From Octopus vulgaris (lineage: Eukaryota), in NCBI GenBank assembly GCA_951406725.2, contig OX597832.1, positions 21,824,001 to 21,888,000 on the forward strand: a stretch of 64,000 nt of DNA. Reading direction: 5' to 3'. The position numbers were made by a program, and so were the translations under genes. Under the pieces are notes generated by a model. That model was not told the DNA's origin. It did not search any database and saw only the letters and a list, made by a program, of their open reading frames with translations. Shown in pieces: positions 1 through 64,000 of the stretch (the stretch's first letter is position 1; each line of letters opens with the position of its first letter).

Positions 1-153
1 GTATGTATGTATGCAAGTATATATGTATGTATATATGTATGTATGCATGTATGAATGTATGTGTGTGTGTATGTATGTACGTATGTGTGTGTATGTATGT
101 GTGTATGTATGTGTGTATGTATGTACGTATGTGTGTGTATGTATGTATGTGTG
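1..153. repeat. (GTAT/GTGT)n compound microsatellite
   Basis: Visible tandem tatg/tgtg units. Confidence 0.9.
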
Positions 154-257
154 CAAATTTGTATGTTTTGTTTCATGTATGTATTACCATGCATATAGTT
201 GCTTATCTAGACATGTTCATATATATTTAAATGATAACAATCTGCAAAGTTTTACAG

Positions 258-405
258 ATTCTTACAGTTCCACTGATGGATTGGATCTGTAGTTTTCGAA
301 TTAGATTTTTCTCCTCTGATTTTGAGAGGCCTAATTTCTCAAGATTGGTATTTAGGCAGAGTGATATATATCCCAGTGCTCCAATGATTTACAGGTATAA
401 ACCTG
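258..405 (+). CDS. Candidate internal coding exon A of an unidentified spliced gene (ILTVPLMDWICSFRIRFF...YRYKP-G)
   Basis: Non-repetitive open frame between ttttacag acceptor (alternative cttacag giving start 268) and G|gtatgt donor. Ends in phase 1, matching the exon at 4880. Confidence 0.5.
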
Positions 406-429
406 GTATGTATGTATGTATGTATGTTA

Positions 430-723
430 CTCTTTTACTTGTTTGACTGTGGCCATGCTGGAGTACCGCCTTTAGTCGAGCAAATCGACCCCAGGACTTA
501 TTCTTTAGAAGCCTAGTACTTATTCTATCGATCTCTTTTGCCGAACCGCTAAGTTACGGGGGACGTAAACACACCAGTATCGGTTGTCAAGCGATGTTGA
601 TGGGTGGGGGGGGGAGACAAACACAGACACACAAACACATATATATACATATACATATATACGACGGGTTTCTTTTCAGTTTCCGTCTACCAAATCCACT
701 CATAAGGCTTTGGGCGGCCCGAG
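430..723 (-). mobile_element. tRNA-derived CORE-type SINE, 3' part
   Basis: Matches the family seen in full at 59546-59952 (tttccgtctaccaaatccactcacaaggc motif). Confidence 0.85.
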
Positions 724-1092
724 CTCAGTCGCACTGCGTGGCACTTCGGGCAAGTGTCTTCTACTATAGCCACGGGACGACCAAAGCCTTGTGAGTGGAT
801 TTGGTAGACGGAAACTGAAAGAAGCCCGTCGAATACATACATATATATATATACCTGTATGTGTGTGTCTGTGTTTATCCCCACCACCACCGCCGCCGCC
901 GCTTGACAATCGCTGTTGGTTTGTTTATATCCCCGTAACTTAGCGGTTCGGTAAAACAGACCGAAAGAATAAATATCAGGCTTAAAAGAAAGAAGGAAAA
1001 AAAAAAAAGAATGGGGTCGATTCGTACAACTAAAATTTCGTCAAAGCGGTGCCCCAGCATGGCCGCAGTCTAATGACTGAAGCACGTAGAAG
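724..1092 (+). mobile_element. CORE-type SINE, 5'-truncated, inverted relative to the preceding copy
   Basis: gtggcacttcgggcaagtgtcttctactatagcc...gtgagtggatttggtagacggaaactgaaagaagccc. Confidence 0.85.
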
Positions 1093-1129
1093 ATAATCTA
1101 TTATAACCTGACTGAGACGGTCATTGCGT

Positions 1130-1290
1130 GTAGCTACCTTGACGCTGCGGTAATCTCGTATGCAAGAATCGATAATGAAATCGTTCTGCGTCTTTGAATA
1201 GCCAGTAATTCTTTTGGAAATTTACCTGAGCGTCTCTGGAAAGATCATGGCGCTTCATTCAAATCCGAGGTGCAATTTTATCCCAGATCT
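1130..1290 (+). pseudogene. RTE-clade LINE reverse transcriptase fragment
   Basis: Translates SYLDAAVISYARIDNEIVLRL*IASNSFGNLPERLWKDHG, resembling the RTE YLG..IDxEV..RI.KAS..FG.L..RVW segment; internal stop. Confidence 0.7.
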
Positions 1291-1369
1291 ATTTTAATGG
1301 TATGAGAGGTGGACTGCATACAAAAATCAAATCGACTTTGTGGACGCGTCGCTTTCGGACATTACTGTC

Positions 1370-1925
1370 AGAATCGTTGGCACACCGGATAAAATGCTTA
1401 GCGGCATTTCGTCCGTCTTTACGTTTCGCCTTCAAACTCCGCTGGGGTCGACTTTGCCTTTCATCCTTTCGAGGTCGATAAATTAAGAACCAGTCAAGCA
1501 TGTAATCGACTTACTCCTGACCACGAACGTGCTAACTTGTCGCCAAAATTTGAAACTAATATTTTCCTAAGGCGGCGAGCTGACAGAATCTTATTTCGCC
1601 TGCCGGTACGTTCTGAGTTCAAATTCCGCCGAGGTCGACTTTGCCTTTCATCTTTTCGGGGTTGATAAATTAAGTACCAGTTACGCACTGGAGTCGATGT
1701 AATCGACTTAATCCGTTTGCCTGTCCTCTCTGTGTGTAGCCCCTCGTGGGCAATAAAGAAATAGGCATTACGTCCATCTTTACGTTCTCAGTTCAAATTC
1801 TTCCGAGATCGACTTTGCCTTTCATCCTTTCGCGGTCTATAAAATAAGTACCAGTTGAGCACTGGAGTCGATGTAATCGACTTACCTCCAGCCTCGAAAT
1901 TACTGGCCTAATACCAAAATTTAGA
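1370..1925 (+). mobile_element. Cluster of three Nin/Deu-domain tRNA-derived SINEs
   Basis: Repeated gagttcaaattccgccgaggtcgactttgcctttcatcctttcggggtcgataaattaagtaccag. Confidence 0.85.
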
Positions 1926-2249
1926 AGCTCAACCGGAACGAATCACCAGGGTACACTTTATTGCATTATGTTACAGAAAACAATGTAATAATGTGTGTAT
2001 TTTCTTTGGGATGTATTTTAATTCTTTTCTCTTTACTTAATTCAAGACAGGCATTTACAAACTGGTATGGCTCTTTTGTTTATATCAGGACGATTCGTAG
2101 GATTCGAGATCGTCTGTGGTTGATGTATGCGTTATATGCGTGGATGTTGTGCGCATGTGTGTGTGGCTATGAATAAACTTGCATTCGTGGGGGTGTGTTT
2201 CACCGCAGAACACAGGTAAGCATTTCACAACTATTTATGTGTGTTGTTT

Positions 2250-2805
2250 GTTTGTTCCTACTCGAGCCATGCCTGACTCATTAGGGCCGGTTTCCCGGCT
2301 TCTTTGGCGTATAGGTTCCCCACCTGGACGGGACGCCGGTCCGTCGAAGGTGAGCTGCAAGATGCAGGAGGAAAGAGTGAGAGAAAGTTGTAGCAAAAAA
2401 GTCAGCAGAAGTTCGCCATTACTTTCTGCCGGAGCCGCGTGGAGCTTAGGTGTTTCGCTCATAAACACACACATCGCCCGGTCTGAGATTCGAACCCGCG
2501 ATCCATCGACCGCGAGTCCGCTGCTCTAACCACTAGGCCATGTGCCTCCACAAATAAATGCGCTCTTTTAAAGCCTAGCCAGGCTCATGGGCCCGGTTTC
2601 CCGGTTTCAATGGCGTATATGTTCCGCAGCCGGACGGGACGCCAGTCCATCGCAGCGTTACTTACTTTTGCCTGCTGAGTGGACTGGAGCAACGTGATAT
2701 GAAGTGTTTTGCTCAAAACACAACGCGTCGCCTGGTCCAGGAATCGAAACCACAATCTTACGATCATGATGCTGACACCCTAACCACTAAGCCACGCGCC
2801 TCCAC
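2250..2805 (-). mobile_element. Two adjacent tRNA-headed SINEs (families distinct from the above)
   Basis: Minus-strand heads gtggaggcacatggcctagtggttagagcagcgg and gtggaggcgcgtggcttagtggttagggtg with A/B boxes. Related copies at 18418-18665 and 20935-21207. Confidence 0.8.
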
Positions 2806-2849
2806 ATTTATGTGTGTGCGTATGCATGTATCCCATATGTACGTGCGGT

Positions 2850-3180
2850 TTGGGAAATGTAGTCACCCAGGAGTCTCAAACGGAGAAACTCTGAAATGTT
2901 TTGTAAATTTTCAGTTGTGTGTGCATAGATCGCAGATCAGCGAGTTTCTCCACGTTGATCCTCTATTTTTTGGCATTGAGATGTCATAACGCCGGTACTA
3001 CGGACATGTGATTAGAAAGTCACAGGAAAGAATCGCAAAACGGATCCTTCAAGTCGTGCGAACCAGCAAGAGATTTTGGACAGACCAAGAAAGAAATGCT
3101 TGGATAATATACACAGTCTCAGATGACCACGCTTGGGAATCCGGTTGGAAAGTATAATGAAGGTTACTTCTAAGGGATAG
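2850..3180 (+). pseudogene. Degenerate RTE-like LINE 3' fragment
   Basis: RRYYGHVIRKSQERIAKRILQVVRTSKR resembles the RTE C-terminal RWxGHVxR..R..K.IL motif. Confidence 0.55.
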
Positions 3181-3224
3181 TAAACGGAGAATATGTATGT
3201 ATGTATTTTTTAATCTTTTTTAAA

Positions 3225-3585
3225 TTTTATTTCATCTAGTTTCAGCTCACGAGCTGTGGCCATCCTGGGGCATCGCCATTCGGTGTTGCTACAGGATTTT
3301 ACTTCACGAATGCATTTTAGCAATTGACGTTTGGTGCATGAGAGAGTTTGATGCAGCTGCCCTCATCTGCACCTCCTGCCATAAAGTTGGTTCATCTGGG
3401 ACACCTGACAGGAAGAGGTCCAGCTTTATTTTAAAGACATCTGCATCCACCCCATGCAGGTCTCTCAGGTCCTTCGGGAGGATATTGAAGAGCTGTGGAC
3501 CTCCGAAGCCCAGGCTATCAGAATATCTTGTCCTACATCTTGATGGCAAATTTGGAGTCCTTGGCAGTGGCGCCCAGTTCTAGTA
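3225..3585 (-). pseudogene. CR1/L2-group LINE 3' end
   Basis: ORF 3304-3549: SLGFGGPQLFNILPKDLRDL..VFKIKLDLFLSGVPDEP, a typical CR1/L2-group ORF2 C-terminus. Confidence 0.75.
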
Positions 3586-3766
3586 TGTATGTATGTATGT
3601 ATGTATGTATGTATGTATGTATGTATGTATGTATGTATGTATGCATGTATGAATGTATGTATGTGTGTATGTATGTATGTATTATGTATGTATGTATGTT
3701 TGTATGTATGTATGTATGTGTGTATGTATGTATGTATGTATGTATGTATGTATGTATGTATGTATG
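3583..3766. repeat. (TATG)n microsatellite
   Basis: About 180 bp of gtat repeats. Confidence 0.95.
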
Positions 3767-4879
3767 ATGTGTGATTGTGTGCGTAGGCATATATGATCCA
3801 TGTATAAATGACACCGTCGAGGCATACAGCGTGTCTTGGGCATTTTAAAACCTGGCGGATCCAACCCTCTCTGAGTTCGAACACAACCGATTTCTTCTAG
3901 GAAGAAAGGGAGAGAAAATGAGAAAAAAAGAAACAGATAAAGAACAGACTCTGGTGTGTGTGTGTGTTACAAGCAGTTATTGAGCTGTGATGTAACAAAG
4001 TTCTTAAATAAGAATGACGCGAACCCACCGAAAAGTTTCATCCAATTCCACATCAATTAAGGTAGACAGTAGCTTCCTCATTTAGTTTTGATCGTTATTT
4101 CTCTCATTAAATCCATTTACCAATTAAATTCGGATAAAAAACAAAAACTTAGAGTTATTTCCCTTACTCATTATCAAATCACATTTTCATGTCTTTTGAG
4201 ATTTTTGTGTGGGGGTTTGAAAATAATAATAATAATCCTTTTTACTATTGATACAAAGTTTGATATTTTGTGGTAGGGATATAATCGATTACATCGACCC
4301 CAGTGTTCACACACAGTGGTCAACTATTACTTAATTCATCAACTACGAAAGAATGAAAAGCAAAATAGACATCGGCGGAATTTGAACTCAGAACGTAAGA
4401 CAAATGAGTTTAATGTATAAAATGTTCAGACGCATTACAGCTTGTCGGAAGGGGTTAAAAGAGGGACCAGAAAGCAGCGATAAGTCGAGTAAAGAAAGAC
4501 AACACTGAAGGCCAGAAGTACATGCGTAGTACAAATGATAATAATAACACGAACAGACAGAAAAAGGGAACAGTAAAAGAGGCGTAAAGTGCAAATGATG
4601 CATAATCACAATGACTTTATTTCCTCATAACTTTATTGATATTTATATATAAAAAAATAAAAAAATAAAATAAGATTTATTAGCATAAAAGTCATGAACA
4701 CTTCCGAAAACGTATCTACATAAAATATCCACTCAAAAATGTGCATTACCGAGAAAGTTACGAAGAAACAAAAATCGTTGGTGTTTGGGGTACCAAACTG
4801 TAGTTATGTCGCATAAGGTTATCTTCTCATCAATAGCATATCATTTGCAATCATCCCGTCCTTCTATTTCTGTTTTCAG

Positions 4880-4934
4880 GTAGTCTGCTCTTGGACTGCA
4901 TTACCGAACATGTCATCTCCTTTGAAAACGATTT
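4880..4934 (+). CDS. Candidate 55-nt coding exon B of the unidentified gene (G-SLLLDCITEHVISFEND-F)
   Basis: Strong acceptor cttctatttctgttttcag and donor gtatgt. Phase 1 in, phase 2 out, open in the frame joining exons A and C. Confidence 0.5.
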
Positions 4935-5063
4935 GTATGTTTATTTATTTTGTGGTTTATTCTGTACACAGTGCACGCACTTGCAGCTTTCATTATAACC
5001 CTTTTTTTTTACTTGACTTATTGCCGTTTTCTGAACCCTTTTTTAAACCCTTTTCCAACCAGC

Positions 5064-5406
5064 GCATCTTTTCGGTTTGAACGGCAGTCTTTTCTAGCGG
5101 TGTCATATGAAATTGTCACCCATAATTATGACCCTAGTATCGATCTATTGCATTTCAATCTGTTTTAGGGTTAGGGGGAAGGGTATCTTTTTTTCTTTAC
5201 AAATGTAAATAAACCCAATCTGTTTCTTAAACGAGGGACATATTCATATGGCACAGAATATTTTCACCTCAATAGACGTCATTGATTGGTTGAAATTGCA
5301 GAAGAAAAAAACAACTAATATCTTACAACCCATAGAATTTTCTCAATAAAGTGTTTAGTTATGTGGAAATTATTTTAAAAAACTGCCGATCAAACCGAAA
5401 ATATCC
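5064..5406. mobile_element. MITE with ~30-bp TIRs and 8(9)-bp TSD (Merlin/MULE-like)
   Basis: TIRs gcatcttttcggtttgaacggcagt / actgccgatcaaaccgaaaatatcc. TSD caaccagc at 5056-5063 and 5407-5414; the empty site is seen in sister tandem copies. Confidence 0.85.
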
Positions 5407-5468
5407 CAACCAGCTGTAATACACCTGGCCACCACATACAATAAATACATTATTATTATTATTATTAA

Positions 5469-5507
<39 letters not shown>

Positions 5508-5855
5508 AGGACAGAGTGTTTGGCTACCATTTCTAGCACGACCAATGACCTCACAAGAAAATCCCCGCTTTTCTCTATATCCTCTTTTACCGTTTTCCCA
5601 TAAACTGCATTGCACCTGAGCAATACACATGAGGTATATTTAGCTGCTGTTCGGATATTAATACATCTTCCCCAGGGCCCCTGTCCCAGTATTAAAGGGT
5701 TTTTTTCCCTCGACTCTGGTCAGCTATATTGTAGCTTTCATTATAGCCCCTTTTTTTTTTAAAACTTGACTTATTGCCGTTTCCTGGACCCTCTTTTAAC
5801 CCTTTTCCAACCAGCTATAGTACACCTGGCCACCACATACAATAAACACGTTATT

Positions 5856-6055
5856 GGGCGAAATGCGTAGCCGTATTTCGTCTGTCGTTACGCTCTGAGT
5901 TCAAATTCCGCCGAGCTCGACTTTACCTTTCATCCTTTCGGGGTCGATAAATAAAGTACCAGCTTCCCACTGGGATCGATGTAATCGACTTAATCCCTTT
6001 GTCTGTCCATCTTTGTCCCCTCTGTGTTTAGCCCCTTGTGGGCAGTAAAGACATA
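5856..6055 (+). mobile_element. 5'-truncated Nin/Deu-type SINE (duplicated at 6417-6582)
   Basis: Identical junction cacgttattgggcgaaatgcgtagcc in both copies. Confidence 0.85.
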
Positions 6056-7199
6056 TATTATTATTATTATTACAGGACAGATTGTTTGGCTATCATTTCT
6101 AGCACGACCAATGACCTCATAAGAAAAATCCCCGCTCTTCTCTATATCCTCTTTTACCGTTTTCCAATAAACTATAATGCACCTGAGCAATACACACGAG
6201 GTATATTTGGCTGCTGTTCGTATATTAATATATCTCCCCAGGGCCCCTGTCCCAGTATTAAAGGGTCCCCCCCCCGACCCTGGTCAGCTATATTGTAGCT
6301 TTCATTATAGCCCTTTTTTTTTTTACTTGATTTATTGCCGTTTCCTGGACCCTCTTTTAACTCTTTTCCAACCAGCTATAGTACACCTGGCCACCACATA
6401 CAATAAACACGTTATTGGGCGAAATGCGTAGCCGTATTTCGTCTGTCGTTACGCTCTGAGTTCAAATTCCGCCGAGGTCGACTTTGCCTTTCATCCTTTC
6501 GGGGTCGATGTAATCGACTTAATCCCTTTGTCTGTCCATTTTTGCCCCCTCTGTGTTTAGTCCCTTGTGGGCAGTAAAGAAATATATTATTATTATTATT
6601 ATTATTATTATTACTAGACAGCTTGTTTGGCTACCATTTCTAGCACGACCAATGACCTCATAAGAAAAATCCCCGCTTTTCTCTATATCCTCTTTTACCG
6701 TTTTCCAATAAACCGTAATGAACCTGAGCCATGCACACGAGGTATATTTGGCTGCAGTTCGGATATTAATATATCTCCCCCAGGGCCCCTGTCACAGCAT
6801 TAAATTGATTATTTCCCCCGGCTCAGGTCAGCTATATTGTAGCTTTCATTATAGCCCTTTTTTATTTTTACTTGACTTATTGCCGTTTCCTGGACCCTCT
6901 TTTAACCCTTTTCCAACCAGCTGTAGTACACCTGGCCACCATATACAATAAACACATTATTATTCACGTTGCTCCAGTTCACTCAGCTGTAGAATTGAGT
7001 TGCGACGTCACAGGTGCCAAGCTGCATCGGGCCCTTTGCCTTTCCCTTGGATAACACTGGTGGCGCGGAGAGGGGAGGCCGGTATGCATGGGCGACTACT
7101 GGTCTTCCATAAACAACCTTGCCCGGACTTGTGTCTAGGAGGGCAACTTTCTAGGTGCAATCCCATGGTCATTCATGACCGAAGGGGGTCTTTACCCCC

Positions 7200-7253
<54 letters not shown>

Positions 7254-7255
7254 AT

Positions 7256-7401
7256 GGCATAACTTCGGTATAAGTCCCGGATACATTTCAAGAAAGTGTT
7301 TTTTTTATATATATATGGAGGGTTAGGGTGGGAAAAAAGGGTTTCTGTTTTCTTCAGAAATGTAAACAAAGTCACGTGTGTACTTATACCGAAGGATCGC
7401 C
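7256..7401. mobile_element. Short MITE with GG..CC TIRs inserted in (TTA)n
   Basis: ggcataacttcggtataagt / acttataccgaaggatcgcc. Flanks attaatat / attattat; internal gggttaggg as in the 5064 MITE. Confidence 0.75.
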
Positions 7402-7649
7402 ATTATTATTATTATTACTAGACAGATTGTTTGGCTATTATTTCTAGCACGACCAATGATCTCATAAGAAAATCCCCGCTTTTCTCTATATCTTCTTTTA
7501 CCGTTTTCCAATAAACTGTAATACACCTGAGCAATATACATGAGGTATATTTAGCTGCTGTTCGGATATTAATACATCTCCCCCAGGGCCCCTGTCCCAG
7601 TATTAAAGGGTTTTTTTCCCCCCGCTCCGACCCTAGGTCAGCTGTTGTT

Positions 7650-7852
7650 TATATGAAACCGACAGCAAGGTACTCGTCTGCTGCATTCGTAACTTCTCGA
7701 CAGGAGAGTTCCACTATCCAATTTAACGCGCGCCGTGCGGCCTTCCTTTCTCTTTCGCCGGTCATAAACGGTGTAGATTCATACAAGGTAAAAGTCGATA
7801 TATTTATACACATATATATATATTTTATTTTGTATTGAACTCACTATCAACA
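7650..7852 (+). promoter_or_regulatory. Probable METTL3 promoter/5' UTR (CpG-enriched patch)
   Basis: Locally CpG-rich (aacgcgcgccgtgcggcc, tcgccggt) in an AT-rich background directly upstream of the ATG; position-based inference. Confidence 0.4.
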
Positions 7853-9511
7853 ATGTCTGATACGTGGAGTGATATCCAAGCTGCCAAAACGAAGCAGAGC
7901 AGCATGAGAGCCAAACTGTTAGAAAGGAAACGAAAAAGAGAAGGTATGGTTGCCGAAATGACAAATGCCGAGTCGTCCAGTTCGGGCTCTTTGTCGGCCG
8001 CTGGCATTGCTCAAAGTCAAACACCCCGTGTACCGTCGCCTACCCTTGCTCCGGATAGCTCTGTTAAAACCGAACACATTAAAGTCGATGCCGAAATCAA
8101 AAAGAAGCTATTGCTTGTGTTGTGTGATATAAACCTAGACATACCTTGTAATGCCACTCAGATCGCGGAACACACTTCTAAAATGTTAGGAAGAGAAGTG
8201 AAGCTGATCGTCATTGAAGATCTGTTACAGCAATTGTCCAGTCAGCAGTTACTTAGCATCGTTTCGAAAGAATCTAAAGATCAAAGCCACATCACCGTAA
8301 CCTCTCTCGATCTGAGTAAACTCAGCGCTGTTACGAACACTTCGGAGAATTCCTCAAACAAAAGAAAGAGAGAAAACGATGATCAAGACAGTTCGGAAAA
8401 TTCAGCGAAGCATCTCAAATCATCATCATCTTCATTGAACCAGCCCGATGACAGCATCGAGAGTTTACTTTCCATGCAATCAGCGAAAGAAAGAGAACAT
8501 AAGAAAGTACAAGAAGAAATCTTACAATTACTTAGCAAACCTACAGCGAAAGAACAATTTCTTGTTGAGAAGTTTAGTTCTCAGGGCGGTGCTCAGCTGC
8601 AAGAATTTTGCCAATATGGAACGAAAGACGAATGTATGAAAACCAACCAGGTATCCGAACCTTGTAAAAGACTTCATTTCAGAAAAATCATTCATAAACA
8701 CACAGATGAATCGCTTGGTGATTGCTCGTTTCTTAATACATGTTTTCATATGGATACATGCAAGTATGTTCACTACGAGATAGACTACCCCGAGAAGAAA
8801 AACCAACTGGCTTTATTGAAGAAAGAACTGTCCTTAAGTAAAAAGACTGGTATGAAGGATGGCACCGTGACCATGTTTCCGCCTCAGTGGGTCCAGTGTG
8901 ATTTGCGATATTTCGATATGTCCGTTCTGGGGAAATGTGCCGTAGTTATGGCTGATCCACCCTGGGATATTCACATGGAGTTACCTTATGGAACCATGAG
9001 TGACGATGAGATGAGAAAATTGGATGTACCTAATCTTCAAGACGACGGTTTCCTGTTTTTGTGGGTGACGGGCAGAGCTATGGAGTTGGGAAGAGAATGT
9101 CTGGAGCTGTGGGGTTACAAAAGAGTTGACGAATTGATCTGGGTGAAAACGAACCAACTTCAGAGAATCATAAGAACTGGACGTACCGGCCATTGGCTAA
9201 ACCACGGCAAAGAACACTGCCTTGTTGGAGTTAAAGGTGATCCAAAAGGCGTGAACAGGGGCCTCGACTGTGATGTGATCGTCGCAGAAGTTCGAGCCAC
9301 AAGTCATAAACCGGACGAAATCTATGGCATTATAGAACGACTTTCACCTGGAACTAGGAAAGTCGAACTGTTTGGACGACCGCACAATGTACAACCAAAC
9401 TGGATTACCTTAGGGAACCAAGTGGATGGAGTACGGCTTAAAGATCCCGATGTTGTGACAAGTTTTCAAAAACGCTACCCCAATGGAAACTGTATGGAAC
9501 CTCCGAAATAA
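7853..9511 (+). CDS. METTL3: N6-adenosine methyltransferase catalytic subunit METTL3 (MT-A70/IME4), 552 aa, single coding exon
   Basis: ATG at 7853 gives MSDTWSDIQA (metazoan METTL3 leader helix). Two CCCH zinc fingers (CQYGTKDEC..C..LH; CSFLNTCFHMDTCKYVH), catalytic DPPW at 8954-8965, conserved RTGRTGHWLNHGKEHCLVG and SHKPDEIY..IERLSPGTRK.ELFGR; no frameshifts. Confidence 0.98.
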   Translation: MSDTWSDIQAAKTKQSSMRAKLLERKRKREGMVAEMTNAESSSSGSLSAAGIAQSQTPRVPSPTLAPDSSVKTEHIKVDAEIKKKLLLVLCDINLDIPCNATQIAEHTSKMLGREVKLIVIEDLLQQLSSQQLLSIVSKESKDQSHITVTSLDLSKLSAVTNTSENSSNKRKRENDDQDSSENSAKHLKSSSSSLNQPDDSIESLLSMQSAKEREHKKVQEEILQLLSKPTAKEQFLVEKFSSQGGAQLQEFCQYGTKDECMKTNQVSEPCKRLHFRKIIHKHTDESLGDCSFLNTCFHMDTCKYVHYEIDYPEKKNQLALLKKELSLSKKTGMKDGTVTMFPPQWVQCDLRYFDMSVLGKCAVVMADPPWDIHMELPYGTMSDDEMRKLDVPNLQDDGFLFLWVTGRAMELGRECLELWGYKRVDELIWVKTNQLQRIIRTGRTGHWLNHGKEHCLVGVKGDPKGVNRGLDCDVIVAEVRATSHKPDEIYGIIERLSPGTRKVELFGRPHNVQPNWITLGNQVDGVRLKDPDVVTSFQKRYPNGNCMEPPK

Positions 9512-10330
9512 CATCTATTGTTTACTGAAAGGTGACAGGAGAAAGAATGGGTGAGAGGGATTGTGTGCATCTGCGAGAGAGGGTGGAATAGGAAGTTCAT
9601 TCATTTCGTTTCAAAACTATTCATTGTCTATCATGCCAATATATAAAATTCTATTTGAAGAATCAACGTTTTGCTACTCAAAACTGCAAAACTGATTATC
9701 AATGAAACTCAGGTAGCTCTTCATACTCTTATATACATAAGACGGCCCTCTTCGGATTTCCGAAGAATTCCATTACTTCCGAAATTCTATATAAAATCCT
9801 TTATTCTTTGTCTTTGCTATTACGTATGTATTTCTCATTTTCTGTTTTGTTTTGTTTTATTTTTTGAAATTTTCTAATCTAAAATCAAATATAGATTCTG
9901 GTTGTTAATGTACACCATGTTTTATCAACAATAATCACGATTTTTATGCATTAATAATGATTTCTTTTACATTCTGGAATAGTCACCTTAACAAACAAAT
10001 TGCGCGCGTATGTGCGTGTTTAGCTTCAGGTAAACCTGATACAACAGGTCTTTTGACAGTTGTTCCGGTGAAATGGCAGAATCGTTCCCGCGCCAGACAA
10101 AATACTTCGCAGCATCTCTTTCGACACTTTATGTTCTGAGTTTACATACCTATTTCTTTATTACCCACAAGGGGCTAAACACAGAGCGGACAAACAAGGA
10201 CAGACATAGGTATTAAGTCGATTACATCGACCCCAGTGCATAACTGGTACTTAATTTATCGACCCCGAAAGGATGAAAGGCAAAGTCGACCTCACCCCCG
10301 AGGTCAACTTTGCTGTTCATCCTTTCGGAT

Positions 10331-11027
10331 TTTTTGTAAGACTATGGCACAAATGGAGATTTAACTGCTGTTTTCAGCAGATAAAACGCCTGCGTGCGAT
10401 CAAGCTAACATGAGAACTTCTACGTGGACTTTCGATCTGCTAGAAATAGCAGCCTTAAATCACACCCTACTGTCTTAGAAAATAACTTACTAGATAATAC
10501 TGGTGTCAGTTTGAACCGCCTCCCCAAAAATGTTAGCCCTTGTGCATATAATATAGTAGAAAGTATTATTATTTTTATTGTTTGGGTACTACTTAAGAAG
10601 GGTGGTCCCGGTGCGCGCACTCGCGTACTCTCGCATCTGCGCTAGCTAGTCATGACTAGTTGATCCTACAACGACTACCTAGCAAAGTAAATAAAACACT
10701 AAATAATTTTTTTAAAACAAAGTAAATAAAACACAAAAACACAAAGTAAGGATCGACTAGTCACGACTAGCTAGCGCGAGTGCGCGCACCGGGACCACTC
10801 TTCTTAAGTAGTACCTATTGTTTGTCTAGCACACGGTTCAGTGTTGCTATTTTTTGTAAGACTATGGGCATAAATGGAGATTTAACTGCTGTTTTCAGCA
10901 GATAAAACGCCTGCCTGCGATCAAGCTAACGTGAGAACTTCTACGTGGACTTTCGATCTGCTAGAAATAGCAGCCTAGCTCCCTTAAATCATACCTTACT
11001 GTCTTAGAAAATAACTTGTTAGATAAT
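10331..11027 (+). repeat. ~170-bp direct duplication (10331-10500 / 10851-11027) flanking a MITE
   Basis: tttttgtaagactatgg..aaatggagatttaactgctg..ctagaaatagcagcc..gtcttagaaaataact occurs twice. Confidence 0.85.
10585..10815. mobile_element. Fold-back MITE, GGTACTAC termini, 9-bp TSD (Merlin/MULE-like)
   Basis: Long TIRs ggtactacttaagaagggtggtcccggtgcgcgcactcgcg. TSD tattgtttg at 10576-10584 and 10816-10824. Confidence 0.92.
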
Positions 11028-11329
11028 GTGGTACTGGGTCCCCAGCACAGGAAAAAAAAGACCGGTTGGTCACGGCTGGAATGTTTCTGATCATTGGTCT
11101 AGTTGATCAGGACTAGTCTGGGGTTAAACTATAGCAACTGTGTAGAGACTCATACAGTAGTTGTACGTGTGTATAATTTTATATACACCCACTTGCTCTG
11201 TATGTATACATTTAAAAGACGTGTGTCTGTTGTGATTTCAATTCCTGAACCGGGCGACACATTGTGTTCCTGAGCAAAATGCTTAATTTCATGTGGATCC
11301 AGTCCGCTCAGTTGGTCCGGTCTTGAACC

Positions 11330-11865
11330 CCTATCTTGCCCAGGATATCAATCATCTGGAAGCCGTTCAGCGACGTGCAAACCAAAAGAATACCCCCCAT
11401 CAGGCATTTGCCATATTCTGAACGCCTTACTTCCCTGGCCATGGACACATTGAAACTCCGATGTCTGGCAGCTGACTTGGCAGACACCCATAAAATTATC
11501 AACCATCTTACAAACAATAACTCTGAGCACCTTTTCAAACTCCACCCGTGGACATATTTACAAAGTCAGAAAACAGCACAGTTCCCATGACTTTCGGAAA
11601 CATTTTTTCCCGCTGAGAGTTGCTGAAGCATGGAACAAACTGCTGGCATCAGTTGTTAGTTGTCGGAGCACTGCATCCTTCAAAACTTCCATGCTTCCTG
11701 AGATTCGCCAACACTACACCTGATTTTCTCCCCTCCGTACACATGCAAGCATGTATCTGACTCATACACTGTTCACTTTTCAGACATTTGTACATTACTG
11801 CATATACTTTTTGACAAGTTGTGGTGCACCTGAGCACTGTATACAATAATTTCATTATTATTATA
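11330..11865 (+). pseudogene. CR1-clade LINE 3' end with (ATT)n tail
   Basis: TKRIPPIRHLPYSERLTSLAMDTLKLRCLAADL..RKHFFPLRVAEAWNKL; frameshifted. Older related copy at ~27660-27990. Confidence 0.85.
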
Positions 11866-12064
11866 TTATTTAAGATGAGTAATCATGTAACAGACTAGTG
11901 TCCCATCCAGGGGGAGGAGAATATATACACCTCAGAAACTGAGAAGCCAACCCTTAAGAGTCTATATCAGTGCTCTGCAACCAGTATGCTCCAGTACAGT
12001 GGTGTGCCATGGGTTGATGCTAGGTGTGTCACAATGTAACCTGAATATAATGTTTTCCCCTGCT

Positions 12065-12295
12065 CTTTACTCTTTTACTTGTTTCAGTCATCTGACTGCG
12101 GCCATGCTGGAGCACCGCGTTTAGTCGAGCAAATCGACCCCAGGACTTATTCTTTGGAAGCCTAGTGCTTATTCTATCAGTCACTTTTGCCTAACCGCTA
12201 AGTTACAGGGATGTAAACACACCAGCATCAATTGTCAAGCGATGTTGGGGGAACAGACACAGACACACAAACATGCACACACACACACACACACG

Positions 12296-12338
<43 letters not shown>

Positions 12339-12476
12339 CGGGCTTCTTTCAGTTTCCGTCTACCAAATCCACTCACAAGGCTTTGGTCGGCCCGAGGCTA
12401 TAGCAGAAGATACTTGCTTAAGGTGCCATGCAGTGGGACTGAACCCGGAACCATGTGGTTGGTAAGCAAGCTACTT
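12065..12476 (-). mobile_element. CORE-type SINE
   Basis: Near full-length match to the 59546 family. Confidence 0.9.
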
Positions 12477-13059
12477 TATTTCATCAAATTTGCCATGACG
12501 GCGTTACAAAGAGTAGCTTGTGGGCTGGACAGAAACATTAATGAGATGAATAATGAAAAAAAAATTGAAAAAATATGATATAGATGGGAGAAGACAAAAA
12601 ATACCCACCGATTTTTTGCTTCTCTAATACATTATTCTTTTTTTAAAAAAAATAAAATGTGGTATTAAACCTCTTACTTTAGTTTATTACAAATAATCTT
12701 TTTGTCATTATGGAGATATGTACTTGCATAGCAAGTGACTTGATCTGAGATCGTGTGCTGGAACGAAAACAATTGCAGCGTGGAAGGTGTTTGTAAGCCA
12801 TTTAAGAAACACACAAAAACCGTTAAATTCACTTCAACATTTAAACTGGACATATCTGGCTAAAATATTCTACCTGATTTGTCGTCAGATCAGACAGTTC
12901 TGACCTCTCACACCTACCCTACAATGCTATTTTAAAAATAAACAACTACCTGATCGAAATCTCAAAGCTATGGGATAATGCATGGCTAATTCAAACCAAT
13001 GTGAATAAATAAGCATTACGTTTGACAGAATAATCTGAATGCTAAAGGCTTAAATTTAA

Positions 13060-13110
13060 TTTGTCAAAATATTTTCATTGCTTTGAGACTGCGACCTGTT
13101 CACTGACAAA
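13060..13110 (-). ncRNA. Minimal type I hammerhead ribozyme motif, G3-C8 core variant (PLE-associated)
   Basis: Minus strand: tttgtca GTGAACA g gtcgc agtctcaaa gcaat GAA AATATT T tgacaaa. 7-bp stem I, palindromic stem III. Confidence 0.65.
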
Positions 13111-13429
13111 AGCAAGCTACTTACCACACAACCACTCCCTATACATTTAGTTATATTTTCAGTTCAGTTGTGTCACCGAATTTTGAAAAGAATATAAGTG
13201 TACCACAAGTGAAAAAAAGGGTCACAGAGCATTGGTCTACATGACTTGGGAAGGAATTTTATCCCTTGTGTCTATGCGTACATTTGAGACAATATATTAA
13301 TGCCACCAAGCTTGGAATTTTGTTTGAGTTAGCCTGTGTATTTATGAAATAAATGATGTATTTCATAGGTGGTCCCTTATAACTTCATACCAGTGATCTT
13401 TGTGGGTTTCCTTGTGATTTCTCATACTC

Positions 13430-13828
13430 TTTTTTTTTTACTTGTTTCAGTCATTTGACTGCGGCCATGCTGGAGCACCGCCTTTAGTCGAGCAAATCGA
13501 CCCCAGGACTTATTATTTGGAAGCCTTGTACTTACTCAATCTGTCTCTTTTGCCAAACTGCTAAGTTACGGGGACGCAAGCACACCAGCATCGGTTGTCA
13601 AGCGATGCTGGAGGGACAAACACAGACACACAAATATATATATATATATATGTACACATATACGACGGGCTTCTTTCAGTTTCCATCTATCAAATCCACT
13701 CACAAGGCTTTGGTCGGCCCGAGGCTATAGTAGAAGACACTTGCCCAAGGTGCCACGCAGTAGGAATGAACCCGGAACCATGTGGTTGGTAAGCAAGCTA
13801 CTTACCACACAGCCACTCCTGCGCCTAT
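13430..13828 (-). mobile_element. Full-length CORE-type SINE
   Basis: Head accacacagccactcctgcgcc at ~13804-13825. Confidence 0.9.
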
Positions 13829-14687
13829 GTGAGAGTATTAACAAAAACAGCAGCGGTAACAATGGGGTCGATGACCAAGTCAATGAAGGAGTCTCCATGA
13901 CAGGAAGTGAGAGAATTTTTTTGCACCAAGGGCCAATTTTTGCAATCTGACCTGGCAAGGTCTCTGCAGCTGGATGCCCTTCCTAATGCCACCCTCTCTG
14001 AGAGTGTAGTGGGTGCTTTTTATTTGCCACCGGCACAAGGGCCAGTAAGATGGTACTGGCATCAACCACGCTTGAATGGTACGTAAGGGGTAAGGTAAAC
14101 GACTCTCTTTGGTTATGAATGACCGTAGGATTGCACCTAGAAAGTTTCCTTCCGAGGCACAAGTCCAGACCAGGTTGTTTAGGGAAGACCAACCTCTCTT
14201 CTCCATGCCACCGATGTTATCCAAGGGAAAAGCAAAGGGCTATACAGCTCAATACCAGTGACATCACAACTCATTTCTGCAGCTGGTTAAACTGGAGCAA
14301 CATGAAATAAAGTGTCTTGCTCAAGGACACAACACATAGCCTTGTCTGGGAATCGAACTCATTACCTCGTGATTGTGAGCTGATGATCTAACCATTAAGT
14401 CATGTGCCTGGTACTTAAGTCATGTAACAATTAGCTAAACCTTGGTATCTGTTACCTGGTCGTATTCACAGCAGAGGTTTTGGAAAAAGTCGGGGTATGG
14501 AATTGAGGCCCAAAATCATATTAAAAAGAAAATTGAAATTTTTTGAAGAAAAACTCCTTTCAAAATTATAATTTCAATTGTATGAAACACAGAAATACTT
14601 TAAAAAAAAAAATGAAAGAGGAAGAAAAAGACAACCCCTAATTGTAAGCCCTTTTGTTTCCTCATGAAGTCTTTTGTCTTTTTCCAG

Positions 14688-14886
14688 TCGTCGGTCGTTC
14701 TGTCCTGTGGACAATCTGCAGCAAACAGGATGTCTCTACATGTGGGATTATTGGGGACCACTTGTGAAATTCATATTCCCACGAAACTTCTTCCACTGCC
14801 AGGGTTCGAGATGCCTCGAGGGTGGTGGAAGAAGCCGACTCAACCCGCCCAGGGTGAATGTCACCACAAGTACAAGTACAACTATG
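14688..14886 (+). CDS. Candidate coding exon C of the unidentified gene (RRSFCPVDNLQQTGCLYMWDYWGPLVKFIFPRNFFHCQGSRC...TTM)
   Basis: Acceptor cttttgtctttttccag and donor G|gtaata. GC-richer, non-repetitive island; phase 2 start matches exon B. Confidence 0.6.
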
Positions 14887-15374
14887 GTAATAAAAGGGTT
14901 AATAAGAACAGTTATTTTCCTAAATTCTTTTTCTAAAATATTGAAACAAAAATAGTGTATTTCAACTGAATATTTTACTAAATTCTTTAATATTTTCTAC
15001 ATTAAAACCTTTCACCAAATTTTCATGTTAATTTGTACCAGGTTAATGATGAAAAAGTTATTTTGTTAAATTCTTCATAACTAAAAGGTTTTAGTTGAAC
15101 AAATCGACCGCAGTATTTATTTTCATTTTTAAGTGTGATATTTATTCTATTGGTCTCTTTTGCCAAACCTCTAAGTTATTTGGACGTAAACAAACCAACA
15201 TCGATTGTTAAGTGAAAGTAGGAACAAACACGAACACACGCACACACACATGCACATACGCTACAAAATTCACTTACAAGGCATTGGTCAGTTCAGGGTT
15301 GTAGTAGAAGACACTTTACCCAAGGTGGCGCACAGTGGGGTTGAACCCAAAACCCAGGTTCGAAATTTCTCCAA

Positions 15375-15417
15375 GACACCTGATGAAGGCTGGAGGGCAT
15401 GTCAGCCGAAACGTGTT
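15375..15417 (+). ncRNA. Degenerate minimal hammerhead motif in a PLE terminal-repeat remnant
   Basis: acac CTGATGA a ggctg..cagcc GAAA cg tgtt; cleavage triplet damaged. Confidence 0.6.
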
Positions 15418-17068
15418 CACAACAAACAAGATGAGGACAAATGTCCATCAAATGTAAATAATCTAAATAATGTAAATGGACAAAGTGTTCTAAATTTAAA
15501 CCTTCCATCACAATTTCATATTCATTCATGTTCCAGATGATGATAATCTTTTTTTTTTTTTTTGATAAAGTTTACATTAATTTTCGAAATTAATTGAAAT
15601 GAAAGCAGAGAATTACGGTAACAAAACGGTTAATTATGGTTTCAAATTTTGCCATAAGGGCAGCAATTTTCAGGCAGGGGATGAGTCGATTACGTTGACC
15701 CCAGTGTTCAACTAGTACTTATTTTATCGACCCCTGAAGGCAAAGTCAATTTCAGTGGAATTTGAACTACAAAAAAAAAATAAATAAAAGGCTTAATAAG
15801 GACAACCATTTTACTAAATGTTTCCTTATTTTCAAAATTAAAACTTTCCATTAAAATTTCAGGTTAATTTACTAGGTTCTCATCAGAAGATTCTAAATCG
15901 TTTTAAATATCTCAGAGAATTAAGCAACCAATCTCTTTAGATATGCAACAATTTCAGTAGCTACAGAGAAATGAGAGTGCTAATTTGCATGCTGCAAATG
16001 ATAATACTTTATTTAATATCAGGGACCTGTTGATAGGGATCTCAGTTCACACAGTATCTAAGTATGATGTAATATATGTAACCTAATAAGGCAGCGAGCT
16101 TGCAGAAATGTTAGCATGCTGGGCAAAATGCTTAGTGGTATTTCATCTGTCTACACGTTCTGAGTTCAAATTCCACCAAGGTCGACTTTGGCTTACTTCC
16201 TTTCAAGGTTGATAAATTAAGTACTAGTTGCGTACTGGGGCTGATCTAATCAACTGGTCCCCTCACCAAAAATTTCAGGCCTTGTGCCTCGCGTAGAAAA
16301 AAAACATTTGCACACTGAGCGAAATGCTTAACAGTATTTCGTCTGTCTTTGTGTTCTGAGTTCAAATTGCACTGACTTTGCCTTTCATCCTTTTAGGATC
16401 TATAAATTAAGTACCAGTTGTGTACTAGGGTCGATATAATCGACTGGGCCCATCCCCAAAAGATTTCGGGCCTTGTACTTAGTGTAGAAAAGAATATATG
16501 TATAAATATATATATATATATTTGCTAGTACCGCCGGACTGGCCCAATGCCAGTGGCACATAAAAGCACCCACTACACCCTCGGAGTGGTTGGCGTTAGG
16601 AAGGGCATCCAGCTGTAGAAACTCCACCAGATCAAGATTGAAGCCTGGTTTGCCAGCCCTCAGTCAAATTGTCAAACCCATGCCAGCATGGAAAGGGGAC
16701 GTTAAACGATGATCATGATGATGATATATAAGAAAATGGAGAAGAAATATAGTGGATACTTATTTTATTTTGTTTGTATCATGATGAAAACGTATCAAAT
16801 AATGTAATACAAATAAAATCTAAAGGAACAGAATCAACAAGAAACAAGCATAAACGACGTTAAACGATGATGATGATGATGATGATGATGTCTACACATG
16901 TTTCAAACTGGAACTTTCTCTCAATATATAAACTGGTACCACCAGTTGATATCTGGATTTTAAGAATTCCTAATGAGGTAATTACATCCTCAATTTTGAC
17001 AGTATAAAACGTAACCTCATGAATCGTTGGTGATTTTCTTCCTCTGTCTTTCTATTGGACTTTCCTCT

Positions 17069-17104
17069 GCTTCTGAAGAAGAGCGTCTGCTTGAAACGTC
17101 AAAC
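17069..17104 (+). ncRNA. Minimal hammerhead motif (CUGAAGA core, GUC site) in a PLE remnant ending in (TA)n
   Basis: gctt CTGAAGA a gagc gtct gctt GAAAC GTC aaac. Confidence 0.6.
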
Positions 17105-17717
17105 CATCTTTCTTTCCTTCCCTGAGCGTCTGCTAATACTTTACATGTACCACGTCCTAATGTTATTCTTTTGTGTTTGTTCTTTTATGGATTTACTATA
17201 CATATATATATATATATAGAGAATAAAACTTTATATATAAAGAACGTGAAATACACGAATTGACGAACACGGAAAACAGACAGTCATTCAGAGCCTTCAT
17301 TCTTCAGTCAGAAACCGATTCATCATGGCAAATTTCGGCTGTTTAATTCTGAGATTTGCTCCAAAACGGCCAGCCCCAAGGAAAAGCTAAGCTATGGGCA
17401 TTAGATTTCCTTGGTAGAAGGAACGAATGTGACAACAGACAAATAGGAAAACAAGAGACGAAGATATATATATATATATATATATATAAAACTTACTGTT
17501 AATAAAAGTCAGGGTGCATGTTAATAAGGAAAAAAATGTATTGTAACTACACAAATGCAAAGTAAAAAGCATGTAATGTATATTGAATGCACAAATGGAC
17601 ACAAGACAGACACAGAAGGTCTCTAATTTTTCATCAGTTATCAACCATATGGTAATAGTGCGAAACAGTAATACATTTTTTACTTTTCTTTTGTGATTTA
17701 CTATACTTTTCTTCTCG

Positions 17718-18076
17718 GCCGGTTGCCCGTTCGTGGCCGGTTGCCAGCTCTGTCTGGCCCCGTGTCGGTGGCACGTAAAAGCACCATCCGTTCGTGTCCG
17801 TTGCCAGCATCGCCTGGCCCCGTGCCGGTGACACGTAAAAGCACCATCCGTTCGTGGCCATTTGCCAGCTCTGTCTGGCACCTGTGCAGGTGGCACGTAA
17901 AGAACACCCACTACACTCGCGGAGTGGTTGGCGTTAGGAAAGGCATCCAGCTGTAGAAACACTGCCAGATCTGACTGGGCCTGACGAAGCCTTCCAGCTT
18001 CACAGACCCCAGTTGACCCGTCCAACCCATGCTAGCATGGAAAGCAGATGCTAAACGATGATGATGATGATGATGA
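17718..18076 (+). mobile_element. SINE-like retroelement with ~60-bp internal tandem repeats and (GAT)n tail
   Basis: ggcacgtaaaagcacc x3, then gtggttggcgttaggaaaggcatccagctgtagaaac...ctaaacgatgatgatg. Other copies at ~16530-16725, 29345-29620(-), 34870-35055, 37425-37990(-) and 52795-52960(-). Confidence 0.8.
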
Positions 18077-18906
18077 TTATTACGAATTTGGGATTTTACC
18101 AATAGAACTGCAACTCCTATTTCAGGATAGCCTTATTGATTGGAATACACATAGAAAGTTATATCCAATAAAATAATATAAGCATTTAAAAAAAACTACT
18201 ATAAAATACAAATCGGACTAGAGTCTGGTGTAGCACCCCCAGCTTGTCAGCTTTGGTCACACTGTCCAACCCATGCCAGCATGGTCAACAGATGTTAAAT
18301 GATGATGACGATGATGGTGAAACAAAAAACAAGTGTAATATTTCATTTAGATATATTAAATCTGTTTAACTTATGTCACTGGTTTCGTCCCATTTTAGCT
18401 GAACATATAAAATGAAAGTGGAGGCGCGTGGCTTAGTGGTTAGGGTGTCAGCATCATGATTGTAAGATTGTGGTTTTGATTCCTGGAGCAGGCGACGCAT
18501 TGTGTTCTTGAGCAAAATACTTCATTTCACATTCCTCCAGTCCACTCAGCTGGCAAAAATGAGTAACACTGCGATGGACTGGTGTCCCGTCCAGCTTGGG
18601 AATACATATGCCATTGAAACTGAGAAACCGGGCCCATGAGCCTGGCTAGGCTTTAAAAGGGTGCATTTATATTATTATATAAAATGAAAATGAGAAAATA
18701 ATTATCAAATGTAATTAGAATATGTAGGACTGGAATTTTTATACATATATGCATACATGTAGGTACAGGTATGGCTATGTGATAAGAAGCTTGCTCCCCA
18801 ACTTGATGGTTCTGGGTTCAGTCCCACTGCATGGCACCTTGGGTGAATGTCTTCTGCTATAGCCTTGTGAATGGATTTGATAGGCGGAAACTGAAAGAAG
18901 CTCATC

Positions 18907-18952
<46 letters not shown>

Positions 18953-19644
18953 GTGTGTGTGTCTTTGTGTCTATGTTTGTCCTCCACCACCACCTGGTAA
19001 CTGGTGTTGGTGTGTTTACATCCCTGTAACTTGCCAGTTCAGCAAAAACAGACTAATAGAATAAGTACGAGGTTTAAAAAAAGAAGTACTGGGGTTGATT
19101 TATTTGACTAAAAACTCTTCAACGCAGTGCTCCAGCATGGCTGTAGTCTAAATAGTAAAAATACATTAAAAAAAAAAGACATTCACAACCAGTCTCTTGT
19201 AGGTTTCAATTAACCAAATCCACAAAGCTTTGATTGACCCGGGCCTATAATAGCAGGCGCCACATAGTGGGACTGAACCCTTGACCATGTTGTTGGAAAG
19301 CAAGCTTCTTACCCACACAGCCACTCCTACTTTCTAATTAATTTAATGAAAATCCTCCAATCAACAAATGAAATATTTCCTCTCTTGGCAACACTCCAAT
19401 ATGCTTCCCATATTTTTGGTTCTTGAATTTCTAAATCTTATTAATTTCTTTTAGCAGAATGAAAGACTAAAACATGGTTTCCATAGAAATTCATTCCATT
19501 CTTCTGTTCTCAATAAATGCTTATTTTTCTTCAACAATTTTTGTTGGTCCTTCTTTTATTCTATTTTTGTTTTGTTTTGTTTTTATCTTGGGAGGGTCAT
19601 TTTGCCAATAAACACACACACATACATTGGTTCTATTTCACTTC

Positions 19645-19720
<76 letters not shown>

Positions 19721-20878
19721 CAATCAGTTAACCATTTAATTAATTAACAGTTGTTTGATTAATTGTTCTGCCAATGACTCTCTCTTTCTCTACTACCTAT
19801 TTCTTTACTACCCACAAGGGGCTAAACATAGAAGGGACAAACAAGTACAGACAAACGGATTAATTCGATTATATCGACCACAGTGTGTAACTGGTACTTA
19901 TTTAATCGACCCCGAAAGGATGAAAGGCAAAGTCGACCTCAGCAGAATTTGATCTCAGAACGTAACGGCAGATGAAATAACGCTAAACATTTCGCCCGGC
20001 CTGCTAACGTTTCGGTATCTTTCGGTTGGACACCATGATATTGTTGTAAATGAGCATCACCATCATACAAGCAGTGTCTTTCTTTCAAGAGGGAAAGCCA
20101 CGTTTATTCCACAGCACAGAGGCTCCAAGACTGGTGATCCCTATCCTACCAGCTTTTGCTGTCCAAATGATAATAACGGTTTCAAATTTTGGCACAAGGC
20201 CAGCAATTTTTAGTTCTGGTTCTGGGTTCAGTCCCACTGCGTGGCACCTTGGGCAAGTGTCTTCTGCTATAGTCTCGGGCCGACCAAAGCCTTGTGAGTG
20301 AATTTGGTAGACGGAAACTGAAAGAAGCCCGTCGTATATATATATATATATGCGTGTGTGTGTTTGTGTGTCTGTGTTTGTCCCCCTAGCATTGCTTGAC
20401 AACCGATGCTGGTGTGTTTACGTCCCCGTAACCTAGCGGTTCGGCAAAAGAGACCGATAGAATAAGTACTGGGCTTCCAAAGAATAAGTCTCGGGGTCGA
20501 TTTGCTCGACTAAAGGCGGTGCTCCAGCATGGCCGCAGTCAAATGACTGAAACAAGTAAAAGAGTATCTTAAAATGTTATAATTAAGCGTAACGAGTAAA
20601 AACAAAATTTTTACATTTCAGAGTTATTTCCCTTACATCAGACTGTAGTGAGAAACAACTTGAGGCCGATAGAATAAGTACTAAGCTTCCAGAATAAGTC
20701 CTGGGCTCGATTTGTTCGACTAAATGTGGCGCACCAGTTTGGCTGCAGTCAAATGACTGAAATGAATAAAAGAAAAGGCGGCGAGCTGGCAGAAATGTTA
20801 GCACACCGGGCAAAATGCTTAGCACGATGTGGTCCAACTTTACGCTCTGAGTTCAAATTCCGCCGAGGTTCGTCTTTC

Positions 20879-20940
<62 letters not shown>

Positions 20941-21203
20941 CCCGACCAGGCTATCAGATGTTGCTACACATCGCTGGTCACAATGCGCTTCGCATTGTTT
21001 TAGCCTTCAAATGACGCCACCCCGCTGGCTAAGCGAGCAGGCCAACAGAAGAAAGAGTGGTGAAAGAGTACAACAGGGAGTTACCATTCTCGTGGAGCTT
21101 TTAGATGTTTTCGCTCAATAAACACTCACAACATCCGGTCTGGGAATCGAAACCGCGATCCTACGACCGCAAATCCGCTGCTCTATCCACTGGGCCATTG
21201 CGC

Positions 21204-21244
<41 letters not shown>

Positions 21245-21254
21245 CACACATATA

Positions 21255-21540
21255 TATAAATATGGATAAGATCGTTAATTTAAAAATAAAATAACGATTT
21301 TATCAAGTGGCCAGCATGGAAAAAATAACCTTCAAAGGTAATAATTATCAAAATTATAAATTAGGGCAGCTACGAGATACCACCATGCTGAAAATAGCAA
21401 CCATGATCCAACTTTAAAATCACCTAAATTATAATTTATAATTTTAATAATTATTACCTTTGAAGGTTATTTTTTCCATGCAGACCACTTGATAAAATCG
21501 TTATTTTATTTTTAAATTAAGGATCTTATCCTTATTTATA
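21255..21540. repeat. Fold-back inverted repeat, ~109-bp arms, ~68-nt spacer
   Basis: Arms 21255-21363 and 21432-21540. Confidence 0.9.
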
Positions 21541-22025
21541 TAAATTTAAATTTATTTCGTCACTGTATTTACTGCGGTGATATTCTGACCATATTTCACG
21601 TGGAATGAAACGGCGGGCATTTTGAACTGGCCACAATGCAGACGTGTCTATGTTTGGGGGTGTGGCCCACCCTTACTCTGCGGACACTGAATCCACCCGC
21701 TTCCCACCCACAAGAAAACAAAAGAAAAAAGATAATGCAAACACACAGGATAACTTAGAAAATTCTAATCCCAATAACAAGGAAGAAATAGGTGAAATAT
21801 TGGAAAGGGTTGACAGCCGGGATAGGGCAGGGTTTGATGTATGGAATAATTTCTGAGGACCAAGAAAAAGAACTCAAGGAAAAATTATTGGAAAAATGTT
21901 ATAAATTGATTAAGCAAACAATTGAACCGAATAAAAGACATGAACTGGAAGAAATATATGGAAGGAAAGTAGAGGACTACGTGTTTTTCATACCGTTATA
22001 GGGAAGAAGGACAGGTAAGTGATTC

Positions 22026-22287
22026 GGTACTACTTGAGAACAGTGGTCCCGGTGCGCGCACTCGCGCTAGCTAGTCATGACTAGTCGATCCTTACTTTGT
22101 GTTTTTGTGTGTTATTTACTTTGTGTAAAAAATTATTGGCACTGTCATGCCTTTAGTTTACTTTGTGTAAAAAAATTATTTAGTTTTATTTACTTTGCTA
22201 GATACTCGTTTTAGGATCGACTAGTCACCACTAGCTAGCGCGACTACGCGAGTGCGCGCACCGGGACCACTGTTCTCAAGTAGTACC
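22026..22287. mobile_element. Second copy (inverted) of the GGTACTAC MITE, 8-bp imperfect TSD
   Basis: TIR ggtactacttgagaacagtggtcccggtgcgcgcactcgcg; flanks agtgattc / agtgatgc. Confidence 0.9.
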
Positions 22288-23069
22288 AGTGATGCTATCG
22301 GGTGGGGCCGTTACCATCGCTTTCATTTTTCATTTTCAAAACTTTCATTTTTCATACGTTTATGTATTTGAGATGTTTTGTGTCCCCAATGTTTCTAATG
22401 TCCCCCTCTGTGTAAGCCCTTTATGGGTAATAAAAAAAATCAACGTGCATATATATATATGTGGGTATACGTTCGTATATGTAAGTATTCGTATGCTGTA
22501 TTTATTTATATATATATATATATATAATAATTTGTTTAAGAACTTCTGTGAATCTAACCATCCACCAATTCTTCTCCAATAAATTTATAATTCTATAAAC
22601 GATTTCCTTGTTAATGTATTGGAGTTAGCGAACATCATTGGGCGGCAGCGTGGGTGTTTGATTAAGAGGCTCACCTTACAGCCGCGTCGATTCAGGTTCG
22701 ATCTCACTACGCAGCGCCTTATGCTAGTGTCTTCTACTGTAGCCCAAGGCTGACCAATGCCTATGAGTGGATTTTGGATGACGGAAACTGAAAGCTTGTT
22801 GTTTTATGCATATTGTCTGTGTGTGTGTTTGTATATATATATATATTTTACACATTTTTCTCCGTTTTCTTTCCATTTTCCCCCTCTTAATCTTTTCTGT
22901 CGAAGTGCCTAGGCTTCCATTCTTCCCGAGCGTTAAACTAATACACCTGCTTGTTGTTCTTTCACCTGTCTTCGTCTTTTGTTTTCTCTGAATATATATA
23001 TATATTGTTGTATTTCGGGACGGTCATTTTTTTTGCCAAATAAACACACGCACTGTATATTTTTTTCTA

Positions 23070-23740
23070 ATTAAGTCGAAAGCATCGACACCAATGCGTA
23101 ACTGGTACTTAATTAATCGACCCCGAAAGGATGAAATCAAAGTCGACCTCGGCGGAATTTGAACTCAGAACAAAATACCTATTTCTTTACAAACAAGGAC
23201 AGACAAGCGGATTAAGTCGATTATATTGACCCCAGTGCAAAACTGGTACTTATTTAATCGACCCCGAAAGGATGAAAGGCAAAGTTGACTTCGGCGGAAT
23301 TTGATCTCAGAACATAGCGGCAGACGAAATACCTATTTCTTTACTACCCACAAGGGGCTAAACACAGAGGGGACAAACAAGGACGACAAACGGATTAAGT
23401 CGATTATATCGACCCCAGTGCGTAACTGGTACTTAATTCATCGACCCCCGAAAGGATGAAAGGCAAAGTTGACCTCAGCGGAATTTGAATTCAGAACATA
23501 ACGGCAGACAAAATACGGCTACGCATTTCGTCCGGCGTGCTAACGTTTCTGCCATGTCGCCGCCGCCTTCTTTAAAGAATATTTTCTACTCTATGCCAAG
23601 GCCCGAAATTCCGGATGAGTTGGGGAGGGTCAGTCGATTAGATCGACCCCAGTACGCAACTGGTACTTAATTTATCCAGACGAAAAACCGCTAAGCATTT
23701 CGCCCGGCGTGCTAACGTTTCTGCCATCTCGCTGCCTTAG
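23070..23740 (-). mobile_element. Head-to-tail/nested cluster of Nin/Deu-type SINEs
   Basis: Repeated cgaccccgaaaggatgaaaggcaaagt.gac.tc.gcggaatttgaactcagaa. Confidence 0.85.
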
Positions 23741-24027
23741 ATTAAAAGAATATTAAAGAGACTATCTTTCTGCTTCTTGAATATAAATGTATGCCTGACA
23801 CAGTTATTTCCCTTTGCGTCTTGCAGCACAGAGAATAGTTTTCCGTGGCGGAGCGTATCAAGTTATGTCCCTGTACGTTCTATGTTGAAATATTGTTGAG
23901 ACACAACCCCTTGCCATTCCATCGGGTATTTTATAAAATATAAGTTCTACAGTTTCAGGCACTGGGAGTCCATATATACGACTATAACCATTCTTCAAAT
24001 TTATGACCTTGTACCTGTTCCAGAAAT

Positions 24028-24292
24028 ACTCTTTTACTTGTTTCAGTCATTTGACTGTGGCCATGCTGGAGTAAATGGACCTCAGGACTTATTCATTGTA
24101 AGCCTAGTACTTATTCTATCGATCTCTTTTGCCGAAACTCTAGGTTACGGGAACGTAAATACACCAGCATCGGTTGTCAAGTGATGTTAGGAGGACAAAC
24201 ACACACACAAACATATACACACACACATACATACATACATATAATACATATCTATCTATTTGGTAGACGGAAACTGAAAGAAGCCCATCGTG

Positions 24293-24334
<42 letters not shown>

Positions 24335-24374
24335 TATATATATACATATATACATATATATATGTGTGTATATA

Positions 24375-24416
<42 letters not shown>

Positions 24417-24421
24417 CATAC

Positions 24422-24458
<37 letters not shown>

Positions 24459-24509
24459 CATATGTATATATATATATATATATACATACATATGTATATA
24501 TATATATAT

Positions 24510-24540
<31 letters not shown>

Positions 24541-24705
24541 CACACTATGGGCTTCTTTCTGTTTCCGTCTACCAAATCCACTCACAAGGCATTGGTCGGC
24601 CCGAGGCTATAATAGAAGACACTTGCCCAAAGGTGCCACGCAGTGGGACTGAAACCGGAACCATGTGGTTGGTAAGCAAGCTACTTACCACATAGCCACT
24701 CCTAC
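24028..24705 (-). mobile_element. CORE-type SINE with expanded internal (TA/CA)n
   Basis: SINE 3' and 5' parts flank a ~250-bp microsatellite and a short inverted SINE piece (24259-24292). Confidence 0.85.
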
Positions 24706-26569
24706 TCCTATTATTATTAATGTAAGCTGTATTTCCTGAGTTCAAATTACCGCGCTTTTATGAAGATTACTGGTCACCAGACACAAATCACAGTGACTCA
24801 GAAAGTGGTTCTCATGTCGTAGAAGCATTTACCACTATCATCCAATGATGTACAGACATCTCTTCACGGTTTCCTCATGCTGTCAACTGAAAATCCCACG
24901 GTGATGGAAAAGTGGAGACATGTGTAGACCTAACCAGTTGTAAGTGGACATTAACTTACAACTTTCATCTGTCACCTACGCTTCTGAACATATAGATCTG
25001 TAGGCCATCTGAGAGGTCATGGGCGGAAAGTGAGATATGCTTTTGACAACAAGGAGACACAAAGGGATGGCAATCATTCTTTAAAGAATCTAATCGACTG
25101 ACCTCCTCCCCCTAAAATTATGCGCCTTGTGCCTAGAGGAGAAACCCCGCCCCCCGTGATAGGTGAAAATCCGTGAAGTAGAAACATACTGTATTCTCTT
25201 ACTCATTTCTCTTTTACTTGTTTCAGTCATGTGATTGTAGCCATGCTGGAGCATCGCTTTAGTTGAGCAAATCGACCCCAGGACTTATTCTTTTGCCGAA
25301 CTGCTATGCTAGCTTAAGGGGACATAAACACACCAGCGTCGGTTGTCAAGCGATGCTGGAAGGACAGACACACAAACAAACACACACATATATATATATA
25401 TATATACACACATATATACGATGGGCTTCTTTCAGTTTCCGTCTACCAAATCCACTCACAAGGCTTTGGTCGGCCTGAGGCTATAGTAGAAGACACTTGC
25501 CCAAGGTGCCACGCAGTGGGACTGAACCCGGAACCATGTGGTTAGCAAGCAAATTACTTACCACACAGTCACTCCTATGCCTACTCACTATTTCTTTTTT
25601 AATAATTTGTATCTATTTAGTTTATTATAAATGCAAAACAGCACCACGGAGGAATCGACGTAAGCTTGAGTAATAAACCGCAATCGGTGCACCACGATAT
25701 AGTGAGGGATTACTATATATGCATGTGTGTATATTTGTGTACATTCTTGTATGTGAGCACAAGTGGTTGTTTGTGTCTGTGTGTGTGTGTGGTGTGTGCA
25801 TGCCTCTGTGTGTGGTTGTGTTTGTGTTTATGTGTATGTTCATGCGTGATGTGTATGTGTACGTGTGTATGCGTGCGGTGGTTTTGAACAACGTCCGAGT
25901 GAGAGATGCGACGTAGACCAAAGTTGTATTCGAACACAGAATATAAAAACAAATAAATTAAAGAAGAAAAAAAAAGACTGAAAGAAGAAAAGGATAAAAA
26001 AGGGAATGATGTAATGTGTTTTATTTTTAGTCTAGTGCTGCAGGGAGGGGAGGAAGAAAGGAAGAAAGAAAGGAAGAAGGAAGAAACGAAGGAAAGAAAT
26101 ATATGAAGTGAAAGAGAAATGCTGGCTTTTTCTTCTTTCCTTCGATATTTCACATTTATGAATGAATGAATGAAAGAAGGGTGTTTTAGAATTGCAAGGA
26201 ATTAATAAGTTGGCAGAGCATCTAAGAATTTCTCAAGATGTTTGATTTGGTTATCTTATAATTTTGGCTGACAATAATCAGGTTTCTAAAGGCACTTGGT
26301 ATTTCTTCCTTTCTTTTCTTCTTACTTTCTTTCTTTCTTTCTTTCTTTCCTTTTTCTTTTGCATCTGTCTGCCTGGGTAATAAATTTTACTGAGCTGTCA
26401 GCGAGAAAGAACTGGTAAAAATCTGTAATGATATGGTTAGATCATTTTGAGGGAGAGAGAGAGAGAAGGGGTGGGTGGGGAGGAAAGAGAGGGAGAGAGA
26501 GTGGGAGGGAATGAACAATTGGGAAAATATCATAGCCAGTCTGATAGAAATCCTCCTCCTTTTCCTCTG

Positions 26570-26850
26570 CATTACCATCGTTGTCATCGTCATCATTATC
26601 CTCCTCTTCCTCATTCTCATCATTCTCATTATCCCCATCACCATCATCATCATCACTATCACCACCATCACCATCATCATCATCAAAGTCATCACCATCA
26701 CCACAACCACGGACACCAGCAGCACCACCACTACCATCTCCATCATCATCATCATCACCATCATCACCACCACCATCATCATCATCACCATCACCCCCAT
26801 CATCATTATCACTGCCACTACCACTACCGCCATCATCGTCATCATCATCA
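26570..26850. repeat. Degenerate (CAT/CAC)n trinucleotide tract
   Basis: Gives spurious poly-His/Ile/Ser ORFs. Confidence 0.9.
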
Positions 26851-27499
26851 GTGATGACATTATGAGTTCACATTGAGTTTGAGTAAATATGGTATGATGT
26901 TGCAAAGTCTATTTAGAAAATATAGTTTTTATAAATAATAATAATAACGATAATAATAAAACTTTCTACTATAGGCACAAGGCCTGAAATTTGGGGGAGA
27001 TAGTTAGTCGATTACATCGACCCCAGTACTCAACTGGTACTTAATTTATCGACCCTGAAAGAATGAAAGGCAAAGTCGACCTTGGCAGAATTTGAACTTA
27101 GAACATAAAGACAGATGAAACACCGTTAAACATTTCGCTCAGCGTGCTAACAATTCTGCCAGCTTGCCACCTTTAATAAATAATGATAATAATAATAATG
27201 ATAATAATAATAAATAATAATGGTAATAATAATAAATAATAATAATGATAATAATAAATAATGATAATAAATAATAATAATAATGATAATAACAACAATA
27301 ATAATAATAACGATAATAACAACAATAATAATAATAACGATAATAATAACAATAATAATAATAATAATAACAATAATGGTGGTGCCCCAGCATGGCCACA
27401 GCTCAATGAGCTGAAACTAAAATCAATCAATCAATCAATAATAATAACAATAATAATAATAATAATAATAACAATAATAATAATAATAATAATAATAAC

Positions 27500-27531
<32 letters not shown>

Positions 27532-28139
27532 TAATAATAATAATAATAATGCATTGGCTCTCATGGCTCCTGATCTTAACTGATTGGAAGTGTCATTATG
27601 TACATTGTTTTGTCTTGGTATAAAAGATGGGCTACAGCAAATATTCTGTTCAATACCACTCACTACAGCGCCTAAAATCAAAAACCAACGCAGCACCCAT
27701 GACTTTTGAAAACATTTTTCATGCCCAGAACTGCTGAAGCAAGGAATAAACCACTTGCGTCAGTTGTTATCTGTCAAAACACTACACCCTTCAAAACTTC
27801 CATACCTCTGCAAATTCACAAACTGTACACCTGTGCCCCTCCCCCTTCCCCACACACTTCTGTTTTTTTCTCTTAAAGACTTATTCGCTGTTCTCTTCCT
27901 CTGCATATTCTGTTTACTGTTTATGCAGATTTGGTTACTTTTTCTGGTGAGTTCTGGAACACTGTACACAATGAATTCATTATTATATTATTATCATCTT
28001 TTTATCATCATCATCATCGTCGTCATCATTATCATTATCATCAAAACCATCATCAGCATCGTCGTCATTGTCATCGCTGTCGTCATCATCATCGTTGTCC
28101 TTCATCACCATCATCATCATCACTATCACCACCACCACC

Positions 28140-28863
28140 ACATTGTCATCATCATCATCATCAACATAGCATCCATTTTCCATGCTTGTGTGGGTCAGTG
28201 TCTCTCTCTCTCTCTATCTATATAAAACTTATATTACATTATTTTCTAACACTGATTTTAAAACAAATGGTTTGTGCTGTGCTTTTCTCAGTTAATCAGC
28301 AAACATGATGTTACTATACCATCATCATCACCATCATCCTCATCATCATCATCACCACCATCATCACCATCATCATCCTCACCACCATCATCACCATCAC
28401 CATCACCATCATCATCATCACCATCATCATCATAATATCCATTTTCCCACCCTTGCGTGGGTCAGTGTCTCTCTCTCTCTATCCATCTATATAAAACTTA
28501 TATCACATTATTTTCTAACACTGATTTTAAAACAAATGGTTTGTGCTGTGCTTTTCTCAGTTAATCAGCAAACATGATGTTACTATACCATCATCATCAC
28601 CATCATCCTTCATCATCATCATCACCACCATCATCACCATCATCATCCTCACCACCATCATCACCATCACCATCACCATCATCATCATCACCATCATCAT
28701 CATAATATCCATTTTCCCACCCTTGCGTGGGTCAGTGTCTCTCTCTCTCTATCCATCTATATAAAACTTATATCACATTATTTTCTAACACTGATTTTAA
28801 AACAAATGGTTTGTGTTGTGTTTTTCTCAGTTAATCAGCAGCAAACATGATGTTACTATACCA
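28140..28863 (+). repeat. Tandem triplication, period ~270 bp, containing (CAT)n
   Basis: attttcccacccttgcgtggg at 28441 and 28711; diverged third copy at ~28175. Confidence 0.92.
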
Positions 28864-31729
28864 AACATCCTGTCTCCTCTCTCCGTAAAACTGAGACAAC
28901 AAAAAAAAAAACACTTAAAACAGTTCAGTTTGTTAATTAAAACTGATCTACTTAAATTAGTTATCTGTAAAATAAGGCTTCATCTGTGTTCATTAAATAA
29001 ATCTGTACTAGTTAATTAGTTATCTGTGTGGTATACCGCTCCTTCTGTGTTCGTTAATTAATTAACCCTTAGAGAAAGATTGGGTTGATACAGCAGCTGA
29101 GTGATTATCGTGATAGGAAGATAAATGAAAGAGGTAATCTCTTGGAGAATAAATGCGTTTTGTCTTTGAGTTTTATCTAAGTTCTGTTTTGTAGAAAGTT
29201 CAAGCTGGTTGCTAACAAAGTGACAAGACTTTTTTACTAGTTGAAAAGAAGATTGAGAATAAAGCTATTTCTATATACTTGACATGAGTTGATGCACTTG
29301 TGTTTGCATGTATGTATGTGTGTGTATATATATATATATATATATCATCATCATCATTGTTTAACGTCTGCTTTCCATGCTAACATGGGTTGGACGATTT
29401 GAGTGAGGGCTGGTGAACCAGATGGCTGCACCAGGCTCCAGTCTTGATCTGGCAGAGTTTCTACAGCTGGATGCCCTTCCTAACACCAACCACTCCAAGA
29501 GTGTAGTGGGTGCTTTTACGTGCCACCAGCACGAGGTCCAGTCAGGTGGTACTGGCAACGGCCATGCTCAAAAGGTGCTTTTGATGTGCCACCTGCACAG
29601 GAGCCATTTCAGCGAAACTGGCATATATATATACATATATATATCCATCCTGTCCGTCCGTCCATATATATATATATATATATATTTTCAAAAAAGGATC
29701 ACAGTTCTTCTTAAGCCATAGTCTCTACCAAACCCACTCACAAGGCTTTTGTAGGGCTGAGGCTATAGTAGAAGACATTTGCCCAAGGTGCCAAGCAGTG
29801 GGACTGAACCTGGAACCATATGGTTAGGAAGCAAACTTCTTACCACACAACCATGCCAGCCCCTATGTACAGCAGGTTGTACTTCAGTTTCCACCTACCA
29901 AATTCACTCATGATTCTTTGATTATCCCTGTTCTATGGCAGAAGACACTCGCTCAAGGTACCATACAACTGAACCCTAAACCACAAATTTTGGAAAGGGA
30001 CTTCATAACCACTCAACCTTGCCTGCATCTGTGGGTGATTATAAAGTACAACTGAGTTAATTACTTATAGTAAACTTTGCCGGATTTATTAACCCTTCAT
30101 GGACCGGTGGGGTCCCAAGAGACCCCAACCAATTTTAAAACTTATGCAACTTTTACATTTTTTATTTAAATGATTTTATATCCCATGACTTTTATTGTCA
30201 ATAATTTATGTATACACACACAAATTTTGAGTTAAAAATTTCCAGTCATATGGATATTATAGGATAAAATATGATCATTTGGGTCCAACTGGAACCCTTT
30301 GGTCTTCTGTGAAATTATATTTTTCTGTTCTTTTATTCAGATATTCTGATGAACTAGTCAATTTTCTTCGTATTTGTACTGGTATGAATCAATATACTAA
30401 AAAATTTTGTTTAATTTATATTTAGTGTTATGTGTTTAGTTTGTAAAACCATAAAGAATGTTGATTTCTTTCAACAAAGGTTATTTTCAGTCAATAAATT
30501 ATATTTTAATTTCCCTCCATTAAACGCTAATAATTACAAATATATACTCTTTACTCTTTTACTTGTTTCAGTCATTTGATTGTGGCCATGCTGGAGCGCT
30601 GCCTTTAGTTGAGCAAATCGACACCAGAACTTATTCTTTGTAAGCCTAGTACTTATCCTATCGGTCTCTTTTGCCGAACTGCTAAGTTACGGGGACGCAA
30701 ACACACCACCATCAGTTGTCAAGTGATGTTGGGGGGACAAACACGAACACACACACACAGATATATACATATATATGACAGGCTTCTTTCAGTTTCTGTC
30801 TACCAAATCCACTCACAAGGCTTTGGTTGGCCCAAGGCTATAGTAGGAGACACAATGGGCTCAGGCACGGCTGTATGGCAAGAAGTTTGCTTCCCAACCA
30901 TACACTTCTGGGTTCTATACCACTGCATGGTACCTTAGTCAAGTGTCTTCTACTATATCCTGACTAAAGAATAAAGGAAGTGCTATTGAACCAGCGCAAG
31001 TGTTATTATTATTATTGATTCAATGACCCTCCCAATGCACAAAAAAGATCACAGACCATTATTTCAAACCAAATATCTAACTCAGTTTAATTAAAAAATC
31101 ATAGACAAGGTTTTAATTAAATAGGTAAGTTGTTCAATTTTAATTAACAAACATAGATGTTTTTCTGGATAGACATCTAATTCTGTTTTAATTAACAAAT
31201 ACAAACAAGTTTTGTTTTGCAAACAGTTAATTAATAAACACAGACAAGATTTACTACAATGTTATCTTCAATTTTAATTACTAATTCCAGGTAGTTTAAA
31301 CAACATGGTTAATTCAGTTTTATTTAACGATCACAGATAGTAATTAAAAACCGATAGCTAAATCAATGTTAGTTAACGAACACCAAGAATGTTTATTACA
31401 TGTTATATCTAACAGAGTTTGTTACACAGATAATTAGTCAAATTTTAATTAATAAAAACAGACAAGGTTTACTAGTCAGATAATTATTTCCATTTTAATT
31501 AACTAAAACAGATAAGGATTTTTAGTTATTATTAGCTACATATAAGGCAGTGAGCTGGCAGAATCATTAACACGCTGGGCAAAATATTTAGCGATATTTT
31601 GTCCACCTGGACATATTGAGTTCAAATTCTGCTGAGGTCGAATTTGCCTTTCATCCTTTCGGGGTCAGTAAATTAAGTACCAGTGAAACACTAGGGTCGG
31701 TGTTATAAACTGGCCCCCTCCCCTCAAAT

Positions 31730-32670
31730 CTGTTTTTGTGTATGTTGGCCCTGTGCACTGGGACAAATTTTTCACATATGGCTTGCATTATGGACATGAA
31801 ATTTTGTGTTTCATGTCAATGTCTGGTGTGGAGAGACATTTAGGCTAATCCTGTTTGAGGATTTATTCCTCAATCAATTTCCAGTTTGCTTTATGAAAAT
31901 TTAGTTTGGAGAGATTTTGGGTGCTTCGTATAGGCTGTATGTCTGCTGGAGCTTTTGGTCCATATATAGACAGCTCTATTGTGTTGTGATCCGAGATCAG
32001 TGTCGGTGTCACTTTAACATTATGGATAATGTCCATTTTGTTTGTGAAGCAGAGATCCAGTATATTATTTGCCGTGGTTGCTTGCAGCACAATTTACTCC
32101 ATGAAAGAAGCATTGGTAAGGTGGAGCAGGGACTCCGCCTGTGCTTGTTGGTGGTGTGCCATTCCTGGGAACATCTGGACCCCCAGGCCACCCAACATTG
32201 GGGAAGTTAGAGTGACCCAAAAGTAATACACTGATGTGTCGTTCCAGTTGGATGAGAACTTCTATCTTTGCCAAGCAGTCTTCAAACTTACCTGTATTAT
32301 TTGGAGCATCCAGTGGGCAGTATGTAGTACACACGACAATATTGTCTTGTGTACCATTTGAGTGTCACTGAATTTGAATATGACAGCAGGGCCTGGGTCA
32401 TGAGTTCCTCTCGGGTGTACACAGCGACTCCACCATTCTTTTCTATCTGTGCATATTACAACGTATTGCAGTATGTGCATTTCTGCATCCCCTATATCAG
32501 GTCTAAGATGCATTTCCACAAGTGCTATACATAGAACTTGATTGCATGCAGACTCAGGGATGAGACTTTTGTCTTACCATTGCTGTGCAACAGCCCTCCG
32601 ATATTTAGTAGAAATATTTTTGTGATGTCTCTGTTGGTGTTAGTGGTGGCCATCCTGTATCTGTTGTTGG
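31730..32670 (-). pseudogene. LINE (CR1/L2-group) apurinic-type endonuclease domain remnant
   Basis: NILDLCFTN..VKVTPTLISDHNTI (SDH motif), LLLGHSNFPNVGW (GDFN-like), LNFHKANW; several frameshifts. Confidence 0.85.
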
Positions 32671-34090
32671 TAAGTGTGTGTGTATATATATATATATATA
32701 TATTATATACATAATATATACATATATATTATATCTAATATATATGTATATAGTCTTTTACTTGTTTCGGTCATTTGACTGTGGCCAAGCTGGAGCACTG
32801 CTTTTAGTCAAGCAAATTGACCCCAGGACTTATTCTTTGTAAGCCCGGTACTTATTCTATCCGCTAAGTTACAGGGATATAAACACACCGGCATTGGTTG
32901 TCAAGCGATGTTGGGGGAAAAAAACACAGACACACAAGCATATACATACACACATGTATATATATATATTTACATATATACGACGGGCTTCTTTCAGTTT
33001 CCATCTACCAAATCCACTCACAAGGCTTTGGTTGGCCCGAGGTTATAGTAGAATACACTTGCCCAAGGTGCCATGCAGTGGGACCGAACCCAGACCCACG
33101 TGGTTCGTAAGCAAGATACTTACCGCACACCCACTTCTATGCCTATAGTATATATGAATCAACATTATCATCATCATTAACATCTATTTTCCCTGCTGGC
33201 ATGGGTTACACACACATATACACACACACATACATACACACACACACACTTACATACAGTGATTGTTCTCAGATTAAGTAAAATTCCACTTCTTTATATC
33301 ATTTTCTGTTTTGATCATTCACATTAATAATTAAAATAATTATAAAACAAACTTATGGCTGATAGATGATGATATACAAAGCAAAGAAACAAAACTCAAA
33401 AGAAACCCTCACCACAGCACCACACACACATCTCCTGCCCGCCCACGTATCCCCACCACCACCACCACTGCCATTTCACTTACCATTCACACCACTATGT
33501 TATTAATATTAAATGATGGGCAAGAAAAATTGGCAGATAACCCTTTTTTTTTTTGTTGGCATTTTGGGGCACATATTTCTAGAAACCTAATTGTTTTAAT
33601 TCCAACAAAATTGTGTAACAAGCCAACACACATATTACAAGAGATATAATATATACCATACAAATAAAACAAACTTCTTGTCGTGTTGCCAAGCTGAGAG
33701 AAGTTCTGGTCATTTGATTTCTTTCTCATATTATACAATATAATACTAATTCTCAGAGGAATATACCAAGCCAAGTTCAGACTACAGTTCTTTGTCTTTG
33801 CCAGGGATTTCTATGAGAAGAAAATTTTTTGACTATATTTTTGTCTGGAGCATCAATTACATATGCCAATAAACTTCATTTTCAAAAATATATTCAAACC
33901 ATATTCAGAGGATATGTGTGTGACATGTCATACATACATACAGACAGACATACATACATGCATATATACATAAGCACACACATGTGTGTTTATTTATCTA
34001 TCTATTTGTCAGTCTGTGTGTCCGTCCGTCCATCTGTCTGTCTGTGTGTCCGTCCGTCCCTCTGTCTGTCCATCGATCCATCTATCTTGT

Positions 34091-34373
34091 TCCATGGAAA
34101 GAAAAGCCTATGGAAAAGACCACGGTAACCTCAGGCAGGAGGAAATAAACACATGAGAGCAAAGTGCTCTCTCTATCTCTCTTTGATTTACTGGATCATG
34201 CTCAAAGTGGTTTCGTTACTCGCACGCTCCATCTTTGCTGCAAGCGATGAAACCACTTTGAGCATGATCCTGTAAATCAAAGAGAGAGAGAGAGAGCACT
34301 TTGCTCTCATGTGTTTATTCCCTCCCTCCCTGAGGTTACTGTGGCCTTTTCCACAGGCTTTTCTTTCCATGGA
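34091..34373. repeat. Fold-back inverted repeat, ~135-bp arms, 14-nt loop
   Basis: Arms 34091-34224 and 34239-34373. Confidence 0.93.
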
Positions 34374-35468
34374 TAAACCTAATCTTGCTTCTTACATTTT
34401 AAAAATTTCTTTTGTGATACACAATCTCTTTTGATTGAACTCAGAACGTAGCGACGGACGGAATACCTATTTCTTTACTGCACACAAGGGGCTACACACA
34501 GAGGGAACAAACAAGGACAGACAAACGGATTAAGTCGATTATATCGACCCTAGTGCGTACCTGGTACTTATTTAATCGACCCCGAAAGGATGAAAGGCAA
34601 AGTCGACCTCAGCGGAATTTGAACTCAGAATGTAGCGGCAGACAAAATACCGCTAAGCATTTCGCCCGGTGTGCTAATGTTTCTGCCAGCTCGCCACCAA
34701 AATCCTTCTGGTTGTATAAGGCACCCATGGCAGTGCCATGGAAAAATGCCCATGCAGTACCACATAAAAACACACATGCAGCATCATGTAAAAACATTCA
34801 TACTGTGTCATGTAAAAGCATTTCTGCTGCCTCATGTAAAAGCATCCATGTGGCATTACGTAAAAGTGCCTGTATGGTGCCACGTAAAAGCACCCAGCAC
34901 ACTCTGTAAGGTGGTTGGCATTAGGAAGGGCATCCAGCCATAGAAACCATACCAAATCTGATTGGAGTCTGGAGCAGCCCCACCAGCTTGCCAGCCCTGG
35001 TCAAACCATCCAAACTATGCCAGCATGGACAACGAATATTAAAGGATGATGATAGTATATCATCATCATTGTCATTGTTTAACATCTGGTCTTCCATACA
35101 TGGGTAGGATGGTCGACAGGAGCCAGCCAGGTAGAAAACTACCATAGGCTGCGAGCTGGCACAAATGTTAGCATGCTGGGCGAAATGCTTATTGGTATTT
35201 CGTCTGCCTTTACACTCTGAGTTCAAATTCCGCCGAGGTCGACTTTGCCTTTCATCCTTTCGGGGTCAATAAATTAAGTACCAGTTATGCACCGGGGTTG
35301 ATGTAATCAACTTAATCCCTATGTCTGTCCTTGTTTATCGCCTCTATGTTTAGCCCCTTGTGGGCAATAAAGAAATAAGAAAACTACCATTGGCTACTGT
35401 GTCCATTTTAGCAGAGTTTTTATGGCTGGATGCCCTTCCAAATACCAACCATTCTGCATATATGTATG

Positions 35469-35629
35469 TATGTATTAGAAGAAATGAGGTACTCAGAAAT
35501 CAGGATGGTTTTATAGTTACAGATATTTATTAGTATGTTACATGTTATTATAACATGTAAAATACTAATAAATATCTGTAAATATAAAACCATCCACATT
35601 TCTGAGTACCTCATTTCTTCTAATATATA
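35469..35629. repeat. Near-perfect palindrome, ~78-bp arms
   Basis: tattagaagaaatgaggtactcagaaat...atttctgagtacctcatttcttctaata. Confidence 0.93.
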
Positions 35630-35756
35630 ATACCTGTACATCATCTCCAAACCTTCTAATGTATGTATTTGTCAGTAGTTCATAAATCTGAAGGGAAGCA
35701 CACAATAAATATTAGAACAGTGATACTTATAAGGTTGTAAGGTTATGGCCAGTCAG

Positions 35757-35818
35757 ACAATGACCATTGGTTTTGCACCTATGAGGTTCTTAGCACTATA
35801 GGTCTCTCATCAGTATGT
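35757..35818 (-). ncRNA. Degenerate hammerhead motif (G12>A)
   Basis: Minus strand: CTGATGA gagacctat..ataggtgc aAAA ccaatgg TC. Confidence 0.45.
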
Positions 35819-35859
35819 TCGGCAATATCGGCAGCTGTGGTAGCTTCTGCAGCAAACAA

Positions 35860-36151
35860 AGATCTTGTTTCATCCAGCACACAACTCCTTGATTTCAATG
35901 ACTGCTGTGTGTGACTGTGGCTTTCAACTAGTTGACCACCATCCTTATTCTCCTGATTTGGCCCCCATCTGACTGCCATCTGTTCCCTATAACAAAACAC
36001 TTGGCTGGGAACTAATGGGATCACAGCACTGCAACCTGGATGGGAGAAATGTGTAGACTGCAAGGGGGTCTATGTTGAAAAATAAATCTCATTTGGCCAC
36101 ATACCATGAGAGTAACTTGGTCAGCCCATTAACTTTCAGCTGACCTTTGTA
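35860..36151 (+). pseudogene. Mariner transposase C-terminal fragment and right end
   Basis: HHPYSPDLAPSDCHLFP (mariner YSPDLAPxD motif); ends ..cagctgacctttgTA. Confidence 0.8.
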
Positions 36152-36188
36152 CACACACACACACACACATACATATATTATTTATACA

Positions 36189-36267
<79 letters not shown>

Positions 36268-36559
36268 TTATATATATATATCTTTTTCTATTTTTACTTG
36301 TTTGTCATTTTGACTGCGGCCATGCTGGAGCGCTGCCTTTAATCGAGCAACTTGACCATGGGACTTATTCTTTGTAAGCCCAGTACTTATTCTATCCGTC
36401 TCTTTTGCCGAACCATTAAGTGACGGGGACATAAACACACCAGCATCAGATGGGCAGCAAGCTGGCAGAATCATTAGCACGCCAGGCTTAGCAGTATTTC
36501 GTCTGTCTTTACGTTCTGAGTTCAAACTCCGCCAAGTTTGACTTTGCCTTTCATCCAAC

Positions 36560-37200
36560 TCATTCACTAGTCATGAAACAAAAAAACTCGACTACACTAG
36601 AAACCTACATCAATAGATTAAATATGAACAACAAAGAATTTAGTATGAATTAATCTATAATAAGGGAAACCACACCATAAAATACACACACGAAGAATTG
36701 CAATTTATGCTCAAAGGAGGCAATCCACATAATCCGAGCCAACGAAAATAGTTTGCTCAATAAAATATCTGACGTTATATTTACTTGTCGACACAGATAT
36801 CTTTCAACTTTTAAATTCTTCAAATATAATTAAACAATAGGATTCTAATTTAGCCTTTCTCCATATTATGGACTCTTCCAAAACTTTATATTGTATATAG
36901 CATTGTAATATACTTTATATTATACATTGTGTTTAATATCATATGCTTGAAGGTAAAAGTCTGATCAAACATTTTCCTTTAAAATTTTAACCTTGTGATT
37001 CTATCAACTCTGATGAGAGAAATATAGAGTGTTGCTATGGTTGGTGTTAGCTCGCCCATAGCAACTTATATCTTTTCAAAATAGCCGTAAGACTTTATAC
37101 ATTATCGTTATCAATCATTTTACATCTGCTTTATTATCCTCTTCATTCAGACTTTGTAAGTACATTTATGGACTTACACTTTTTATATATTTATATTTAT
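36560..37200 (+). mobile_element. Penelope-like element 3' remnant: GIY-YIG endonuclease C-terminus plus terminal repeat with hammerhead
   Basis: 36588-36833 translates STTLETYINRL..*SIIRETTP*..KNCNLCSKEAIHII..LLNKISDVIFTCRH, matching the PLE STxLxxYIxxL..W.I..PY..CxLCxxE..LLNKxxE...CRH pattern. Degenerate CTGATGA..(G>A)AAA hammerhead at 37007-37092. Confidence 0.8.
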
Positions 37201-38012
37201 GAATTATGTGTTTCTAGATTTTTATGTGTGTATGAATTTTTATATATTTATAAATTTTCGTGTATATGTATGTATTATTTCTTAGAAATTGTTTATATAT
37301 CATATAGATGAATGCATCTATGTATGTACCTTGTATACCATGGAGAATTTCATTAATATGGATTGAATGAATGAATACATACATCGGCCTTTGAATTTGC
37401 TTTCTCCTCTCCTTAATTATATATATCATCATCATTTAAGTCCGCTTTCCATGCTAGCATTGGTTGGACGATTTGACTGAGGTTTGGCGAACCAGATGGC
37501 TGCATCAGACTCCAGTCTGATCCGGCAGAGTTTCTACAGCTGGATGCCCTTCCTAAACGTTAACCACTCCGAGAGTATAGTGGGTGCTTTTACGTGCCAG
37601 TTTGGTGGTACTGGCAGCGGCCACACCCAAATGGTGCTTTTTATGTGCCACCTGCACAGGAGCCAGTTCAGCGGCACTGGCGACGACCTCGCTCGAATAT
37701 TTCACATTCCGCCAGCACAAGTGCTGGTAAGGCGACGTGGTAACGATCACGTTCGAATGGTGTGCTTAATGTGCCATCGGCACGAAGGCCAGCTTGTTGC
37801 TCTGGCAACAATCTCACTCGTACGGTACTCTTAGCACTCCACTAGCAACGGATGCCAGTCACCGAATTTGATTTCGACTTCGATTTCCCTTGCCTCAACT
37901 GGTCTTCGCAAGCAGAGTTTAGTGTCCAATGAAGAAAAGGCACACACAAGTGGACTGGTTATACCCCTAGCATAGGCCACAAGGTTATGGTCACTCCATA
38001 TATATATATATA

Positions 38013-38312
38013 TAAGATGAAATGTTTTATGTTTGCTGCCCACACACATCTTTGCCAGTATATATGCAGTAAAGCTTTACTATAACATTGTAAAATTATT
38101 GACTACTATTTCCAGTAAACATTGGAGCCTTGTAACATTCCATATATATATATAACGATGATGATGATGATATATATATATATGGAATGTTACAAGGCTC
38201 CAATGTTTACTGGAAATAGCAGTCAATAATTTTACAATGTTATAGTAAAGCTTCACTGCATATATACTGGCAAAAACGTGTGTGGGCAGTGAACATAAAA
38301 CATTTCATCTTA
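38013..38312. repeat. Tail-to-tail inverted repeat, ~140-bp arms around a (TA)n-(GAT)n centre
   Basis: taagatgaaatgttttatg...cataaaacatttcatctta. Confidence 0.93.
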
Positions 38313-38356
38313 CCTCTAAGAAGAGCATTACATAAATGGACAACCCAAATTTGGAT

Positions 38357-38431
38357 AATCTAGTACCTAGGTTTCAAACTCTTCAAATATGTTTATAATC
38401 ATAAATTTGATTAGTCTTCTTCAGCTAAATT
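38357..38431 (-). ncRNA. Apparently intact type I hammerhead ribozyme
   Basis: Minus strand: aatttag CTGAAGA agact..tcaaa..tttga..agttt GAA ACCTAGGT A ctagatt. 7-bp stem I (one G-U), GUA cleavage site. Confidence 0.75.
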
Positions 38432-39149
38432 TACCTGGACAATATTTCAAATGTTGTTACATCAATGCCAGTATATTTGCCTGAATGCCTAGCTGTTAAC
38501 AGAACCAAGAACGTATACTGTGAAGGTGCATGGCTCAGTGGTTCAGGTGTTGCACTCATGATTGCGAGGTTGTGGGTTCGATTCTCAGAGCGGGCGTTAT
38601 ATTGTGTTCTTGAGCAATGCACTTCATTTCACATTGCTCTGCGATTATTTCATCATCTGACATGTGGCACCCGTTACACCTGTACAGGTAATGTCAATCT
38701 AATGCCGGGAGTGAGCTTACGTGTACACAAACATTTGATCTCTATAAACAAACAATAACCTGTGTGGTTGTTCGGTCAAAAGTTGTTGAACCCTCATACG
38801 TCGTCCAATGACGAGAGAGTCCGTCATATGTAAATAATATCACTGTTTATTTTCATTTTTTGACAAAAATTTTCAGGACACAAAAAATTGAAGGAACGAA
38901 CATGTTGAAGTTATTAATTAACAAATCTTTATTTAAGACTATAGAAATTAATAATAATAATAATAATAATAATGATAATAATAATAATAATAATAATTAT
39001 GATAATAATAATAATAATTATAATAATAATAGTAAAGAATGAGAGGAAAAAATATAAATTAAAAATAAAACAAAATTTCATGTTCCCATGTGAAATGACT
39101 CAAACAATGGATTTAGAATAAAGAATGTAAACAAAAACGCAGTGTGTAT

Positions 39150-40200
<1,051 letters not shown>

Positions 40201-41060
40201 TGTCTCAGGAACATATATGCATACATACACACATACATTTGTATACACTCACACCAACTCTCACATACTTGAAACATAACACACAGGCAAACACACGCAC
40301 ACACACACACACATACGCACAGTCACACACACTCTCATGCACACACCTAATTTAATAAATAGTCTTAGTTAAGATAAAAGTGAGTTAACGAGAGGTTTCG
40401 ACAACTTCAAAGGTTGTTATTATTATTATTATTAAGAGTTATTTCCACACATTTTTTTGGGAAACAAATTTTCAGATTAAAAAAAAAAAAAAAATTAGAA
40501 ATATAGATAGAAAATATAAACAATGTCTTTTATTTTATTTTATTTTATTTCAACATTTTTTTTTTAATTGTTTTTACTTAAAATTTCTGTTGACAAATTT
40601 GAATTTGGTTTCAAGATAGGAAGTCGTTTATAGAGGGATGAAATGTAGTTTTTTTTTTTTTGGTTTTATTAAAAAAAAAAAAATCAAATCAGACATCATT
40701 TTGGTTTAATTGCAACAGTTAATTAATTAAAGCATATTTGGAGGGAAAAAAAAAAAGAAGTTTTTTTTTTTTTTGTCTAGAAGTTAACCCTTTCACTCAC
40801 TGCATTGTCCGACGTTCACTGAATTTCCAAGAAGTTCATGCTTTATGGAACTTTTGTTGAAGTCATCTGCAGACTGCCATATTCAACCATAGTAACCACA
40901 GTCAAGAAGAAAAAAGAACCTATGTTTATGTACGTTCATACATTATATATATATCACAGGATATATTATATATTATGATATATATATCACATATGATATT
41001 ATATATATGTATATATCACATATGATATTATATATATGTATATATATATATGATATTATA

Positions 41061-41123
<63 letters not shown>

Positions 41124-42794
41124 GTTTTATAGAAATATATATATATGTTATGATATATATATATCACATATATGATATTATATATATATATATATATTAT
41201 GTTTTATAAATATATATATTATGTTTTATAAATATATATGTTATGATATACATATATATCACATATATGATATATATATTATGTTTTATAGATATATATT
41301 ATGATATATATATATATCACATATATGATATATATATATATAATATACTTATATATTATTAGATATACAGCTTTTAGTATAGTAAATGTATATACATGAT
41401 TATATAAATATATTATGCACACACACACATATATATTACATGTATATATCATAAATGATATTATATATACTTATATTGCATATAAATTACATTACATATA
41501 CAACCACATTGAATCCTTTTTTTTAATAAGAACATGACCACCAGTAGTAACTGGCGATCCCTATTTTCAATTGCACAGCTATTTGGTTGATCAGACATCA
41601 GTCTGGACCTTGGACAATGTAGGACTGAAACGGTTGAAGTAAATTTTTTTTAGTAAAAAAATGACTTTTTTTTTACTTTGAAAAAAAAAAAAAAATGAGA
41701 GAGAAAGAGAGAGAGAGAGAGAGATAAAGCAAAAAAAAAAATGTAGAAGAGGTAAAAAAAAAAAAAGACAAGTAATTAGTTAGTTAGGAAGACAATGTAG
41801 ATAATAAATAGTGATTTCTTACTCAGGCACAAGGCCACAAATTATCATAGCAGTATGGAGGCAGAGATGTTGGAGTTGTGGTTTCAAATGTTGGGGGTGA
41901 ATGAAGATAGTTATGGCATAGAAGACGTTTCGTAATTAAAAAAAATTTTTTGTCTTTTTTTCCTCTCAGTTTGGTTTTTCACACTTTTTTGTTTTTTTTA
42001 ATATTTAAAGGTCGTTAGCGTGATATCATATTATTATGAAATGAATTATGTTTTAATTTTTAACCGGGGATTAGATATAAGAAATGAGGATGATGGAGGT
42101 GGTGGTGGTGGTGGAGGGAGAGTGGGTAAAAAAAAAATTACAAAAAGAAAAAAAAAAATGAATGGTGGACTCTGCTCACCGGGAGCCAGCCCCTTCATGT
42201 ACAATGTTCACCATGAGATATTAACGGGGAAAAAAAAAGAGAGAAAAAAAAACTAATAAAGATATAATTGAAAAACGAAATTAAAACCAAGTGAAATGAA
42301 TATTCATAAAAGAAAAACAGACAAAAAAGCGAAAATTAAAAAATGCAAAATAAAAATAAAACAGAAAAAAAAAAAACTCGAAGAACTAAATCAATAGGAT
42401 TCAAAAAAAGGACAATTTACAAAAAATTCTTAATTTCATTTCTAAGAATTTTATAACATTATTTCTTCAGATCTAGTAAATATATAAATTTAGATTTCAT
42501 ACACACACACACACACACACATATTTATAATCCCAGGAATACGCCCTATGATCTTAAAATATTTATAAATTCCGTCCAAGGGACTGTTATTATTTTTAGT
42601 ATATTTATCCTACATTATATCGGCACAGCTTGGTGTGACCCCCAAGAAACTGGTATTGCCAAATGGCATCATTAGGCTGTGGTCAACACAATAAAACAGG
42701 AGCTTTCATATACATACTGAAAACGTTTCCTGTAAACAAACTTAGAGGATATATATACATACATACATACATATATATTATATATATATATCTA

Positions 42795-43035
42795 TATACT
42801 GTTGTGTCTGGGGAGAGTCATTCTCTTTTAGTGCCTTATTATTTAACACACTCACCGGAAAAAATTCCACTTATTTCTTATTTTTATTTTCTAAAATTTT
42901 CGTTGCGTCTTGCAACTTTTTCAATAGTGACTATTTTAGAAAATAAAAATAAGAAATAAGTGGAAATTTTACCGGTTAGTGTGTTAAATGATAAGGCACT
43001 CAAAGACAATGATTCTCCCCAGACACAACAGAATA
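42795..43035. repeat. Fold-back inverted repeat, ~100-bp arms, with a hammerhead in the loop
   Basis: ctgttgtgtctggggaga...tctccccagacacaacag. Confidence 0.93.
42891..42927 (-). ncRNA. Minimal hammerhead motif, U3-A8 core variant
   Basis: Minus strand: cta TTGAAAA a gttgc aagac gcaac GAA AATT T tag. Confidence 0.65.
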
Positions 43036-43088
43036 TGCTTCAACACACGAACTCATATAAAGAATCTTGCAAACCAAATCCAAAAACG

Positions 43089-43173
<85 letters not shown>

Positions 43174-43224
43174 CACACACATACATATATATATGTATGT
43201 GTGTGTGCATATATACTTTTTAAA

Positions 43225-43260
<36 letters not shown>

Positions 43261-43884
43261 CTCACTCCTACACATATATATGTAATATGTGTACATACAT
43301 ACATACATATAAATTTATACACACTGATTTACAACCTTGAAAGAAAATTGTGAAACTTGAAAGGATGGTATCTTTGTATGTCTCAAACACAAAATGAAAA
43401 TAACTAGATTCTACATTTTACTGTAAAATTTATCCTAAGATGTTTATAGAACTGGTCTTCTTAATCTTTGAGTGGAAGCTGTCATACCTTAAATACATCC
43501 TTGCATACATATATACACACATACATATATATATGTGCATAATACATGAGCATGTAATTCTGGCTATTATGTTGATGATATATGATACTACCTCTTAGAA
43601 ATATATATTTTGGTATAGTTCATAATACATAGTATATATGTAAATTATATATTATACATAGTATATATATATGATTTAGTATATGTACTATATAGATTCT
43701 AGCACAACTCATCACATTTCTCAAAGTTCCTAAATTATTATAACACTAACTATACAGTTTAGTATTGAAATAATAGAGCATATATGTCTATATATCATCA
43801 TCATCATCATCATCGTTTATATATATATATATATATATATAAATGTAGAAGGATGAAAAGAGACACACGAGTTGATATATATGG

Positions 43885-44040
43885 GAAAAAAAAGTCAAGC
43901 TAGAAAATGCTAAAATAATTTTATAAAAAAAATTTCAGTACCGGTTTCAGTCATTGAATTGAAAAAGTCTCAATGACTGAAACCGGTACTGAAATGGTTT
44001 TATAAAATTATTTTAGCATTTCCTATCTTGACTTTTTTTC
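43885..44040. repeat. Fold-back inverted repeat, ~72-bp arms
   Basis: gaaaaaaaagtcaag..atttcagtaccggtttcagtcattga / tcaatgactgaaaccggtactgaaat..cttgacttttttc. Confidence 0.92.
43959..43991 (+). ncRNA. Minimal hammerhead motif, U3-A8 variant, 5' strand of stem I lost at the fold-back junction
   Basis: TTGAAAA agtc tcaat gact GAA ACCGGT A ctg. Confidence 0.6.
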
Positions 44041-44563
44041 TATAGATATATATATATATAACATACATACACATTACACATATATATGTATAACATTTCT
44101 CTTCTCTCTCTCTCCACACACACATGTACAACCTAAGTCAGATTGAATTTGCAAGTGTCATTTGTATTGCTTTTTTTTTTATCTTTGCCTGATGAGCTGA
44201 ACATGGGTCACATTTAATATGCCGTAATAATATTACATAATCATTTATACTAAGGATTTGTCTGAACCACATATTGTTGAAAGTATGGTAACAAAGGAAT
44301 AGATGTAAGAACATCCACCTCCGGTTTTGTACTTAGCACTATATATGTATATACATACACTTATATATATACACACACACATACATACATATACAGATAT
44401 ATACATACATACATGCATATACACATATACATACACACAGACACATATACATGTGTACATATATACACACATATATATATACATGAATATATATACACAT
44501 ATATATAAACATGCATATGCATATACACATAAATATATACACATATATACAAATACACATACA

Positions 44564-44604
<41 letters not shown>

Positions 44605-45711
44605 GTATACACATACATACATATATACATACAACACGCACACATACATGTATACATCCATGTACTCATATATACATACATACATACATATATATATATA
44701 TATACACATATATATACAAATACATAAACACACACACACACATATATATACACACCTACAACACACACACACACGTATATATATATATATGTAGCATGTA
44801 ACTCACTAACATAGATATCTACATATATTTGCATAAACTAAACCAGTTCAAGAATTCACCAAACGTTGCCCTGATCTCTACAAATTCTAAAAGGTATTTC
44901 ACTAATGAAAAGAACAACAATAAAAAAGAAATAAGTAAAAAAAAAAGGGAGGGTGGGGTATAAAAAAAGAAGATAAAGTTCCTTAGATTTGAATAATAAA
45001 AGCATAACAAGCCCCCCCCAAAAAAAACCCAAAGAAACTTAAAAGGAAGAATTCATGGAGGAACAAACATCTCTACTGTTTTTTTTTTAAAATTCAACTC
45101 CAAGAGGCCACAATGTTTTTTTTCTTTTTAATAGTGATGATGATGATGATGTTGATGATGATGATGATTGTATTGTCAGTGAAAGATGGTGGGTTTGTGG
45201 AAAGGAGGCTGAGTTTCAATGATGTCTCAAAGGGTGGTTTGTTTAACACTTTATTGTTAAAGTGTTTTAGAGCAGTTAAGTGAGGGGGTAGGGGGTAAGG
45301 GGGAATGGAGTAGGGGGAGTAAGTAAAGGGTACAGTTTCAAATCTGATTTGAAGCCTGTGCAAAGCAGTCCTGTCCAGATCATGTAGAGGGATAGATAGA
45401 AATATATATATATATGGGTATATATGGTTATGTATATATATATATATATATATATGGGTAAATATATATGTATATATATGTGGTTATACACACACACACA
45501 CATATATATGGGTATATATGTGTGTATATATACATATATATATATGGATATAGATATATGTATGGATATATATATATATATATATATAAATATATATATG
45601 TATATATATGTATATTCATATACACACGTCTATCCATACACACACACACATATATATATATATATATGTATATATATGTATATTCATATACACACATCTA
45701 TCCATACACAT

Positions 45712-45742
<31 letters not shown>

Positions 45743-46274
45743 CATATTTACATAAAAAGAGAGATATCTATAGCTAAAGAGTGGTAGATAGAGGGAGACG
45801 TAAATAGACAGATAGATAGATAGAAAGAGGAGGTGAGAAAGGGGAGAGAGGGAGAAAGAGAGAGAGATTTCAAATACACCACTTGCCTAGATTTGTGGTG
45901 TCCACTTCACTTTGTCTCACCTCATTAGGATTCTTCCATATCGATATAATATCTACCTATTTAAAAGCAAACCGCCACCAAGCCAAAACAGAATCATAGA
46001 TAGATAGGTTAGTAGAGAGATAGGTAAATTAGGTGTCAGTCAGCATGTGTAAAGGTGTATGTATAACTGCATGTGGTGTGATGCGGATATTTTTATGAAT
46101 GGTGGGTATTTAACGAATATAGTTAATATAGAAAAGACAGGAATGTACACTGGGATGTTGTGGTGGGGGGTGGTCTTGATACCAGGGTGGGAGGTTTATT
46201 GTAGTAGTGGTAAAGATTCTTTTGTTTTCTGTATTCTTTTTCTTCTTTATATAATTATTTTTTAATGACAGTAG

Positions 46275-49200
46275 CACTAATAATAATAATAATAATCCTT
46301 TCTACTATAGGCACAAGGCCTGGTGTTTGTGGGGAGGCAGTAGAATCGGTCACATCGACCCCAGTACTTTGGTACTTAATTTATCAATCCCCCAAAAGGA
46401 TGAAAGGCAAAGCCAACCTTGGTGGAATTTGAACTCAGAATGTAACGATGGGTGAAATACCGCTAAGCATATCATCCAGTGTGCTAATGATTCTGCCAAC
46501 TGGCCACCTAATAATAATAATAATAATTTTTTCTAGTGGAGGCACAAGGTCTCAAATTTGTAGAGTGGGGACTAGTCATCTAAATCGACCCCAGCGTTCC
46601 ACTGGTACTTAATTTATCGACCCCGAAAGGATCAAAAGCAAAGTCAACCTCAGCAGAATTTGAACTCGGAACGTAAAGACATGATATACTGATAAGCATT
46701 TCACCTGGCGTGGTAACGTTTTTACCAGCTCGCCGCCTTTAACAAGAATATTCTTTTCTACTCTAGGCGCAAGGCCCAAAATTTTTGGGGTGGGGGGCCA
46801 GTTGATTAGATCGACTCCAGTACACAACTTATTTTATCAACCCCAAAAGGATGAAAGGCAAAGTCAATGTTGGTGGAATTTGAACTCAAAAAATATAGCG
46901 ATGGGTTAAATATCGGTAAGCATTTCATCCAATGCACTACCGATTCTGCCAGCTTGCCGCCTTAATAATAATAATAATAATAATCCTTTTTGCAATAGGC
47001 ACAAGGCCTGAAATTTTGGGGAAGGGGGTAAGTCGATTACATTGACTCCGGTACATAACTGGTACTTATTTTATTGACCCTGAAATCATGAAAGGTGAAG
47101 TGGATCTTGGCGGAATTTGAACTTAAAACATCAAGATGGACAAAATGCCGTTAATTATTTTGCTTGGCATGGTAACGATCCAACCAGCTTGTTATCTTCA
47201 TAATAATAATAATAATAACAATAATGATAATGATTTCAAATTTTGGCTCAAGGCCTGCAATTTCGTGGGACGGGGAAAGTCAATTATATCAACCCCAGTG
47301 CATAACTGGTACTTTTTTTATCGACCCCCGAAAGGATGAAAGGCAAAGTTGACCCTGACAGAATTTGAACACTGAATGTGTAAACAGGCGAAGTGTCGCT
47401 AAGCAATTCACCTGGCATGCTAACAGTTCTACCAGCTCACCACTTAATAATAATAACAATAATAATGATAATAATAATAACAGGCAAAAGCCATGCATTC
47501 TAGGGCTTAGGAACAGAGAATTAAATTGTTCCCAGCCCAGCACTTGACTGTCAACTTTGGAATGGTAAAAAAGCAAAGTTAACTCTGGCAAGACATGAAC
47601 TATGATCACAACCAAATACAGCCAGGTATGGACTTATCCATACACTGACCATCAAAAGTAATAATAATGATAATTATTATTTAAAATTTTCGCCACAAGG
47701 GCAGCTTAGGGGAGGTGGTGGTGAGTTGATTACATTGACCCCTCCCCATCCGAGTTTAACTGGTACTTATTTAATTGACCCCAAAAGGATGAAAGGCAAA
47801 GTCGACCTCAGCAGAATTTGAACTCAGAATGTAGTGGCAGATGAAATACCTATTTCTTTACTACCCACAAGGGGCTAAACACAGAGAGGACAAACAAAGA
47901 GAGACAAACGGATTAAGTCGATTATATCGACCCCAGTGCATAACTGGTACTTAATTTATCGACCCCGAAAGGATGAGAGGCAAAGTCGACCTCGGCGGAA
48001 TTTGAACTCAGAACATAGTGGCAGATGAAATACCTAATTCTTTACAACCAACAAGGGGCTAAACACAGAGAGGACAAACAAGGACAGACAAACGGATTAA
48101 GTCGATTTCATCGACCCCAGTGCGTAACTGGTACTTATTTAATCAACCCCGAAAGGATGAAAGGCAAAGTCGACCTCGGCGGAATTTGAACTCAGAACGT
48201 AGCAGCAGATGAAATACCACTAAGCATTTCACCCATTGTGCTAATGTTTCTGCCAGCTCGCCACCTTAATAATAATAATAATAATAATAATTCTTTCTAC
48301 TGGAAGCATAGAGCCTGAAATTTGGGGGAAGGGATTAATTCAATTACATCGTCCCAAGTGCGTAACTGGTACTTATTTAATCAACCCTAAAAGGATGAAA
48401 GGCAAAGTCAACCTTGATGGAATTTGAACTCAGAACATAGTGACAGGCGAAATACCGGTAAGCATTTTGACCAACATGCTAATGATTCTGTAATAATAAT
48501 GGTTTCGAATTTTGGCACAAGGCCAGCAATTATTTTTTAGGGGGAGGAGCAACATCGACTACAACAACCCCAGTGCTCAACTGTTACTTGTTTAGTCAAC
48601 TCTCAAAGAATGAAAGGCTAAGTGGACTTTGGCAGAGTTTGAACTCAGAAGGTGAAGATAGACAAAACACTTTGCCTGGCGCAGTAACAACTCTGTCAGT
48701 TCATCACCTTAATAACAATAATAATAATAATAATAATCCTTTCTACTAAAGGCACAAGACCTGATACTTATGGAAGGGGGGATAGTTGATTATATCGACC
48801 CCCAGTATTCAACTGGTACTCATTTTTTTGACCCTGAAATAATAAAAGTCAAAGTCGACCTCGGTGGAATTTGAACTCAGGACGTAGTGGCAGGTGAAAT
48901 AGTGCTAGGCATTTTGCCCAGCGTGCCAACGACTCTGCCAGCTCACCGCCTTATGCCTTAATAATAGTAATGGTTTCAAATTTTGGCACTAGGCCAGAAA
49001 TTTTAAGGGACAGGTAAATTGATTACATTGACCCCAGTACTCAAATGGTACTTATTTTATCGACCCTCAAGGATGAAAGGCAAAGTCGACCTCGGCATAA
49101 TTTGAACTCAGAATGTGAAAATGGCTGAAATGCTGCCAAGCATTTTGAATATCTCATTAAGAATTTGGCCAGCTTGCTTCCTTAATAGTAACTTCAAATT

Positions 49201-49592
49201 ATGGTAGAGGACCTGAAATTTTAGGGGACGTGGATAATCAGTTACGTAAACATCAGTGTTTGACTTTTCCATCAATCCCAAAAGGATCAAAGGTAAAGCT
49301 GACCTCGGTGGAATTTGAACTCAGATAGTGAAGACAGACAAAATGCCAATAAGTATTTTACCTGGTGTGCTAACGATTCTGTCAACATGCTACTTTGATA
49401 ATAGATACCAATAATCCTTTCTACTAAGGGCACAAGACCTGAAATTTTGTTGGGAGGGGGCTAATTGAATATATTGACCCTTGTCTTTCACTGGTACTTA
49501 CTTTGGCAGAATTTGAACTTAGAATGTCAAGACAGACGAAATGCCACTAAGCATTCTGCCCAACATGCTAATGATTGTGCCAGCTCGTCACC

Positions 49593-49628
<36 letters not shown>

Positions 49629-49860
49629 TATAATCCTTTCTACTATAGGCACAAGGCCTGGATTTTTGTGGGGAGTGGGGACAACTGATCACCTCAACCC
49701 CAGTACTTGACTGGTACTTAATTTATCAACCCCGAAAGGATGAAAGGCAAAGTCGACCTCAGCGGAATTTGAACTCAGAACATAGTGACAGACAAAATAC
49801 CGCTTACTATTTTAGCCTGGCATGCTAACGATTCTGCTAGCTCATTACCTTGATGATAAC

Positions 49861-49897
<37 letters not shown>

Positions 49898-50055
49898 GTT
49901 TCAGATTTTGCCAGAAGGACAGCAATTTGGGGGTAGGGGAGGAGTTGATTACATCGACCCTGGTGCGTAACTGGTACTTATTTTATCGACCCTGAAAGGA
50001 TGAAAGGTAAAGTCGACCTCGTCGGAATTTGAACTCAGAACGTAGCGATGGGCAA
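46275..50055 (-). mobile_element. Array of ~16-17 co-oriented Nin/Deu-type SINEs, mostly separated by (TAA)n
   Basis: The ggatgaaaggcaaagtcgacc..gaatttgaactcagaa core recurs about every 190-260 bp. Confidence 0.92.
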
Positions 50056-50617
50056 AAAACAGAGGTGGAAGGCCACAAATTTTAGTAAGGGGGGGGGGAG
50101 GGCGAGCAACTGATTAAAATTGGCTACCCATGTAATTGATACTGGACTGATGAAAAACAAAATCAAACCCCAGCAGGCCATTTTTTTTTTTTTTTTTTTT
50201 TTTAAATCAGAAATGTCGAGAAGGATGGAACTAAATCCTGAAAAAAAAAAAAAAATTCATCATGCCAAGAGTTCTACCCCACTCCACTGCCTTTCTTTTT
50301 AAAGTGATGGTAATAACAATAACAACAACAATGATAACAATATAACGATAATAATAATAATAATAATAATTATAATAATGATAATAATGATAATTTTATT
50401 CTTGAAATTGAATAAGGAGGTTTCATGTAAAAAAAAAAAAAAAACCCACAAGTTTAAATACATAATTTTCTTTTTTTAGCAAATATATAAATTTCTTAAA
50501 GATAAACAGAGGTGGGGAGCTATTTATTGTCATTAATGATGATGATAATGATGATTGTTATTGTTATCTGTATGTTTTGCATAGCAACTACTGTTGCTAA
50601 GATGTGACTAGTATGTG

Positions 50618-50666
<49 letters not shown>

Positions 50667-51452
50667 GTATATATATATATGTATATGTATGTATATATCT
50701 TTAGGATCCTACTTTGGTTACATCTGACCATTGGATTGCACCTAGAAAGTTCTCCTCCAAGGCACACGTCTGGGAAAGGTTGTGGAAGACCCCGCAGTCG
50801 TCCATGCATACCAGTCTCCCCTCTCCATGCCACCGACCGTGTCCAAGGGATTGGCAAAAGCTGAAACACCTTGGCACCAGTGATGTTCCAACTTACTTCT
50901 ACAGGTGTGCAAACTGGAACATCATAAAACGAATTGTCTTGCTTGAGCACATAATACACAGCCTGGTCCGGGAGTTGAACTCACAATCTTCTGATTGTAA
51001 GCCCAATGCTCTAACCACCAAGCCATGCATTGTATAAGAGAATATAGTGAAAAATACTTATAAGTTTTTAACACAATATATCTTCCTCTCATATACACTA
51101 TTTATCCGTAGCATAGGACCATTATAGCCAACAAACCTGAAACATGGAATGATCCGAGATTTTTTCCCCTTGGCATGTTAGAGAGTGTAAAGAAAATACA
51201 AAGTTCTAATATCCTCGTTATATGCACAGTAACGAGCACTTTAAAAACATCATGGGTATATGTGTGTGTGTATGTATGTGGAGGTAAGAAGTTCAAAAAA
51301 TTTACACAATGCCAAGAGATGTGAGTTTTTAGGGGTCACTACAGGTAGAACCTCCTCACCTCACATCCAAGTTATTACAATTTCGTTTCCGGTCTGATGA
51401 TTGGGAATGTGAAATTTGAATAACTAGATGTGAAGTGCCAGCCACAAAAAAA

Positions 51453-51535
<83 letters not shown>

Positions 51536-53329
51536 AAATTTTGTATGTAAAACAATTTTTAATCTTTGGATTTTTTAAAAAATATGCTAAGCCACTGGTT
51601 TTAATTGATTAATATCAATTTCTACCCTCATTTAATTTTAAATATATATATATATATAATAATAATAATATTAGGGAGTATATCCAAACTTACAGGGAAG
51701 TTGCCTAATAGTGGTTTTATCTCTAATTTAATTTATATATATATATATATATATTATGCATGTAGGTTTATATATACATACGTGTAGTGTTATAATTTCC
51801 TTATGCATTTTAAAATCGTTATAACTTTAGCCTTTGAAATAACCAGACAGAATTAAATCTGTAAATATCGTTTAGAAACTTGAGGTAACTATTTTATCAC
51901 TATCAGTAACAAAATTCATTAAAATTATTTATCAATCATTCTAAAAATTAAATATTTCAACATTATTACACAGGGACCTACTAAGAGTTTATTCAGAATT
52001 TATAGATGACTTGTAGATCTTTCTTTCTTTCTTTTCTTATTTCTTTTACCTTTAAGACAAGACTGTTTACAAAACTTTGAGAACTGATTGGAAGCAGAAT
52101 GATATCCTCAAATAAGAAACCTGGCCCAAATGCTTGCAACAGAGAGAGCTACATTAAAGGTGCCAAAGGCCCTGGTGATGGCGTTGAACTGGGCAAGGGA
52201 TCTAATCTAAGATTAGGATAATCTTTTCTACTCTAGGCACAAGGCCTGAAATTTTGGGGGAGGCAAGCCAATCGATTTGATCGACCCCAGTACGCAACTG
52301 GCACTTAATTTATCGACTCTGAAAGGATGAAAGGCAAAGTCGACCTGGGTGGAATTTGAACTCAGAACGTAGAGGCAGACAAAATACTGATAAGAAATTT
52401 GCCCGACGTGCTAACGTTTCTACCAGCTTGCCACCTATAGGGTTAGGATAATGAATGCAGTTCAGTGAGTAACTGAATCTTAGATGCACAATGTATTTCA
52501 TTTAGTATAGACATAAGGCCTGATATTTTGGTGGGACGGGGGATAATTGAATACCCCCACCCCAGTGCTCAACTGGTTCTTATTTTATTGGCCTTGAAAG
52601 GATAAAAGAAAAAAGGTGATCTTGGCTGTATTTGAACTTGGAATATAAAGCTAGAAGAAATGTCTCTAAACATTTATCTGTCGCTGTAATGATTGCGCCA
52701 GATTAGATGCAGAATATATTCCCAGAAATTCTGAATTGCATCAGGATTTGCATCGTTATTAAAGATGGTTGGCATGATGAAAATTAACCCCCATCATCAT
52801 TTAATGTCTGTTTTCCATGCTGGCATGGGTTGGACGGTTTGACAGGAGCTGGCAAGCAAGAGGACTGTGTCAAACTCTGTCTGTTTTGGCAAGGTTTCTA
52901 CGGTTTGCTACCCTCCCTAATACCAACCACCCTACAGAGTGCACTGGGTGCATTTTATGTGGTACGAACAACAGCGACCCCCACCCATTCTCAACTGAGC
53001 AGGGCGAGTAGAATCGAGGAAGGGGGCTATGTGCCAAATAGGTTATTTATTCAAGAGGTATAATTAAAATTTTCCAGCTTTTTATTCAACTCTTTATCTA
53101 AACTACATACAATGATCTACCAAGTAAGTACAGTTATACAATTTTAAATTTGCACAAAGACTTCATATATATTCATATATATGCTCACATAGATATACCC
53201 ATATATATATATATTTACATGCACATCAAGTAAATGTGCATGCATATCTACATACAAACACACACATATATTTATATATATATGTACACACACACATGAT
53301 CGTATACATATGTACATGTATATTCATAT

Positions 53330-53484
53330 ATCTGCATATATATATGTACATGCATATATATATATATGTGTGTATATATATATGGCTATGTACATGCATA
53401 TATATATGTGTATATATATATATGGCTATGTACATGCATATATATATATGTGTATATATATATATGGCTATGTACATGTATATA

Positions 53485-53517
<33 letters not shown>

Positions 53518-53536
53518 GGCTATGTACATGTATATA

Positions 53537-53571
<35 letters not shown>

Positions 53572-53673
53572 GGCTATGTTCATGCATATATATATGTATA
53601 TATATATGGCTATGTACATGCATATATATATATGTATATATATATATGTATATATATATGGCTATGTACATGC

Positions 53674-53711
<38 letters not shown>

Positions 53712-53800
53712 GGCTATGTACATGCATATGTGTATATATATATGGCTATGTACATGCATATGTGTATATATATATGGCTATGTACATGCATATATATATA
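53330..53800. repeat. Variable-length minisatellite ggctatgtacatgca(ta)n
   Basis: About 10 recurrences of tatggctatgtacatg. Confidence 0.9.
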
Positions 53801-55090
53801 TATATATACGTGTGTATGTATATGCATATATATATATATATATATAGATATATTGTGTGTATGTGAGCATGTGCAAATATATGCATATGTATGAGTGTGT
53901 GTAATAACACACTGATGTACATGTATAGTGAGGAACTCAATACAGTGTCATGAAGTGCAATGCTTAATTAATTAACTTAATTACAAAAAAAAAATACCCA
54001 AGAACAATTTACAATGAAGACAGAAAGTTGGTGCATAATTTAAAAAAGGATGCGCAGTAACAGTGCAACTGTTCGTCTGCAACGAGTGCGATGCCATCCA
54101 ACATTGTTTTTCAAGTGGACAAAAGATGGACATAATTCCTGTTACGTTTAACACAAGGAGTGTTTGCCATCTCACAGGATTGTCCATCTCTGCTTCCCTC
54201 TTTCTCTCTCTCTCTCGGGCATTATATTGTTAATATGGGCTTTTTCTTCATAATAGTAATATGGATAATTTTAATATCAATAACAATGATGATGATGGTG
54301 GTGGCGGTAGATGGTAGTAGTAGTAGTGGTGGTGATGATGATGATGATGATGATGATAATTAAATCAGAATAATAAAAAAAAACAAAAAGAAAAAAACTG
54401 AACAGCAGCACCCCTGCACTCCGAGCTGACTAGTAAAATAAAAGCAGCTAGAGTTGTGATGATGATGATAATGGTGATGACGACGATGATGATAATGGCA
54501 ATAAGTTGGGAAAAAAAAAATTATAAATAAAAAAAAAAATAATGATGTTGGTGGTGATAGTAATAATTTGAAAAGAAAAAAAGGTAAAAATACAAAAAAA
54601 AAAAAGAAATTCAGAAAAAAAAAAAGACAAAAAAAAAAGAAACCCCCAAGGTCCTAGGGAAAGTAACTCTCTTAACACCCCGCTGACCACTCGACAAAGG
54701 GACATAACTCTTAGGTAGAAAAATTTTTTCCATTAAACACACATACACACACGCAATTATGCATGCATACAGAGTCAAACACTGTCTAGGTTCAGAAGAT
54801 GGAGAATGGAGGCTCAATTGGAAAATAACTTTTTTTTTATTTAAAATATATATACATTCATATATAGTCTTTTAAAAACTTTCCAACAATCTTGTCTTTG
54901 TATTGTATTTTGTTTGCGTTTGTGTGCATGTGACATTTGCTGCTCTCGAGAGTGTGAAGATCTTCACGTTGAAATAAAATTGGGGGGGGGGGATGTGGGG
55001 GGAATGAAAGATAAAACAAAAAAAAAAACAGTCAGGATTTTGTATGGTATATACATACACGAGTGTGTGTTTGTGTGTATGTATGTGTGC

Positions 55091-55129
<39 letters not shown>

Positions 55130-55222
55130 AACACACATATATACATGCATATATACACAGATATGTATAAACACATATATATATATATATACACACACAC
55201 ACATACATACACATATATATAC

Positions 55223-55254
<32 letters not shown>

Positions 55255-57794
55255 CACACGTATATGCACACACACATACATGTATATATAACATATATAT
55301 ACACACATATATATATACATATATATATATACATATATATACACACATATATATATACATTATATATATATACATATATATACACACATATATATATACA
55401 TTATATATATACACACATATATATATACACACATATATATATATATATACACATATATACATATATATATACACACATATATATATATATATATATACAC
55501 ACACATATATATACATACATGTATAATATCTGTATAGTACAAGCATTATATCTATATGTATATAAATGTATTCATATATCTATGTATCATATACATACAT
55601 ACATATATATATCATAGATATAACACACACATTATATACATGCCTAATAGCTTTGCCACGCTGCTTGTGATTGGCAGAACTGAAACAATCTCTAATGGAA
55701 AATATAAAGTAGATAGATTTTATTTAAAAAAAAAATGATAGCATACAAAAGTGTGTATATACTTGTACATGTGTAATATATATATATATATATACATATA
55801 TAACATTATATAATAATATATACATTGAATATATATATTTTATATATAAGCAATATATTTATACAATACACATACGATATACATAATAGTGTATATTACA
55901 ATATATATATGTGTGTGTCTGTGTGTGTGTAATAATTTTGTGTGTATATTTGTGTGTTTGTGTGGAAAATACAATGATAGAAAGTGGAAACAAATTAGCT
56001 CTCTTGAGTGAAGACTGTTTCAGTGATTTCATTTCAAACAAACGAGAAATACCAAGGAGACTCATTGGAGTGGAGTGCGACCCTTCACTCCTCCCACCTC
56101 TCAATCACTCGTAACTCAAACACTACTTTAACCTAAGCTGCCCAAAATGAAAATAAACTAAAAAAAAAGAACAAAAAAACAAACACAAAAAGAAATACAA
56201 ATAAATATGAATATGATAATAATAATAATTAATAATAATAAAAAGAACTATTCATTTGAAATTCAATGAAGGGGTTTAGTAATTATCTTAATTCATTAAC
56301 AAAAAAAAAAAAAAAATGAAAGGACCAAAAAGAAAAAAATTTTTTTTAATTAATTAATAAATAAAAAATAATAATAAAAATAAATAAATACGTAAATAGA
56401 ATCATTTTTACTCAAGTTGAGATGGTAAATTTTGGAATGCTTATCGGAGTAAAAGCATAAAATTATTTGTGCTAAAGACAGATAAAGACAATTCCAAGTC
56501 GTAAATTCCCCTGTTCGCGCATCACCGACTGTGAAAGAAATGCTCAAATTCTCAAGTTCTCAAATGCTTTAACGCATGACTAACAGCCCAACTGACTGCA
56601 TGCCTGCCTGTCTGTCTGTCTGTCTACCAGCTTAACTTATCTTTCTTACTAATTACATCATTAATAATCATTAACATTAATTACATCATCATATATATAT
56701 ATATATATGTATAAATATATATGTATGTATGTATATGTCTTTTAATATATGAATAAGCTGCAATTATTTTATTATTGTATTCCATCGTCCCGTCCACCCC
56801 CTCTGCAGTGAAAGCGTCCGATCTAACACCCTAGGATAAAGCTGCCTCATTGGCGTTACATGTGGGAGAGTGTGGAGAGAGGGAGTAAGAGAGAGAGTGT
56901 AAGAAAGAAAGAAAGAAATAGATTTTCATCCAGAAAAAACACCTTGTGAAAATTTTATAAACACTTTTTTTTCTTCCAATCCAGGATAAATCTACTACTT
57001 CTTTCATTACAATTTTTTTAGTTATATACATATGTGATTATATATATATATATATATATGTATTGCATGTATATATATTTCATATATATATATATAGGTT
57101 TTATATGTATATTGTATTTACTATCTATATTGTGTATTATATATACATGCATAAGCACACATACATACATGCATGCATGTTCATATACATGTTGATATAT
57201 ACACATAGATATAAATATATATACATACACAAAACACCTATATCACACTTATATAAATATATATATCTTGATCATATATAAACATATATATTAAACATAC
57301 ATAAACAGATATATATATATATAAATTATATATATGTACACATATATACAATGTATATATATATGCAAATTGTAATATATATTATATTTTATATATATAT
57401 GTTATATATAATATATTTTATATATATATGTTTATATATATATTATATTTTATATATATATGTTATATATATTTTATATATATTATATATATATATTTTA
57501 TATATATTATATATATATATTTTATATATATATATGTTATATATAATTATATATATATGTTATATATATTATATTTTATATAAATATATATATATTATAT
57601 TTCATATAAATATATTATATATATTTCAAAATAGTTTTTCCTTAAACTGGTCAGCAAAAACGTGGGAATTAGCCCCATTGAGACCCTGGTTGTTCAGTTT
57701 GTTTTTTTTTTGTTTTTGTTTTTTGTTTTATGTTTTTTTCTTCTTTTCATTGAAACTGCTGTCACCTTGCCTCTGCCATGGCGCTCGGGACCCT

Positions 57795-57907
57795 TCATGA
57801 CACCTTGTCTTCTTTTTTCTCCAGAAGCTCTAGGTACGTCACTTGCAGCGGCTGGTGTTGTAGTTTCTCTTTGGCCTCAGATAAACTGAACCATTCTCGT
57901 TTACGAC
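57795..57907 (-). CDS. Last coding exon of diphosphoinositol polyphosphate phosphohydrolase (DIPP; NUDT3/NUDT4/Aps-like Nudix hydrolase)
   Basis: Acceptor ttttcttttcttgcag, phase 1, then (G)RKREWFSLSEAKEKLQHQPLQVTYLELL..VS*, matching the DIPP GRKREWF..EDA..L..HKP....YL motif. Upstream exons not found in the window. Confidence 0.88.
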
Positions 57908-58116
57908 CTGCAAGAAAAGAAAACGAGAATAATAATAATAATAATGATAATAAAAATAATAATAATAATAGCAAAGAAAGAACATGCCTGATAATTGACA
58001 AAGCATAACCAATAAACAAGTGTCACCTTAGTCTAGTGGGTGTGGACAGCTGACACTTCCCATCATATCCAGCAAAATAAGTTGAGTTTTTGCCGCATAA
58101 TAATAATAATAACAAC

Positions 58117-58312
58117 AAATACATAACAAAAACACCAGGACTTACAAACACATATAACATACAGAAAATTGCACTACTAGGCACTGCACACATCCTACGC
58201 AGAACACTTTCCATACAGTTAACCATCAGAGCATCACAACAAATCACAGCAAATACCGAAGGCACACAGAGCTGTGCTCGGTAGTGAAGTGAAAGCACGC
58301 TATAAAAAGAAA
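58117..58312 (+). mobile_element. R4/Dong-clade LINE 3' end inserted in (TAA)n
   Basis: IQKIALLGTAHILRRTL is typical of the R4/Dong restriction-like endonuclease C-terminus; (TAA)n on both sides. Confidence 0.75.
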
Positions 58313-58369
58313 AATAATAATAATAATAATAATAATAATACTATTGGTATAAATAATAATAATAATATA

Positions 58370-59182
58370 TTGGTATAAAAGATGGGCTACGGCAAATATT
58401 CTGCTCAATACCACAGATTTGCTTGTCAGTAGTTTGACCATAACCAGTTGAGCATGTCCCTTAGTGGCTGATGATATGTGCATCTCTGATCATGAGCAGA
58501 AGTAGTAGGGGAGCATCACAGCCATGTGTTGAGAGGGATTCTTAGAGGTTTGGATAATTCACCTTTGGAAGCATGGGTGTTTCGTTCAACATCCTTAAAC
58601 AACTCCTTATTCAGGGACCTTTTGAGCGGGATGGGCTACTTGACATGAACAAGATTCTAAATGGGCCCCCACCTGCAAGGTCATGCACTGTTTATCTTGA
58701 TATGAGATCACCATGTCACGCACATATGGTTGTGATGCATGTGCCTGGTGTACCCTTATCAGACGGGTAGTCATGGTGGGTATACTGTTATACATGAAGA
58801 ATTTGTTTTTTCTTTTTCATGTTATTCTTCTTCGTTGTTGCTGTGGTTGGCTTTATGTGATGGTGGTAGCGGTACTGGTACTTTTGTTTTGATATGTTTT
58901 TTCTTTTATGTTTTTGTCAATGTTGCTGTTGTTGTTGTTACCGTTGATTCTGCTGCAACTATCTCATTTCATCTTTGTTATATTCTAACTGGGCCCCAAC
59001 CTGCAAGGTCATGCGCTGTTTATCTTGATATGAGATCACCATGTCATGCACATATGGTTGTGATGCATGTGCCTGGTGTACCCTTATTAGACGGGTAGTC
59101 ATGACTGGTATACTGGGCTTCGTATATTCTACCCCAGTGTCACTTTGATGGCATACACTGCTCTCTCACTCAATAATAATAA
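58370..59182 (+). mobile_element. Retroelement 3' region with internal ~130-bp duplication, ends in (TAA)n
   Basis: attctaa.tgggcccc.acctgcaaggtcatgc at ~58653 and ~58982. Partial homologue at ~27615-27660. Confidence 0.65.
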
Positions 59183-59545
59183 TAAAAAAAAGAATTATGG
59201 TTTTAAATTTTGGAAGTTGACCTAAGTGGAATTTGAACTCAGAACATAAAGACGGGCGAAATACTGCTAAGCATTTCGCCTGCTGTGCTAATGATTCTGC
59301 CAGCTTGCCACCTTACAAATAATAATAATAATGGTGTCAAATTTTGGCGCAGGGCCAATAGTTTTTGAGGGGAGGAGTAGTTCAGATACATTGAAATACA
59401 CAAAATTAAGCCATTGTTGCACAGGCCTAGCAAACAACCAACGACACTTCAGAGTATTTAAGATGGATTATGGGTAATGAAATAGAAATAAATGAACAAA
59501 TGAAACTGTCATAATTCAAGAGGATGGTTCAAGTAAATAAATATA

Positions 59546-59952
59546 GGCGCAGGAGTGGCTGTGTGGTAAGCAGCTTGCTTATGAACCACATGGTTCCGGG
59601 TTCAGTCCCACTGCGTGGCATCTTGGGCAAGTGTCTTCTACTATAGCCTTGGGCCGACCAAAGCCTTGTGACTGGAATTGGTAGACGGAAACTAAAAGAA
59701 GCCCGTCGTATATATGTATATATATATGTGTGTGTGTGTATGTTTTTGTGTGTCTGTGTTTGTCCCCCTAGCATTGCTTGACAACCGAATGCTGGTGTGT
59801 TTATGTCCCCGTCACTTAGCGGTTCGGCAAAAGAGACCGATAGAATAAGTACTGGGCTTACAAAAGAATAAGTCCCGGGGTCGATTTGCTCGACTAAAGG
59901 CGGTGCTCCAGCATGGCCGCAGTCAAAATGACTGAAACAAGTAAAAGAGAGT
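59546..59952 (+). mobile_element. Full-length tRNA-derived CORE-type SINE
   Basis: A box tggctgtgtgg, B box ggttcagtccc, CORE-like tcttgggcaagtg. More than 12 related copies in the window (e.g. 18760-19160, 20215-20565, 25210-25583, 30545-30850, 32755-33146, 60945-61240). Confidence 0.92.
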
Positions 59953-60717
59953 AAATATAAACAGGGAAAAAAGAAATAAAAAAAAAGAAAGCAACTACAA
60001 CAACAAAACAAATAACAAAAAAAAACAACAACCCCATCCCCTCCATACATGATGAAGCACAACCGTAACCGAAACAGCTGTTCATTTGAAGTGAACCAAA
60101 TCACTAGTCTTTCCTGATTCCAAGTGGTGAGGTGGGTTTTGTTCCATTAGAAAATAGGATAATAGAGAATGTAGCAGCAGCAGCCAGTAATTTCTTTTTT
60201 GAGAAATGAGGGAATCAGCTAATTAATGTTTAGGAATTAATTGGGTTTTCAAATGCAACTCTAAAACAGCTTTTCTTAACTGGGAGAGATGGAAGTGTAA
60301 TAACGATGTTATAATTAACTAACGAAGCAGGTTTTTAAGAGAGCCGTGAGGATGTATGATGATGGAGAGATGGGGTGGGGAGAGCGAGGAGAGAGAGGAT
60401 GAGGGAGAGAAGGAGGGAGAAAGAGAAAAAAGAAACACAGAGATATTTATATGGAATTTTCTACGCCGTCATTCAATGTCCATTTTTCCATTCTCGCATG
60501 GGTCAGAATGGGTGGTCAGACAGAATTTGACAAAGTAGATTTTTTTATGGCTAAAATGCCCTTCCTGTTGCTAACCCTCAACAAACCTTTGGTTAGTCTG
60601 GTGTCTATAGTAGAAGATACATGCTCAAGGTACTGTTCGGTGGGACTGAACCTGAGGCTTCCTGATTGAGAAGTAACCATCTTAACCACACCTACCAACC
60701 TACCTATATATATATAT

Positions 60718-60851
60718 ATCTGTAAATATAATATGTGACAATTATTCAGTAGCCATGATAAAACTCCGAGTTTAGGATGTCTGCTCCGACATCAGAAACT
60801 TAGAGTTTTATCATGGTTACTGAATAATTGTCAGATATTATATTCACAGAT
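60718..60851. repeat. Fold-back inverted repeat, ~63-bp arms, 6-nt loop, next to (TA)n
   Basis: atctgtaaatataatatgtgacaattattcagta...tactgaataattgtcagatattatattcacagat. Confidence 0.9.
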
Positions 60852-62869
60852 AAATTCCTCTATTTACATAATATCAAGGTCTCTTTAATTCTTTTGTTGT
60901 CTTACCGTTTCTATCAATATATATATATATATATATATATCACCTTGTGAGTGGATTTGGTAGATGGAAACTGAAAGAAGCCTATCATATATATATATAT
61001 ATATATATATGTATATGTATGTATGTGTTGTATATGCTTGTGTGTCTGTGTTTGTCCCTCCAGAATCACTTGACAACCGATGCTGGTGTGTTTACATCCC
61101 CATAGCTCAGCAGTTTGGCAAGAGACACCGATAGAATAAGTACTGGACTTACAAAGAATAAGTTCTGGGGATTGATTTGCTCAACTAAAGGCAGTGCCCC
61201 AGCATGGCCACAGTCAAATGACTGAAACAAATAAAAGAATGAAAGAACAGAAGAATAAAATTGCTGTTTGGCATTAATGCTGCTTTCATCGTTAGGGTGC
61301 CCCTATAATGGGGGCACACGTACCTTGGTTATATATAATGCTTTGTTGAATAAATGCACTCGTTTCAGTGATAATTATTTGTTTATAATGTGTCCTAATT
61401 ACTATGAGATACCCTGTACATTAATGTAGGTTTTGAAGATATGTGTATGTCTATACTTATATAATATTTATTCATTTTTTGTTTTTATTTTGTGATCTAG
61501 ATATGTTTTATATAGGAGGTGAATATTCTATGTTGTTTATTAAGGGAAGAAATCTGGTATGACTTCTTTATTTGTCAAAAAACCATGCGATCATTCACAG
61601 AAAACCTTCCCCTACTTCCTTCTCCTCACCTGTAGGAGCCATGATTACATTTTTATTTTTCTCATAGCTAGGCTTTCTAATATGAATATGTGATAATTCT
61701 TTTTTGGAATTGGTTTTTTTAAGCACATAAGTGCTACAGATAAGGCTTGAAAGTTTTGGGGAGGGGAAATGGTAAATCACATCGACCCCAGTACACAACT
61801 GGTACTTAATTTATCAATCCCAAAAGGATATATGGCAAAGCTGACTTAGGTGGAATTTGAACTCAGAACATGAAGACTGACAAAATACTGCTAAGCATTT
61901 CACCCGACATGCTAAAGGTTCAGCCAGCCTGCTGCCTTATAAATGCTACAAATAATAGCATGAGAGACCCTTTGGGTTAGAAAAAGATTAAGGCTGCCCC
62001 TGTGGGACTTAAGGTTCTCCTTGTTTTGACATACCATGACAGCTGTAAACAACTGTCACTGTCATACAAGCAGTGTCGTTCATTTCTGCAATGCTGAGGG
62101 AACATATCTGGCCATGTGAAGCATTATATTACCTATTTCTTTACTACCCACAAGGGGCTAAACACAGAGAGGACAAACAAGGACAGACCTCAGTGCGTAA
62201 CTGGTACTTAATTTATCGACCCCGAAAGGATGAAAGGCAAAGTGGACCTTGGTGGAATTTGAACTCAGAATGCAACGGCAGACGAAATACGGCTAAGCAA
62301 TTCGCCCGGCGTGCTAACGATTCTGCCAGCTCGCCGCCTTGATTATATTACCATGTGTGTAAACAGGTAAGGGTCGGCGAGAGGAAGAGCATCCAGCCAT
62401 AGAAAAAAATCTGCCTCAGTAAATTTCGCCAAACCCATGCAAGCACGGAACACTGGACAGTAAAACAACGACGACGATGATGACGACAATGACGATGGTG
62501 ATGTATACGTCTTCATATACAATGCCGAGCGGACACAAAGCCAAATTAAATACTGGCATGATTCAAAGTCTGACCGTATGGGCAGACGGTATGAGGGTGG
62601 TGTGTGTGCGTGGTGGTGGCGGGGGTGGTGGCGATGGAATGTGACTTGACAAAGCAAGGCATTCAGTGCTGTGCCACCACAGCATAGCTGTGGCCACTTG
62701 GCTGCTGTCTTTCTACAATGAAAAACCTCTTGCAACAAATTACAACAATAACCACTGCTACTACTACTACAACTACTACTACTGCTGCTGCTACTACTAC
62801 TACTGCTATTTCTTCTTACCGAGTGCTGTGTGGAGATGTCGGGTGATCTTTCCAATCAATATCACATGC

Positions 62870-62899
62870 ATTTCTTTTCTCTCTCAATCACTTCGGCAT

Positions 62900-62930
<31 letters not shown>

Positions 62931-63747
62931 ATACTTCTCACACACCTTACTCCCCCCTCTCTCTCTGAATCTCTACTTTTCTCTCTATTTCTTCACCTCT
63001 CTCTGTCTTTCTACCTCTCCCTCCATTTCTCTACTTCTCTCTCTGTCTCTGTACCTCACTCTGTGTCTCTCTTCCTCTCTCTCTCTATCTTGCTACTTCT
63101 ATGTCTCTCTACCTCTCTCAGTCTCTCTGTCTTGCTCTCTCTCTCTCTCAGTCTCTCTACTTCTCTTTGTCTGCCTTGTTATCTCTCTCCCTTTCCCTTA
63201 CTTTCTTCCAAACTACCTCTCACCCTTTTATCTCTCTCTCTCTCTCATCTCAGACTATCCCTCTCTTATTCAACTTTCTTTGTTTCTCTGTTTGTATGTC
63301 TTTCTCTCTCTCTCTCCCTCTCATCTCACTTTTTCTTATTTTCTTCCCATTCCTGTTTCCTTCTCTCTAACTGTCAGTCATTTCACACTATTACCTTATA
63401 TTTATCCTTCTCTCTCTCTCTCACTCTCACTCCCTTATTTCAAACTATTCTGTCTCTCTCTCTCTCTCTCTCTCACACATTCATCTCAAACTAACCCTCC
63501 CTAATTTTCACTGATACTGTCAGTTTCTCTCTCTCTGTCTTTATCCTCTTCACTCTATATATTTATATCGTTCACCCACTAGCACATTATCTGTCTATCT
63601 ATCTGTCTGTCTATCTATCTATATATTTGTCTGTCTGTCTATGTATCTATCTATTTGTGTCTGTCTGTCTGTCTATCTACCTATCTGTGTCTGTCTATGC
63701 CTTTCTATCTATCTATCTGTATGTCTATCTATCTATCTCTTTATCTA

Positions 63748-63782
<35 letters not shown>

Positions 63783-64000
63783 CTCTATCTCTGTCTATCT
63801 ATCTCTGTCTATCTATCTCTGTCTATCTATCTCTCTATTTATCTCTGTCTGTCTATCTCTCTATCTCTGTCTATTTATCTATCTATCTATCTATCTATAT
63901 CTATCTCTTTATCTATCTATCTATCTGTCTATCTCTCTATCTCTGTCTATTTATCTATCTATCTATATCTATCTCTTTATCTATCTATCTGTCTGTGTGT
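62870..64000. repeat. Long polypyrimidine (CT)n-rich tract followed by (CTAT/CTGT)n
   Basis: Visible strand-asymmetric low complexity. Confidence 0.92.

Follow-up and report, generated by a model that had tools for sequence, protein, structure and literature searches.

A hammerhead motif and a tail-to-tail inverted arm in a decayed repeat copy of likely Penelope-like origin in Octopus vulgaris

The analyzed stretch of Octopus vulgaris DNA, a window of 64,000 nucleotides, contains a genuine type I hammerhead motif on the minus strand (38357..38431). The motif belongs to one copy (38184..38512, minus strand) of a dispersed many-copy family which is likely the 5'-truncated 3' end (pLTR region) of a Penelope-like element (PLE) or of a non-autonomous derivative, a membership suggested by its architecture. 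Judged from its letters, the copy is decayed in comparison with its family, largely by CpG decay. It is probably an ordinary relic and not a gene regulator. The last 129 nt of the element are accompanied by an inverted second copy. We consider it rather probable that this left arm was copied from the aged insertion itself, most likely by DNA fold-back at TA tracts.

The hammerhead motif was delimited by a descriptor scan, shuffles and folding. Read on the minus strand, the core consists of CUGAAGA (C3 to A9) at 38424-38418 and GAAA at 38375-38372, with G12-A14 at 38375-38373, A15.1 at 38372, U16.1 at 38365 and A17 at 38364; the predicted cut is at 38364/38363. All conserved core letters (C3 U4 G5 A6 N7 G8 A9, G12 A13 A14, A15.1-U16.1 and H17) are present and the cleavage site carries a GUA triplet. 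The three-helix layout with helix I open was found with 7 + 5 + 2 bp. One of the 7 bp of stem I is a G-U pair, the 5 bp of stem II are followed by further 5 + 4 bp past internal loops, and helix III has 2 bp and a CUAG loop inside the palindrome ACCUAGGU. The descriptor scan thereby reproduced the core, the 7-bp stem I, the extended stem II, the GUA triplet and the cut position given in a preliminary description of this DNA. The same description had called the hammerhead intact, which holds for the core and not for the base of helix II, where the pairs 10.1-11.1 and 10.2-11.2 are A-U and G-U, respectively. The closing pair G10.1-C11.1, described as highly conserved (PMC4209133), is thus missing from this copy. 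The earlier term "best-preserved" implied further hammerheads within the window; the scan found no second one in the 64 kb, even with a relaxed descriptor or with one core mismatch allowed.

Block-wise dinucleotide shuffles yielded 0.025 relaxed hammerhead matches per window and none in 200 shuffles at the stringency of the motif, which is therefore not a chance match. The hammerhead families of Rfam gave no match at 38320-38700 up to E=10, and no hammerhead was among the best 150 of 224 matches of the whole-window search.

Within the predicted fold of the 75-nt motif, stem II had a pair probability of 0.89-0.98, stem I was formed about half of the time and helix III reached 0.02, the active monomer fold lying only 1.9 kcal/mol above the minimum. 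Since the palindrome pairs with itself at -11.4 kcal/mol and helix III hardly forms, the motif is laid out as a dimer ribozyme. The pair probability of stem I was 0 in a 531-nt context, and a 131-nt fold around the hammerhead was no better than shuffles (z=0.45). An alternative hairpin (38372-38342, minus strand) was also predicted, in which the helix III palindrome pairs with the stretch just downstream of stem I. In the long context it prevents the active fold from forming, and the family letters in this interval would keep or even strengthen it. Cleavage of minus-strand transcripts had been suggested earlier as a possibility; efficient cleavage is not supported by the models, given a helix III that hardly closes in the monomer, a stem I that is lost in the longer context and a window that offers no partner hammerhead. 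Single PLE hammerheads did not cleave according to PMC4209133. The PAc hammerhead is described as cutting only with protein, as not needed for insertion in vitro and as leaving no ends in RNA-seq (PMC11167929), and GUA is reported as a working but slower cleavage triplet (PMC1636495). The motif is probably a weak or silent relic; against this reading stand the catalytic core, which is fully intact after roughly 8% drift, and the small gap of 1.9 kcal/mol between the active monomer fold and the minimum.

The two arms of the inverted repeat (38013-38154 and 38171-38312) are 142 nt long each, 96% complementary and arranged tail to tail around a 16-nt spacer, which bears out the inverted copy of about 140 nt noted before. 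Outside the TA run they differ at 6 positions in 130 nt (4.6%, 95% interval 1.7-9.8%). All six differences are transitions and three of them are located at CpG. According to the arm alignment, the right arm comprises the last 129 nt of the element (38184..38312, minus strand). The left arm (38013..38141, plus strand) is the inverted copy of the same 129 nt and, with regard to the common minority letters and the common 3' end, likely a later local duplicate. It begins with a TA microhomology (38013-38014) to the flanking TA run. The hairpin centre (38142..38183) is composed of a TA run, the (GAT)n spacer (38155-38170) and a second TA run; the spacer resembles the tail of another common repeat, and a similar tail is found at 16860. 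An outer TA tract (37998..38012) is the proposed target site and fold-back return point. The distance from the cut site to the last unique base of the element (38184) is 180 nt, or about 193 nt including the TA run, in agreement with the previously estimated 190 nt. Either strand through both arms is predicted to fold into 140 pairs (-227 kcal/mol); the earlier suggestion of long double-stranded RNA thus fits the model, in which any transcript spanning both arms would form a 140-bp duplex. An assembly artefact was rejected, as the arms differ at six sites. The miRNA-family matches of Rfam at 38090-38230 were below the gathering score and reflect the hairpin, and a 25-nt word of the arm gave 0 matches in a metagenome scan.

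Long hairpins are common in the window. Five others that are not microsatellites (21253-21542, 42794-43036, 35476-35622, 34145-34318 and 60720-60849) score 41-96 compared to 109 for the hairpin linked to the hammerhead, and a sixth is present at 43887-44039. All six are near-perfect and have short spacers. Judged by eye, these other long hairpins are likely MITE-like elements. They are potential sources of double-stranded RNA if transcribed.

On its left side the locus is bordered by a many-copy repeat that is truncated and has (GAT)n as its tail (37426..37995, minus strand), seen in 8 other matches in the window, in contig depth and in a loose end at 37992, and which may be the 3' end of an RTE-type LINE. 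On its right side the putative head of a many-copy tRNA-like SINE follows (38519..38640, plus strand; copies at 2806, 14369 and 18418, loose ends at 38519). It is oriented away from the 5' terminus of the element and contains A- and B-box-like words by eye; the ARAGORN search found no tRNA. Additionally, the window carries an intronless METTL3-like m6A methyltransferase frame of 552 aa (7853-9511, plus strand; Pfam MT-A70, E=3e-61), which clusters at 90% with proteins of O. bimaculoides, O. sinensis and Argonauta, as fits an Octopus host, and may be a retrogene. The hammerhead locus is located 28.5 kb beyond its stop. No other gene was found by Pfam in the 150 of 431 frames scanned (at least 55 aa, non-repetitive, 9.6-60 kb). 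About a dozen copies of a repeat of approximately 165 nt (family D8), several of them 184 nt apart, form a dense cluster at 46356-50120. Furthermore, two frame scraps on the minus strand (3304-3579 and 32065-32364) resemble C-terminal and endonuclease pieces of LINEs by eye, the latter being without a Pfam match.

To describe the family, contigs of four of the 24 sequencing runs listed were aligned to 37950-38570 at 80% likeness. None of the listed runs was marked as RNA, which is not to be taken as evidence on expression. X2, X4 and X5 are DNA-type runs of the organisms A, B and C; the type of X13 (RNA) is a guess, and contig depth is not to be read as a copy number. For X2, X4 and X5 alike, the distinct contigs spanning 38192-38512 number in the tens and connect arm sequence and hammerhead. 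At most of the variable sites of X2 the alternative letter was present in 21-58 distinct contigs, with similar results for X4 and X5. Among the 32 family pieces listed, 30 show a divergence from the locus of 10.2-19.8% (median 15.8%), a range that is limited by the 80% cut-off. The other two, record 17 of X4 (1.8%) and record 29 of X5 (3.2%), are most simply regarded as orthologues of the locus on the basis of their similarity. The 8 pieces listed for X13 differ by 10-18% and thus belong to other family copies, with no locus-specific piece among them. The loose end before 38192 runs into a TA-rich flank in all four runs (34, 22, 34 and 8 records), and some contigs extend unaligned past 38512 (29 and 85 letters). 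Since contigs of the family run from the arm into the hammerhead region (X2 38210-38389, X4 38206-38394, X5 38201-38367), a reading of 38013-38312 as MITE or fold-back transposon was rejected.

Some joints point to other arrangements within the family. A joint from 38386 to 38013 was found in one single-depth contig each of X2 and X5, suggesting another locus with a head-to-head family junction, which is the usual PLE arrangement. Family copies with the joint 38317-38398 or 38387-38462 lack 80 or 74 nt, respectively, including part of the hammerhead. The first of these joints occurs at high depth in X5 and the copies carrying it may represent a ribozyme-less subfamily. No description of this family was found in the portion of the literature searched or in the supplement of PMC8557442. 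The present data add one octopus family to a class of hammerhead-bearing repeats that is known to be widespread in animals.

Comparison with the family majority displays the decay of this copy. The majority letter is C at 38376 (53-62%) and at 38377 (64-80%), both at the base of helix II, where the locus has U. At N7 the majority has U (68-77%) and the locus A. Four further changes were found in the distal part of stem II. Two of these affect the pair 38401/38390, which is changed on both sides with pairing kept (C-G to U-A). This double change looks compensatory and speaks against a mere relic, yet each of its two changes is a CpG decay.

A PLE-type origin is the best reading because the hammerhead is of type I, has a palindromic helix III, is located in sense orientation about 180-190 nt before a 3' end abutting (TA)n and is part of a dispersed many-copy family. 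The 3' end is defined by the family loose end at 38192 in four of four runs, with the cut 180 nt from the end of the element. An insertion preference for (TA)n, as in Hydra, Neptune and Naiad elements, is seen in the TA runs at the locus and in the TA-rich consensus of the family flanks. PLEs have been reported from O. vulgaris (PMC13282606). The proposal that the locus is a PLE terminal-repeat insertion is hence retained as regards hammerhead type, TA-abutting 3' end and dispersed family; as a standard insertion the whole structure is not supported, the arms being tail to tail and sharing minority letters. Inverted partners of PLEs are described as mostly head to head and at the 5' end (PMC3846280, PMC8557442). 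A 5'-truncated head-to-head partner is absent from the 5' end of the octopus element, whose partner sits tail to tail at the 3' end, and no direct repeat of the element (direct pLTR) was found in the window. Stops occur in all three sense frames of the element, a 5'-truncated copy not needing to carry an RT frame. Neither RT nor GIY-YIG was matched by Pfam in the 150 of 431 frames of at least 55 aa that were chosen as non-repetitive within 9.6-60 kb, a selection in which short exons would be missed; three matches fell below the cut-off. The PLE label therefore rests on architecture. An optional tail of 30-40 nt or two start sites of reverse transcription are the PLE trait with which the 3' end was compared: that of the locus differs from the commoner family end by a short stretch and both arms end alike. 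Identity with Hydra-1_Obim and Naiad was rejected, since the motifs of the octopus family were not found in the supplement of PMC8557442.

A donor-like site AG/GTAAGA (38314/38313) and an acceptor-like site (38210) on the minus strand could bound a 104-nt intron similar to those kept in PLE terminal repeats. Relative to this donor-like site, the start of the copied arm is shifted inward by one base. No spliced joint was present among the joints listed, two pieces of X13 run across the donor-like site without a splice, and the branch-point match of the putative intron is lost with the letter that the family has at 38225.

The origin of the left arm was deduced from the letters of both arms. Eleven listed variant rows are located inside the right arm; the letter of the locus is common to both arms at nine of them, and in the remaining two rows the left arm has retained that of the family. 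At all six rows with a different majority letter in the three DNA-type runs, both arms share the locus letter (P ~3e-5, assuming independent sites and copies and no subfamily). The terminal 8 letters of the two arms are identical as well and deviate from the family loose-end consensus. The divergence of the arms (6/130) is lower than that of paralogues, with a binomial P of 7e-5 at their median (15.8%) and of 0.018 at their minimum (10.2%). The common minority letters and the unusual 3' end, together with a difference of only 4.6%, indicate that this aged copy was the source of the left arm. The CpG at 38290-38291 has decayed in opposite directions in the two arms and was therefore still intact at the time of copying.

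The following course of events is proposed. A reverse transcriptase/GIY-YIG protein, presumably of PLE machinery, would have put the last 330 nt or so into a TA microsatellite, which has also collected other repeats. The inserted copy then diverged from the majority sequence of its family, mostly through decay of CpG sites, and C became U at the two positions forming the base of helix II. Later, a nascent or broken DNA strand through tail, (TA)n, spacer and (TA)n may have folded back on its self-complementary TA runs, copied 129 nt of itself and rejoined the outer TA tract by means of the TA microhomology, and the arms have since drifted 4.6% apart. RNA through the present locus would be expected to form the 140-bp duplex but to cleave itself inefficiently, given that closure of helix III depends on a second hammerhead (dimer) and that alternative folds compete with stem I. 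With a calibration of JC 0.09 = 25 My (PMC13282606), the divergences suggest, as rough dates, about 20 My or more for the insertion and about 6 My (2-14) for the duplication. On this course of events, an inverted repeat beside a PLE end need not always be a product of the element.

The geometry of the locus, namely a short spacer between self-complementary TA runs and the TA microhomology at 38013-38014, favours fold-back. Both arms might also stem from one retrotransposition event. Sense read-through RNA of an aged copy, ending in an AU repeat, would have primed itself and the resulting RNA/cDNA hairpin would have been copied into a TA target; as a variant, a dimeric PLE protein could have primed at two TA nicks on opposite strands, using RNA of one source. 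We consider such an event, which would make the locus a fossil of PLE sense-strand self-priming inserted as a tail-to-tail hairpin, possible but unlikely. It accounts for the common minority letters and the 3' end as well as fold-back does, and the TA microhomology fits target priming. Tail-to-tail copies are the predicted outcome of self-priming on a sense template, called uncommon by Arkhipova et al. 2013 (PMC3846280), and the PAc protein, a predicted dimer, is reported to cut and extend both strands at AT-rich DNA (PMC11167929). Beyond that remark of 2013 we found no tail-to-tail PLE example in the part of the literature searched, and the usual outcome is head to head (PMC3846280). An aged copy with non-majority letters would have to be transcribed and mobilised. 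A small subfamily sharing the letters of the locus, which may exist beyond the variant rows listed, would favour this retro-copy. At the near-fixed sites 38240 and 38348 only 2-6% of the depth is without the family letter, which leaves room for a small subfamily at most, and the only two listed pieces similar to the locus (1.8% and 3.2%) are most simply the orthologues. If true, the self-priming fossil would reveal an RNA strand available to PLEs as a template, and tail-to-tail copies, should they prove frequent in the family, would be relevant to the strand choice of PLE reverse transcription. That two independent family copies inserted oppositely into one TA nest and were afterwards homogenised by gene conversion appears very unlikely. 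Several repeats have indeed gathered around the TA tracts of this site, and TA runs adjoin the ends of the family. However, six of six clear minority letters and the unusual 3' end are in common (P ~3e-5 without conversion), and conversion must have spanned the whole 129 nt and then stopped.

Two further explanations concern the nature of the element and its use rather than the arms. As a stand-alone non-LTR retrozyme, the family would spread via circular RNA and the locus would be a solo monomer. Its size of about 330 nt is within the 170-400 nt of animal retrozymes (PMC7229834), no ORF was found in it, solo monomers exist and retrozymes have been proposed to be derived from PLEs (10.64898/2026.07.22.740005). 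Nevertheless, we regard this as doubtful: there is no tandem unit, none of the joints listed (15 of 63) is head to tail, the 3' ends of the family meet a TA-rich flank and not another unit, and some family contigs continue unaligned beyond 38512. Use by the host, with the ribozyme cutting transcripts in the direction of the DIPP gene and freeing the 140-bp hairpin for editing or small RNAs, is in our view highly improbable, although the core is intact, the duplex is very stable (-227 kcal/mol) and the insertion appears common to two other organisms (records 17 and 29). The last coding exon and stop of the DIPP/NUDT3-like gene (57795..57905, coding 57798-57905, minus strand; best E=0.00095 to DIPP1 over 36 residues) lie 19.4 kb away from the hammerhead with 18 AATAAA hexamers in between, so that the link to DIPP drawn earlier was not substantiated. 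Furthermore, helix II is decayed compared to the family and the window holds no dimer partner. The arm differences are all transitions, three of six at CpG, as for neutral DNA, and at least five other long hairpins are present in the 64 kb. Copying of the left arm from the aged insertion by fold-back is the reading we prefer.

With animal non-LTR retrozymes (PMC7229834; 10.64898/2026.07.22.740005) the octopus element has in common that it is non-coding, about 300 nt long and intergenic and bears a type I hammerhead. Retrozymes are head-to-tail tandems with one hammerhead per unit, whereas the octopus copy has a single hammerhead in 64 kb and thus cannot excise a monomer or circle. Features are also shared with the metazoan PLE hammerheads described by Cervera and de la Pena 2014 (PMC4209133), which are of type I with a long helix II and a tiny palindromic helix III suited to dimers, and which occur mostly as single motifs in truncated copies, some of them near a copy on the opposite strand. 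The octopus motif deviates by a stem I of 7 bp instead of 4-5 bp, a stem II extended to 42 nt and the absence of G10.1-C11.1, and a flanking RT frame was looked for without success. PLEs of the Hydra clade and of Neptune, among them Hydra-1_Obim of Octopus bimaculoides (Craig et al. 2021, PMC8557442), likewise target (TA)n and are described with a sense hammerhead about 100-400 nt from the 3' end, a near-palindromic helix III and frequently an A at the cleavage site. The hammerhead of Hydra-1_Obim itself has a different sequence and is located about 100 nt from its end (supplement of PMC8557442).

As regards the arms, the inverted pLTRs of EN+ Penelope (Arkhipova et al. 2013, PMC3846280) resemble the octopus locus in that a shorter inverted copy of the terminal repeat lies beside a longer one in AT-rich DNA. 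Most of them have a head-to-head junction at the 5' end, while the octopus arms are tail to tail with a 16-nt foreign spacer and a hammerhead in only one of them. Inverted duplications by microhomology-driven fold-back have been documented in yeast (PMC11724301). These are typically 5-34 bp in size, in contrast to the octopus arm of 129 nt, which is found in another organism and for which the mechanism is a proposal; the local inverted copy, the short spacer and the microhomology at the junctions are shared by both.

What the first reader, a model, noticed from the sequence alone, without database searches (positions are those of the whole stretch)
42795..44040. Fold-back hairpins whose turning point is a hammerhead ribozyme
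Seen: in 42795-43035 the loop holds a complete U3-A8 hammerhead (42891-42927, -) and the duplicated arm starts almost at its predicted cleavage site. In 43885-44040 the turn falls inside a second, unrelated hammerhead. Both lie beside (TA)n. Established: PLE insertions often carry inverted partial terminal repeats. Inference: ribozyme-defined RNA ends or ribozyme structure set where reverse transcription folds back, producing non-coding hairpin elements. This could be an undescribed class of small ribozyme-bearing mobile hairpins.
Basis: partly seen in the sequence, partly recalled or inferred. Interest (0 to 1): 0.8.

Follow-up and report, generated by a model that had tools for sequence, protein, structure and literature searches.

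The report
Head-to-head stubs of Penelope-type repeats
Two hairpins in a mollusc genome are each made of two short copies of an abundant repeat joined head to head; each repeat begins with a hammerhead motif predicted to be a self-cutting RNA, and the hairpins are likely ordinary one-off by-products of Penelope-type jumping-gene insertion, not a new class of mobile hairpin.

Summary
Both hairpins and both U3-A8 minimal hammerhead motifs are there (3 descriptor hits in the window, 0.07 expected). The interpretation mostly fails. Each arm belongs to an abundant repeat: 10,872 and 1,004 contigs laid in one run each. In hairpin 1 each arm holds something the other lacks, the hammerhead core on the left and a family 'tail' on the right, which one fold-back cannot give. 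Of the 10 inversion joints shown for family 1 (48 joints in all), 7 have one end at the first bases of the hammerhead, about 35 nt upstream of the predicted cut; their partners scatter over 60 nt, none lies at the cut, and each joint has single-locus depth. The hammerhead sits at the turn likely because it is the 5' end of the unit. Inverted 5'-truncated copy, junction palindrome, one-sided tail, (TA)n targets and U3-A8 cores are all published for Penelope-like elements. Likely mechanism: two cDNAs primed at both nicks, joined head to head. No coding parent was found, so pLTR versus retrozyme stays open. This scan reported the same kind of element many times elsewhere in this genome.

The parts
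42799..42928 (-). Family 1, copy A: from the family's common 5' end through the hammerhead to the short 3' end (no tail)
   Evidence: (10,872, 10,432, 7,087 and 765 contigs laid in four runs; loose ends behind 42928 and before 42800-42802)
42891..42927 (-). Minimal type I hammerhead motif, U3-A8 core, 3-bp stem I, 5-bp stem II with G10.1-C11.1, AAUU palindrome; predicted cut 42894|42893
   Evidence: stem I pairing probability 0 in the whole hairpin RNA, about 0.18 in copy A alone
42923..42935 (.). 13-bp palindrome at the head-to-head junction, centre 42929
   Evidence: sequence
42929..43031 (+). Family 1, copy B: four letters like the family's 5' end, then the arm; lacks 28 nt (core and stem II) between two ATT repeats
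43032..43090 (+). One-sided tail of copy B, AC-rich; its first 30 nt are family sequence
   Evidence: 27 of 30 letters match the loose-end consensus before 42800 in run X15 (compared by eye); the remaining 29 nt are assigned by position only
43009..43092 (+). ATG-started open frame of 28 codons running from the arm through the tail; possible start of a PLE ORF
   Evidence: no relative found, so unproven
42750..42798 (.). TA-rich microsatellite, left flank and likely target
43091..43143 (.). (TA)n, right flank of hairpin 1
43959..44040 (+). Family 2, sense copy, starting at U3 of the hammerhead and ending at (TA)n
   Evidence: (1,004, 1,448, 934 and 25 contigs laid)
43959..43991 (+). Second U3-A8 hammerhead motif (A10.1-U11.1, ACCGGU palindrome, H17 43988); 5' strand of stem I lost in this copy
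43885..43957 (-). Family 2, inverted copy, starting in loop II; junction shows a 5-nt tandem duplication (ATTGA ATTGA)
43842..43884 (-). 43-nt one-sided extension between the inverted copy and (TA)n; likely the tail of family 2
   Evidence: position by analogy with hairpin 1; one contig of X6 fits its first letters; not otherwise tested

Best explanation
Each hairpin is two short copies of an abundant hammerhead-headed repeat joined head to head, likely made in one insertion by a Penelope-like (PLE) reverse transcriptase-endonuclease that nicked both strands of a (TA)n target and likely primed one cDNA at each nick. Shown: the arms are repeat-family sequence; in hairpin 1 one copy has the hammerhead but no tail and the other the tail but no core; joints of family 1 recur at the first bases of stem I and scatter on the other side. 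Inferred: the two cDNAs start at the two reverse-transcription start sites that bound the tail, run toward the RNA's 5' end through an uncut (or re-ligated) scissile bond, and are joined there by short self-primed or microhomology patches (13-bp palindrome and ATT repeat in hairpin 1, ATTGA duplication in hairpin 2). The RNA's 5' end, likely a transcription start, lies at the first base of the hammerhead, so whatever is left unpaired at the junction is hammerhead. The hairpins are dead ends: both ribozymes are predicted to be unable to fold in a hairpin transcript.
For: Family size and spread over organisms A-D. Tail is family sequence, on one side only. 7 of the 10 opposite-strand joints shown have an end at 42927-42930; partners at 42837, 42839, 42849, 42851, 42876 (two rows), 42896. 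Joint depths 32-92 against 30-100 for single contigs of the DNA runs X2 and X7 and 14-55 in X15, and four of the ten rows recur in two or three organisms, as old single insertions would. The window's own junction letters are covered at depth 50-59 in three organisms (only 12 letters lie beyond the junction, so this is cover, not formal bridging). Stem I probability 0 in the hairpin. In this window 6 of 8 long fold-backs have no descriptor hit and two hammerhead-like motifs lie outside fold-backs. Published matches: inverted shorter pLTR, junction palindromes, one-sided 31-bp tail, ORF start inside pLTR and tail (PMC3846280); (TA)n bias and inverted 5'-truncated copy (PMC8557442); both strands cut and extended, two RT start sites bounding the tail, AC-rich start, uncut RNA as main template in vitro (PMC11167929); U3-A8 and opposite-strand pairs of minimal hammerheads (PMC4209133).
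Against: No RT or GIY-YIG sequence was tied to either family (one search found no match in the Naiad/Hydra supplement). Only 15 of 48 joints and 24 of 552 loose-end rows were shown for family 1, and none for family 2 (no joints). The stretch laid ends family sequence at 42928, which favours joints and loose ends there, so the pile-up and its P value (3e-6) are overstated; two rows of table 5c and a shared loose-end consensus (agreement 0.43-0.51) show that some copies go on upstream. The tails (43-59 nt) are longer than the published 30-40 bp. The tail of hairpin 2 is barely tested. No target-site duplication was found. Hairpin 1 and one other locus do break within 4 nt of the predicted cut.
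Confidence: 0.7

Rival explanations
1. One cDNA runs to the RNA's 5' end, primes on itself and copies back (self-priming, as proposed for Adineta Penelope); the 28-nt gap in hairpin 1 is a later deletion that relieved a perfect palindrome.
For: 13-bp junction palindrome and a gap bounded by ATT repeats; the TTGA of the core is complementary to TCAA of loop II at the turn of hairpin 2; arms share the same letter at the 5 family-variable sites where they agree with each other and the window has the commoner letter (weak); self-priming and microhomology deletions are described in PMC3846280.
Against: Needs a second event in hairpin 1, and again in hairpin 2 if its extension is a tail, both times removing hammerhead from the tailed arm; partner ends up to 90 nt from the 5' end are direct joints.
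Confidence: 0.15
2. One reading: ribozyme cutting or folding sets the RNA end or the turning point.
For: Copy B starts 1-4 nt from the predicted cut; a second locus breaks at 42896 and a third at 42889; the turn of hairpin 2 uses complementarity inside the ribozyme.
Against: 0 of 20 joint ends at the cut, 2 of 20 within 5 nt (chance P 0.58); no fall in depth 5' of the cut and no unrelated loose ends there among the rows shown; an RT stall would be expected at the 3' foot of the fold, not past its 5' end (inference); hammerhead mutants did not change insertion by the anole element in vitro (PMC11167929).
Confidence: 0.07
3. The hairpins are themselves mobile units (MITE-like or an RNA hairpin retroposon).
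For: Long inverted arms and TA-rich flanks; one joint (42896-42928) has depth 87 in X2, perhaps two copies.
Against: All joints shown have about single-locus depth and differ in position; ends are unequal (tail); no duplication found. The window's real MITE-like pair (10585-10815, 22026-22287) has constant terminal repeats, unlike these.
Confidence: 0.03
4. The inversions arose in chromosomal DNA after insertion (replication or repair fold-backs near microsatellites), with no link to reverse transcription.
For: The window has 8 long fold-backs, 6 without a hammerhead hit, one centred on microsatellite.
Against: The inverted part stops at the element's own 3' ends and does not run into flank; copy B has a tail that copy A cannot have supplied.
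Confidence: 0.05

Closest known systems
Insertion units of endonuclease-positive Penelope-like elements with inverted pLTR and tail (Pen2a_Av of Adineta vaga, PMC3846280; overview in PMC8557442)
   Same: Head-to-head copies, the inverted one shorter at its 5' end, palindrome at the junction, tail on one end only, an ATG frame running from repeat into tail, AT-rich or (TA)n target
   Different: No ORF body and no second direct pLTR here; no target duplication seen; tails 43-59 nt against 30-40 bp
Minimal hammerheads of metazoan PLEs, U3-A8 variant of Schistosoma mansoni Cercyon (PMC4209133)
   Same: Type I, U3-A8 core, short stem I, palindromic positions around loop 3; extra base between 9 and 10.1 and G10.1-C11.1 in motif 1; the paper also reports pairs on opposite strands 100-700 bp apart; acceptor-like sequence at the 5' strand of stem I in family 2, as with the D. 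virilis intron
   Different: Stem II 4-5 bp against 7-8; motif 2 has A10.1-U11.1; motif 1 has U at position 17; activity untested
Poseidon of Anolis carolinensis (PMC11167929)
   Same: Hammerhead about 100 nt 5' of an AC-rich region with two ends that bound a tail; copies read through the cut site
   Different: Mechanism shown there in vitro, only inferred here; clade of the driving enzyme unknown
Animal non-LTR retrozymes (PMC7229834; bioRxiv 10.64898/2026.07.22.740005)
   Same: Non-coding, type I hammerhead, low GC, very many dispersed copies, likely moved by PLE proteins
   Different: No tandem monomers at these loci; unit length and circular RNA not shown

Membership tests
Minimal type I hammerhead of metazoan PLEs | Core boxes with a 3-8 pair, GAAA and UH | tested here: met
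   U3-A8 in both motifs
Minimal type I hammerhead of metazoan PLEs | Stem II closed by G10.1-C11.1 with an extra base after position 9 | tested here: inconclusive
   met in motif 1; motif 2 has A10.1-U11.1
Minimal type I hammerhead of metazoan PLEs | Palindromic stem III/loop 3 for dimer folding | tested here: met
   AAUU and ACCGGU
Minimal type I hammerhead of metazoan PLEs | Stem I | tested here: inconclusive
   3 bp in motif 1; 0 bp in the window's motif 2 but 3 bp (CAG/CUG) in its family
Minimal type I hammerhead of metazoan PLEs | Self-cleavage | not testable with these tools
   contigs cannot show RNA ends; folding predicts no stem I in the hairpin
EN+ Penelope-like element insertion | Inverted 5'-truncated copy next to the 5' end | tested here: met
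EN+ Penelope-like element insertion | Tail on one end only | tested here: met
   hairpin 1; only a hint for hairpin 2
EN+ Penelope-like element insertion | AT-rich or microsatellite target | tested here: met
   a duplication could not be seen
EN+ Penelope-like element insertion | ORF with RT and GIY-YIG endonuclease in the family | tested here: inconclusive
   none among 118 of 262 window frames scanned; the 35-40 aa frame found no relative, a weak test; no genome held
Non-LTR retrozyme | Tandem monomers of 150-400 nt, each with a hammerhead | tested here: inconclusive
   not at these loci; one table 5c row joins 42927 to 42805 over 31 letters, which may be a partial tandem
Non-LTR retrozyme | Circular and linear monomer RNA | not testable with these tools
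   no listed holder on record as RNA; contigs only
MITE (TIR DNA transposon) | Constant ends, repeated as a whole unit, target duplication | tested here: not met
   joints differ and are at single-locus depth; unequal ends; no duplication

The most novel reading that the evidence does not exclude
These families are protein-free RNAs of 130-190 nt that start at the first base of an uncut hammerhead and are copied two at a time by a dimeric Penelope enzyme, one cDNA per target strand. Tens of thousands of genomic copies would then be a natural record of the unsolved late steps of PLE transposition: arm asymmetry would prove twin priming, and a minor peak of ends at the scissile bond would be the first in-vivo trace of cleavage by a minimal PLE hammerhead.
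Probability: 0.2. Interest if true: 0.55.

Novelty: new member of a known kind. Interest (0 to 1): 0.2.

Why it matters
As a class of element it is ordinary. Its use is as data: how PLEs make tandem and inverted insertions, and whether their minimal hammerheads cut in vivo, are stated open questions (PMC8557442, PMC11167929). A family with thousands of short head-to-head copies allows both to be tested by counting ends. For annotation, such hairpins can be mistaken for MITEs or microRNA precursors: Rfam gave sub-threshold microRNA matches over hairpin 1.

Tried and rejected
No whole genome is held, so no genome-wide breakpoint histogram. Rfam: no hammerhead family. Neither hairpin has another copy in the window. 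Exact-pattern scans found nothing: family 1 in metagenome and viral contigs, family 2 in metagenome contigs. The ATG frame at 43009 found no relative by word search among longer proteins, phmmer over 1.84 billion proteins, Pfam or the protein atlas (best 0.78). Pfam on 118 of 262 window frames: only MT-A70 above cut-off. The supplement of PMC8557442 holds octopus Naiads but no match to three short motifs of these families beyond one chance hit inside an unrelated sequence. No RNA holder listed; run X6 is only guessed to be RNA, so its 765 and 25 contigs are not used as evidence of expression. No target-site duplication of 6-20 nt. A spliced reading of family 1 (donor-like site at 42855) was dropped because the acceptor-like AG is not in the family's loose-end consensus. 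Summed depths were not used as copy numbers. Look-ups of earlier findings by sequence and by nearby place gave nothing relevant. Literature searches for an already described hairpin class; none returned a paper on hammerhead hairpins in octopus, but most subscription papers are not held, and supplements of PMC4209133 and of the bioRxiv preprint were not seen.

Full report
Setting. The window is AT-rich animal DNA full of microsatellites and short repeats. Its one gene with a Pfam hit above cut-off is an intronless METTL3, whose best named relatives are molluscan at 70% or less; earlier notes on this genome call it octopus (not tested further). No whole genome is held, so family-level evidence comes from contigs of public runs.

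Observation. Hairpin 1 has 104-nt arms, 92% complementary, 35 nt apart. Its minus strand holds a minimal type I hammerhead motif at 42927-42891 with a U3-A8 core, an extra A before a 5-bp stem II, an AAUU palindrome, a 3-bp stem I and a predicted cut at 42894|42893. Hairpin 2 (43885-44040) holds a second U3-A8 core from 43959 with GAAA-CCGG-UA, but no stem I. The descriptor gives 3 hits in the window against 0.067 in 60 shuffles (written after seeing the motifs). Rfam has no matching hammerhead model.

Family 1. Laying four runs on 42795-42940 at 80% gave 10,872, 10,432, 7,087 and 765 contigs in organisms A, B, C and a run guessed to be RNA. The arm is therefore a very abundant repeat. Loose ends before 42800-42802 have a consensus that matches the 59-nt stretch to the right of the right arm (27 of 30 letters in X15, by eye): that stretch is part of the element and is present on one side only. 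Loose ends behind 42928 are the largest group shown (223, 235, 168, 22 contigs) with low agreement (0.43-0.51): many copies seem to end there, while some share an upstream sequence. Of 48 joints, 15 are shown, 10 of them between opposite strands. Seven of the ten have one end at 42927-42930; their partners lie at 42837, 42839, 42849, 42851, 42876 (twice) and 42896. The other three rows are 42839-42889, 42858-42921 and 42871-42904. None of the 20 ends is at the predicted cut and 2 lie within 5 nt, which is what a uniform spread gives (P 0.58). Depth rises rather than falls 5' of the cut. The joints have depths of 32-92, like single contigs, and four rows recur in two or three organisms. Caveats: the stretch laid leaves family sequence at 42928, which favours that position, so the P value of 3e-6 for the pile-up is too strong; the rows shown are the best supported, not a random sample.

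The junction of hairpin 1. The true centre is 42929, in a 13-bp palindrome (42923-42935). The right copy reads as G plus the family's first letters, then jumps 28 nt between two ATT repeats into the arm. The first loose letter behind 42928 is the complement of that G in all four runs, so the four 'loop' letters 42929-42932 look templated. They may be the 5' end of the right copy with an internal gap, or a snap-back patch made from the left copy's end. Either way the left copy has the core and no tail, the right copy the tail and no core. A single cDNA that folds back can only copy what it already holds, so one arm should be a subset of the other; it is not, unless a later deletion is added. 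The retained part of the right copy begins 1-4 nt 5' of the cut; with an untemplated base a cut-derived end is possible at this locus.

Family 2. Laying four runs on 43956-44038 gave 1,004, 1,448, 934 and 25 contigs (organisms A, B, D). Loose ends before 43959 (69, 84, 67, 4) agree at 0.62-0.70 on a pyrimidine-rich stretch ending in CAG, which supplies the missing 3-bp stem I. So the family has the whole motif and this copy has lost its 5' strand. No joints were listed, so breakpoints were not tested for this family. The junction has a 5-nt tandem duplication, at a spot where the core's TTGA is complementary to loop II. A 43-nt extension lies outside the inverted copy, in the same relative place as the tail of hairpin 1; only one contig hints that it is family sequence.

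Can the ribozymes act here? In an RNA that holds all of hairpin 1 the stem I pairs have probability 0, against about 0.18 in the left copy alone; in hairpin 2 even stem II is lost. Both are predicted inactive as hairpins.

Controls in the window. Eight long fold-backs were found; only these two hit the descriptor. Two other hammerhead-like motifs, at 17073 and 15380, are not in fold-backs. Fold-back and hammerhead are therefore separable.

Mechanism. Most likely a PLE protein nicks both strands of a (TA)n target and primes two cDNAs from the two start sites that bound the tail. Both run toward the 5' end of the RNA through an uncut or re-ligated cut site. One often reaches the 5' end at the first base of the hammerhead, the other stops at a variable place, and they are joined head to head. 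Shown: family membership, tail, asymmetry, joint positions, single-locus depth. Inferred: the enzyme, twin priming, the transcription start, the joining chemistry. The two-ends reading was also put forward in earlier notes on this genome, which are leads and not independent support.

What is known. PMC4209133 (parts 1-2 of 4 read) reports minimal hammerheads in PLE repeats, the U3-A8 variant (about 1,300 hits in S. mansoni), pairs on opposite strands, and an intron ending at the 5' strand of helix I in D. virilis. PMC3846280 (10 passages) describes Pen2a_Av with a shorter inverted pLTR, a one-sided 31-bp tail, the ORF start inside pLTR and tail, and junction palindromes read as self-priming. 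PMC8557442 (12 passages; two supplement searches) gives the inverted 5'-truncated copy, tail and (TA)n bias as general PLE traits and lists octopus Naiads. PMC11167929 (parts 1-2 of 4) shows both strands cut and extended, two RT start sites bounding the tail, and no need for hammerhead cutting in vitro. PMC7229834 (12 of 19 passages) and bioRxiv 10.64898/2026.07.22.740005 (part 1 of 5) describe retrozymes and their PLE origin. PMC6431247 (9 passages) added nothing. It works like a PLE insertion; membership of an autonomous PLE family is not shown, since no RT or endonuclease was tied to either family. My guess for family 1 is about even between pLTR stub (the ATG frame running into the tail fits, but could be chance) and a non-coding retrozyme-like unit.

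Verdict. Real features, known kind. New member of a known kind; interest 0.2. The scan has reported this kind of element many times on other pieces of the same genome.

Noticed in passing
window 7727-9511 (+): Intronless METTL3 (MT-A70) ORF in an intron-rich animal genome; possibly a retrocopy or a gene that lost its introns.
   Followed up: partly
window 17073-17100 (+) and 15380-15411 (+): Two further minimal hammerhead-like motifs with C3-G8 cores, not in fold-backs; the second has G at position 17 and follows a SINE-like fragment.
   Followed up: partly
window 501-990, 21250-21545, 34091-34373, 35464-35633, 38013-38312, 60714-60855: Six more long fold-backs without a descriptor hit; one is built from the window's commonest SINE-like repeat, one has a microsatellite at its centre.
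   Followed up: partly
window 35572-35587 and 60716-60731: Two otherwise unlike fold-backs share an exact 16-letter word.
   Followed up: no
family 2, upstream of 43959: The family's stem I 5' strand is the end of a pyrimidine-rich stretch closing in CAG, like a splice acceptor; splicing would change the ribozyme, as reported for D. virilis Penelope.
   Followed up: no
window 42855-42850 (-): Consensus-like splice donor 40 nt 3' of the predicted cut in family 1; changed in the right copy.
   Followed up: partly
window 10585-10815 and 22026-22287: Two copies of a MITE-like element with constant terminal inverted repeats.
   Followed up: no
window 46272-50060: Degenerate tandem array of roughly 230-nt SINE-like units.
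   Followed up: no
family 1, loose ends behind 42858: Runs X7 and X15 hold a subfamily with a different sequence at 42859-42864; X7 also shows a copy with G as the extra base after position 9.
   Followed up: no
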